Shown here one piece after another: positions 1-64,000 of a DNA stretch of 64,000 bases (the stretch's first letter is position 1; each line of letters begins with the position of its first letter). The notes beneath the pieces were generated by a model that saw nothing but the letters and a program-made list of their open reading frames with translations, searched no databases and was not told the origin of the DNA. This stretch comes from Cyanophora paradoxa CCMP329 (lineage: Eukaryota; Plantae; Glaucophyta). The stretch lies in the NCBI GenBank assembly GCA_004431415.1, contig QPMI01000085.1, positions 62,001-126,000 on the forward strand, given 5' to 3'. The position numbers and the translations under genes are program-made.

Positions 1-326
1 AACAGTCAGTAAAACGCCACTACTAAAGCTAACCGACGCGGCGGTCGCACCAAGGCCGGCGTTGCTACTTGTTTTCGGGGTACAGGTACAAAGCAGCGCA
101 GGGCCACTCTTTGGACTTCCGGAGTTCCTAGCACTCCCGGAGACTCTCTGAAACGTTCGAGCTACCGCTGCGTGTGGATCTGCAGTGCGCGCTTTAGCTA
201 CGCATGAGCTGTGCGGCAGGGCATGCGTTTTGACGCGACATTTGATCTCAGCTAGCTGTTTTACTAGCCGTGTTCACGTCAACCGCTCCAGTCCTTCCGA
301 ACGGGAGCATCGTCGCGCCGGAGCGC

Positions 327-2641
327 ATGCCACTCGAAAAGCCCCCGCGGCACTCGCACGGCGGCGCTTTGCTTGGCCCCGCGCGCCATAGCAGGCCGTG
401 GGCCGGCGGCGGCGTCGTGCAGCGGGCGCCTGTACGACCGCCTGCGCCGTTGTGGCATCCCCCTCGTACAGGTTTCAGGCCTCCCTCATCGGGGGGCGGA
501 GCTCAATCAGCGTTCCGCCTCGCTTGCCCCGACGTGCGCGCGTCATCTTTGAAGCAGCCCATTGTGCCGCAGAAGCGCTCGGTGAGCGACCCCGCGCTTT
601 CGTGTGTTGCACTGCAGCTGAGTCCGTGTGCAGCGCGAATCTGAGGTCGCACCGCTTTCATTCTCGAATGCAATGGGGTGAGCTTATGTACACGACTCCT
701 GTGTCCTTCTTGCGATCGACGATCGCTCAGTAACGCAAGCGTGCACGATTCTGCCTTCGGGCCCGCTCTTCCAGCCGGCCCCGACGTGGGGGGCGTCCCT
801 GGGGAAAGAGCATCGTCGTCGACCGCGCTCCGCCGATCGGTCCTGCAGGCGACCCCGAGGCCGTGGGTCTCAGCTCTGAGAACTCCTCCATACGGCCAGT
901 CAATGCACATTCAAGGAGATTCGCGAGACAGCAGTCGGATGCAGATTGGGCTGGACGAGCAAATTCGCTCGGAGAGAGAAATCAGGCGGTGCGTGCTTTG
1001 AAACTTGCTGCCATGTCAGACGCCGATGCGCAACAGGGGGGAGGAGATTGAAGACCTTCTTAGCCAAATGCAGATGAGGACAATGGCCCTGAGCATCAGC
1101 GACAGCCGCATGTCCTCAGCATGCGACGGGATGGCTCGCACATCGAGCAAGCCGGTTCCGCATCGTTTGCAGATTAGGGAGGTGCCCGAAGACACCTATC
1201 GTGGCCCATCAAGCAGCACACCACAGCCTCCAACATACGCAGAAATTGTTTCAGGAGCACCGAGGCCAACAGGGGTGCGGTTGTTATATCTGCTGCTCTC
1301 CGTTCGTTCAAACCCAGCAGCGTTTGCAGACGATGCTGTCTTCACATTCGAGCCAGCCAGTGGTTTATTTAAAGAACGTGGAAGGGCTTCCTGTGTCTCT
1401 ACAAGAGGCACTCGAAGAGGACATTGAGCAACATGTATGTCTTTTCGATTGCACTGTTTGTCCCGTCTCCTGAATTTCTACAGTTGCAAGAGCGGCTAAC
1501 CATGAAAGAGCTTGCCCGTGCTTGGTTCTTCAGAAAGCGCCCCCTTTCAGTGTGCGTTCAATGCGAACCTGTCCAGGCTGCTAGTGTCCCGCCTTTTACT
1601 CTGGTTGCAGGGAAGAGGAAGAGCGTGTCAAGAAGGAGATGCGAGGGGCATCTGAAGCCGTGATAGTCGAGCACAGCTTCCCCATTCTGGGACTCATCGA
1701 GGTCAAAAGGCGGCATCTTCAAACACTAAATGGCACAGCCTGGCTGAACGACGAGATCATCAACTTCTACATGGGCCTGTTGGCTCGCCGAAACACCCAG
1801 GCCAACCCACCGCTTCCTTTGAAGGTAACCCTACATCCGTTTCAACGAGTTTCTTGCCTCACTTTCGTTCTGCCACCAGTGCCACCTTTGGCATTCCCTC
1901 TTCTACACGCGATTCACTCAGCCTTCATATAATTACAAGAATGTGCAGCGCTGGACACGGAACAAGGTGCACATGCCCCAATACATTCCCTCCCGAGTGC
2001 CGCCATTTTCCATACAACTCTCAGGTGGACATCTTCTCAATGGACCGCGTGATCTGCCCAATAAACGTCAACAACACCCACTGGACCTTGGCTGTCATCA
2101 ACATCAAAGAGAAGCAGGTTTTCCTTGCCTCGTTCTTCCACACTCTGGCTTCCGTCACCATGCTGTTGTGCAGTTTGAATACTATGATGGGTATTACGGA
2201 GATGGGGCAGATGCCTTCCGGGTGTGCAGTGTGCAGCTGTCCGCTCTGTCAAAACTTTGACTTGTGTTGCAGAACTTGAGGCGCTGGCTACAAGACGAGC
2301 ACAAGGACAAGAAAAATGCCGATCTGGACCTCTCGCAGTGGCGCAATGTTTCACCTTCATCAAGCAGAGTCCCAAGCCAGGTGCCTTGCCGACCATTTCG
2401 GCCGCCAGTAGCACACTTCTGGGTTGGATGTTCTGGAGGGTTGATCACAGTTTTGCAGACCGATGGGAACAGCTGTGGGGTCTTCGCATGCATGTTCGCG
2501 GACTATGCTTCAACTGGCGATGAGGGCCTCATGGTTGGCGGGGGACCGGATGCTTTCAGCCAGGGTGACATGCAGTACTTCCGGAGGCGGATAGCGCTCG
2601 AAATTATCCAGGCGCAGGCCTTCTCGGAGCGGGCATCATGA
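327..2641 (+). CDS. Ulp1/SENP-family SUMO protease (peptidase C48), multi-exon; start codon uncertain
   Basis: Spliced exons give LQTLNGTAWLNDEIINFYMGLL, NYKNVQRWTRNK|VDIFSMDRVICPINVNNTHWTLAVIN (catalytic His), FEYYD (Asp), VPSQ|TDGNSCGVFACMFADY (Gln/Cys) and FSQGDMQYFRRRIALEI, with stop at 2641. A low-complexity N-terminus can be spliced in frame from the ATG at 327 (intron 582-633 and others). Confidence 0.93.
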
Positions 2642-2650
2642 GCATATTTG

Positions 2651-2710
2651 ATCGTGACATGTGATGTTCGCTAGCTGTTAACTAGCTAACTAGCAGCACA
2701 TCTGTGTCAC
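2651..2710. repeat. Imperfect ~55-bp hairpin motif just after the Ulp1 stop; second copy at 50690-50737
   Basis: atcgtgacatgtgatgttcgctagctgttaactagctaactagcagcacatc aligns with atcttgacacgtgatgtttgctagcttgctgttaactagcagcacatc. Its arms (gtgaca...tgtcac, gatgt..gctag...ctagc..acatc) are self-complementary. Confidence 0.6.
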
Positions 2711-2754
2711 ACGTGAAAGTGAGCTGTGTTGGGTCGAGTGTGGCCTTTGCCTTA

Positions 2755-2909
2755 TTCAAGTCGAAGCTGATATGATTATGTACTCTTTCTAAGCGACGGG
2801 CGCGCCGGACCTCCTACCTACAGCGCTTTAACTGTACCCGTGCTGTTTGGGTGAGAGCGTAACCCGCAGGGACTGGTGCCCTGATAAAGAAAAGGGGATG
2901 GGAGCCTAG
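2755..2909 (-). ncRNA. Candidate Fanzor omega-RNA scaffold
   Basis: Lies directly 3' of the Fanzor stop, the position where TnpB/Fanzor omega-RNAs occur. Three stem-loops are visible: CAGGG-n7-CCCTG (2867-2883), GGGT-n9-ACCC (2849-2865) and TACAG-n8-CTGTA (2819-2836). The 3' boundary is a guess. Confidence 0.4.
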
Positions 2910-3446
2910 CTAGCTACGAGCCGAGCACTGCGGCAGGCACTTCGCGTCCACGCCCGTGCCGTAGCGGATGAAGATGCTCCTGCAAGAGTACGATTACGAT
3001 TGCGATCGGGCGGCGCTCAGCGGCTGGGAGGGGCGAGCCGGCCCTAGGCCTAAACGGAAAATTATGCCGTGGCTAGGCCGTGTCGGGACTAGCCTAGTAG
3101 GCGGGGGGAGCAGCGATTGTGTATAGGCGTGTATAGACACAACACGCACCGCACGGCGCCGCCGTCGCGGTCCGCCCGGAAGCCGCACCCGGGGCGGCAC
3201 TCGAAGACCCTCTTCGAGCCGAGCCCGTAGTTGATCTTGCCGCACACCCCGCACGTCTTCGAGGTCCAGGCCTCGCAGACGAGCTGGAGCGTGCACGGCG
3301 GGTCCTCGTCCTTGGGGTGCCGCCGGACGGCGTGCTGCAGGAGCTGCCGGAACCTGCACAAAATAAGCATCAAGACCGCGTGGCAGAGGGGGTCGAAACG
3401 CAAGACCAACGTACTCGTAGTGGCGGCAGGACGGCAGAATGGAGGC
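2910..3446 (-). pseudogene. Fanzor (eukaryotic TnpB, IS607/Fanzor2-like) C-terminal fragment with two spliceosomal introns
   Basis: Removing GT-AG introns 3414-3354 and 3149-2980 (both phase 2) gives an open frame: SCRHYEFRQLLQHAVRRHPKDEDPPCTLQLVCEAWTSKTCGVCGKINYGLGSKRVFECRPGCGFRADRDGGAVRSIFIRYG..., stop at 2910. This has the HYxFRQxL motif, RuvC-II Glu (EAWTSKTC), a C4 zinc ribbon and RuvC-III Asp (DRD). RuvC-I and the N-terminus are missing. Confidence 0.88.
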
Positions 3447-3457
3447 TGGACGAATTC

Positions 3458-3640
3458 GAAAGTTGGACGAAAGTTGGACGAAAGTTGGACGAAAGTTGGA
3501 CGAAAGTTGGACGAAAGTTGGACGGAAGTTGGACGAAAGTTGGACGAAAGTTGGACGAAAGTTGGACGAAAGTTGGACGAAAGTTGGACGAAAGTTGGAC
3601 GAAAGTTGGACGAAAGTTGGACGAAAGTTGGGCGAAAGTT
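3458..3640. repeat. Tandem array of the 11-bp unit GAAAGTTGGAC, ~16.6 copies
   Basis: Units occur in exact 11-nt register from 3458, with two single-base variants. Confidence 0.97.
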
Positions 3641-3784
3641 TCTGATTCCGATCGTAACCGCAACGCTGATTCCGATCGTAATCGCAACTCTGATTCCGAT
3701 CGTAATCGCAACTCTGATTCCGATCGTAATCGCAACTCTGATTCCGATCGTAATCGCAACTCTGATTCCGATCGTAATCGCAAC
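3641..3784. repeat. Tandem array of the 24-bp unit TCTGATTCCGATCGTAATCGCAAC, 6 copies
   Basis: Directly abuts the 11-bp array. Copies start at 3641, 3665, 3689, 3713, 3737 and 3761. Confidence 0.97.
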
Positions 3785-3981
3785 TCTCAGAGTCTGATTC
3801 CCATCATACCCGGATCAAATCTTATCCGCAGCCTGTACCCCAGCAGGCTTTCCAGGTTTTTTCTTTGCAATTGGCCGGACAGCTGGCCCCTGAGATCCGT
3901 ACGGCTCAGACTGCTGGGTCCAGAACCGCGATATGAGTATGACGAGCCGGTTCAGGTAGCCTAGCTAGCTCAGGCGGCGGC

Positions 3982-6900
3982 ATGGCAAAGAGCAGCCGGG
4001 CCCGGTCAGCGGGCGGCGGCTTGGGCGTACTATGTGCCGCGTTGGTATTACTCTATGTTACAGGTGCGAACTCCGCCGATCGTGGGATCGTGAATCGAGC
4101 TGAAGTTGCCGTGTCCGCAGCATCGAGCGCTGAGTCCAGCCCGGAGCCGGGACCCTCTTTGAGGATCTGCGTGGCTTTCAACGAGGCGTCTCTGGAGTTG
4201 GACGCTGCAGGGGGTGAACAGGGCTCATGGAGAAGCAGCACGAGCGTTCGGGCGCTCGAGCAGCTCGTCCGGGACCTTGCAGCAGCTGGACACAGGATAG
4301 AACTGCTTTTCGTAGCTAAGTCAGCATTTGAAGTACAAGCACCACCAGCCCTGGACGTCGCGTCCATTCCCGGCGTCGAGCTGATCAGCTTGGTTGCCTC
4401 TGCAGCCATGCGGTTGCCGTCCGCAGCAGGCGCGGACGAGTCGCATGCGCTGTACGAGTATCTGCAGCGCGCAGATCCCCGATTCGACGCCGCCTTCGTC
4501 GCGTCAACAGGGGGTCTTGCGTACCAGTCGGTTCTTGCACGCCGCCAGCACCTGGGCCTTGCTGGATGCCCCATCGCGGCGTTCGCTACTGGCGCGTCGC
4601 ATGTGGACTGGCAAGGGGATCAGGACGACCTTGCTGACGGGCGGATCGCGGTGGAAAGGGCCGTGGAATTCGCAGACGGCTTCGTCGCTGCCTCGCACGA
4701 GGCCGCGTCGATCCACGGCCGCCTTCCTGCCATCCGGGCGCTCCTCTCCGATCCCGGTGACCAAGTGCAGGAGCTGCTACTCGCCCTTCGGCGCGCGGAG
4801 GCATCCCGCGCAACGGGGGACGAGTCGGACGAGGCCCTCGAGCGTCTGGCGACGGTCGTGATCATCCCGAGCGTATTCGGAGACTCGGAGGCGATCAGGC
4901 GGGTCGCGCACGCGTGGTCGGTGGCGGCTCCTGGTGCCGATAAGCTCATCATGGGGGCGCCCCGGGATGCTGAAGCGTTTGGCGTGGCGGAAGCCAAGCA
5001 GCGAGGGTGGCGTCACGTCTCTCACCCGTTCTTCTCGGCTTCCGCGGCCCTTAATCAGGCTCTGAACCACGCGCGGGGCCGCTTCCTCCTCTTCCCGGAC
5101 CCGCGGACCTTACCCAAGCCAGGCGGCCTCACGGTGATTGTACGGGCCGCCATCAAGACTGGCTCCAGGGCAGTGTCGGGTCTGATCGAGGCCCGCGGGG
5201 CAGTCGCGGCGCCTGGGGGGCCGCGTTCAGCGCGGACACTGCCGCAGGACTACCTTCTCGACCGCTCCGCCGTGTCGGCTGCCCGTGGCTTCCCCGAGAT
5301 CGCAGCCTCCAGCGAGGGACAAGCAGCGTTGCAGTCGATCCGGGCAGTCGCCGAACGCCTGGCAGGCGACGAGGGCGTCGAGATTGTTCCGCATGTGACA
5401 GCAGAGCTGCCAACAACGGCCCTCCCAGCGTGGTTCTCTCCAGCTAGCGTCGGGCAGAACGGGTGGGATGCCCTTCATCTCGTGCTCAGCGGCAGTACAG
5501 CTCCCTCCTTCGGGCGCCGCCGTAAGATGCTCCAGCTTTCGTCGAGCGCGAACATCCTGTACAGCCTCTCGCTGGCCCCAAAAGCTTACTCGCCCGTAAA
5601 TGAGTCATCCAGTGTGACTCTACAGACCTTCGGGCTCTGGAGGTTCCAGTGGGCCAACTCGAGCCTCTCCTCCCAACAGCTCAACGTCACTGTGAATACA
5701 ACGGGCAAGGGAGATCTTTCCTTGAACGCCTCTTCCGTGGACGAGGCCTTGAGCTCGCACGGCAATCTCACGGGCACCACAATATCGTTTTCTGCTCCCT
5801 CCTCGCTCATTCCGGGGGCAATCGGCGCGATCAAGTTCACAGGCTTTTCAAACCAATTCGGTGAGGGCCTTGATAATTGAACAAATCAAGACGAATCCCA
5901 CTTACTTTTGTACGCAGGGGTAGAACAGGTGACTGTGCGGATCACGCAGGCCAGCGGTGCAAACCCCATCTCGATCTCGTTTACGTTCACGATCCATGCT
6001 GTGAATGGGGCTCCGACTCTGACACCACCGGGGCCCTTCAACACAACCCAAAATGTGCCCGTGACTATTCCAGCGTTCTCTTTCAGCGATCCGGATGCAG
6101 CAGAGAGCCTCAACTCTGATGATCAGTTCCAGCTTAACATTACCGCGTCGCAAGGACTTGTTGCCATCGTCAATGGCGCCACTTGCGACAGCGCCATCTT
6201 CAACTGCACGCTGGCCAGCGAGACATCCTTGTCCCTGAGTGTCGTATTGTCAGGCCCGTGTGCAGGTCTGCAGTACGTACGTGAGCCTCCTCAGAGTCCC
6301 CACTCTTTGGTCTTGCGTGGCATCCTTTCCGTTTTGCGCCAATGTACCCAAGCTGGCAACTCCATCGAGTACACACCGGCCAGGAATTTCCGATCAGACC
6401 TGAGAGGGGATGACTCCCTCATCATTCAAGTCGAGGATCTTGGTGAGTTCATGTCGGTTTCTTCTCGCAATCTCATTCGCCCAACAATTTGCCCATAGGT
6501 AGCAGTGGGGCAACTCGCAACTACATTGGTAACGGAGATGCAACGGGACCTGGGGCGACGTGGTCTACCGTCTACCCGTGGGAGATTCGCAGGCTGGGCT
6601 GGGACATTCTTCCAGCGGGATCAGGACGCTCGGCCCCCGTCAACATATCGCGGGCGTTCGTTGCATCCGACAAGGGTGCATCCCGCTCGCAGACTGTAGA
6701 CCTCTACGCTCGACATGGTACTCCCAGCAGCGTACTTGAGACCCGGCCTGTGATCAGAGTCGGGGAGTACGTGGCATGCACACTCCGGGAAGATACGTTC
6801 TACTTCCGGGTTGAGATCCGCGATGCGGCCAACCACACGATGATGCATTGGGACTCGAGAGAGGCAAACAAAGGGAACTTCAATTCCACAAGCACCGATT

Positions 6901-9900
6901 GCTCCCGTGCGTTGGAAACTTCATGTGCATTTGCGCTTTGTGTTGCCCCTGTTGGCTAACGATGACCTGCAGGGTGGCACTTCGTTGGTGCCACTTTCGA
7001 TTTGAAGCAGAACATGACCTCACTGGCCCGATTCGTGTACATTGAGGATGGAGGCACCGATGGAGAGAACTGGGTTGGGAACTTTGGGCCTCGATTCACT
7101 GATGCCTTCCTATGGTGAGAAGCTGTGCTTTTTCGCATAACTGCTGCTGTTGATATGTTGTCTCGTATCAGGCTGTCACAGGAGGCTAGAGGAACCGTCA
7201 ACGTGACGGTCCACCACCGCAACCAGCCCCCAGTTGCGAGTGATGTGTTCACTGTTGTGGATGCGGGGGCGACATCCGCCATCAACCTAACGTGCTCTGA
7301 CCCGGATCCCGAAGACCAGCCTGCATCTCTCCAGTATTCCACGACAGGGCTCCGCTTCAGCACGTTGAACTCCTCATCCTACACCGCAATCAGCACAGGA
7401 ACCCTCTCCGCCCCATTGGTCGGCTCTATCGCAGCGTCCTACACTCCACCATCTACTGGATACGCGCTTGTTTCGTTCAACTTCTCATGCACGGACACTG
7501 GCTCCAACACTCGTGCTGCCGCCTCGTCACTTTCTGCCTCCGCGGTTGCAACTGTTGCGGTGAACGATCTTCCTATGCTCGCACAGAGCAGAACAAGCAC
7601 CCCAGAGAACGTCGTGACTGTCGTGTGGCTCAACTTTACAGATGCATACATCGCGCCTGGCCACCGCTACACCATTTCCGTTCTGTCTCTCCCTGCGAGT
7701 GGCACATTGCAGCATTTTCCTGGTGGCGTCGGCTATAGCAATCTTATGCAACTGTCGACAGTCGATGCCAGCAGCTGGATCGTTTCTGGAACATCATTTG
7801 GTGTTCGCCTGATCTACGTGCCCGCAAGAAACGTGAACGGGACCTTTTCCTTCACTTATTCTGTGTCGGATGGGCGGCTCTCGGCGTCGGGCACCGCCTT
7901 CATCAATGTCACCGAGGTAGGTTTCTTTTTTATGCTTCTGGAACTCGCGGCTGAAATAGAGGTTACAGGTATTGCAGGCTCCAGAAACGCTGCCATCGAC
8001 CTATTCCATGCAGGAGAATTCCACACGAGTCATTGATCTCCGCATAAATACTACGTCACCGGAAGATGACACTTTCGAATTCAATATCACCCGTACCCCA
8101 TCGAAAGGGCAGCTTTTTCAGTGGAACCCCACTACTGGGCGGCAGCGGCCAGTTGTTTTGGGAGCCATTGATGCCGATGCAACAATGGTTGAGTACCAGC
8201 CTTCCCCAAACCAGCTGAACTTCGATGGTTCTAGCACGAACTACGGCTTTGGCTTTGACAGCTTTGAGTTCGTTGCAGTCGGCAAACACACTCGGCTTGC
8301 ATCTCAGAACACGACGGTCACACTCAACGTTCGTCCGATCTACTTAGACGAGTCCGAGGGCAACCTCCGTGCTGCCGTACCGAATACAGGCGGCGAAGGG
8401 CACACCTGGAAGCATCTTGCAAACAACGGGTCGTCCATCAACACTGGTCCTCGTGGCACAACGTACACCACAGTTGATCTCCATGGCATTGCAGACATTG
8501 CAATTGGCACCATCGTTTATGATTCCGTCGATTCTGACTATAAGGCTGCGATGAATCTTCCTTTTTTCAATGGGACTGCACTGCAACGGCCTGATAACCC
8601 CTTCAAGACAGGCTTTGAGCAAGGTGACACTACGAACGAGCGAGCCCACACGCCTGGGGAGAGGCTTGTGGCACTGACCTGGGATGGACTTCCGTTTGAT
8701 GACATTCCTCCTGATGCTGGCTTTCGCATCTTCAACACAACAGTTGATAACTCGCAGAACGCAACCTTGCTTAACTATACACGCACTGCACGCTTCTCAT
8801 CGCTCAAAGGTGCATGCTGCTTGCCTGAAAACCCCATTGCATAAGCTCACAGCCACTGCAGTGCATGGACGCGGAACAATACCGGGCTCCCACAGTGAGA
8901 TTTCGCGGACTCTTGACGAGCTTGTCGGTGTCATGTGGGATGATGGCGACACTGGGCTCTCGTTGGTGGCGGTGTCGCTGCTTGATGGAACGATCACTCG
9001 CCTGAGCAACTTGAATGCAACTTCTGCATTCCTAAATGGCGCTGCTTATAACCGTGAGTCACATATTTCGGCGCTCAACCCCCTACTCTGATGTTCTCCT
9101 TGCAGCATTTGATGGATACTACTACGTGCTCGTCGAGGACGACTCCATGCGGACAACGGGCAGCTCGGGTAATGGGCGGCTCATCACGATTGATCTCTCT
9201 AATTTCACCTCGACCATGGCCCGTGCCGGGGCAACTGCACCTGTCCTCGGGAACGTGGCAATGCAGCAGCGCATCCACAAGTGCGTGTCTATCCTACTGA
9301 TGTGTAAGCTCTGTGCCTGACGCCCTCGGATGCAGCCTGAAGTACGCCATTGGTCCTCGGAAGCTACTTGGCCTGGTTGCGCCACGGACAGAGTTTGACT
9401 CCTTCCAGCTGGCTCTGGTGGACAACACAACAGGTCTTGCCATACCCATTGCATCGCTACCTCCAGGCGCTGCAGCCAGTTTTTCGCATGCCACATTCGA
9501 CGCAAACAACTCGGTGTACTACGCTATATTCGATCAGATGAAGAATACGAATGCATCAGCGCTCGAAATGATGGCGATTGATGTCCGCCTGAACACTACC
9601 GTTGAGCAGGGCACAATCAATGACCGTGTGGCTTATCTTCAATCTGACCTCGAATGTGCGTGTATGTTTCATTCAAATGCACAATTATTTCCGTTAATTG
9701 GTCCTCCCAGTGTGCTGCCTCAACACCATCCCACGGAGGTCTTACGCATGGGGCCCTGGTCTGGACAATGCTCGGTCCAACTATCGAACGCACTTCTGGA
9801 TTCAGGTCCGCTTTGGCTTCATAGTAAGTACTTTCTTCTGATCTAAGCACTACTTGAGCAGGCGAGAGACATGTACTACCGCAATGTAACATTCGGCCGT

Positions 9901-12900
9901 GAGAACATCACCGTCTTCATGAACAACAGCGATTGGCTTGGGGACTCAAGGATTGACCTATGGAACAGGAACAAGACCAAAAGCATCAACATGACTGTTG
10001 AGAAGTGTGCACTCACTGCTTCCCTTCTCCTTGAGTTTCTTTAATCTTTCTACATCACAGCGGCTGCATCGTCGTAACCGACCTCCTCAACGGCACCTAC
10101 CACGTCGAGTATACTCGTGCGCCGTTGAACCATGCACTTGCAGCTGAATTGCACAGCTTGACGCTGCAACGCAGCTGACACGGATGGAATCTACGTTCTG
10201 AGCATCAAGATTAACCACGAGCACATCGTTGGTTCACCACGGACAGTCATCATTCGTGGTTGGACCCGTGGCGAGGGCCCCAAGTTTCAGTATGGGCATT
10301 GGCACATCCGCAATGTTGACGCTGGCCAAAGTCTCGTGACTGGCAGGCCTGTCTCGTACCGTGTGGCATTCTACTCTGCTTTCTTCGACAGGAACCTGTT
10401 TGTGAACGAATCTTGGCCCATCATAAAAGGGTTCAACGACACAGGCGAGATGTACAAGACGCTGGACCCTGTGAGGCGCTACACTGGCGCCTCCATTTGG
10501 ATGCAGAGTGCGAATTCGCCTTCTCGCTCATACATGCTTATCTCTTTTTCTCACTCAAGAGCAGCATCCTCGCAACTGGAGTGCAAAATACCACGCACGA
10601 AATTCCAGTACAACATCAAGTCGGAAGACGAACAGGCACGGTTCCGGTGTGACATCACCTACAGTGGAAATATGACGGAAGACAATGTCACCGCTGCGAA
10701 CTACACTTGCCCTCAATACAACCGTGTGCAGTACGGCCCGCCGAGAGCTCCCATGTATCTAGTTCCTCTCCCTCCTTCCAATGATCCAGTTGCTGCCTTC
10801 CAGTACATAATCGGGTCCGCAGCCATGCATTGAATCGTTCCTTTTTGCACTCTTGACCCCCAGCACAGAGCGCCCAAATACGCGAGCCCTTATTGGAGCA
10901 ACTATCTGTCAATGCGTATGGTGCCGCACAAGTACCTTGCAGCGCTCGTTCTTTCCTGCACTGGCTGTGAACCCGCCATCAACTCAACGGACCCATCCAC
11001 TGGCTCCCCATTAAGCTACAACAACGAAACGATGGAATTCTTCCCAGAGTCTTTGGCAGGGAACTGTCAAATGCGGTGGAAGAAGGATTACTGGAGCTTC
11101 ATTACAGACGAGCACAACTTCCCCATCTCCACGGAGGTTGCAAACCTCACGACGCAGCACATCCCTGCATGCAATGCCAGCGAACTTGCTGATCTCAAGC
11201 GCGAGATGAACGATACTCTCGAACACTATGCTGCTGCCACGACCCCCCAGCAGCTTCGCCAGATGGAGATGCTCGTCTCAACTCTTCAGAGCCGCACAGT
11301 ATACATCGCTTGCAAGGACATGCTTGACCGCTTTTCGGTTTATGGTGCAAATCAAACGAAACCTGTGCCTGCCACAACGTTTTGCAACGAAACCGTTGGA
11401 ACATCCTCCTGGAGCGCCAATCCTTGCTGCAATCTGTCGTACGCCATTAACACTCGTTTCCTGTTGTGCTATGATTAAAAGCATGCTTGCAGGCGCCCCC
11501 AGTGCTGCAAGCCCCGCGAGGTCACAGCATCGATATTCTCGCTTGACAACCTGCACGGCTTGGAGCTCAACGTGTCATCGAGTCCTGTGCTTGCAGGACG
11601 GGAGGCCATCCAGGCGCATGCAGACAACGTCTCAGCAGCAGACCCTGCCATGGGATGCAGTGCAGCTACGCGGCGTGCACTTGGTGGGGACTCGGCAATG
11701 GTGTTCAACGAAAGGCTGCGTGTGTTCAACATTTGTGTCGTTGCGATATTTGGCCGCAAGAGCTGCTCTTTCGGCGGGCAGTGCTACTCTGGTCGCTGCT
11801 ACAACAACAAATGTGTTCCTCCTTCCATTCACAATGGTGCTGGCAGTGTGGAGTACGCAATGCAGAAGGTGCGCAAAACTGTGGTGCTGCACACGTTAAT
11901 GATATCAAAAATCGCTCGCAGTGCATCGAGGAAGCTTCGGATGACGAGATGTACATCGAGATCAAGACGGACCTGGGTCTTGCATTCAATGCGAGCTCTG
12001 AAGAGGTAGCTATGAAAATCCGCGATCAGGCCACCATCAACGAGTGCACGGGGCCTGGAGGCGACCCCTTCCAAATGCCCCGTGTCTACTCCCGAGACAG
12101 TGACGGCGATCTTGTCGTGGTTCGTAGTTGCAACCCATATTTGTGCCAGCCACCCACCAACTCATGTTCCTAGCTGAACTCGACCTTGATGGCATCTGGG
12201 CCAAACTCCGGCAATCAAACGTGCCCAAGTGCGACTAACTCTAACGTCACTGGAATGCCAGACTCGTGCACTGGCGAAGTCTGTGCGGAGTGCCTCGGAA
12301 ACTCAACTTGCAACTACTATGCACCAACCTGCCCGAGCACCCGGGAATGCTCCATTCCAGATGTATCTGCCGAGAACTGCAACAATGTCACCCAGTGTGA
12401 CGCGGATCATAGTTTGACCGATTGCCAATCTTCTGGTAAAATCAAATCTTGAAGTCTTCAGGCTGGTTTCTTGTCTCACGAAAACCCTGACAGGTTTCTG
12501 CATTGCTGCTTCGTTTGATCTACGCTGGACCGCGTATGATGCCTGGCCCCCTCCCCTGCTTTGTGATGTTGCTTTGACACCCTCTCCGTAGATCCGGAAC
12601 AGGATCGTGCACAGAGCCACACAAGTACAGTCCGGAGTTGATTCCGTACTGCGGGAAAACGATCTACTCGGGCCTCAATTCGGACTCCCTCATGACCCGT
12701 GCTGGATGCCTCACGAACGCAACAAGTTCCTCCCAGTGCTCACCAAATACATGGTTGCAGAGTGCTTCTGTGGGCACGTATGGCCGAGGAGGGCCAACGA
12801 CGGAGTCGGAATGCAGCAATCTGGGATTCATCTGCCGCCAGCAGTATGGCTCGTCATACTTCATGCGTCACAATGACTCGTCCAGTTTTCAGAATTGCGA

Positions 12901-15900
12901 GGCCTGCAACGGAACCGTGCAGTCGGCATTCAAGTGGGTTCCATCGCGGCCTTTGGTTGGCAATCTTCGCAATCTTTCCACAGTCCCGGCATCCATCGTC
13001 ACAACGACGAATTCCACCGTTATCAGTCTTCCTATTTTCTATGGAATTATCCGGAGAGCAGCCGCCCAGCTCTTGCAGCGGCGCCTGAAGACTGATGGCC
13101 TCTGCCGGTTTGAGCCCTTACAAAAGGGCCACTTTGATTCAAGTGGCTGACTCATTCTCCAGACTTAACCCGAAGATTACAAGCTTCGCTAAAATTGCCT
13201 GTTCACTACCATACAACGCCTTCTGTGAGTCTGAGTTACCAAAACTGGCCAACACAACGTATGAAACACCCATTGCAAGTGGCCGTGCTTATCCGGGACT
13301 TCCCCTCACTCTGGCAGTGCGTGCTGTGCTCTGATCTTGTAGCTCCGTGATCTTTGAGAGATCTTTTCAGAGCATGGGTGTAACGGTTGAGATTGGTGGC
13401 AATGTTGTCCCACCTGGTCTCCGTTATTTGGACATCTCGTTGAATCATGTTTCGGCATCATCTCAATTTCATCATCTCAATGTTTCTATTATCTACGGCA
13501 TAGGTGACTACACGGAGTATGACAACAGCTCGTACACGGCATTCGGGCTGCAGGAATATCTCGATTACAACATCACGCTGCATCCCCAACTGGAACCGCT
13601 GCGGAGGACGCCCTACCCCATATATGAGCAGGATCAGCGCACAGGCGAGGTCGTTGGCGATGGCGTGAGACTCGATCTTGGTGGCAGCAATGTCTCCAGG
13701 AATGTTCGCCTCTGCATTGCCCGGCGACCCGACATCCACCGTCTGTCTTCCACGCTCGTCCCAACGCTGAAGGGGCCCATCGTTGGGGACCCTCCGATGA
13801 AGTTCCTTGACCTTGGCGCAACCGATCCCCGCATGGGAAAGCTGGACCCACGCTACGAAGTGCCCGATTTCGCCATGGGGGAAGCTGACGGGCGCCCCTC
13901 CCGCCCAATGATCCTCGACACCATCGAACACTTCCCAGACAAGATTTGTGGCTGGGTCAACAAGACCGCCATATACTACCCAATCATGCGGAGCCCATGG
14001 CGTTTCAACGCAACTGCGTATGGGCCAAACAAGTACTTGGCAACTGCAGGAGTGAATGCGAACTTTACCCTTCGTGCGTCTCATCATCCCCTTGAATCTG
14101 TTGCGAGAACTGACATTCATCTCCTACTGCAGAAAGCCGTGACTACTTCCTGCGGTGCCTTGGCTTCACCCTGTTTTTTTTCCTGTGTTGCGGTGTTGCT
14201 CACCCGTTTGCAGGAATCGTACGGTTGGCGGCAAAGATGGCGCAGTGTACAACTGCACTCTGAAGCTCCAGGGGACGCCGCCGAATGCCCGAGACGCGAC
14301 ACTCAAACGTTATCCGTGGGAACACCAGGCCGAGATCGTTGACCTTCACGACGGGCGCTACCAAGTGAGCTTCAACACACGTGTTGCAGGAATCTACACC
14401 ACGGCGTGCTATGTGCACTTCAAAGATGCCTGGTACCACATTGTTGAGTCCCCGTGGAACACGTACGTGCAGGCTGCACCCACCACGGCCATCACAACGA
14501 ACTCCTCCGGCCCGGCTCTCCTCAACTTCGTGAACTACACAACCCCCGAGCAGGAGAGCCTGCGCATGGAGGGACGGCTGAACTGCATCAATGTAACGGT
14601 CAACGTGACTGGAGTGAATGGAAACACCACCGAACGGGTGCAGCAGAACTGCACCCGGGTGCCTCTGCATTCGTTCTACCAGGAAATCAGAGGAGTTCCC
14701 GGCACTGTTGTTGCCGGAACCCTGGGAGTTTTTAAGACACAGGCGCGTGATGAGTTTGGAAACTTCCAAGATCATGCGAGGGACGTACTGGTGTTCACTG
14801 TCGACAAGGGGCCCGAGCTGGATTTCACCAACTGGAACCTCCGCAGGGTTAATTTCACAATCCCCAAGGATTTCACCAGCCCATTCAACAAGACACAGTA
14901 CAACACAACGATTTTCCCGGGCACTCCTGAATATGATATGTCTGTTGACGTCAACCCCCGTGTGACATTCAACAATCAGCAGCCAATCTTGCGCCCTAAC
15001 GTTTCTGTGTTTGATGCCTCGGCTGGCTACGGCCGATGGAACATGACGTTCAATGCAACAGTTGCCGGCCTGTACACGGTCACGTTACGTGTAAATGGCG
15101 AACAGGTGATGCGTGGTGGCGACATCATGCGCTCGCCGTACAACATCACAGTGCTCCCAGCGGAGCCACACGCCCCAACAACGTTTGCTGAAGAGGAGGG
15201 TACAGTCTTTGCCATTGCTGGTACCTACGGGCCCGTCATCATCTACGGGCAGGACCGATTCCAAAACCTCCCAATGCGTGCTGACGCGAGTTTCAATATG
15301 TCCCTCTATGGGCCCAGCAAGAACGTGACCCGCCAGCGTGGAAGTGTGAACGGGACATGCATCGAGCGTGGGCATCTCCCGGGCGTGTTTGACTGCCAGT
15401 ACAACGCCACTGTCACTGGAAACTACACCATGGACCTTCTACTGCATGGCCGGGAGCACATTCGGGCCTCGCCATACTCAGTCTGGATCTACCCGAGTGC
15501 GTCGCGATTCTTGTGGATCGTTTCTTCCTACTGACTGTTCTCACAGATGAAACCGATGGCTCCCGCACCACGTTCAATGAACCGGAAGCGCTTGTTGCAA
15601 AGCTTGACGCAGGCACGACGATCTCGTTCAGTGCTCGTGCACGTGACGCGTTCGACAACTATCAAAACAACAGCCGTGACTTTTTACGAATTGTAGTCGT
15701 TCAGGAAAATGCGACATCCTGTTGTGCCCAAGCGATCGATGCTGCAACCATCGACCCTGGCGATACCTGCCTGCGGCACTTCCCGACAAGATGCCCTTAC
15801 TCGATCAGGCCGAGTGGAAACTACTCGCGCCCCACAGGCTCCAACGACTACGTCCACTCGTATGTTGCAAGCGACATCCGTTACGAGGAGGGTGTGGATG

Positions 15901-18900
15901 GTGGTCTTTATCGGTTCACATTCACGCCAACTGTGCGTGGCAGAAAATAGCACTTGTAGATTAGCACTCACTCTCATTGCAGGTGGCTGGAGTTTACAAA
16001 ATCTACGTTGCGATGAATAGTCGAAATGCAACAACTGGCCCGCTGACAACAATTGTGTATCCCAAGCGTGCGTCGCCTCCTTAATCTCTAAATATTGCGG
16101 GCTCACTCTCCAGTCGCTCGCAGAGGGCACCACGGAGTTCGATATCTCCAAATGCCAAGCCTGGGGCAGTGTTCTCGACCGTCGCTCCGGGAAGAGGGCC
16201 GAGGTCGCCTCGCCATGGAACATCTATGTCAATGTGTCTGATACATTCTGGAATATCCGGCCCATCGATGTAGCAAGCCCCAACAGCACAGCGACCATCG
16301 CAAGGCTGAAGGCAGTCATGTATCCACTCTCTGATCTTTCAAAAACTCCACGCCCTGACAATCCCACAAATATTGAGTGTACGTACAGTCGACTCTGCAA
16401 GCAAACGCCACCATGATTGCTAATAGCGAAGTGCAGATGACTGGAGCACAGCTTACTATCTGGTCAACTTTTACGAAGAGCGGCGAGGCTTCTACCTGAT
16501 TGACGTAACTCTGGATGGGCAGCCCCTCGTCGGCTCACCATACACGGTTGAAGTTGTGCCCCCACGGACGAGCGCATTCGCCACAACTACGATTGATCCC
16601 GCTGCTGCGGCGACTGCTGAGACTGCGCGGCCGAGAGCGCCCCCATCTTACCTGGTGGCTGGTCGCACGGAATCGATCATTGTCGTTCCGCGGGATATTT
16701 TCTTAAATCCCACTACAAATGTGACAGACGAGAATGCGCTCTCCGACATTGAGAAATCAGATCGAACTGGTGCGGCTCTTGCTCTCCCCGGTGTCGGTGT
16801 CGAGTTCAGCCTGTGGATCGAGATTCGTGACCGAGGAGGGCAAGAGGCCAGCAAGAAGCGCTGGCGGTGGACCCCAGCTGTTCTTTGGGATGTGCCGCAA
16901 TCCGGCGGAACGCTCACAGGCAACCAGCGAATGTACAACATGAGCTACACCGTTGAGGATGCCGGAGAGTATGGTATATATGGTGTTGCCAACATTACAT
17001 GTCCGCAAATCAGAACATTGCTGCAGATTTACGCATCTTCATGCGAATCAAGGGTGGTGATCCAGTGGTCATTTGCCTTCACATTCCAGGCGTGAATGAC
17101 TGCTCCTACAAGGTCAGAAGAGGAAGTCCGTGGCCAACAGCAAACAGTGCGCTCAAGATCACTGTCATTCCAGGTAAGGAAAAGGAAACATCCAGGTTTA
17201 TTGTGCCATGCAGCGCCTTGGTCGAACTAATGTTGGTTTTCCAGACTTTCCCGATGGCTCCAAGTCGCTTTTGCTCTCACCTGTGCCGACACGTGTTGTT
17301 GCTGGTGACTTCGTCGCGTTCTCTGTCTCGGCCATCGATGCCTACGGGAATGTTATCCGCTGGGGAGATTTCGACCCAGAGAATGCGAACAAGGTCATCC
17401 GCCTTCTATGTTCGTTGTACTCTGCCGATATTGACATTCTTTGCAGACCCAAGACGCAAATGGGGCACTCATTCCACGCTGGTACACCTCCAACAACCGC
17501 ACGGACCCAACTTTCTTCTGGGCTGCAGCACGGCGCGACGCCCCTGACTTCTTCGGGAATGATGTTCTTGTCACTGCTGGTACTTGGGGCCAGAATGTCT
17601 TTGACTGGCGGAACGGAACTTACACATGTGCGTTAGAGCCGTTAGAGAGGATTAGAAAGTGGCACGGATTGACCTTCCGCACTCTGCGCAGTGCGCATTA
17701 ACGCCACGAGAGCTGGGATGTACACAGTAAATGTCGGGCGTGGCTCCGCAATCCGAGGTGGAGCGACCGTGCAGGGCAGCGGCTTCCGCATCAAGGTCGA
17801 GCCTGGACCGATGAGTCATCTTGGAACTGTCATGCTTGGTGATGGCGATCCCGAAAAGCCATTCTACTTTGGTAACGGGTGCGTCTGGATCCACTCGTCC
17901 TCAAGCAATGACATTTCCAACACGTGCCAATCTTAGGTTGACGACGCTCTGCAACGCCCAGTACCTGGGGATTGACGACGACGCATACTTCACCATCTTT
18001 GGTCGCGATCGCTTCGAGAACGATGTTGAAACAACAAACGACGCCCAGAATCTGCGTGTAAACATTGAATTCAACAATACGATCATCTCGTCAAATGTCA
18101 CCAACGGAACCGTCCCTGGACGATACATTGCGCGATACACGCCACAGACGAAAGGTCGCTACCGGATCACGACCTTCCACAATGGTTCTGCAATCCTCCC
18201 GGGTTCCGTTACAGCTTGCGTTTGGTTTCGTCCGTCTCTTTTTTGTATTTATTTCTAAAGCTGAGCACTCATCAGCAACACAGAGAATGCACCTAGCATG
18301 AAGTTGGCCAAGCTCAGTGACTCGGCCTTCAATTTGACGATGTTCGTGCTCTTGCGCTGCCCATCTTTCAAATTTCATGTTCTTCCTGCGCAGCATCTTC
18401 AGCAACGACACCGATTTGGCGAGAAGACAATATCCAGAGCTCCCTGATATCTTCGATTGCAATGTTGTGCTCGAAGAGGCCTCAGTGGCCACTCTGGGAC
18501 GAGGGGCGCAGTGTTCCTGGCTCTCGCGCCGCGCGTTGGACATTTCGATTGGTGGACAAGCCAATTTCACTGTCCTCAAGGTTAATGCGAACGGCACGGA
18601 GGGAAGCACACAGACAACGGAGCTGGTCCTGAAAGAAAAAGTCATTTACGGCAATTATGTGCGTAGTTGGCGTGATACGTGCTTGACATGGCTGATCAAA
18701 TCGGCAGAGAGCTTCGGAGTATGCTGCCGGCAGTTCCCGAATTCTGTCTCCTGACAATCCCCCGCCTATCCTTCTGGGCGTCGGGGTGCTGCCTCTTTCG
18801 TGTTGCTATCTGACCGAAAGTTGACAATAGCGACACGCAGGCCCCGCGGAGTATCGGAGCTTGTGCCGGTGCACCGCTCACATCGTTTGTCAATCCGGAG

Positions 18901-21900
18901 GCTGCCCTCAGCCGCGCGTGGACAAGCATCACGTGGACACTGAAGGCGGTGGAGTCTCTCCCTCTCAACGCCAGTAGGAAGACGAAGCAGCACGAGGATT
19001 CGGAGATAAGGATAGGAAGGCTATTTGCGGAGAAGAGTGCAGTCGCAGCAACCGATTTCGAGATTCCATCGAGTCTGCTAGCCGAGAATGCCCGGTACAG
19101 CATATCCGTGCGCTATGAAAACTTCATCGGAAAGTACAGGGAAGAGCCAGCAATCGTGCGGCGCTTGTGTGTCACTCGTGGAGTCTGACATCGATCTGAT
19201 CGCCCGTGTTCCTGAGCAGATGACGAAGACCGACGAGCTGCTGCCGGAAGTGCGCATCCTTGACCCTCTGCAGATTGTAAAACGCAGTGAGGGCGTGAGG
19301 ATCGTAGCCGATGTCAACGGCACTTCGTGTCCCACAAACGTCACCAGCATCCCGTTCGTCTCTTGCTATCGATTCCACAAGGAATCAGCCACCTGACTTA
19401 AGGCTGCAGGACGATTCTGTCCAGGTGGGAATTGCGGTCGGCAACCTACTCCAACGGCGACCACATGCTTGTCAGCGAGTACAGCAACAACGCGACCGCG
19501 AATGCGAGGGAGCAGCTGGCTCCCCTTCTGGCCGTTCTGGCTAAGAAGAGCGGCGCCCTGTCGCCATCGCTTTTCATCCCAGCGCGTGTTCTAGGGCCCG
19601 GTGCAAAGTACGAATTCCGCCTGAATGTTACCGTGATCCGGGCGGGTGGCAACTTCTCTGCGGAGGCGTTCTCAAAAATCGAGGTGACGACGTCAAACCT
19701 GATGGTGAAGGTCGCGGGCGGCGACAAGTCCGTCTCTGCCTCCCAGCCCTTCGTGATGCAGGCCATTCCACTGGACCCCGATGACGATGTGTCAGCGACG
19801 AGTTACGAGGGGGCGATTTTTACATGGTCGTGTCGCACTATCCGTTTCGTCCAGGACCGGAACATTCTTCTCAACCAGAACTCTACCGACGTCATTGTGC
19901 CGGAAGTGGTCGAGAACGTGTGCCGTGGGCGGGATGGCAATCCTGCGCCGCAGTCGACGCGGTACGGCAACGATACACTCGAGTTCCCCAAGAATTACTT
20001 CTTCCCGAGCAAGGAGAACGAGGTGTTGGAGTTCACCGTCAGCATGACGAAGACGAGCTCCTACTGGCGCCTCGCCGCCCGCAGTCCCGCTACTGCCACG
20101 GCTCGCGTTCAGATTCTCCCTGGGGACGCCCCCACGATCCAGATCTTGGTGGAGAGCCCCGTCCAGGCGCAGGCCTCGGGCATTATTCGTGCCGCCGATC
20201 GCCTCGTCGTACGCAACGCCGCTGGCTCCCTGTCTGCCGACTCCCCTTACGGTCTCTGCAGCTGCTGGCCTACGTGGAGCAGTTCACTGGCACGCGCACG
20301 TACCGTTGGAACTGCACCGTGAACGGCAACCATTTTGATCTCAGCAGCGTGTGCCCCGGCCCGCAGGCCATGTCGTTAGCCCGCCTCACCAAGCTGCAGA
20401 TCGCGCTCAACGGGGCGACGACGGACTCCTACCTGACGATTGAGCCAAACAAGCTGCTGCGCGGGTTCACATACCGCTTCCGCGCCGAGGTTACCGACGA
20501 CAACGCCAACCCGGGTCCGCACTAGCCGCCCCGTCTCCCCTCTGATTTGCCAATTATGCTTTGCCAGCGTATTCGGAGCGGGAGATCGAGATCAACACGC
20601 CGGCGCGCTTCTGCAACATCTTTTCCTCGCCGATGTCGGGCGTCGCTCTACAGACAACGTTCTTTTTTGACGTCCGCGACTGTGTCACCAAGAGCAAGCT
20701 CCGGGTCCGCTGCGCACGGACCCGCGCCCCGCCTGGCGGCTGAAGCCCCCACGCGCAGTACCGCTTCCGTGCTAACTACGACCCGAGCAACGTTGGGAGC
20801 GCGACCGAGACCCTCGGCCTGGGCGACAACTCCGCCATCCTGCCGTGCGCCGTGCAGGGCGCGAGCCGCTGCCGCGGGGGCCGAGTGTTGGGCACAGGTT
20901 CAAAGCGAGCGCGTTGGAGCCGGGCAAGCAGCAGTTGGGCGATATTTACCCGGTCAATATTACCGCCATCGTCTTGGACGACCTGGTACGCCGCCGTCCG
21001 CCTGTCCAGTGAGAGGGCTGCTGTAACGGAGCGTGCAGGACGACGAGGCAAACTTCACGTTGCGCATCTCGGTGGCACCGACGGCGACCTTCAACATCAC
21101 GGACGTCGAGAAGTACGTCGCGATGATCGGCATCACTCAGCTCACCTCCGGGGACCCGGGCACTGTCGTACAGGTGCGGCCGCTGCCGCCCCGCCGGCCC
21201 CGGGCGTGACGCGGCGCAGATGATCTCCGTCGTCGTGGGCGTGCTGAACGACGCCCTCGACGCCTCGACGCCCTCAAATCTGGGATCGGTCGTGGAGCGG
21301 GAGGAGATCCGAGAGGACGTGATGAAGGCGCTGGAGTCTGCGATCGACGCGATCGTGGGAGACAACTTCGCTGTCACGCCTGCCTTCATGGAGCGGCAGG
21401 GCGCCGTCGTGACGGCGATCGTGAACAAGACGGAGGAGGTGACGCCTACGGCGGCATATGCCGGCATCCGCATCCTCGATAAGCTCGTCAAATCGCCCGC
21501 CATCGACGTCAACGTTGAGGCCGGGATCTCCTTCCTCCACGCCCTCTCTGCCCTCCTCAACGTCACCGACACCGCCCGCAAGAACCCCTCCAACAGCACA
21601 ATCGTCAAGGTCTGCCGGGCCGTCTTGCATCGCCCTCCACCCCACCCCACCCCCACCCCCACCCCCACCGGCCCCCCACCCTCACCTCACACACACACAC
21701 AACGATGATGTTCCACGGCGCAGGCAACCGACGTCGGGGGGCTGAATGAATTTGTGAAAGGAGGCCAACAGAGTCTCCACCGTGTCGTCACCGTTATCAC
21801 GGGCAAGATAGCAGTCTCGATGCCTCCCAATGGACCCCCGATCACAGTCCGTCCTGCCGTATTTTTTCGCCGCATTCGCCTTTTCACCACCATCGCCACA

Positions 21901-24900
21901 TTTGCCTTTTCCGGGCCGTCCCTGATGCGCCCGTCGCAGATCACGAGCTTCTTTATCGCCGTCACTGCCCGACGCCGTACGCGGTCCCGCACGAGAATTC
22001 CGACCTTGCGGGCTGACCCACGGCGCAGAGACGGCGGACGCTTTCATGTCGGCGCCATCGTCGCTGGTGGCGCCGTCGAACCCTTCAAGCACGACCCTGA
22101 AGCCGAACCAGAAGCCGACGACGGTGCAGTTGCCGTCCAACTCGATCGTGTCGAACAAGAACCAGCGAAACCTGCGCCTGCCCAACGGCCGCGTGCTGCT
22201 GGTCCTCGAGCCGCTCTCCGAAGCGGCCGGCGGCTTTGGCGTGGCGGCGGGCCAGCCGGCGCGGCGGCACCGCGCGCTGGCAGACGCGGCCTCGCGCGAG
22301 GTGCAGTTCGTCTGGCTGCCCGCGGACCTGGACCTCCTTCCGCCCAAGATCGTCCCGGAGCCCGAGACGCCCGGCCCGCACCTCGCCACGCGCTCCGTCG
22401 CCCGCCGCGCCAACGTGCCCCAATGGTACGCTCCGCCCCGCCCCACCGGGGGGGGTGGGCGGGCGGGGGGCTCAGGCGGGGCGCAGGGCGTGCACGCCGC
22501 GGCAGGTGGACGGGCAGGCGACCTTCTCGAGCGAGTTCTTCGAGTTCCTCCTCGTGCGTTCACCGTCCGCCCCGCTCCCGAGCCCGCCCCCGAGCCCGCC
22601 CCGCAGGACCCGCACGGCTGGACTGGCATGACCCAGACCTATACGTGCGCCCACAGCGCCTCCGGGGCCGCGGGGCGGTCCGCTTATAGCACGCAGGCTT
22701 GGGGGCCCGGTCGCGGGGCTGAACCTGCACTACCGTCCGTCTGGAGCGCCCGAGTCCGCAGTGAGGTTTTGGACGGAGCAGACGACGTGCGGCGACTCGT
22801 ATAAGTTCAGCTTCGAGTGCTCCGCCGCGCCCGCTCTCAACGCCACTCGTGCGCGCCCCACCCGCGGGGCCCCGGCGCGCTCCGACGGGGCGCAGCGTCA
22901 TGCGAGTTCTTCAACGAGACGAGCAACACGTACCGGCCCGAAGGCGTCATCCTCCTCAACGCCACCGCCGACGGGACCTGCACTTGCGCCGTCCGCCCGC
23001 CCCGCCCCGCCCCGCCTGCCCGGGGCCCGATGGCGGGGCGGCGCGCAGGCCACGCACCTGACGGACTTTGCGGTGCTGCTGCGGGACCCCGGCGTGCAGT
23101 ACTCCAACCGCGTCCCCTTCGACAAGTGCGCGGGGGGCGGCGGGGCCGGGGCCGGGGCGGGGGCTGGGCGTGACGGGGCGGCAGACCGCGGCTGGTGCTG
23201 GACGCGTTCTACCAGGGGAACACGTACGCGCCGTGGATCGTCGGCTCCATCTACCTCCTCTACCTCTTCTTCGCCTTCGTCGGCTACCGCGTCCGCCCGC
23301 CCCGCCCCGCCCCGCCCCGCCCCCGCCCCCGACCCCCGACCCCCGACCCCCGCCGGCAGTGGGACCGCAAGCAGCGCCTCCGCTGGAAGCTCCGCCTCCT
23401 GCACGGGCCCGACGTGCGCCCTGCCGTCCCCCCGCCCCGCTGCGCCGCCTCAGGCCGCCGCAGGCCGAGCTCCTCGACCCCGACGAGAGCAAGGCCGCCG
23501 CCGCTCGCGCCCGTGCCAAGGACCCGGCCGGCGAGCCCGGCGCCGCGCCGGCCCTCCTGCCCCGAAGCCCAAGTGGCGCGTCTTCGGGCGCTCCTTGGAG
23601 GCCGCGGCGAAGAAGCCGGCCGCGGGGCGAGTAGGGCTCGGGCGCGGTACCTCACGCCGGCGGAGCGCTGGGAGCTGGTGCGGGGCGCGGGCGGGGGCGC
23701 GGCGCGGCGGGGCGGCGACGCGGGGCGCAGGTCCGGTCGAACCGGGAGCTGGCGGGCCTCTTCCTCACGCACCGCCAGCGCATGCGGCTCCTCCTCGCTG
23801 ACCCCGCCCTCGCCACCGCCGGGCCCCTCCGCCGCGTCCGCCCCGCCCCGCCCCGCCCCGCCTCGCGGCCCTGCCGACGGGCGCGGCAGTGGTACGAGGC
23901 GTGGCGGCACGAGCTGGCGGAGCGGCACATCGTGCTCGGCATCTTCCTCGTGCACCCGACGGACGCCTTCACGCGCCCGCGCCGCCTCACCGTCCTCCTC
24001 TGCGCCCTCACCGGCTGCCTCGCCCTCTCCGCCGTCCGCCCCCCGCCCCGCCCCGCCCGCCCCGCCCCTCACACCCCCCGCAGATCTGGTTCGGCTCGCG
24101 CTGGCCGTCGCACGGGCCGCCGCCGGCTGACGGGTACCCGACGCCGGCGGTGGGCGTGTGGGTCTCGCTGTGCCTGGCGCCCGTCTACTACGCGCTGGCC
24201 TTCCTCTTCCGCCGCGTGCACCCGCGCATCGCGCGGCGCGTGGGGCCCGTGCCCCCCGACCTCACCGCCGACGCCTTCGTCGCCGCCCCGCGCCGCGTCA
24301 AGCCCCTCCCCGCCCACCCCGGCCTCCTCCTCACCCGCTCCCGCCACGCCGGCGAGGCCATGGCGCCCCGCCCCGCGTCGCCGCCGGCGCCCCGCCGCCC
24401 CTCGGCCGCCTGCGGGCCCGCGTGGCGGTGCAGGTCTCGCGCGCGGCCGCGCGCCCGGTGGCGTTCGACGCGGGGCGGGTGCCGGCGGCGGTGAACGAGG
24501 CGGTGGTGCGGGTGCAGGCGGTGTGGCGCGCCTCGCGCGTCTGGGCCGCCCGCTCCGCCGGCGCCCTCCACGCCTTCCAGCCCGAGTGGCCCTCCAGCCC
24601 GACGGCGTCAAGCACCGGCCCTACATCCCCGCCCGGCCCCGGCGCCGCGCCCGAAGCCGTCGGGGGCGGCGCGCGTGGGCCCGCGGCCGCCGCCGCTGCC
24701 GGAGGGCCTGGTGGTGCGGCGGGCGCAGGCGGCGCGGGGCTCGCGGGAGGGCCTCGAGGAGCCGGAGCGGGCGCACTCGCCTGAGCCGTCGGACCCGAAG
24801 CGGCGGCCCTCGGGCCTCCCCGGCGAGCTCGACGCCGGCTTCGGCCCGAGGGCCCCCACGGCTCCCCCGCCTCCCCCGACCCCGCCTTCGCCCTGCCCCG

Positions 24901-26357
24901 CCGCGGGCCCGTCCCCCGCCCCTCCAGCCCGGCGTCCCGTGCGGCGCGCCCGCTCCATCTCCCAGCCGGGCTCCCAGCGCGGCGCCCCGCCGGCGGCCGC
25001 GATGGCGCCGCTGCGGCGGGCGCGGCGGGCGCGGTCGACGCAGAGCTCGGAGAAGCTGGACGACGCGGCGGTGCACATGCAGGCGGCGTGGCGCGGCTTC
25101 GTCACCCGCCAGGCCCTCCTCGGGCGCGGCATCTCCGTCGTCACCCCCAACGAGGCCGTGCGCGCCCCCCGCCCCGCAGCGCGCCCCGCTCCCCGCCCGC
25201 GGGCGGCGCCGACGGGGCGGCAGCGGGCCAAGTGGAAGCTGCCGGCCTCGTGGAAGGCCGTGGAGCCGGCGCTCGCCGCCATCCGCATCCAGGCCGCCTG
25301 GCGCGGCTTCCTCTTCCGCCACCACAACGAGCCCGTCGCCGCACAGACCCTCGTGCGCCTCCCCCGCCCCGCCCCGCCCGCCCCGCCCGGCGGAGGCCGA
25401 CGGGCGGGGGCAGCTGGCGGTGGCGCGGGCGCGGCGGCTGCGGGAGCGGGCCGAGGAGCGGGCGCTGGAGGCGGTGCGGGCGGCGGAGGACGTCCAGCGC
25501 GCCTCCGACAACGCCAAGCTCCGCGCCGACTCCCCGCCGCCTCCCCGCGCGCCCGCCCCGCCCCGCCCTCTTCCGGCGGCGCCCGGCCGCCCTCGGCCGG
25601 CGTCGCGAAGCCGCCGTCGCGGGGCGCGGCGCGTCGCCTCTCTGTGGGCGGCTTCGAGGGCGAGGCCGTCATCCACGACGCCACGCCGGCCCCGCCCCGC
25701 CCCCGCCCCCGCGCCGGCGGAGGAGGAGACGAGCTTCGGGGGGCGTGGGCGGGGCGGCGCGGGCCGCGGGCGCGGACCGTGAGCGACCCGCGGCTGGGGC
25801 GCGTGCTCCTCTTCGAGGGGACGGCCCAGGCCCTCGTCCGCGGCGCCCTCCGCACCGCCATGCCCCAGCCGCCCGCCCCCGCCCCCGCCCGAGCCCGCTC
25901 GCCCTCCCCGAGGCGCCGGCCGAGAAGGGCGCCTCGGAGGCCGCCGCCGCGGAGCCGGCCAAGCCGGCGGCCGGCAGGAAGCGGGCGGGCATCAGCATGG
26001 CGCGGGCCCGCCCCGGGCGCGCCCCGTGGTTCTTTGCCTACGCTGCCTACATCCTCGCCTTCGCGTGCGCCCGCCCCGCCCCGCCCCGCCCGCACCGGGG
26101 CGCGATGCTGAGGGTGGGGCAGGGCGGCGCTGATCTTCGGGTACTGCGCGATCGTGTACGGCGTGAGCCTGCCGAAGGGCCCGACGAACGACGCGTGGCT
26201 CGAGTCGGCGGCGATCGCCTTCATCCAGGAGGCGCTGCTCATCGAGCCCGTCGTCTGCGCTCTGCTCGCCGCGTACGAGACGGCCATCATGCCGGCCGCC
26301 GTCCGCGTCTCCTCCCTCCTCACCGACCTCCGCCACTCCCTCGCCCTCGGCGACTGA
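3982..26357 (+). CDS. Giant multi-exon polycystin-1 (PKD1/REJ)-like membrane protein: signal peptide, degenerate GT4+GT2, Ig/cadherin-like repeats, FBA lectin domain, Cys-rich region, filamin repeats, REJ, GAIN/GPS, 5 TM, 3 IQ motifs
   Basis: The junctions checked splice in frame via short introns (e.g. 5861-5917, 13108-13162). Motifs: VNGAPTL, NQPPVA and VNDLP (cadherin-like); GGTDGENWVGNFGPRFT (FBA); HIVGSP, HIRASPY and ARDEFGN (filamin); LFIPARVL and LDPDD..FTWSC (REJ); CEFFNETSNTYRPEGV..CTC..THLTDFAVL (GPS); HIVLGIF..DAFTRPRRLTVLLC and WLESAAIAFIQEALLIEPV (PKD1 TM segments). Stop at 26357. Confidence 0.82.
21633..21701. repeat. (CCCCAC)n plus (CA)n microsatellite in an intron of the giant gene
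   Basis: caccccacccccacccccacccccacc followed by cacacacacacaca, after the donor at 21610. Confidence 0.75.
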
Positions 26358-27472
26358 GCCCCCCTCCCCTGTACATAGCCGCCGGGCCCCGCCCCGCCCC
26401 CCTCGCAGCTCCCGCCGGGGGCTATGCCCCGCCCTGAGCGAACCCGAGGGGGCTCTTCCTGCCTCAGCTTGATTTATTCCCTCGGCCCGGCGGCTTATAC
26501 TTTATTATACCAGATGTGCAGTGTTTTCTAATGTCTTGTTGGGCAAACGTCCCAATAACTGAATCAGTGTATCGCGATCGTCTCGTGATCATGATGTCGC
26601 ATGCGGATCCAACGATCATGATATACTGCGGTAGTGCCTAAGGGCCTGTCATGCCATCATGGCATGATCATGTTGTTGCTGCGCAACGGCGAGTCGCTGA
26701 GCGTCCTGGGGCCCCGGGGCCGGGCCCCGGCCCAGCGGGGGGCTCCAAGGTTCATGATCACTGATCATGAGTCACTGAGTCAAGTCTTGAAGGCTGAAAC
26801 TTTTGAAATCAAGGCTTACTAAGTTAAGCTCAGCCTGGCCATGGCAGCCGCGTGAGCGGCTTCAGGTTTCGCGAGTTAATGCCTTCAAGCCCCTGAGCTT
26901 CCGTGCCACGGTGGCCCATGCCAAAGTTCATGTCATGATGATCAACTCAGTGACTCAGTGACTGTAGCTAGTACTACTAGGCTACGGTACTCAGTGATCA
27001 TGACTAGCCTAGTAGGGGCCCCCGGGGGGCCCGGGGGGCTTCACCGCCGGGCCGTGGCACTGCCAGGCTGAGTCAAGGCCCTGAGGCTTCAAGCCTCAGG
27101 GCCTTAAGGCCGCCGGGCTTCGAATTCGGGCTTCATGATCATTAAATTCCGAAGTTCAAGGCTTACTAAAAAGTTATTATTAGTAGTGCCTTCATGATGA
27201 CTCATGATCAGTGAACCGCTGAGGAAGGCCCTGAGGCCCCGAGGGTAATTATAATTTAGAAAGCGTAAACTTAATCTTGAAAGTTCCGAAGTTCCGAAGT
27301 TCCGGAGTTCAAGCCTAGCTATATATACTATGATATGCAACTCATGATCACCGACTCACTACTTAAGCAGGTGTCATGGTCAGGTGGGGTGGGGCAGTCT
27401 TCTAGGGCTTGCAACCGGCAGCGCGGCGAGCGGCCTTGGGGCAGGGCAGGCTGGCAGGGCGGGGCGCGGGGA

Positions 27473-28961
27473 TCACCACGGGATCTGCTTGCGGTCGCTC
27501 CAGAAGCCGCCGGAGGAGGCGACCTCGAGGGCGACGTAGAGGGGCGTCTCGGCGCCCTCCTCCGGCGAGAGCGGCGCCCGCGGGCCCGCCATGTCCGTCC
27601 GCACCCACCCCTGGCCCCCGCGTCACCCACACCGCCCCTCGCGCCCCGTCCCCAGCAGCTGGCAGCGGCCGGCGGGCGCACCGGGTGCTGCGCCCCCGTG
27701 TCAGCTGCGCGGGGCGGGGGTGGGAGCGGCGGGCGGGACGGACGACGGCGTTGACTCGGACGCGGCGGGGTGCGAGGTCCCGCGCCAGGATTCGCGCCAG
27801 CGCCGACGCCCCGATCTTGCTCACCTGCGCCGCCCCTCCAGGCCGAGCCCCTCCCCGCCCCCCGGCATGGGCCGGCCACGGGGGTGCGCACGCCGTAGCT
27901 GCCGGGGAGTGATCATGAGGGGGGCAAGCGGGGCGCGGGGGGTGGGCGCGGGGCGGGCACGCGCACGTGGTGTTGGGCCAGCCCTGCTGCTGGTGCCGCC
28001 CCGCCGCGACGGCGTTGACGAAGTCGAGCATCAGCGCGCACCTGCCCCCCCGTCGCTGGCGCCGCCGCTGGGGGGTGGGCCCGGGGCGGGGGCGGGCGGA
28101 CAGGGCGTCGCGGGAGAGGTCGGGGGCCATGAACGCCTCCCGCAGGGGCCCCGAGAGCATCCCGACCGTCCCCGCCGTCGACGAGACGACCACCACGCTG
28201 CCGCCGTCCCGCACCAGCGGCACCAGCGCGTCGGTGGTGTTCAACGTCCCAAAGAAGTTGCAGTGGACCGTCGTCCGAGCGATGTGCTCGTTCACCTCGG
28301 GCCCCTTGAAGGCGATCTTCCAGGACGACCGGCCGCGAAGTTAGGTTCCTTTGGCCAGCAGGACCCGCGGCAGCAGCACTTACTGCGGCATTGCAGACCT
28401 GGCCCAGTGGCATGCGCGCATTGAGTAAGACAGTAAGGCGGACAGGATATCGAGCGCATGCGCACGAGGATGTCAATTCCACCCCACTGTTTCTTCAGAA
28501 ACGCGGCGAGCCTCTGGATGCTCGCCTGGTCCACAATATCCTGCGATACCAGCACGCATTTTACTATGCCGCCCACGCGCGAAGGGCACATGCGCACGGC
28601 CTGGTGGAAGACGACGTTCGAGAGCCCCTCTCTGCGGAGCTCAGCGACAGCTGCCTGGCCGCGCGTCTCGTCTCGTGCCTGCAGGCGCATACCAATAAGC
28701 TCGCTGCGCAGAGCGGCAGCGCCCACCGTGCCACGGTGGGCTTGCTGGCGCGCCGCGGACGCCGCCGCGGCCAGCCTGGTGCCGGAACGAGCGACGTCGC
28801 ACCGTGAGGACAACAGTGGCGCACTTCCTCGCCAGCCCGCGTACGATGGCGTAGCCGATGCCCTTGTTGCCGCCTACGGCGTACGGGGTCGTACGTATGC
28901 GCGTGCGCAGCACGGAGCGGCGAGGATACTCACCAGTTACGACGGCGACGCGCTGCGCCAT
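27473..28961 (-). CDS. Carbonyl reductase (CBR1-like) short-chain dehydrogenase/reductase
   Basis: MAQRVAVVTG|GNKGIGYAIVRGLA (TGxxxGIG), ARDETRGQAAVAEL, WGGIDIL|VCNA, NFFGTL, VVVSS, GWPNTT..Y..SK, TDMAGPRAPLSPEEGAETP..., ending KQIPW*. Confidence 0.93.
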
Positions 28962-29187
28962 CGGAATGACCGGTGAACCACCGATGTCCTCCGTACCCCT
29001 GCTGCACGGCATCAGCGCATTGTAGAGCAAACACGTGCAACGCGGCACTCTCGCTAAGCAGCCACAGCGCTCTAAACGTGCAACGCGGCATTGTAGCTAA
29101 TCAGCCAAAGCGATCTGAGGTTTGGCTCGATTGCCAAGGGCGTGCGGCGTACACAGCGGCACCGGTTTCAGCCCAGCTCCTATAGCT
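28962..29187. promoter_or_regulatory. Putative compact bidirectional promoter (SDR / Vta1) with a duplicated 15-mer
   Basis: 226 bp between divergent ATGs. ACGTGCAACGCGGCA occurs at 29033-29047 and 29076-29090. Confidence 0.45.
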
Positions 29188-30606
29188 ATGAACGACGTTC
29201 CGCCCGCCGCGGCTGCCGTCAAGCCCTACATGATGCGCGCCGCGGAGCTCGATGCGGCGGATCCGCTGGGTCCGCCCGCCCGCTCCCTGGCCATGGCCTC
29301 TGCGCGGCTGACGAAGAAACGCAGTCGCGTACTTCTGTAGGCTCTATTCTGTGCAACAGGCCATGGCGCTCCCCGCTTTCCAGGGGGACCAGGTCGTGAG
29401 AAAGTGGGTTCGTTGAGCCGCGCGCTGGGCGCCGCACTGCGGCATGGGCGCTGAGTGTACCGCCCGCTGCGCAGGTCGTCGCGCTTCTTGATCGGCTAGA
29501 GGCGAGCGGGCCTTGTGCCGCTATTGGCTTGCACTGAACCTTCGTGCGCAGAGAGACAAGCAGCAGCTGGATCCGACGAGAGTGGCACAGGGGCGAGAAC
29601 ACATGGAAGGCTTCGCGCTCCAGGTGTTCAAAGCGGCAGACGACGAGGATCGCTCGGGCGCTGCGACGCTTGCGACTGCGAGGTGCCGGAATCGTGTGTG
29701 ACCGTGGAGCTTTCCGGTGAGGGTGAAAAGCGGGGCGCAGGTCGTATTACGCAGCTTCGAACTTTTTCGAAGTCTGCTCGCAGTTCGGACCCGTTGACCC
29801 GCAGCTCGTCACTATGCAAAAGTACGCGAAATTCAAGTCGGTGGAGATCACGCGCGCCATCAAGGCAGGGCAGGTCCCCCGCGCCGGCCCCCCAGCTGGC
29901 GAGGACCTCCCCTCGCCGCCGGACGAGGCGCCCGCCCCGCCGCGGGAGCAACCGCCAGCCCCGCAGCTGCAGTCGCGCTCCTCATTCCGGGCCCCCGACA
30001 CGGCGAGCGGCCCGCCGCCCGCCGGGCCGGGCACGGGCGCTGCGATCTCGCCGGCTCCGTCGCGCGGGCCGCACGGCGACGCGCCGCCCTCGTACAGCTA
30101 CGGGCCAGCGCCGCCCTCCCAGCCTTGGGGCGCCTCGGGGCCTGCCCCGCCCTCGAGGTCCGCCGCCCCTCTCCCCGTCTCCCGCGCCCGACGCTCACCG
30201 GTTGCCGCAGGCTCGGGGCCCCTACCGCGGCGCCCTCGCCGGCGGCATCTGGGCACCTCAACTCGCAGTGCGTCCTCCGGAGGCAGACATCCGGCCGCAT
30301 TTCCTACATCGTTGCGTGCAGGTCGGCGTCGGGGCTAGCGGGGCCGGCGGGGCCCGCGGACGTGGCGCGCATGGCGGAGGCGCAGCGGTGCGCGCTGGGC
30401 CGGGGCCCTCGCCGCCTCACGCCTCTAACGCGCGGCTTGGGGTGGCAGCTACGCGAAGTACGCCGTCAGCGGTGCGTGCCGTGCCGGGGCTGACGCCGGC
30501 GCGGGCCTGACGTGCGGCTGGGGCGGCAGCTCTGCAGTTCAGCGACGCCCAGGAGGCTGTCAAAAATTTGCGCGCCGCTCTTAGCATCCTCACCGGCGAC
30601 CCCTGA
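29188..30606 (+). CDS. VTA1: Vta1/LIP5 ESCRT Vps4 regulator
   Basis: VKPYMMRAAELDAADPL|VAYFCRLY, EGFALQVFKAADDEDRSG and QKYAKFKSVEITRAIKAG (MIT region), then a Pro-rich linker and a C-terminal VSL domain AEAQRYAKYAVSALQFSDAQEAVKNL. Confidence 0.93.
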
Positions 30607-30812
30607 CCCGCCCCTGAGTCCGCAGCTAGTCTGCCCCCCCTCCCTCCCCGCTTTGTTATCATAGCTGTGCAGACGGTGAAGCTGTTGATGGCAGCAACGC
30701 GCACAAAATCGTGAACGTTTTGAGAGCAGGAGGATACGGAAAGAGCAGGAGGAAGGGGTTGAGGGCGCCCGGGGGACCGCGTGAGTTCGCCCGGCGGCGG
30801 CGACCGGCGAGC

Positions 30813-31250
30813 TTAGCCGATGAAGTTCACGACCTGCTGAGCGTTATTGCGAGCGCGATTCGGCGTACCGCGAGCGCCAACGCACCATGAGGTGCATGAT
30901 GATGTTGCAGATTAGCCAGTCCGCGTAGGCGCGCTCGGCACTGATGCCCTTGAAGTCAATTGAGTTGTCCTTGTTGACTTGCAACCGGAGGTTCACTGCA
31001 CGACGGAGGTGAGGCGCGCGCTGGCCGTCGATGGCAGGGTGTCGCGCGGCGGACCTGTCAGGACGAAGCTACCCACGCACGAAATGAAGCCCGAGAGGAA
31101 GGCGTTGAAAGGGAACGTTCCGACGATCATGCAATACAGGAACTGGGCCGCGCCGGTGAGCAGCTGGAACAGCAGGAAGCAATCGATGACTCGGAGGCGC
31201 ATCGGCGTCCTTGTCATGTACTCCTTCGTCGCCCGCGTGATGGCGTCCAT
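30813..31250 (-). CDS. DAD1: Oligosaccharyltransferase subunit DAD1/OST2
   Basis: [14 protein letters not shown]...[27 protein letters not shown]|VNLRLQVN...[20 protein letters not shown]|VVNFIG*. A further short 5' exon is possible. Confidence 0.96.
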
Positions 31251-31449
31251 GACTTCGTTGTTTCGAGGCCTTTGCTGTGTCCGACCGGGTGGGTACGTAA
31301 GCGGCCGTGAACTAGAGTACCCCAACCGCCCGCAACTCAGCGGCAACTGAGCTGCCGCTTGGTTGCGCTAGCGCGGTCAGAGGCTAGCGCTCGCAGCGCT
31401 GCGTGAAGGGTTTTTGGATCAAGCTGGTGAAGACCGCTCCTAACAGCTG

Positions 31450-32358
31450 ATGGAGCCGCACCGCTGCGTGACAGTCTTCGGATCGAGCTCGGCGCGTCCC
31501 GGCGAGCCGCTCTGGGATGTCGCGGAGGATCTCGGGAGACAGCTCGCTCTCGCCGGCTTCAAAGTAGTACGCGCGTCGCCTATAGGGAGTATGGCAGCGC
31601 GTCGCCTCTAGAGATTATAGCTAAATGCAGACTGCTCGCGTTCGCGTACGCATAATGCGCGCTGCGAAGATCAATGGAGGCTACACGGGGACGATGGAAG
31701 CCAGCTCGAAAGGAGCTCGGGAAGCAGGGGGCCGAGTTGAAGGAGTTGTGGTCTCATCCTTATTCCCGTCGCGGTCCCACGGCAACCATTATCTGACGGA
31801 TATTACGGATACCCCGTCATTGGTTGCCAGGCTGGACAAGCTGACCGGTGCCCGTAGCCCGACCGAAAATTAATGTTTCACGATCGATATCGATGCGCAC
31901 GGGCCCAGACCGCTCGGATGTCTTCGTCGTGCTGCCGGGGCAACTGGGAACGGCGGCGGAGCTCTTTCTCGCGTGCGACCTCCTAAGCCTAGCTGCTGAG
32001 CATTCTTGAACTCTACCTGCACCATGCATATGACCAGCCTTGCGCAGTTGGAATCTTGCGTGGTGAGTGCCGCTTGCGACAAACAGCGCGCGTCGCGCGC
32101 GTGTGGCCCGAGACCGCGCCCAGGCTGCTCCCGCTGGCGGCGACGCCCGAGGGGGCAACGTCGCCGGCGGCGGGTTGCCGAAGGCCGCTGGTGGTGTGCT
32201 TCAGGCAGCCGTGGCAAGGGGTGGTGGAGGCGCTGGGGCGGGCGCTGGAGCTGCGCGAGAGCGTCATGCGGCACGTCGTCTTCGTCGACGATGCTGCCGA
32301 GGCCCTCCAGCACTGTCTCCGCCACGGCCAGGGCCCCGCGCCGGGCTCCGCCCCCTAG
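31450..32358 (+). CDS. LOG/SLOG-family nucleotide phosphoribohydrolase (lysine-decarboxylase-like)
   Basis: VTVFGSS..PGEPLWDVAEDLGRQLALAGFKV|INGGYTGTMEASSKGAREAGG, ARLDKL, SDVFVVLPGQLGTAAELFLAW (PGxxGTxxE motif). Confidence 0.9.
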
Positions 32359-33226
32359 CCCCCCCGCCCTGGCGAGACCCCCGCACCCGCGAGCCAAGCG
32401 GAACCTGAACTTGGATCCCGTGCATCGGGTTCGGTCATCGCATGGACACAGGCCGCTGGGGCGCGGGGGGGCGGCGCTCGCGGGGTGCACCGGGGTCTAC
32501 GCCCTGCCACCCCTGGGCGCAGTAGAACGGGCCCTGACGCCATCTGATCGAGGGAGGTCAGACCCTCGCGCGTGGGGAGGGGCGCGCGCACTCGGGGCTC
32601 TTGAGGTGCGACCAGGGGAGGAGCGTCAGCGCTGCCGTCTTCATCCTCAGCCTTGCCGTCTGGCGGTGAGTCGACCGGCGAGAGACGCGCGAGGACGGCG
32701 GACCTGTCGAGACGGCTGCTGGGGTGTAAGCAAGCGCGAGGGAACGAGGGGCGTGCACGGTGCACACCTGTGCTTGTCAGAGTGCTTGACGAACTCGTTC
32801 AGCGATCGCTCCCTGCGCGCGTGGAGGAGCTCCCTGCCCAACCGCTGCCGGTCTCTGCGCATTCGTCAGCCCGCCGAAGCGCGACATACGGGCGTCGGCG
32901 GACATTTCGTAGAAGCCGGCCAGTGCCTCGTCTTCCTGGAGCGCCTCGGACTGCTTGCGCACGACTTTCTCCGACGTCTCGAAGAGCGGCCACTTGTCGT
33001 ACGCGTACTCGTCGCGCCGGAGCAGCCATCGTTCATCGCCGCCAGCGTCCCCATGCGCAGGGGTGGGTCTGCGATAGCTCTCCGGTGTCGCTACGCGAGC
33101 CCGACTGGAAGCTGCACGGCGCTGCTCTGGCTGCACACGCAGCTCGTGCTGCAACCTGGCCCAGTCTTGGTGGAACTGCTGATAGGGGGTGCCAGCTGAG
33201 CCCATCCGGCCTAAGATACGGCGCAT
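32355..33226 (-). CDS. Hypothetical protein, spliced
   Basis: The ORF 33226-32777 can be joined through short GT-AG introns to the frames RQRLGRELLHARRERSLNEFVKH and SRLDRSAVLARL. No recognisable domain. Confidence 0.45.
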
Positions 33227-33526
33227 GCAGCCGCAGGGCCGCGCGCGGATCTGGCTAAGTTGAGCGGCAGTCGGATCTGGCAGGCCGGCAGCGGTCGGCT
33301 ACAGTGCGCTACAGGCCAGTTGCGCGCTTAAAATCAATTGTAGCTTGCTATAGGCCCTGGCAGTGGGAATTCGAAGCCGGTTAACGATCTCCCAACACGG
33401 GTACAGCCATCAGTCGATTCCTGCTGACCTAGGCCTGCGCTGCGCGCGCGGCAGCTGCCCGTTGATTTAAACTACAGCACCCAGTAATCTAGATTGCATA
33501 GCGCGCCCGTAGTCGCTTCGCGTGCC

Positions 33527-36500
33527 ATGTTTGCCGCCGGCGGTTTCGCCGGAGCCCGGCCGGCGGCGTTGATCGCATCGATATCGCATGCGGATGGGAC
33601 AGCAAAGCTATGCCGGCGCATATCGCAAAACGTGAGCCGCCGGGGCACGAGCTCGAGCTTGCTGCCGTCTAACCCCGCGTACCACAGAACACGCCGCAGC
33701 GGCTGCACTCCTTCCGCGCGCGGCGACCACAAAGAACATTCGACGGGATGCGCTTTGAACCGATCTGCGCTCACGCCGAGGTTGGCCGGCCCGTCGCGTA
33801 TCTTGCCCAATCATGGCAAGCCGGTTGCTGCAGAGCGCAGCAGCGGCGGAGGCGGGGCGGGCGAGTGTCGCAGACGCGCGCAAGCGCCTGGTAGCGCTAG
33901 CGAAGGGGCGTGAGAGCGCCGGGGAGGCGATCGAGGTGTACGAGGAGCTGCGGCGGGCGGGGGCGGCGCTCGGCGAGCAGGAGTTCGGCTCGGCCGCGTG
34001 GGCGATGGCGCGCGCGGGCGACTACCAGCGCGCCCTGCAGGTGCGGGCCGGGCGGCCCTGCCGCAGCGCGCGCGGGGCGGGGACGGGGCGTGCAGGTGGT
34101 CCAGGAGGCGCGCGGGGCGGGGGCGGGGCGGGAGGCGACGGTGGCGGGGATGTGGGCGCTGGGGCGGGCCGGGGACGCGGACGGGGCGCTGGCGCTGCTG
34201 GACTCACTCGAGCGCCCCGACGCCCGCGCCTTCACGTCCGCGCCCCGCCCCCTCCGGCCCGCCCCGGCCCGGGCCGACGGCGCGCAGGACGGCGCTCAAC
34301 GCGTGCGCGGAGTGCGACCCCGACATGGGCCGCGCCGAGCGGATCATCGAGCGCATGCGCGCCGCCGCTGCCGCCGGGTGCGCGGTCCGGCTCGGGTGGG
34401 CGGGTCAGGGCGGGGCCGAGGGGGCGGGCGGTGCAGGGAGGCGGGGGCTGCCCCGACGACGGCGACGTACACGGCGCTGGCGCGGGGCTACGGGCGGCAC
34501 GGCGAGCTCGACGCCGTCCGCGCCCTCCTCGAGCGCTTCCGCCGCGACGCCCTGCCCCTCGACCTCGTGCGCCCCCGCCCCGCCCCCCCGCCCCGCCCCG
34601 CCCCGTGCGGCCCCCGAGCCTGCGCAGATCTTCTGCAACGCGCTCGTTGCGGCGATGTGCGAGGCCGGCGAGGCCCCCGCCGCCGAGGCCGTCCTCCAGA
34701 CCGCCCAGGCCGCCGGCCTCCAGGCGCGCCGTCCCCTCCCCCGGCCCCACCATCGCTGAGTCGCGGCAGGCGGACGCGGTGACTTACGGGACGCTGGCTC
34801 GGGGGTACGCGATGCTCGGCGACGAGGGCGCCCCCAGCCTCGCCTCCGCCCTCGCCCGCATGCGCGCCGCCGGCCTCCCGCCCACGCCCGTCCGCCCCGC
34901 CCCGCCCCGCCCCGCACCGCCCCGCCGGGGCCGGGGCCGTTGGAGAGCGCGCGTGCCCCGCGCAGGCGTTCTTCAACGGGATCATCGACGCGGCGGCGCG
35001 GACGGGGCGCGCGGCGCTCGGCCTGCAGGCCCTCGACTGGATGCGCGCCAAGGGCGTTGCCCCCGACGTCGTCACCTACAAGCGCGCCGCGCCGCCCCGC
35101 CGGCCCGCCGCCGCCCCGCCTGACGGGGGCGGCAGCACGCTGATGAAGCTGCACGGGCGGGCGCGGCAGCGCGAGGCGGCGCTGGCGGTGATGGACGAGC
35201 TGCTCGCGGGGCGCGCCGAGGGCGGCCTCGCCCCGACCGCGTCAGCTTCAACACCGCCCTCGACATCTGCGGCCGCGCCGGCGAGCCCGAGCGCGCCCTC
35301 GCCTACTGGGCCGCCATGCTCCGCGCAGGCGTCGCCCCGACGCGGTCTGCGGGCCCCCTCCGGGCTCGGGCGGGGGCGAGCGTGCGGCAGGTGACGGCGA
35401 CGGCGCTGGTGGAGGCGGTGGGGCGGGGCCGGCTGTGGCCGCGCGTGCTGGCGGCGCTGCGGGAGGCGGCGGGGGCCGGCGTCGTCGCCGACGAGGGCCT
35501 CGCCCGCGCCGCCATCATCGCCGCCTTCCGCTGCCGCGAGCGGTGCCCCGCCCGCCCCCGCCCCGCCCCGGGCCCCGCCCCCGACGGGCCGCCCTGCCGC
35601 AGCGAGGTTGCCATGCGCATCTTCCGCGACATGCGCGGCATCTCCTTCCGCCCCTTCCGCCCCTCCTCCCCAGCGCGCGGCAGCCCCACCCCGCCCCCGG
35701 CCTCGCCGGGGCCGGCGGGCTCGGGCCCGCTTCCCCTGCGCATCTCCCACCTGCGGCCCGGCGTCCGCACCTTCAACGCCGTCCTCCGGGTGCGCCTGGG
35801 CTGCGGCGGGGGTGGAGGGCGGGGGTGGAGCGGGGCGCAGGAGCTGGGGCGGCTCGGGGGCGCGGGGGCGCTGCAGGTGGCGCGGGCGGTGCTGGAGGAC
35901 ATGGCGCTGCGGGGCGTGGCCCCCGACGAGGGCACCGTCACCGCCCTCCTCGAGAGCGGCGACCGCGACCTCGTCGACGCCGCCACCGCCCGCATCCTCC
36001 CCGCCGTCCGCCGCCCCCGCCCCCGGCGCTCCGCTCCGCCCCCGAGCCACCGGCAGGTCGCCTCGCAGGGGGAAAGGGCGCGGGGCGGGGGGCGCCGGGC
36101 TGGGACGCCGCGCTGGAGTCGGCGGCGCAGCGGCGGGGCCCACGCTTCGCGAACACGGCCTGCGCCGCCCTCGACGCCCTCGCCGCCCACGACGTGCCCC
36201 GCCCGCACCCCCTCCCCTCTCGCCCCCTCACCCGACCGGCAGATCCCGCTGCGCGCGAGCACGTACAACGCGATCCTGCGGGCGTGCGGGCGGGACAGTG
36301 CACGACCCTTGCAGAGGTGCGCGCCCGCCCCCTCCGCGCTCCCCACGCGGCGGCGGGGCGAGCGGCGGCAGGGCGGACGCGGTGGTGGCGCGGATGCGGG
36401 GGGCGGGGGTGGCGCCCGACGTGGAGACGTACCGGGAGCTGGTGGCGATCAGCGCGCGGGCCGGGGACGCGCAGCGCGCCCTCGCCCTCGTCGAGGAGAT

Positions 36501-38518
36501 GCTCGCCCAGGGTGCCCCCCGCCCCCCGCCCGCCCCCCGCCCCGCCCCCGGCCTCGAGCGCGGCGCAGGGGTCTCCCTCGGGGGCTTGGACGGGGCGGGG
36601 GAGTTCGAGGTGCTGCGGGGGTACATGGACGCCGTGCTCGTGCGGCGCTGCCTCGGGGACGACGAGGCGCCCCTCGCCCGCCTCCTCGCCGTCCGCCCCG
36701 CCCCGCGCCGCCGCCCCGCTCGGACCCACGCCTCGGCAGGAGATGCGCGCGGACGGCTTCGACCCGACCGCCGGCACCTTCGCCGCTCTCATCCGCGCCT
36801 TCGGTGCGCCTTGCCAGACGCCGCGCCCCCACCCGCGCGCCGCCGAGCGGCGGGGCAGGGAAGGCGCGGCGGGCGGAGCGGGCGCAGGAGGCCTTCGACG
36901 CGCTGCCGTCCCTCGGGGTGCGCGGCGGCGCGCCGGCGGGGCCGGGGCCGGGCCGACGGGGCGCAGCTGGTGGCGGACGAGGCGGTGTACAACGCGCTGG
37001 TGGAGGCCCTGCGCCACAGCGGCGCCCTCGACAGCGCCCTCGCCGTCATCGAGGAGGCCCGCCCCGCCCCCGCCCCGCCACGCGCCACACCCCCCCGCCC
37101 GCGACCGCCCGCAGATGCGGGCCCTCGGCATGTCGCCGCGGTCGGAGGGTGCGGGGGGCGGGGGCGCAGCGGCGGGGCGGGGGTGACGGGGCGCAGGGCT
37201 GGACCTGCTGAAGGACTACATGGACTCGGTCCTCGAGCGCCTCGCCGCCCCGGCGGCCGCCCCGGGGCCCCGGCCCTCCCCCCGGCCCCCTCGGGCCTCG
37301 AGGTGCGGCCCCCGCGGGGCGGCGCCGCGGCGGGCGAGGCGGGGCGCAGGCGATCGAGGACCTGGAGGAGGGGATGGGGATCCGCCCGACGCTCGTGACG
37401 TTCAACCGGCTCGTGCGGGACTACGGGCGCGCGGGGGACCTCCCCTCCGCCCTCCGCGTCGTCGACCAGATCCAGCGCGCCGGCCTCGTCCGCCCCGGCC
37501 CCCCCCCGCCCCGCCCCACCCCCGCCAACGCCCGCCCCGCAGGAGCCCGACATCGTCACCTTCAAGTGCGCCCCGCCGCCGCGCCGGGCGGGCCCGCGGG
37601 GCGAGCGGGGCGCAGCACGCTGCTCGACGAGTGCGTGAAGAACGGGCGCGAGAAGCTCGCCGTCGAGATCTTCCGGTGCGGCCCAGCGCGCCGCTCCCGA
37701 CGCGTGGAGGCGCGGGGCGCGAGGCGGGGGCACGCGCAGGGACATGCAGCGGTCGGTGGACGGGCTGGGGGTGGCGGCGGCGGGGGGCCTGGCGCAGGCG
37801 CGGCCGGACGTGCGGACGTTCGCGATCGCGGCGAAGGCGCTGGCGTCGCTGGGGCGGCTGGACGAGGCGTGGGGCCTGCTGGAGGAGATGGAGGCGGGGG
37901 GCGTGCTGCCCGACACCGCCCTCTTCAACACCCTCATCTCCCGCTCCCTCGCCCGCGGCGACGTCGACCGCGCCATGGAGGCCTTCTCCGAGATGCTCGC
38001 CACCCCGGGCCCGCCCCGCCCCGCCCGCCCCGCCCCGCCGCCCCTCACCCCGCCCTGCAGGCTGCGAGCCCGACATCTACACCTTCAATACCCTCGTCCG
38101 GGTGCGGGATCCGCCCCCAGACCAAGCCGTTCGCCACCAGGGCCGAGAGGTGGGCGCGCGGGGCGCAGGGGGTGGCCCGCATCGACGCCCGCGAGGCCTT
38201 CGCGCTGCTGCGGACCATGCAGAAGCGCGGCATCGAGCCCGACAAGATAACCATGTGTAAGCGGTCCCCCGCACACGCTCCGTGGGCCGCCGGGCCGACG
38301 GGCGAGCACGGGCAGTGACGCTGATGGACGCGTGCGTGGGGGCGGGCGAGATGGGCCTGGCGCGCGATGTGCTGCGCATCGCCAGCCGCGCAGGCTTCTC
38401 CTTCGACCCCGACGACCGCGCCATCGCCGCCCTCTCCCGATCCTCCTCCCCGGGGCCCCGGCCCCAAGGCCCCGGCCCCCGCAGCCCCGCCCCGCCCCAC
38501 AGCCCCTCCCCCCTCTAG
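33527..38518 (+). CDS. Pentatricopeptide-repeat (PPR, P-class) protein, probably organelle-targeted; start 33527 or 33813
   Basis: Many PPR motifs across short exons: PTTATYTALARGYGRHGELDAV, ADAVTYGTLARGY, PDVVTYNTLMKLHGR, PDVETYRELV, PTLVTFNRLVRDYGRAGDL, PDTALFNTLISRSLARGDVDRAMEAFSEM, PDIYTFNTLV. The N-terminus is Ser/Arg/Ala-rich, like a transit peptide. Confidence 0.92.
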
Positions 38519-38546
38519 TTTTTTTTTGGAATTACGTAGCCCCTAG

Positions 38547-38895
38547 TGTGCTGCCCACTTTCCGACTCCCAGCTAGCCCTGGTCGTCGGCTCGAAGCCGG
38601 CAGCTTGCCTTGCCTTGTACCCTTTGTAGCCTGCTATTCCTGGTGCCACGTTGTTGCCAACTGGCCCGCTTATTTTAGCCCTGGGCCCTCGCTTGCCCTG
38701 CGCGGCGCTTGCTTGCTGTCTTGTCCCTGTTCTCTGTACTTACTGTCTTACTATCTGTCTTACGCTGGCTCTGCGCCTGCTGTGTACGTAATGGCACCCG
38801 CTTGCCGTCGCCCTACGGTGCTGTACGGGCCTGTCCCTCTCTGCTTGGGGCGCCTCTGGGCCTAGCCAACTGCTTAGCGCATCCCGCTCAGCGCA
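38547..38895 (+). repeat. 5' LTR (349 bp)
   Basis: TGTGCTGCCC...CTCAGCGCA; identical by eye to 41281-41629. Confidence 0.96.
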
Positions 38896-39602
38896 TGGGG
38901 GCTGCTGCGTTGGGCTTCGACTTTTTAGCTCGTATGCCTGGGGACGAACGCTGCGCTCTTGCCCGAACCCCTGGACAAGCACGCCATCGTTTGCCTCGGC
39001 TTGCGCGTACGGCCTCCACTCTCTTGTAGTGGGAAGCGCCTATGCGGCAGAGCTTAGCAATACGAACCGCATGGTTCATGCCTTTCCACCCGCCACTGCG
39101 CCTTTCCTGCTTACGGACCTGGCGCACCACTCTTTCTGTAGTGGGAAGCGTCCGCCAACCCGTCTATTGAGCCGCATGCGCTCACAGTCATCTAAACGTG
39201 CCGCGGCTGCGCTCAAGAGCAAATGCTGATGCAGCCCGCGCGCATGTCGAGTGAAACTGTATTGCATTGTATCGGGGGACGACACCACAACGTACTACTA
39301 AATGTATTGTATGTGGAGCAACACCCTCTACATCTACACACGTCGTCATACCGATCGAATTGCGTGTTGACGCCGATCGAATGATGATCTTCTTGTCGCC
39401 GTGGCATGTCGTTTCTTCTCTGGTCCACGTGCAGTGAGACGTATGATGATAAAAGCTGTCTGAATGAGTATTCTTCATGAACATACCTTCTTCTCGTCGT
39501 CGTCTTGTTTTGTCGAGTTGCCCGCATGCTCGTGACATGCCAGGCTCGCAAGGCAGCTATGAAGCGCCGGTCAATCAATCTTGTCTCTCTGCAGAAAGTA
39601 CA

Positions 39603-39870
39603 GAGTCAGCCCGCCAAGACGTGAATGCCCTGGGATAACATGGCCCCAGTCCGCGCCCGAGGTCTCACCTACGACGGCTGCGATGGCACCTCCGGCTAGC
39701 CCGAGGCACGCTCAATGGTGGCGAGTGTATCTGAAGAACGCATGGAGTCAAACCGCTGCGACGTGAAAGCCCCTGGGATAACATGGCCCCAGTATGCGCC
39801 CGAGGTCTCACCTACGACGGCTGCGGTGGCGCCTGCGGACCGTCCGAGGCACGCTCAGCGGCGGCGAGTG
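39603..39870. repeat. Diverged tandem duplication (~142-bp period) inside the LTR element
   Basis: cctgggataacatggccccagt...gcgcccgaggtctcacctacgacggctgcg...ccgaggcacgctca...ggcgagtg occurs twice (39603-39728 and 39745-39870). Confidence 0.85.
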
Positions 39871-41280
39871 GCATCCCTCGTGAGGATCACTCCACTTGAC
39901 TCCACCCTGCATCCAGAGGACGTGCGGCTCCGCGTCTCTCTCGGCTCTGCGGGTTGCGTACGCGTCAGTGGAAGCCGGCGCAGCTCCACTTGACAGCGAT
40001 CTCTATGAAAGGAAGCGCATCTATCTGTTGTCAAGTCTACCGTGCGCGCTGTCGCACCGAGAAGGCAGACAAGATGCCAAGACCTTGCCCTGGCTCCGAC
40101 GACGTAGCTGCCCTTCTCCGGGACGTCCAGCTCGTCAAGCCAGATGTCAGTCGCTTCACGCACATCTCCAGCGTGTGCGGACTGTCGTTCTTTCCTGTCG
40201 TGGGCGTTTGATCAGCGACCGAGGCCTGTTCAGCGGGCGGAGGTCTGACCGAGGCCTGTCCGGCGGGCGAAGGTCAACAGAAGCGTACAGGATGCGCTCT
40301 GGGACGTCCTACGACGACGTGAGCAGCCATAGCTAAAGTTGGACGGCGGACAGCGGACCTGTCTGTTGAGGAGCGTCAGCAAGCAGCACTGGGTGATGCC
40401 CCGCGACCAGTCTTCTTGCCTACGACTATCACGCGAGCACCGATGATCATTCCGGGCCGCGCTGATGCTGTCTCCTGTCCCGCGATGGTGGCCTGCCTAA
40501 GCCCCGGCTACGCGCTGCATCTGCGTACGCCGGCGGACTCGATGGCTGTATCCGTGGTTTGCCATCCCGTCCGATCGTGGAGGATCCTTGGCGATGGGTC
40601 TGTATGATGCAACCAGTGGCCTGCCGCTGCTGTGGAGCCTGACCCCGTGCGACTGGCTCGCCGCCTCTACTCTTCATGGCTTGCCTGCTCTACGCGTACG
40701 CGGCTGCACACGCTACTGTGCTGTCCGATCGCCCCGCCTCGTGACTCCGCTGGCCGAGTCACTTGGCAACGCAATGCGCCGAGCTTGGCCCGCAACGTTA
40801 ACGCGTACTCTGCCGCTGCGGCTCTGCTGATCGAGCCTGCGGTCCTACACTTCTACATCTACACTCTATCTACACTTCTACACTGTGAAACTTTCGACCC
40901 GGCGCCGCCGCAGCCCGGCGGCTTGCGGCGCGGCGCCGGCTTCGAATTCGAGCTTAGTGCTAGCGCTAGCACTCGTTTTCCCCTCCGGCGGGATTTAGAG
41001 GGTTTGCCCCCGGTTGGCTGGCGGCGCTCCGCGCGCTCTGGCGTCAGGTCGTGGGTCCCTCACCCAACTTCCCTTGTTGGGCCCAGTTCCTCATACTGGT
41101 GCCGACGGCCTGATGGATTTTAATTTGCCCCTCCGGCCCGCCCGCTGTGGCGCCGAGGAGGGCTTTCTGTGCAGGGACGGTAGCCGGCTTTTGGCTTGTA
41201 GTCCGTTCAGCCTCGCCTACACAGCTTTAGTTCAGCCTTTAGCTCGTAGCGCCGAGGACGGCTTTTTGTAGCGGGAAGCG

Positions 41281-41629
41281 TGTGCTGCCCACTTTCCGAC
41301 TCCCAGCTAGCCCTGGTCGTCGGCTCGAAGCCGGCAGCTTGCCTTGCCTTGTACCCTTTGTAGCCTGCTATTCCTGGTGCCACGTTGTTGCCAACTGGCC
41401 CGCTTATTTTAGCCCTGGGCCCTCGCTTGCCCTGCGCGGCGCTTGCTTGCTGTCTTGTCCCTGTTCTCTGTACTTACTGTCTTACTATCTGTCTTACGCT
41501 GGCTCTGCGCCTGCTGTGTACGTAATGGCACCCGCTTGCCGTCGCCCTACGGTGCTGTACGGGCCTGTCCCTCTCTGCTTGGGGCGCCTCTGGGCCTAGC
41601 CAACTGCTTAGCGCATCCCGCTCAGCGCA
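41281..41629 (+). repeat. 3' LTR (349 bp)
   Basis: Direct repeat of 38547-38895, followed by the TSD CTAG. Confidence 0.96.
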
Positions 41630-41836
41630 CTAGATAGTACGGTACCTTTAACTTTTCAAGTTCAGTGCAGCTGCAGACTCTGAGATGCCCGAGCTGAGTT
41701 AGAGGAGCTGAGATCTAGATGCCCGAGCTGAGTAGCGGCCAGCGCTAGCGCGACGCGCGCCGGCCGGCGGCCAGCATGATCAAGCCGTCAAGCTCAAGCT
41801 CGATCAAAACCTAGCCGACAAGCCGACCACGGGTAC

Positions 41837-43245
41837 ATGCAGCACACATCGAGCACGATGCTGGCCCTGCGGACCGTGGCGTCCACGGTTGCGGCCGCGG
41901 GCCTGAGAATGCCCGCGGTATCGCCGGGCGCCGCCATCACGCGGTGGGCTCGGCCGCGGATCTCGGCAATTCATGCCATCCCGCCCTGCCTCCCGCGCTC
42001 AACGCCCGTCCCAGCCACAGCCCTGGTGCGATGTTGCGAAGCACGACGCGCTTGGGGTCTAACCCAGGTTCGCAGCTGCACCTGCGCTCCCTGCACATCT
42101 CCGCCGCCGCGGCCAGTACCTCCACCGCGTCGCAGGGTGCGCACAGGAAGACCTCTGGATTCGTCTCTCGGGCCGCGCTTACGACGCCGGGGGCAGAATT
42201 CATGCCGTCCACGCCAGCGCCGAGCAACGCCGGGGTCGACATCTTACCCGCGCTGCCCCCGTCCATCAGTGATCGTGAGGTCTGGGTGACTACGCTCAGC
42301 GGCGAGCCCGTCGAGATCATCCGGCTGGCCGGCGCTGTGCGCTTGCCTCGTGTGCTGCTTCGCCGCGCGCCCAGCATCGCTCAAGGCGCCGCAGGTCTTC
42401 GGAGTGCCCATTCGAAGGGACATCGTTCAGCGCGTCGTGATCTGGCAGCTAGCTATCAAGAGGCGGGGGCATACGACCTGCAAGAACCGCTCGCAGGCGC
42501 GCCGGCCGGGGCCGGGACGGGCCGGGGCACCGCTCGCTCACCGGAAGGCTGCTGCGGGCTGCAGGTCCGGGGCTCTTCGCGAAAGATTGTTCCACAGAAG
42601 GGACGGGGCGGCGCGCGGCACGGCACGATTCGCGCGAACATATTCCGGAAGGGTGGCAAGGTGCTGCCATCGGCCTCCCGCCCTCCATCCACTTCAGAGC
42701 GACCCGTGCTCGCAGGCTATGGGACCTGTGCCTCGTAGCTTCCACTACACGCTCCCGAAGAAGGTGCCGCGGACCCGCTGGCTGCGATCCGGCGGCGTGC
42801 GCTGAGCGCGGGCACAGATCCGGAGGGCGGGGATGAAGGTGGCGCTGTCGGCGAAGGCAGCGGAGGGGAACCTCGCCGTCATCGACTCGCTGCACTTCGA
42901 CTCGCACAAGTGCGCGTGGCGCTGCCGCGCGGCGCGGCGCGGCTGACGGGGCCCCCAGGACGCGGGAGTTCGTGGCGGCGGTGGCCGGCCGCGGGTGGAC
43001 CTCTGCTCTCATGATGGATGTCACTGTCGACGGCAAGCTCTACTATGCCTCCCGCAACGTCCCGGGATTTAATCTGCGCCCCGCCCGCGTGCGCCCCGCC
43101 CGCATTCCCCACGCGTACGCCGCCAACGCGCGGCCCGGAGCAGGAGGCGACAGTCTACGACATCTTGCGGCACAAGACGCTCGTGCTCAGCAAGGCGGCC
43201 GTTCGCTTCTTCGAGGAGCGCCTCACTGCCCCGATCAAGCGCTAA
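41837..43245 (+). CDS. MRPL4: Mitochondrial ribosomal protein uL4m (bacterial-type L4 with presequence); start 41837 or 41858
   Basis: VFGVPIRRDIVQRVVIWQLAIKRRG..KNRSQ|VRGSSRKIVPQKGRGGARHGTIRANIFRKGGK|AMGPVPRSFHYTLPKK|IRRAGMKVALSAK..ASRNVP..VYDILRHKTLVLSKAAV. The N-terminus is an Arg/Ala/Ser-rich presequence. Confidence 0.9.
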
Positions 43246-43642
43246 GCATTTCCGTCCGAGGTCGTTGACCTTTCGTATCTTGAATTCAAAAGAGAGTGTC
43301 TCGACGTGGGCCTGCCGGACCGAGGGCGGGCCGGGCGGCCTGCCGGGTCCTGCCGGGCGGGGGTGCAGCAATTAATTCAGCAGAGCGGCGGCGCCAGCGG
43401 CTTGCTGAAGTCGGTGTGCCCCTGGCCGAAGCTGCCTAGCGCACGTCGAGCTCGAGGCTCTCGTGCGAAGTCAGTTAGGCGCCGGTTTGTTGGGCTAGGT
43501 CAGGCCAGTTGAACCGGGAGCGCACGTGCACGCGAGCCCAGCCTCGGCGTCCAGCGGCCACCGGCCCGCAAGCGCGTTGCGCACTTTCGTTTCGTCGAAG
43601 TACCCGCGCCGGCGGCGTCTCTCCAGAGCTGTGCGCTCGACG

Positions 43643-44678
43643 ATGACGCCCGACGGCGCGCTCGACGGCGCTTCCAAGCGTGCGCGCCGCAGATTTGCGA
43701 TGCGCTGATCTAGATAATAACCTGTATCGCCGCTGTTTGCGATGCGCTGGCTCAGATTCCCAGCTGATGCGGTGGTGCGCAGTCAACATCAGTACCAGCG
43801 CTCTGGAGAGCGAGAAGGAGGTGGCCGAAGTGATTGCCGTAGTGAACGAAGCCTACCGCGCTGAGGACTTCTTCAAGAAGCGCCTTCGAACGGATCGGGA
43901 GGAAATCGAACAGTTGAAGTCGGCGGCGGGGGGGCGGTTCCTTCTCCTCCGCGTCGGTGGCGATGGGCCGGTTGTGGGGAGCGTCTACGTGGCGTGCGAA
44001 GGGCACCACGGGCACCTCCAGATGCTCGCCGTCCACCCCTCTATGCAGCGGCGGGGCTGTGCGCAGAGGTGTCTGCAGTAGCCCGGCTCTCGGCACCCCC
44101 GCATGACCCTGGGCCGCACCGCAGGCTTATTCAGGCGGCTGAAGAATACGCCGTGTCACAGGGGTGCTCTGTCATGGTGCCCGACGCACCCCCGGGCCCG
44201 CGCGCCCGCGGCCGTGCCCGCGGCCGCTCGGCTCGGCTAGCGCTGCGTACTTTTCGAACGACTGATACTGACGCGTGCCCGTTCGTGTGCCAGGACTTGA
44301 TGATGGTTGATGTAAGGGCGGACGCCGTCGAGGATCTCTACCTGCGCACCGGCTACCGCCGCACGGGCGTGACCGAACCCTTCGTTGACGAGGTGCGCAA
44401 ACGCCCGCCCGACGGTCCCCGCCATGCTTCGATTCGAGATTACCCCCGTATTTCCGGCCCGGCCGACGACTGACGTCGACGCCCTCACAGAGCAAGGTCA
44501 AGTACCCTGTCAATTTCGTGCGTGCCCGGCCCTCTCTCCCCTCTCCATCCCCGCGGCACCCCCGGCCCCCTTCCCTCGCACCAAATCGGAATGCGGGCAG
44601 GTGGAGATGCAGAAGGTGCTCAAGGCTCCCAGCACGTGCACAGTCCCCGCCGGCAACGAACCCCCGCCCCAACGATGA
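43643..44678 (+). CDS. GNAT-family N-acetyltransferase
   Basis: VIAVVNEAYR..RTD, VVGSVYV, LQMLAVHPSMQRRG (acetyl-CoA motif A), RLIQAAEEYA, LYLRTGYRRTG..EPF, VEMQKVL. Confidence 0.9.
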
Positions 44679-44714
44679 TGATGCCGACGTCTGTAATCCG
44701 AAGAGAGCGAGAGT

Positions 44715-46332
44715 CTACCTAATGCCTGCCTGTTTTCGCATCTCCGCGGCGTACTGCGCGTAGCCCGGCGCGGCCTGCGCGGCCTGCGCGGCGGCGACGG
44801 CGGCTGCTGCGGCGGCGGCCTGCTGGAGCGAGGCCTGGATGATGCCGCCCGGGACGATGGGGGCGACGCTCGCCGGGTCCTGCGCGTCCCACTTGGAGCG
44901 CTTGGCCGGCTTGCCCTCCGCGCCGGCCGCGGGGCGGGGCCGGAGGAGGCCGGCGTCCGTAAGGAGGGTCGTCTGCAGGCCCCCCGGGGCGAACTCCACC
45001 GCGGAGCGATTCGCCTGCGCCCGCTCCTTCGCCTCCATCGCCTTCCGCTGCCTCACCGCTGCCCCGTCGTCAGGCGCACAGCGCCCATCGGGGGCGGAGG
45101 GGGTGCGAGGGAGCGTTGGGGTGGGGGTAGGCGGCCTAGCGAAGGGAGGGGAAAGGGGCGGACCGAGGGCGTCGTAGAACTCCTCCATGTCAAATGCGTG
45201 AGGATCGAACCTGCCGAAGGGCTATCAGCACGGCTCCGCGTGCAGATGCTCAGGCTAGCCCGGCTGCCAGTCGCCCGCTCCTTCCTATTCCTTTTCGCGC
45301 ACTTGTCTCTGGGGTAGTTGGAGCCGATCTCGTCAATGCCCCAGTACTCGACGAGCTTCTCTAGGATGGCCGGGTTCCGGAAGTTCTTGTTCGCCCGCAG
45401 CGAGTCGTTCAGCCGCCGCCCCTGCGCCCGCAGCTGCACGAACTGCTCCAGTTTCGCCTGCGGCACCGCCCCACAGATTAAGGACCCAGAGAGTGCACGG
45501 GGCGGGCCGCACGGACCCGCACGCGCTCGTCCACCGGTCCCGGCGGCTCGGGCGGTATGTTCGCGAGCGTGTGGAACGGGCTGCCTTGAGGCAGCGGCAT
45601 AGGGGAGCCAGACGGTCGACCCGGAGTTGTCTGCTGCAGCGATGGCGAGATGCCGGGGGGCGTTACTGCAGACGCGCCAGGCCCAGCGCTCGAGCTAGCA
45701 ATGGGCCCCCCTGGCTCGGCTGGAGGCTGCTCGGCCTGAGTGCGGTCGGCTGCGACCCGCTGCGCTGCTGCTGTGATCTGGAAAACAGGACTGGGCGCTC
45801 CTCCGCTGCGCACAGAGCTCGCCGCGTAACGAGATGGTTGGCGGGGCAGGCGCACCGCGCTGCAGCCTCTGCCAGCGCCCGCGGGGCTTTCGGAGGAAGC
45901 GAAGAGCCTGATGTGCGCTTAGGGAGCCAAATGTGCGACGGGAGGAAGGAATGGCAGCACTAACCAGGCTTTCTGTCGCCCGTCGGTGCCGCGTGAGCCG
46001 CCGGGGACTCCTGAGGGCGCAAATCGAACAGGATCGAACGAATGACCGCGGATCGACTGACAACGTACCTCCGGCTTGGTGTCGTCCTCGTCGTCGTGCG
46101 CGTAGCTGACAAGAGAGACGGGGCGCGGCGCTGCGAACGAGCACGCGTGAGTACCCTAGCCGAAAGCGGCGCATCCCGCTCGCTGAGCACATCGCGGCAA
46201 GCGGAAAGGTCGAGCGATACCTTGCACCGCCGGCTGCCGCCCGGGCTGCTCCCTGTTGTTTTCCGCCTCTTCGTGCTCTTCTTCGTCCTCTTCCTCGTCA
46301 GCGTAGCGCAGCAGGTCGCCGAGCGCGGACAT
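44715..46332 (-). CDS. SAP30BP: SAP30-binding protein / HCNGP-like
   Basis: Acidic N-terminus MSALGDLLRYADEEEDEEE; LNDSLRANKNFRNPAILEKLVEYWGIDEIGSNYPRD..FDPH..FYDAL; C-terminal KRSKWD. Confidence 0.92.
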
Positions 46333-46936
46333 TTTTTCGATGCGGAGAAGGGTACCGATTGAAGAGAACGTGCACGTGTACCCTGACGCGTGCGGCCGCG
46401 CGGCCGCCGGCGCCGGCGGCGGCGCCTCGGTTCCGCGCGCGCCGAGTAGTGCACGTGCAGCATATGCATATGCATGCGAGTAGTGCACGTGCGGCAGCTA
46501 GGCTAGCGCTAGCGCTAGCCTAGTAGCGCTCAGCGGCTGCCAGGCTGCGCAGCTGATCATGATATCGATCGATCAGCCTGGCAGGAATCATTGAATCCAT
46601 CCGCGATGATCATCGGCCGCGGATATCCGATCGGCCGCGGCGCACTGTGCAGCGTGGCAGCAGCTAGCGCTGGCGCTGCGCACGCCACTGGGCCATCGTA
46701 TGCGCAGCCTGGCGCGGGAGCTGAATTCGAATATTCTAAAAATTGAGCACATCGTGACAAAAAGAAGCATCTACGAGACGCTAATAAAGCCGTAAGCCGG
46801 AAAGAAACCCCGGCCCCTGCAGCTGAGCGGCGCCCGCTCATGAGCAGTGGGAAAATAAAAAAGGCAGTGGCCGCCTAGGCCTCGCATGCCTCCTCCAGTC
46901 ATGCCACGCGCGGCCACCACGGCGGCCTTGGACAAA

Positions 46937-48827
46937 TTACTTGCGGAAGGCCTGGGACTGGTAGGTGGACTCGAAGATCTTGTCGGCGTTGGCGACCTCG
47001 AAGCCGTCGCGACGGTGCTCCTCGCGGATGTCCGCCGGGGCGATGCGGGCGAACTTCGGCAGCACCAGCCGCTCCGCGAACTCGATGTACGAGCCCGGGA
47101 TGACGCGCTCCTCGCCCCCCGCGAAGCGCATCGACACCTGCCGCCCACGTCACCAACCCGCTTTGCGGGGAGCCGCGTCAGCTGCGGCGCGCGAGCCCCC
47201 ACCTTGTCCGCAACCGTGGAGCTCTGCTTGAGGAGACCGTCCTCGCTCGTCTTGATCTCGCCGGCGCTGTTGTTCAGCAGGAAGCCTGCGCGCGATGTCG
47301 GCGACGGGCGACCGTGCGGCGAGCACAGCGCTTGCAAGGGCCGGCACCCTTCTCCTTGAGGAAGGCGCTGAGCTTCTCGAGCGAGTTGTATTGGCGCATG
47401 AGGTGGACCGCCACCGTGATGTGGTTGAACGCTGCACGGTGCAGACTCGGAATGCAGGCCCGGGGAGAAGCGCGAAAGAGAGGGGGGAGGGGGGGAGGGA
47501 GGGAGGAAGGGGGGGGGGGGAAGGGGGGGGGGGTGAGGAGAGGGGGAAGCGCACCGTACGCGTTGACCAGCGTCCACGACGCGTACTCGCTTTCGGCGTC
47601 TGAAGGGGGGTGCGGCATCAGGGCCCCAGGCCTTCGAGCGGCAGGCGGGACGGAGGTTTGGAGGCGCACTGAGGGCCTCGTAGTCGGCGAGGGTGGGCGT
47701 AGGCCAGGGGCGCGCCTCGAGCACGGAGGACAGGATGGCGTAGCGCGAGGTCGCGACATCCGCCTCCTTCAGGTACTTGTCCAGAATGAGCTGCCGCCCG
47801 GCCCCGTCAGCCCTCGCCCCCCGCACCAGCGGGCCTGCGGCCCGCACCTGGCTCTTGCTCGACAGCTCCGGCACGATGATCTCTGCGACGCATCAGCGTC
47901 AGACCCCGCGGACCCAGGGCGGCCGGCACTCGCGATCACCCGAGATGAAGATTCGCGTCATCTGCGCGGGTTCATCGGTCAAATCGGCGCGGAGGCTGAG
48001 ACTGAGCGCGGTCTACCTCGGGCTGGGGCGGCTTGTACCAGAAGGCGCGCAGGTGCTTGTCCTGCACCGCGGTTGAGTGGGTATGAGAGGCACAGGAGGG
48101 GTTTGAGTGGATCGCGCCAAGTGTCTTGGTGGACGTGCGAGCGTCCCACTAAGCCGAGAAAAACAAGCACCTTGAAATGGAGCTCGTCCATTCTCTGGTA
48201 GCCACTATCGAGGATGACCGGCTCTGCGGCGAAGGGCACGCGTCAAGAGCGCTTCCAGCGCCGCCGAGGAAAACGCCAGAGTACGCACCCATTGCAGCGA
48301 TGCCGAGACCCTTGCTCCCCTGGAGCAACCGCACGTCAGCCCCCCTCAACAAGTTCGTTGGGCCCTAGCTGCTCAAGCTTCGTCACTCACGAATGTGCGG
48401 AACGCGATGTGGTCATTGCGAATGTGCTCTCCGGCTTTCGCAAGCTCTTGAATCTGCGGGGATCGCCGGCAAGTCACAATCGCCGGCGGCAGGGGCCAGG
48501 GCGGCTGAAGGCTGAAGCCGGACGTTGGTGGGGACTATGAGATCGGCGCAGGCTTCTCTAGGCGAGATAGGCTGAGAAAAGATCCCATGGGACGTGCTCC
48601 GCTTATCGCGCTAGATTGCTAACAGCCGCGAGCAAGAGTGGCCGGTTGACGGAGGGAGCGCCGCCGTTCGCCGGCCATTGATCGCCGAGTTCGGTTAAGG
48701 TCTAAAGCTACGTGAAACGCGGATCGGGGGACGGGCAGCTGCACACCAGGCGGCCGGCGGACGGCGTCCTCTTGAAGTAGAGCTCCTGCGAACGAGAGAT
48801 GAAGGCCTGCAGCAGCCGGATGCCCAT
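46937..48827 (-). CDS. DUF1338 family 2-oxoadipate dioxygenase/decarboxylase (HglS/YdcJ/FLO7-like)
   Basis: ELYFKRTPSAGRL|IQELAKAGEHIRNDHIAFRTF (intron 48746-48454), HLRAFWY, ESEYASWTLVNAY|AFNHITV, GEIKTSEDGLLKQSSTVAD, IPGSYIEFAER, RRDGFEVANADKIFEST. Confidence 0.92.
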
Positions 48828-49190
48828 CTTGAGTCGAACGTGCGGCGGACGCGGCGATGACGAGTGATCGGCCGACTGATCGGGGGGGACGGTGCAGCGT
48901 CAGCTAGTTCGCGCCGCGGATAAAAACACAGCGTACACGGCTTTCTGCGGGCGGCCGCGGGACGCCGGGGACGAGGGGGGCCGGGCACAGGATTTCGACA
49001 GATGGCGGCAGGGTACAGGGAGCGTTCAGCGGCCGCGCGTTTAAGTGTGCATACGCCGTTCCAGAACACAGCACGAGTGCGCGCGCGTTCCCTCGTAAAA
49101 ACGCAGAGCGCGGTTCCACGCAGCGCGGCAGGCACTTTAGAAGACGGGCACGGCGCTGCTCTTGTTGATTGATCTCCGCAACTCCTTCCG

Positions 49191-50652
49191 ATGTCGTTCC
49201 ACGGCGTGCTGGGCTTCGCTTTCCGAGCCGGTGGGCGCAGCGCTGACGGAGCATCGATATCCACAGTGCCGTCTGATGCGCCTGCGCAGTTGCCTCGGCG
49301 ACCTCCGTGCTTGCTCCCACGAGCGAAAGCAAATTTAGCGACTCCGAGCGGCGCCTGCTCAGCATCGCTAATTTCGACGCGCGCGTCGCTGTGCGCGTCA
49401 AAGGCGGCGTCCGCGAGCTCGTCTTCGGTGAAGGCGCGGGGAAACAGCACCTGGTCCTGCTGGTGAGTGCGAGCCGCTGCAGCGGCTCCCCTCGCGCTCT
49501 GAGTCGACGTCGCACGCCCGCCCAGCACGGCTTTGGCGCAGGGGCCGCGATTTGGTACAGAATGATCGCCCTGCTGTCTTCCCAATTCGTCGTCCACGCG
49601 CTGGACTGGAGCGTCAACCGGGTGAAGTTCGACGGTGGCCCTAAGGCCACGGAGACGGAGCTTGTGCGCAGTTTTCTTTTCTGAAAAATACAGCGCCAAA
49701 ACTTCGTCGTGCAGGTGAACCTGGTCGAGCGCTGGCGCGAAGGCGCAGCAATTGAGAGCTTTTCGATTTTGGGGCATTCCCTCGGAGGTCAGCGCCCAGC
49801 CCATCGCCACTCGCTCTCAGCTGCATAGCCGATCTGATCTCTTCTCAGGGACCGTCGCTGCTCTGTACTCACTCTCGCACCCAAAACGGGTCGCCAGTCT
49901 TGTCCTGGCCTCCCCGGCCGGGATCTCCCACGGCGGGGCCATCGATCCGATCGCTGACGAATGCATCGATGAGCCTGTGTGCACCCCTCTCCACTCTCTG
50001 CTCCGAGCATTGCCGGCCCCTGTGACTGCTGGCAGCCTCCTGCATCAGCACCGCTGGCGTGGAAGGCCGTGCACAGCCTCTGGCTAGCGAACGTGTCGCC
50101 TCAGTTTTTTGTACGGGGGATGGGGCCCTTTGGCCCCCGGCTTGTGGAGCGTTACGTCGAACAGCGGTACAGGACCATCCCCGACGAGGAGCGTGACGCC
50201 CTGAAGGATTTCCTCTTCCACTCGTGCGCCCCACTTACTGCTTTCATATCTGGGCTGTTTAATTTTGCCGCAGCTTTGTTCGGCCTGGCGATCATTCCTA
50301 CTTCAATAGGATGATGAGCCCACGTGTGCAACTCCGGCGAACACTGACAACGCGACTGACGGCTCTGAGCACGCAAGCTGCTTTCATTTACGGCGACCGC
50401 GACTGGATGTACTCGGATGCTGTGGAAGGTGTCTGCCAGGCACTGGCGTTGCGCGGACTATCGAGCCCACACCCCATGTTCGTGCCGCGCTCCGGTCATC
50501 AGCTTCCGATTGACAATCCCGACGCTTTCGCGCAAATCGTTCTTGTGGCGTTGCGCGAAGCCGCCGCTCGCGACCAGCCGGCCCAGGCACCCAGCGGCCG
50601 CAGTCGGTCGCCAGGCCCTCGCGAGGAAGCGGTTGTTGATCATGAGGAGTAG
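49191..50652 (+). CDS. Alpha/beta hydrolase of the ABHD4/ABHD5/Ict1/Cld1 type; start uncertain
   Basis: LVLL|HGFGAGAAIW, VHALDW, LGHSLG|G nucleophile elbow, LVLASPAG, PQFFVRGMGPFGP, FIYGDRDWM, GHQLPIDNP (HX4D). Confidence 0.9.
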
Positions 50653-50689
50653 GCCCAGGTTTTCGAATTCATTTCTGATGTTTGTCTGC

Positions 50690-50737
50690 ATCTTGACACG
50701 TGATGTTTGCTAGCTTGCTGTTAACTAGCAGCACATC
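50690..50737. repeat. Second copy of the post-stop hairpin motif seen at 2651-2710
   Basis: Shares tgaca(c/t)gtgatgtt(t/c)gctagc...tgttaactag...cagcacatc; lies 38 nt after the ABHD stop. Confidence 0.6.
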
Positions 50738-51230
50738 GGTATCTAGATCTGTAGCCTAGTAGGCTACACCGGGTGACACTTGCAATGATCATGAGTAGGC
50801 TACTTATATATAGTTATTGCTATAGCCCTAGTAGATAGGTAGCTTTCATGTACGTATACAGATCTAGATGACCATGCACGGGATCCGGATCGCGATATCC
50901 GGCACGCGCAGCTGCAGCGCTAGCTGCAGTATCGATATCGATCAGCTTTGTTGATGCAGTAGTATACGTACCACGGTACATATACTCACAGCATATACGT
51001 GCTAGAGTTAACAGTCAATTGCAATCGTATTAAGCGTGCTATAGCATGCCATAAGGGACCATAGTTTATATAGGACCGCAAGTTTAATCTTCTCTTACCA
51101 AAAATAAATAATCTTCTCTTGAAATTACCGTACAGGCACACGACGAAAATTAAACAAAAGCAGGGGACTCGGAAGCAAAGAGCAAATTGCGAAAGAAGTT
51201 GCTGTCGAGCTGGCGGAGCGCGCCTCATGA

Positions 51231-52807
51231 TCAGCAGTGCCTACATGAATCGTGATCGGGCTCGGGGGACTCGGATCGGCGCGGGTCAGGGACACGGGGC
51301 GCCGGAGGGGCGCGAGCCACTGCTTCTTCCACCCGCTTGAGCCGCCGGTCAATGACCTGCACAATCATTACCACCGGCCCTCATGGCCGTGGTTTTTGGC
51401 CCAAAAGCACCTCGGTGAGCAGCTTCACGTCACGCCTGAGATCACCAAGAAGCCTGCGAGGCGTGGTCAGCGATGCAAACTTCAGGCGCCTCTCCGCCCA
51501 AACTTGACATCAATGCGTACCCCGCGGTGCGCTCAGCCGAGCGCTCAATGTGGTACAGAGAGTCCTCCTTCACGCGGTTCGATCGCTTCGTCTCCACAAG
51601 CTTCGTGTTCTACGGAAGAGTGTCAGTGCGGCGAACGGCCAGGCCCACAATGCGTTCACCTGCATTTCCAGTAGCCGTTCGCGGTCTTGCTCCTGTAGAA
51701 GCGCATCAGCCAGCCCGGAAATCTTATTGCAGACGCTCGAACGCGCCTGCTGCAGGAGGAGAAGGTGCTTATCGTAGTCCTCGGAGCCGACGATAGCGTT
51801 GTGCATCTCCCGCAAGCCTGCGACCAGTGCAATGGTCTCCTCTGCAAGACTCCCGTACCATGCCGCTTGCCCTCTGCCGGGGTGGTAAACCGCGCATGCT
51901 GGGGAGCGACGAGGTCGGAACCATACCGATCATCCGAGGACGAGGACTCAGAGGCAAGACGGCAGGCGGCCTGCTCGAGGCGGCTTGCAGCCGCATCGAC
52001 TGCCCGCGCGTACACCACGAGGCGGTATGCCACGTACGGGAACCTATGGAAAGGGGCGGGGATCAGCTGAGAGTAGAGCTCGCGGATCAGGGGGGCACGA
52101 ACCGCCGCAGGACGGTGTCCCGAAGGGATGAGTGGTCGCGGACAAACATGTCGTACTCGGCGATAAGAGTGCCCTCTTCCGCTCGCAGAACCCATAGCTG
52201 AACGTACGCGTAGTGCACGCGCAGCCATGCAGCCAAAGCTCCCGTAATACGCTCAATGTCGACGGCACGCCCTATCAGCTCTTCGATCTGCAGAACGTGT
52301 TTGCCCAGAAACAGAACAATTTCCGGCGCTTGGGGGGTCACCTGCTCGCGGATGGCGGGCGCGCCAGCGTGATGATTTGCCCGCTGGACGAGCTGGCTGG
52401 TCTTTGCGGCAAGCCGCTGACCCTCTGCCACGTCTGCATCCGAGAACACCTTCTCGTGGATCCACACGGCGAGCTTGTCAAGATTCTCCCTGCTCAGCTC
52501 CACGGGCTGCGCCAGTCGCTTCTTAGGACAGGTGCGCACGCGTTCTGCAATCCACCAGGGATCCCGCAGGATCGCGCACCCCATCGAGCACATCGCGGAC
52601 GTACTGCAGCGGGTCTGCGAGACGAGCTTGGTAGATACGCAGCTCCTCCTCGGCGGCGCTGCAAGGGCAATTCAGGCGCGAGGGGGGGGCGCGGAAGCAG
52701 TCTCGGCACCTGAGCTCCTGCTGGATGCAGGACTCCTGGAACTGCACCACAAAGTGGCGCACGATCAGAGCCGCGCCGACGGCAACGCCAGCCCAGACGT
52801 GAAGCAT
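51231..52807 (-). CDS. Hypothetical protein with hydrophobic N-terminus and helical/coiled-coil body
   Basis: About 8 exons separated by host-type GT-AG introns: MLHVWAGVAVGAALIVRHFVVQFQES...EEELRIYQARL...IEELIGRAVDIERI...EQDRERLLEMQ...VIDRRLKRVEEAVAR...CRHC*. No known domain recognised. Confidence 0.65.
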
Positions 52808-53318
52808 TAGCCTCGGCTGCACGGTCGGGTTCTACGGTGAGAGCGTCGATTTCCGATCGTCTGCTTTTGATTCTACGCGCCCAGTCCTGGGAGAGCTGTG
52901 CGGCCGGCTTACAAGGGTAGCTTCTCCGCGCTCGCTAGAGGGGATAGATTCAGCCCGGCACAAGTGCCGACGCAGCCCTCGAAGTTCGTGCTTGCGGTTG
53001 GGTACACACTTTCGCCCCGCAGCGGTGTGTGTGAAGCAATTGCAAGCAGCAGCGTCGCCGCGCTGCTCAGCAGCTGTAGGCTCCGTAGAGCGTGTGGACT
53101 GCTTGGAGGTCCCAGAGCGCGCGATAAATTTGAATTACGCCGGTTACACGGCGATCTCCCCCGGCGACGCAGCCGGGCGGCATCCTCGCCGCGCCCGCAT
53201 CCCAGCGTGCAGTCAGAAACACGCGCAGCAGTTGAAGGGGCGGCCGCGCAGCGATCATCGCGCGCCCACCTCCCGACCGCGAGCGCGGAGTAGATAACGC
53301 GTGCCCGACGACTCGCCC

Positions 53319-56300
53319 ATGTCGTCGGCACTTCGTACGCGAACGTTGGCACCCGCGGCGCCCCCTGTTGCGAGGGCGGCGTGGCCGTCCCCGGTGAATT
53401 CGCGGTTGCTGCAGGACGCGCCCTTGCAGGCCGTGACCGGAAAGGACGCCACGTTCACAATTCAGCTGCGGGATGACAACTGCGCACCAGTGGCAGGTGC
53501 GACGTCGCCCGCAGCAATCGCCCGCTAGCGCTGCTCACACCGTGCGCAGGTGCTGCTGATGCGCTCCTCAAGGTTGACGTTCGCGGTCCGAGCAAACCCG
53601 CTGCGCTGACCGTGGAGACCGCGGGCGCAAGCGCCGGGGGCGATGAGGACGACACTGGAGCTTACCAGCTGCGGCTGCGCCTCCCGATGTCGGGAGCCTA
53701 CCAGCTTCACGTCAATGTTGTAACGCCGGCCGGACTTCGACCCATCGCCAGCAGTCCGGTGCGCTCTTTGATTGATTTACCTACGGCGGTTTCTCATTCC
53801 GTTTTCTCCCAGATCGAGCTGAAGGTTGGGCCCCCAGCTGCGTACGCTCCACTGTCTTTTGCGACGGGCGGAGCTACGTCTTCTGGTGTTCTGGGGCGCG
53901 AAAATCGCTTCTCCGTTCAGCTCGTCGTGAGTGTTGCATTATTTTGAGATGTTGAGCGCTCCAGACATCCTGCCGTAGGATCAACTGGGAACGCATTGGA
54001 CTAAAGGCGGAGAGAAACTCACCTCTACAATCCGAGGGCCGGATGGGCCATTTGCTCCAGAGACGACTGTTGTCGAGACGCGCCCTGGGCTCTTTGAAAT
54101 ACGCTACATGGCTGAGCAGTACGGAGGTATGGGCGGCACCACGCCAGATTTTCTAGATCTTGTTTACAGTGTGCTCACTCAAGCTTCGATGTCAGATCAC
54201 ACTCTCGCCGTGACACTTGCTGGGCGCCACATTGCTGGATCTCCTTTCAATATCTTGATTGCCAAAGGTATAGCAGTAGAATTTCTCACCGCCCGCCAAA
54301 TGTAATTTGTGCTGACGTTGTTGCGCAGATGGCGCCATCCCACGTAATTGCACCGTCGAGGGCGCTGGAATCACTGCAATGATTGCTGGCCAGAAGAGTC
54401 GCTTCCGCGTGCAGGCCCGTGACGCTGCTGGCAACGATGTTGGCAGTGCTGGATCTGGAGAATTTGAGGTTCGCTTGGAGCGCGATGGCGCTCTGATGCC
54501 GTGGAACGTGGACTGGACAAAGAGAGACAGCATTCACGAAGCAGAGGTGGTGGTACCGACGGCTGGCGCATACTTACTACACATCACCCTGGACAATCTA
54601 CCCATCTCCGGCAGTCCTTTCCCGCTACTCGTCTCGCCAGGTACGACCCGATCCTCCTTGCATACCCAATTTGCGAGTCTCGCGATCGGTTGACTCTTAG
54701 CGTCTGGCAGGAACCATATCTGCGACTCGATCAGAACTGGTCATCAGCGGTTTGGGGGCCAACGATTCCGTTGTCGCTGGCACGGAAGTTGGTTTGGCGT
54801 GCAGTGGTCGTGACGATTTCGGCAACGAATGCGGATGTGTGGGTGTCGAGTACTCGGCCAAGGGCCCAACCGGCGAAGACATGGTGCTGAGAGTCGCAGG
54901 AGACAGCGCTGTGATGCGACCCCAGTCTTCTGGCCGATACATTATCAGCGCTTCTGTGGCCGGCGTCCCCGTCGGGAGCCCGGTCACCATCCTCGTGACG
55001 TCATCTACAACGGATCCACTTCGCTGCCAGGTATGCCGCGATTGAAAGCGTTGGCGCTCGTTGGTCGCGCAGCTGCTCATTTATTTCATGTTTTTCCCCC
55101 GACAGGTGTCAGGGCACGGTCTGCAGTTCGCATCAGTCGGATCGTCTGCCTCGTTATCACTCATCGCCTTCGATGGGTACGCGTTGAATTTGCTTCAGTC
55201 TGGGAACTTGACGGTGCCTGCGCTATATACAAATGGTATCCTGTATCTTCACGCAGGTTCGGAAACCGCCGAACAAGTGGTGGTGATTGTGTGGAGGCTT
55301 TTTGGAAGCAGTGTGATGCGGTTCACAACGCTTGCGTTGTGGACCACGATGACGGCACGTACTCCATCTCGTACACGCCGCACAGCCCAGATGTCGGACA
55401 GCTTGAGATTCGCATCCGCGATATATCGATTCCCAAGTCGCCGTTCAAGATCTCCGTCCTCGCACCGACTGTCGCGAGCAAATGGTAATCTGCTTTCGTC
55501 ATGCGTGTGATAATATGAGGCTCTATACTCACAAGATTCTGTGCAGTACAATCGAGAGCGGGGTCACCTCCCTGGAAGCGGGCTCCGTTCTTAGCCTGCG
55601 GATTGCGGCCCGGGATGAGGAGGGCAGGCTCAAATCCTGCGGCGGGGAATCCGGGTCGTTTACTGTTCTCCTTGTCGGGCCGTCAGATATCCCACCCGCT
55701 CACCCAGAGGACTTGGAAGACGGTTTCTATTTCTGCTCCAAATCTCTTCGCCCCATCCTTGCCGGCCCCCACTCCGTGCACGCCCTGTACAACGGCGAAC
55801 ACATTTCCGGCTCTCCTCTGTCGCTTCAAGTCTTTGCTAGCCGACTTGATTCCAGCAGAAGTCAGGCGTGTGTCCCGCAATCCGCTGTTGCTGGCTCTAA
55901 GTTCGAAGTAACCATCGTGTGCCGTGATGCGGTGAGCACAGCTTGTGTATCGACGTGATTCTGGCATGGGTGCTTATTCCATTGTGCGTGCGTACACAGC
56001 ATGGCAACAGAACGTGGGTGGGATCTGAACTGTTGACGCTTCGTTTCCGGGGTCCGAACAGCTTTGCAGTCACTCAAGTGAGCCAGCGGACGGAGTCTGG
56101 CGTGACTTTCTTCACCGACATTCGTGCTGCGGGCGTTTACGAGGTTGATGTCTTCGCTGGGTCCACGCCTTTGCCCGGATCCCCGTATCCGCTGCTCGTT
56201 CAGGCAGGACCAACATGCCCAGAGCGTTGTGAGGTTCTTCTGGGCAACTCTACTATCGTGGCCGGTGAACAAGCTACTGGCTCCGTTCTGTTGCGCGATG

Positions 56301-59300
56301 AGTTTGGAAACGAGAAGAACTATGGCGAAGATGCTCTTCGTATCTGTCTTCTGGGGCCTGGCGGAAGGGCCTTGCAAGCCCATGTTGCGGTGAGATATTT
56401 TCCATGTTGCTTTTTGCATCGCCTCATATGCATGAAGGCCACCGAGGAGGGTTGCGTATTTTCCTGCACGCCTTCATTCTCAGGGCAGTACACTTTGTGC
56501 CTCTTCGTCAACGAGAAGCCCGTGGACGGCGGAAAGCTTGTTGTCCAGCCCGGCCCTGCTTGGCCGGATGCTTGCGAGGTGAACGTGAACTCGACTTGCA
56601 CGGTGGCAGGATCTTTGTTCGACTTCACCATCTCGACCAGCGACAGGGTGCGAAATTGTATTGCACGAGGGATGGATGCAATTGAATAATTGCATAAACG
56701 CAGCACCGCAACCGCACTTCCTCGAGTTTGGACATCATCGCCGAAGGCCCTACCGTTTGCACGGCGGATTTCGTTACGGGGGACGATGGTGCCGGCACAT
56801 TCTCTCTCCGCATTCCGCTTCCAGGGAAATATCGGCTGAGTGCTCGCATTTCTGGCGCCCACATCGTCGGGTCCCCGGTTGAGTTCGAAGCCACAAGCGC
56901 GCCAGCAGCGGGCTTGCGTCTGGCCTGCGACTCTCTCTGTTTCACAGCCGGAGAGGAGACGGTTATCGAGTTGCAGGCAGTGGACGTTGAGGGACGCAAC
57001 TTCTCTGGGGATCTCAGCTCCACGGACGATCTTGAATTGGACATCAGCGGACCAGGTCCTGCAAATGGCACCCTAATGGCGGACATTGCCGGGCGCTATC
57101 GTCTGTGCTGGCGAGCCATGATCACCGGGCATTATCAGGTGTCGATTGCCAGCAAGTCGAATCCCAGCGCTTCGCCGCTGTCCTTTTCAGTGACGGTCGT
57201 CTCTTCACCACTCGCACATGGCCCGTCTTGCGTCGTCCACGAGCCATCCCACGCTGTTGCCAGCGAGCCCGCCCTGTTCAAAATCGCGCTGCACGACAGA
57301 TACGGCAACAAGCTCGACACTGGCAGTGCGAAGGTCGAAGTGCGCCCAGCCGGCATCATCGAGCCAGCGATGTGGAAATCGTCAGCACGCGATCTGACGA
57401 ATGGTGCCCTCGGCCATCGTTTACCCCCATAACCCATCCCCGCGCCAGCTCCTTCTCACGCGCGTGGTCGGGGTTAGGGATATTCGAGATAGACATCTCC
57501 ATCGAGAGGGCCGGTCGGTGGGCTTTCATGGTATTGGTGGACGGCTGTGTTGCGGGCATTGGACTTTTCCACGTCGATGTAATCGCTGCAGCCGCATCGC
57601 CAAAGACGAGCATGCTCAAGTGCCACAGCGACCTCTTCGCTGGATCTGAGCTCGCAGCCACACTTCAAGCCTTCGACGCCTTTGGTGCTGCATTGCACTT
57701 TGCTTTCAACGCGACGGCCTTCGTAACGTCTGCGGCACAGGGAACGCAGCAACCGCCTCGGATGAGGAGCTGGAGGCCGCTCTCGTGCCCGAGTTTGAGG
57801 GGGTACCTCTACCGGCATCTTTGCAACGAATTGCACCAGGGTTTGCGCCCCGGGCCTGCCAATGAAGTTCTGCTGATCCGCACCGACAGATCGTTCTCCT
57901 TGCATTGTGCTCCAACGCTGGTAGGGAAGTACCGGGTGGTCGTGAAGCTTTGCGGAACAGCCCTTAGCGGGCCGGGGAGCGATCAGCTCGTTGAAGTCCG
58001 TCCTGGATCCGTCGCAAGCATTGCTGTTGGATTCGCTGAAAGCCAAATTGTCGCGGGAACTTACTTGTCGGCTCCAATTCACCGGCTTGATGCCTATGGG
58101 AACGGTTCGCCATGAAGAGTTACCTCGACCCCCCCGCCCCCCCGTCCGCCCCCTCCTTCCACCCTCCGCCCCCCCTCCTCCCCCCCCCCCCCCCCCCCCC
58201 CCATTCCCCTCCCGAACCCTGCAAACTACATCCTTTCACCCAGCCATCCACCCTCTTCTCCCCTCCTCCCCTCCTTTTACCCACCCTTTACCCCATCCCC
58301 TCTCCTGCCCCTTCTTTCCACTGGTCTAAAGGGGTCGATCTGATGTCTGAGCGCAGCGACATTATGGGACTCGGGGCCGCTGCAGGCGAAAATAGAGCCT
58401 TTCCACCCTGACGACACCGAGTGTTCTGTCACAACCACCGACGGCGAATCTCGTGAGTGTCTCGAATGCAGCTTTGTTCGTATTGCGCGACTGACTATTC
58501 ACGCAAGGACTCGTCGTCTGCGCCCGACGTGCTGGAGTGTATCGCATCTCCTTCTCTTCCGTCCAGCCCTTGCCGTCTTCTTCGTGAGACCCTCTTAACG
58601 GAGTCATCGTTTCGGCTCCGTGCGCTAATTCTTGTCGTACAGGGGTGACCAGATGGAGTTGCAAGTGCTTCCAGCTGCGTTGCGCAAGGCAGTTCCGATC
58701 CTACCGCCGCTGAACACACTTGTAGCTGGCACTGAATTCCGCATTCCCCTCCGCTGTGAAGACAGCGTGCGTACCAAGCCTCGCTGAGCTCCGAATCGCG
58801 TTTAGCAGGGTCTAAAATGCCCCCAGTTCGGAAACACTGTGCTCGACGTCGAGGGTCTGAGGGCCACTCTGCTTGGCCCTGTCGAGCGTGCTGATCTCGT
58901 TGTCGAGTCCAGCGACGGCGGCCTCGTCGCCTCAGGCCGCGTCACTGCTGCAGCCAGTTACCGTCTGTGCCTCCACGCGTGCGGAGAGGCGGTGGAAGTT
59001 CCCTTCGTGATCAGCCCTGGCCCTCCGCATGTCCCAGCTACCCGCATCTCGCTCGCCGCCCGCGCTCTTGTGGCTGGCGACCCCGTCTCTGCGGCTGTGG
59101 AGCTCTTCGACAAGTTCGGCAATCCCGTTCCCATCGACGCGGGAGCCGTGACGGGGGTCGCCTGCATTGGAGGGGCGGAGGTCCCCATTCGTGCCGCCGA
59201 TCGTAACTCCCGTCTCGGTATGAACAGTCTCACTCTCTCGCTTCCGTCCGTGGAGCGTGCGGGCGAGTGGAACCTTCGAGTTTCTGTGGATGGGGAGCCT

Positions 59301-62300
59301 GTCCCAGCAGATCTGGTATTCACTGTGCACCCTTGCCCAGCGCACGCTGCTTCGTCGAAGTGTTCGATCGAGCCTGCTCTCGTTTCGCGCGAGGGGACGA
59401 TCGACCTGCGTGTCACTGCCATCGACCGGTGCCCTTGCCTGCTGAGCTGTGCACCTTCCTTTGCCAACCCAGGGCTGACGCGATGGGCAGTTACGGAAAT
59501 GAAAGGCGCCAAGGAGGCGACGCCGTTGCGTTGCTTTTCGAACCCTCCGATGGCCTTTCGTCATCTGTCGTCGACAACTCGGACGGCTCGTATTCGATTA
59601 CCGTCACGGGCATGCGGGGGAGTGTTGATCTCTCCGTCTTCATCAACGACGAGCTGGTTGGGGGCGGCCCGCTGCAGCTCGACGGCGGGTCAGGCCTCGT
59701 GGCGTGGGCAGCGGCGGAGCTTCAGAGCGACTCCGAGCGCATCCCCGCCGGATCGGAGGCCCACGGCCGCCTGCTCTGCTTTGACGCCGTGAGCACTCCC
59801 ACCATCCTTCCTTCTCCCCAACGACCCAACAACCTTACCGCTTCTTTTTCGCACAGTACGGCGCCGCAATCTCGTACAGCGATCGTGTTCAAGTCGAGTG
59901 CCAACCCGAATGCCCCGTCTCCATCTCAGCGCACGGCGAATTCTCCTTCCGCCCGACTCGCGCCTGCCGCCACACCCTCCGTGCCCTCCTCGACGGAAAA
60001 CCGACGGCAGGGCCGACGGCGAGCGTGGAGGTCACGCCCGCTTCTGGAACTCCCTCGCTCTCCGCAATGCGCATTCGGCCCGCGGGCAAGGGGCGCGTAG
60101 AGGCTGGGACCTGCTGCTCCATTCTCGTCATTTCGACTGACCGGTTCGGCAACGCGCTCACCGCCGGCGGGCTTCGCCTCGGCGTCCGCGCCTCCCGGCC
60201 GGGGGCCGCCGATGCCGTGGAGTTCGACATCGCGGACATGCAGGACGGCCGGTACCGCCCCCGCGCCGCCGCGCCGCATACGCTGTCCCCGACGCGCCCC
60301 CCTCAGGTACGAGGCCACCGCGCGCCTCGAGGCCTCCGGCACGTACGGCGTCCTCTGCGAGCTGGAGGGGGCTGCCACGGCCGCCAACCTCTCCCTCGAC
60401 GTCATCGCGGGCTCCGTCGCGCGTTGCGAGTTCGCCGAAGGCGGCTCCCCTCGCGCCCGCGTCCGGGCCGGGGAGCCAGTGGAGGTCGCCCTCGTGGGCT
60501 ACGACCGGCATGGCAACGCCTGCCGGGGATTCGCCGGCCAGCTCGCCGTCAGCCTCGGCGGCCACCCGCTCGCCCCCGCAGCCGACCGCGGCGACGGCGC
60601 CGTCGCGCGCTTCGCGCTGGAGGCGGTCCCCACGGCGGGCCGCGCGCAGCTCCTCGTCGCCACCCGCCTGCAGCCCGACGCTCCGCTGCTGGAGATGCCC
60701 GTCGAAGTCGTCGCCGGCACGCCCTGCGCGCCGGCCTCCCGCCTCTCGCCCGCCGGGCCCCTCGCCGTCCAGGCGGGGCTCCCCGCCCTCGCCCGCCTCG
60801 CCCTCCGCGACCGCTTCGGGAACGCGTGCGATCCGTCCGGCGTGGAGGCGGTCGTGCGCGCCGTGGACGCCGCAGGCGAGGAGGTGCCCGTGCAGCTGGA
60901 GGCCGGCACCGGCCTCCTCCGGGCCGTCTTCGAGCGCGCGGGCCGCGGCGCCATCTCTGCGACGCTCGGGGGCGAGGCGGTCGGCGCGCCCGTCGAGCTC
61001 GACGTGCTCCCGGGGCCCGCCTCGGCCGCCAGCAGCCGCGTCGAGAGCCTGCCCGTCGAGTGGCGCGCCGGCCGCCCCGCCTCCTTCCGGCTCCTCGTCT
61101 CCGACCGCTTCGGCAACTCCTCCCCGACGGTGGCCTCGGCGGCCGTCGTCGCCGCCTGGGTCGAGTGCGGCGCGCCGTCGGGCCGCGTCGAGGCGCACGC
61201 TCTGCTCGACGGCTGCTCCCACGTGCTCACCGCCGACGTCAAGCGCGCCGGGGCCGCCCGCCTCCACGTCACCCTGGGGGGCGAGCCCGTGAGCGGCAGC
61301 CCGTTCCCGCTCCTCGTGCAGCCGGGGGGCGCCAGCTCCGTGCTGGCGCGGGTGCCGCCGCGCGTGCTCGCCGGGGCGCCGCTGCGGCTGGAGCTGCGGC
61401 CCGTCGACGAGCACATGAACGCGGCGTCGGAGGAGCTCCTCTTCTCCCTCGCCCCCGGCGCCGGCGGGCCCGTCGTCCCCGTGCCCCGCGAGGGCCCCTG
61501 CCGCCTCGTCGAGGCCGGGCGCTACCGGCTGCGGGCCCGTCGGGCGGACGGCAGCGAGGTCCCCGCGCAGGGCGCCCTCGAGTGCGAGGTCTGCGCCGGG
61601 CCTCCGGCCCTCGAGCGGGCGACGCTCACCGGCCTCCCCGCGAGCCTCTCTGCCGGCGAGGCCGCCCCCGTGGCCGCGCGCCTTTTCGACGCTCACGGCA
61701 ACGCGTGCACGGAGCTCGCCGCGGTCGCCGTCGCTGTGTCGGGGCCCAGCGGCCGGACAACCGTCGCGCTGCGGCCCGCCTCGGAGCAGGGCGCCTACGA
61801 GGGGTCGCTGGAGCTGACCGCGGCGGGGAGCTACACCGCCACCCTGACTGTCGGCGGAGCAGCCGCCTCGGCGCGGCCCCATGCCTTCCGAGTGCTCCCC
61901 GGGCCGCTTGCCGAAGTGCGGGCGACGCTGCCCGCGGCGGGGACGGCCGGGGAGCCCCTGCGCGCCGTCCTCGAGGCGCTGGACGCCCACGGCAACGCGC
62001 GGCCCGCCAGCGCCGACGCCGCCGACATCGCCGCCGCCCTCGAGCCGCAGGCCGGCGAGCCCTGCGCCGCCGCCCCGCTCGAGCCCGCCGACGGCCGCCG
62101 GGCGTGTACCTCGCCACTTTCCTCCCCACCGTCTCCTGCCCGCACCGCCTGGCCGTCCGCCGCTCCGACGGGGCGCCCCTCCTGCCCGGCGGCCCCCTCG
62201 CGGCCGCCCTCGCCGCGCGCGTGGCCCCGGGGGCGCCCTGCGGGCCCGCCTCCTCCCTCCGCGTGCTGCAGCCGGTGCCAGCGGCGGCCGGCGAGCTCCT

Positions 62301-64000
62301 CACCGCCGTCGTCTCGCTGAAGGACCGCTGCGGCAACGCCGTCGCGGCCGCCTCGGGCGCCTCCGCGGGCCTCCGCGCCTGGGCCCGCTGCGGCGGGCTG
62401 CGCGAGCCCCTCGCCCTCCGCCTCCGGCCCGACGGCTCCTTCGTGTCCGCACGCCCCCGCCGCCCTCGCTCGCGCCTGACCCCCGCGGCGGCAGGGCCTC
62501 GCTCGCCCTGCGGAAGGCGGGCCCGTGGGACGTGTGCGCCGAGCTGCCGGACGGCCCCGTCGGGAAGCCGGCGCGGCTGGAGGTCGCGGCCGGCCCTGCC
62601 CACGCCGCCCGCTCGAGCCTCGCCCTCCCCGCCGGCCCCGTCGCCGCTGGGACCCCCGTCCACGCCGTCCTCCGCCCCCGCGACGAGGTCCGCCCCGCCT
62701 CTGAGCCCCTCAACGCGCCGCCGCCCGCCCGACGAGCGCGCCGCAGTTCGGGAACGAGGGGGCGCGCCTGGCGTGCGCTGCGGCCACGCTCGAGGTGGCG
62801 GGGTGCGCCCCGGTGGCGCTCCCGTGGGGCCCCTGGAGGGGGGCGAGGCCCGCGTGGGGCCCGTCTCCTGCCTCGCGGCCGGCGAGTGCTCGCTCGTCGT
62901 CCGCCTGGGCCCGGCCCGCGCGACACCCTCCGCGCCGCCTGCTCGTCTCCCCCGGCGCCCCCGCGGCGGCCGCCGTCGAGCTGCGCGCCCTCGAGGCCGC
63001 CGCCTGCGCCCACGTCCCCTTCCGCGTCGCCCTCTTCGACGCGGTGCGTGCCTCCCCGCCCGCCCGCCGCAGCAGCTGACCCGCCGCAGTGCGGCAACGC
63101 CGTTGGCGTGCCCGCCGGCGCCAGGGTGGCGGTCGCGTGGCACGCGCTGGGCTCCGCGGCGGCTGGGACGGCGCTCGAAGCGGGTGTCGGGTCTGACGGC
63201 GCCGGCTCCTTCTCGCCCGCCCTCGCGGCCGTCTACAGCCCGCGCGTCTCCCTCGACGGGGCGCCCCTCGCCACCCGCGCGCCCCTCCTCCGCGTCCGGC
63301 CCGGACGCCCCCACGGCCCGAACTGCACCGTGCAACTGGCCGGCGGCGCGTCGCAGCTGACGGCCGGTGCCGCGGCGACGGCGCTCATCACCTGCTTCGA
63401 CGCGGCGGGCAACCGCGTCTCCTGCGGCGGCGACGACGTGGCGGTGCTCCTGCGCGCGCCCGCCGTCGGCGACATCGCTGCGCGGACGACAGACCACGGG
63501 GACGGGACGTACACGGCTTCGGGGCCCCTCACGGCGGCCGGAGAGTACGCCCTCCTTGCCTCCGTCGCTGGCGTGCCCTGCGGCCAGGAGCCGCCCCGCC
63601 TGCACGTCGCCCCGGGGCCCGCCGTCGGCCGCCACTCGCTCCTCTCCGCGCCCGGCGAGGCGGCGGCGGGCGCCGAGGCCCGCCTCGAGCTCGTCTGCCG
63701 CGACCAGTTCCTCTCCCGCTGCACCACCGGCGGCGACCGTGCGTCGCCCCCGCCCCGCCCCCCGGCCGCCGCGTGATGGCGCTTCGCGCAGGGGTCCTCG
63801 TGGAGGTGGACCCGCCGTGTCCCACGCGCCTCCTCGACCGCGCCGACGGTGCGGCCGGCGCCGCCCTCCGCCCTGCCCCGCCTGAGCGTGTGCGCACAGG
63901 CACGTACGAGATCCGCCTCGTGCCGGCGAAGGCGGGGCGACGACCGTGCGGGCCGTCGTCAACGGCAGCGCGGCGCCCGAGGCGGCGCTCGCCGTGCGGG
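53319..64000 (+). CDS. Very large filamin/ABP280 (Ig-like) repeat protein, runs off the window end
   Basis: The repeat pattern AG...F.(I/V)..RD..GN...GG...D..DG.Y...Y.P..G.Y.L.V...G..I.GSPF recurs for >10 kb, e.g. FRVQARDAAGN, PISGSPF, HISGSPL, LRDEFGN, LHDRYGN, DKFGN, DRFGN, DHGDGTY. Confidence 0.92.
58127..58320. repeat. ~190-nt C-rich polypyrimidine tract in an enlarged intron of the filamin gene
   Basis: Almost entirely C/T with a run of >20 C, between the donor at ~58105 and the acceptor at ~58385. Confidence 0.8.

Follow-up and report, generated by a model that had tools for sequence, protein, structure and literature searches.

The locus at 2910-3429 on the minus strand of the window, by which we mean the whole 64-kb stretch of Cyanophora paradoxa DNA analysed here, is what remains of a Fanzor2 gene, namely its final ~8% in broken form; Fanzor2 is an RNA-guided DNA-cutting enzyme. 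As a functional Fanzor2 member it fails; the locus is a fragment of a member. We read it as a dead, non-autonomous, deleted copy of a high-copy C. paradoxa Fanzor2 transposon, and we give this reading a probability of roughly 0.8. The copy itself is an ordinary dead tail, one of many. What is new here is the probable target-site duplication (TSD) and the 1.15-kb insert with an array module that it encloses. An earlier, sequence-only reading of this DNA had missed that larger insert.

The fragment and its splice sites

The fragment consists of three coding pieces, all on the minus strand. A remnant of the third-last Fanzor exon (3415-3429), coding for CRHY and a split Glu codon, was placed by an identical 15-nt stretch in a spliced contig of a sister copy and by the paralogous proteins. 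Intron 1 (3354-3414, 61 nt), exon 2 (3150-3353), intron 2 (2980-3149, 170 nt) and the last exon (2910-2979) follow. Both introns are of the GT-AG type and interrupt a codon after its second base (phase 2), so that the three pieces share one frame. Exon 2 reads FRQLL..CEAWTSKTC..CGVC..CRPGC..DRDGGAV and carries the shifted RuvC-II Glu, a zinc ribbon and the RuvC-III Asp. Its third positions are G or C in 67 of 67 codons, which has a probability of about 1e-10 at the GC3 of the neighbouring gene (0.71). To eight paralog models, exon 2 is identical at 62-66 of the 67 residues. A Val codon at ~3153 is private to this copy. The sequence-only reading had called the same introns (3414-3354 and 3149-2980) and the same motifs (HYEFRQLL, the RuvC-II Glu, the zinc ribbon and the RuvC-III Asp in one frame), and the splice sites, the PF07282 profile and the paralog proteins bear it out.

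Homology searches were run exon by exon, not on the joined peptide. Searched alone, exon 2 passed the Pfam cut-off for the TnpB zinc ribbon PF07282 (35.5 bits vs 26.3), matched the NCBIfam TnpB models weakly, and found the mimivirus Fanzor2 9b0l as its best PDB match (E 3.5e-5). The C1_2 zinc domain, tried as a rival family for exon 2, was rejected, being below its cut-off. Exon 3 searched alone gave no matches, and exon 1 was too short to search. The alignment with 9b0l places the CEAWTSKTC Glu opposite E467 of the mimivirus ApmFz2, the shifted RuvC-II Glu, which is essential according to Jiang et al. (PMC10530073). This Glu (E-AWTSKT-C) precedes the zinc finger by six residues, and a Glu six residues ahead of the zinc finger is a Fanzor signature (Yoon et al., 10.1101/2023.08.09.552727). 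Profile, PDB and homolog evidence together support the assignment to a Fanzor2/IS607-TnpB-type C-terminus, as had been proposed. There was no second Fanzor copy within the 64-kb window.

The genomic setting is eukaryotic, as indicated by the EukProt C. paradoxa models and by the spliced neighbour gene. The locus had been thought hidden from the list of open reading frames. In fact, the open reading frame 3089-3409 holds exon 2, and the locus already stands in the public annotation as tig00000342_g24215 (P0158), a 96-aa model that includes exons 2 and 3 exactly and places its start ATG inside intron 1.

Comparing read contigs with the window, we find intron 2 precisely absent from contigs of three presumed RNA ('RNA-guess') runs (X1, X2 and X5) and retained in a DNA-like run (X16). 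In the neighbouring Ulp1/SENP protease gene, the RNA-guess contigs likewise leave out five introns, of which the DNA-like run skips none. The junction of intron 1 appears as a loose end: a sister contig joins 3353 to 15 letters equal to 3415-3429 and then continues with RQALD. Annotated paralogs read ..DCRHYEFRQL.. across the same position. Splicing at both predicted introns is seen in transcript-like contigs of sister copies. The sister alleles that these contigs carry differ by one mismatch in exon 2 and lack the 8-nt insertion of exon 3. The contigs confirm the splice sites at the level of the family and do not show transcription of this copy.

The Fanzor homology stops at 3429, where the paralogs go on with RQALD and the window with ASILPS, and the match to DNA contigs ends at the same position. 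The extent of 2910-3446 assigned to Fanzor before is therefore too long, 3430-3446 being other DNA. At the start of the non-Fanzor spacer (3430-3456, minus strand), paralog transcript and DNA contigs part from the sequence of the window; at other places, the spacer continues into different DNA. The breakpoint 3429/3430 has the same 5-nt repeat on either side (GGCAG in plus-strand letters). What the copy retains corresponds to residues 997-1087 of the full-length paralog P0157, about 91 of 1,087 (~8%). RuvC-I (including its DPG), WED, REC and the bridge helix are missing. Nor is the frame intact, as had been supposed. Comparison with paralogs and contigs places an 8-nt insertion at ~2925-2932 in the last exon. 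It turns the family ending KRLLGS* into KCLPQCSARS* and puts the stop codon at 2910-2912, the family stop codon being 2914-2916. The frameshift falls downstream of the catalytic motifs. Without RuvC-I, WED, REC or the bridge helix, this copy cannot encode a working enzyme, and we infer that it is dead as a nuclease.

The Cyanophora family and its full-length member

The closest proteins are C. paradoxa models of EukProt. They number 14, spread over 11 contigs, and most are C-terminal pieces whose starts differ. One of them, P0157 (tig00000342_g24202), is a spliced, full-length sister of 1,087 aa on the same contig, outside this window. A full-length relative elsewhere in the genome had been anticipated, and P0157 is one, with all three catalytic acids. 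It carries D613 in DPG, E1028 and D1064, each in an invariant column of a 78-sequence alignment, and Pro971 at the canonical Glu site. Over exon 2, it is identical to this copy at 65 of 67 residues.

The predicted fold of P0157 has Fanzor2 9b0l as its best match (Z 17.2, rmsd 4.3, 368 aligned), a support that is only partly independent, as Fanzor2-like homologs went into the building of the model. On the mimivirus Fanzor2, the homolog profile reaches 278.6 bits, vs 135 for the next entry. By sequence, 9b0l ranks first for both exon 2 and P0157; the Fanzor1 structures SpuFz, PpFz and GtFz are not among the sequence matches and rank 15 or lower by fold against P0157. By this ranking of sequence and predicted fold, the family appears nearer to Fanzor2/IS607 TnpB than to Fanzor1. 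Searches of viral contigs found nothing, and metagenomes gave distant matches only. A length-limited homolog search with residues 560-1087 of P0157 had no matches.

The RuvC-III motif (3152-3170, minus strand; P0001, P0152-P0157) reads DRDGGAARS/G in most family models. Among 131 outside homologs, Asn stands at position +2 from the catalytic Asp in 94 and at +6 in 126, and both are absent in only 4. Given this motif, cutting by the full-length enzyme may be altered or weak. P0157 also has an uncharacterised N-terminal extension of 330 aa. Between RuvC-I and the bridge helix it has a basic, low-complexity insert of ~250 aa (~680-927), which may in part be a gene-model artefact. The enzyme worth testing is P0157, not the present copy.

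A second Cyanophora Fanzor2 family is represented by P0064 (tig00021617_g22932, 1839 aa), a fusion that adds a USP peptidase and a CW zinc finger to the Fanzor2 and has the canonical RuvC-III DRDVNGARN. In the public model P0159 (tig00020614_g12213), a Fanzor tail is attached to the host gene AATF/Che-1; this fusion is probably a prediction artefact at another insertion. Among outside Fanzor2-like homologs, P0020 lies head to head with the gag-pol of a Ty3-type LTR retrotransposon (L017:1-6509).

The insert and its origin

The 12-mer at 2769-2780 recurs on the same strand at 3930-3941 with one mismatch (both on the minus strand), and this is its only other match in the 64-kb window. The chance expectation is 0.04 per window, and none of 217 control stretches matched equally well. 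The pair is a probable TSD, and it bounds an insert of 1,149 bp (2781-3929) that starts 140 nt past the SENP stop and ends 52 nt short of the ATG at 3982. A second direct repeat, 2900-2915/3955-3970, does not qualify as a TSD, since its right-hand member falls within the conserved element, where the stop codon is.

Inside the TSD pair, the left side of the insert is a unique part of 142 nt (3788-3929, minus strand), a candidate left end or captured DNA. Two tandem arrays detected by TRF follow, one with 6.1 copies of a 24-nt unit (3641-3787) and one with 16.7 copies of an 11-nt unit (3457-3640). After the spacer and the Fanzor fragment comes a high-copy 3' tail (2783-2909, minus strand) up to the right end of the element at ~2783, as delimited by contig depth and by loose ends at 2777-2804. 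An omegaRNA would be expected in this tail. The right TSD copy lies 2 nt past this family right end.

Mapping of read contigs covered 1700-3475. In the DNA-like run, the single-copy flank has a summed contig depth of ~44, against hundreds at exon 1, as many as ~2,000 in exon 2 and 16,000-21,000 at 2780-2900; these sums are no copy number but mark a high-copy right end. Farther right, all runs show about twice the contig depth at 2600-2719, and the DNA-like run falls almost to zero at 2720-2779, which may reflect a short repeat or an effect of filtering.

The arrays adjoin Fanzor tails at other loci as well, in the same orientation and with different breakpoints. In model P0002, on another contig, the translation of the 24-nt array stands directly ahead of the VCEAW of a truncated Fanzor. 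A DNA-like contig (X16) joins the end of the 11-nt array (3447) to intron 2 (3006), probably at another locus. When inverted, the 24-nt unit is similar to a motif close to the acceptor end of intron 2 (14 of 16 positions; 8 of 1000 shuffles were as good), a likeness that a subterminal repeat might show.

A SENP/Ulp1 transcript contig extends 170 nt past the stop (2641-2812, plus strand). Because this contig enters the right end of the element, the insert probably lies within the SENP/Ulp1 3' UTR, antisense to the Fanzor remnant. On the other side, the gene starting at ATG 3982 has a signal-peptide-like start and a weak glycosyltransferase 2 match. If the TSD is real, the insert may have displaced the promoter of this gene or may now supply it.

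The deleted-transposon reading orders these observations as follows. A spliced parent gene like P0157 would encode a Fanzor2-fold RNA-guided nuclease. A shortened derivative of it would have been pasted as a single unit of 1,149 bp (2781-3929), making the 12-bp target duplication. This unit would comprise the left module with the two arrays and, from the deletion junction 3429/3430 on, the final 2.1 exons, the introns between them and the conserved right end. The introns were kept, and therefore the unit most likely moved as DNA; the transposase would have been supplied in trans, and the 8-nt frameshift gained later or concurrently. The left module would be the element's own left part. The reading is favoured by the Fanzor2 homology, the many C-terminal pieces among the family models, the complete triad and Fanzor2 fold of P0157, the depth climbing to the right end, the sister junctions, the joints of arrays and tails at varied breakpoints, the TSD, and the likeness to Chlamydomonas Fanzor copies described below. 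Against it count the single TSD mismatch, the 2-nt offset from the family's right end, and the possibility that this copy is transcribed. We found no transposase for the element and no terminal inverted repeat of the insert, which also weigh against this reading.

Could the tail 2783-3429 simply be 5'-truncated, with the arrays captured or separately inserted? One-ended rolling-circle copying or LINE reverse transcription of unspliced RNA would produce such a tail. The breakpoints do differ among copies, the right end is over-represented, and Chlamydomonas Fanzor1/Helitron2 copies have variable 7-19-bp TSDs and captured 5' segments (PMC3627910). However, at two other breakpoints (P0002; the X16 joint 3006-3447) arrays again stand beside equally oriented tails, which would not be expected of random capture. 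There is also no poly(A) at the right end and no TTTT ahead of the left TSD. We consider this explanation unlikely.

A more far-reaching proposal concerns the whole family, and we put it forward only as a long shot. The family would be a spliced Fanzor2 in an unclassified, non-IS607 transposon with subterminal arrays, whose ~12-bp TSDs come from staggered, Fanzor-assisted cuts. Deleted copies, including this one, would supply right-end guides to a full-length enzyme with altered RuvC-III.

We find it more improbable still that the copy is a functional guide cassette, in which the tail would give an omegaRNA guided by the flanking target site and used in trans by a full-length Fanzor2. No other part of the element is as conserved or as abundant as the right end, RNA-guess runs included, and it is with this end that the guide RNAs of Fanzors overlap (PMC10530073); P0157 would be a catalytically complete partner. 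Yet the tail folds no better than shuffles (z +0.94 and -0.13) and has no Rfam match, the spliced contigs come from sister alleles lacking the 8-nt insertion of this copy, and transposition alone predicts a right-end excess. Hardly credible is a domesticated mini-protein, the 96-aa zinc-ribbon product g24215 started from the ATG within intron 1: the public model P0158 and two paralog models do use this intronic ATG, but it sits in an intron spliced out of sister transcripts, exon 2 is 97% identical to the parent (a sign of youth rather than selection), the frameshift is private, and the RNA- and DNA-binding lobes are absent.

Comparison with known Fanzor elements

A full-text literature search found no paper with both 'Fanzor' and 'Cyanophora'; intron-containing Fanzors as such have already been published (PMC10530073). 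With the IS607-derived mimivirus Fanzor2 (ApmFz2/ApmFNuc, L79, 9b0l), the Cyanophora family has in common the shifted Glu, the zinc ribbon and, in the paralog, DPG. In contrast to it, the Cyanophora family is nuclear and spliced, and its parent has about double the length, being extended at the N-terminus and carrying the ~250-aa insert after RuvC-I. In RuvC-III, DRDGGAARS/G takes the place of DRDxNxARN. A serine recombinase was not observed, and the present copy is a TSD-flanked fragment. An IS607 element has a serine-recombinase TnpA upstream and makes no TSD; the Cyanophora insert agrees on neither count, no such TnpA being present within it. Among the homologs, P0167 follows an IS607 TnpA, and four others examined show none.

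The Fanzor2* elements of Chloropicon primus and Mya arenaria are non-IS607 and have terminal inverted repeats (TIRs) and 4-5-bp TSDs (Yoon et al., 10.1101/2023.08.09.552727). Like them, the Cyanophora element is a non-autonomous, TSD-producing eukaryotic element, other than IS607, that carries a Fanzor2. Unlike them, it has a 12-bp TSD and no TIR, with a weak subterminal inverted motif only.

CRe-1/2/3 of Chlamydomonas are non-autonomous Helitron2 elements with Fanzor1 (Bao and Jurka 2013, PMC3627910). They are over-abundant at the 3' end, truncated at the 5' end and internally deleted, and they have 7-19-bp TSDs as well as additional 5' sequence (PMC3627910); their Fanzor contains introns (PMC10530073). 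The Cyanophora copy is likewise an algal, intron-bearing Fanzor with an intact 3' end, a truncated 5' end, an internal deletion, a long TSD and extra 5' DNA, and it shares with the CRe-type Helitron2 the variable 7-19-bp TSD range and the 3' over-abundance. The CRe elements carry Fanzor1 and insert after TTTT, whereas the Cyanophora cargo is Fanzor2, its left TSD is preceded by CTCGT, and the locus is without recognised Helitron2 ends.

We do not assign the Cyanophora family to IS607, Fanzor2* or Helitron2, because for each of them a defining feature is absent. The locus itself is transposon debris, useful as a marker of a young Fanzor2 family in a glaucophyte. Its insertion signature, a 12-bp TSD with an array-bearing left module, bears on the long, variable TSDs of algal Fanzor elements, the mechanism of which was called unknown by Craig 2023 (PMC10288648).
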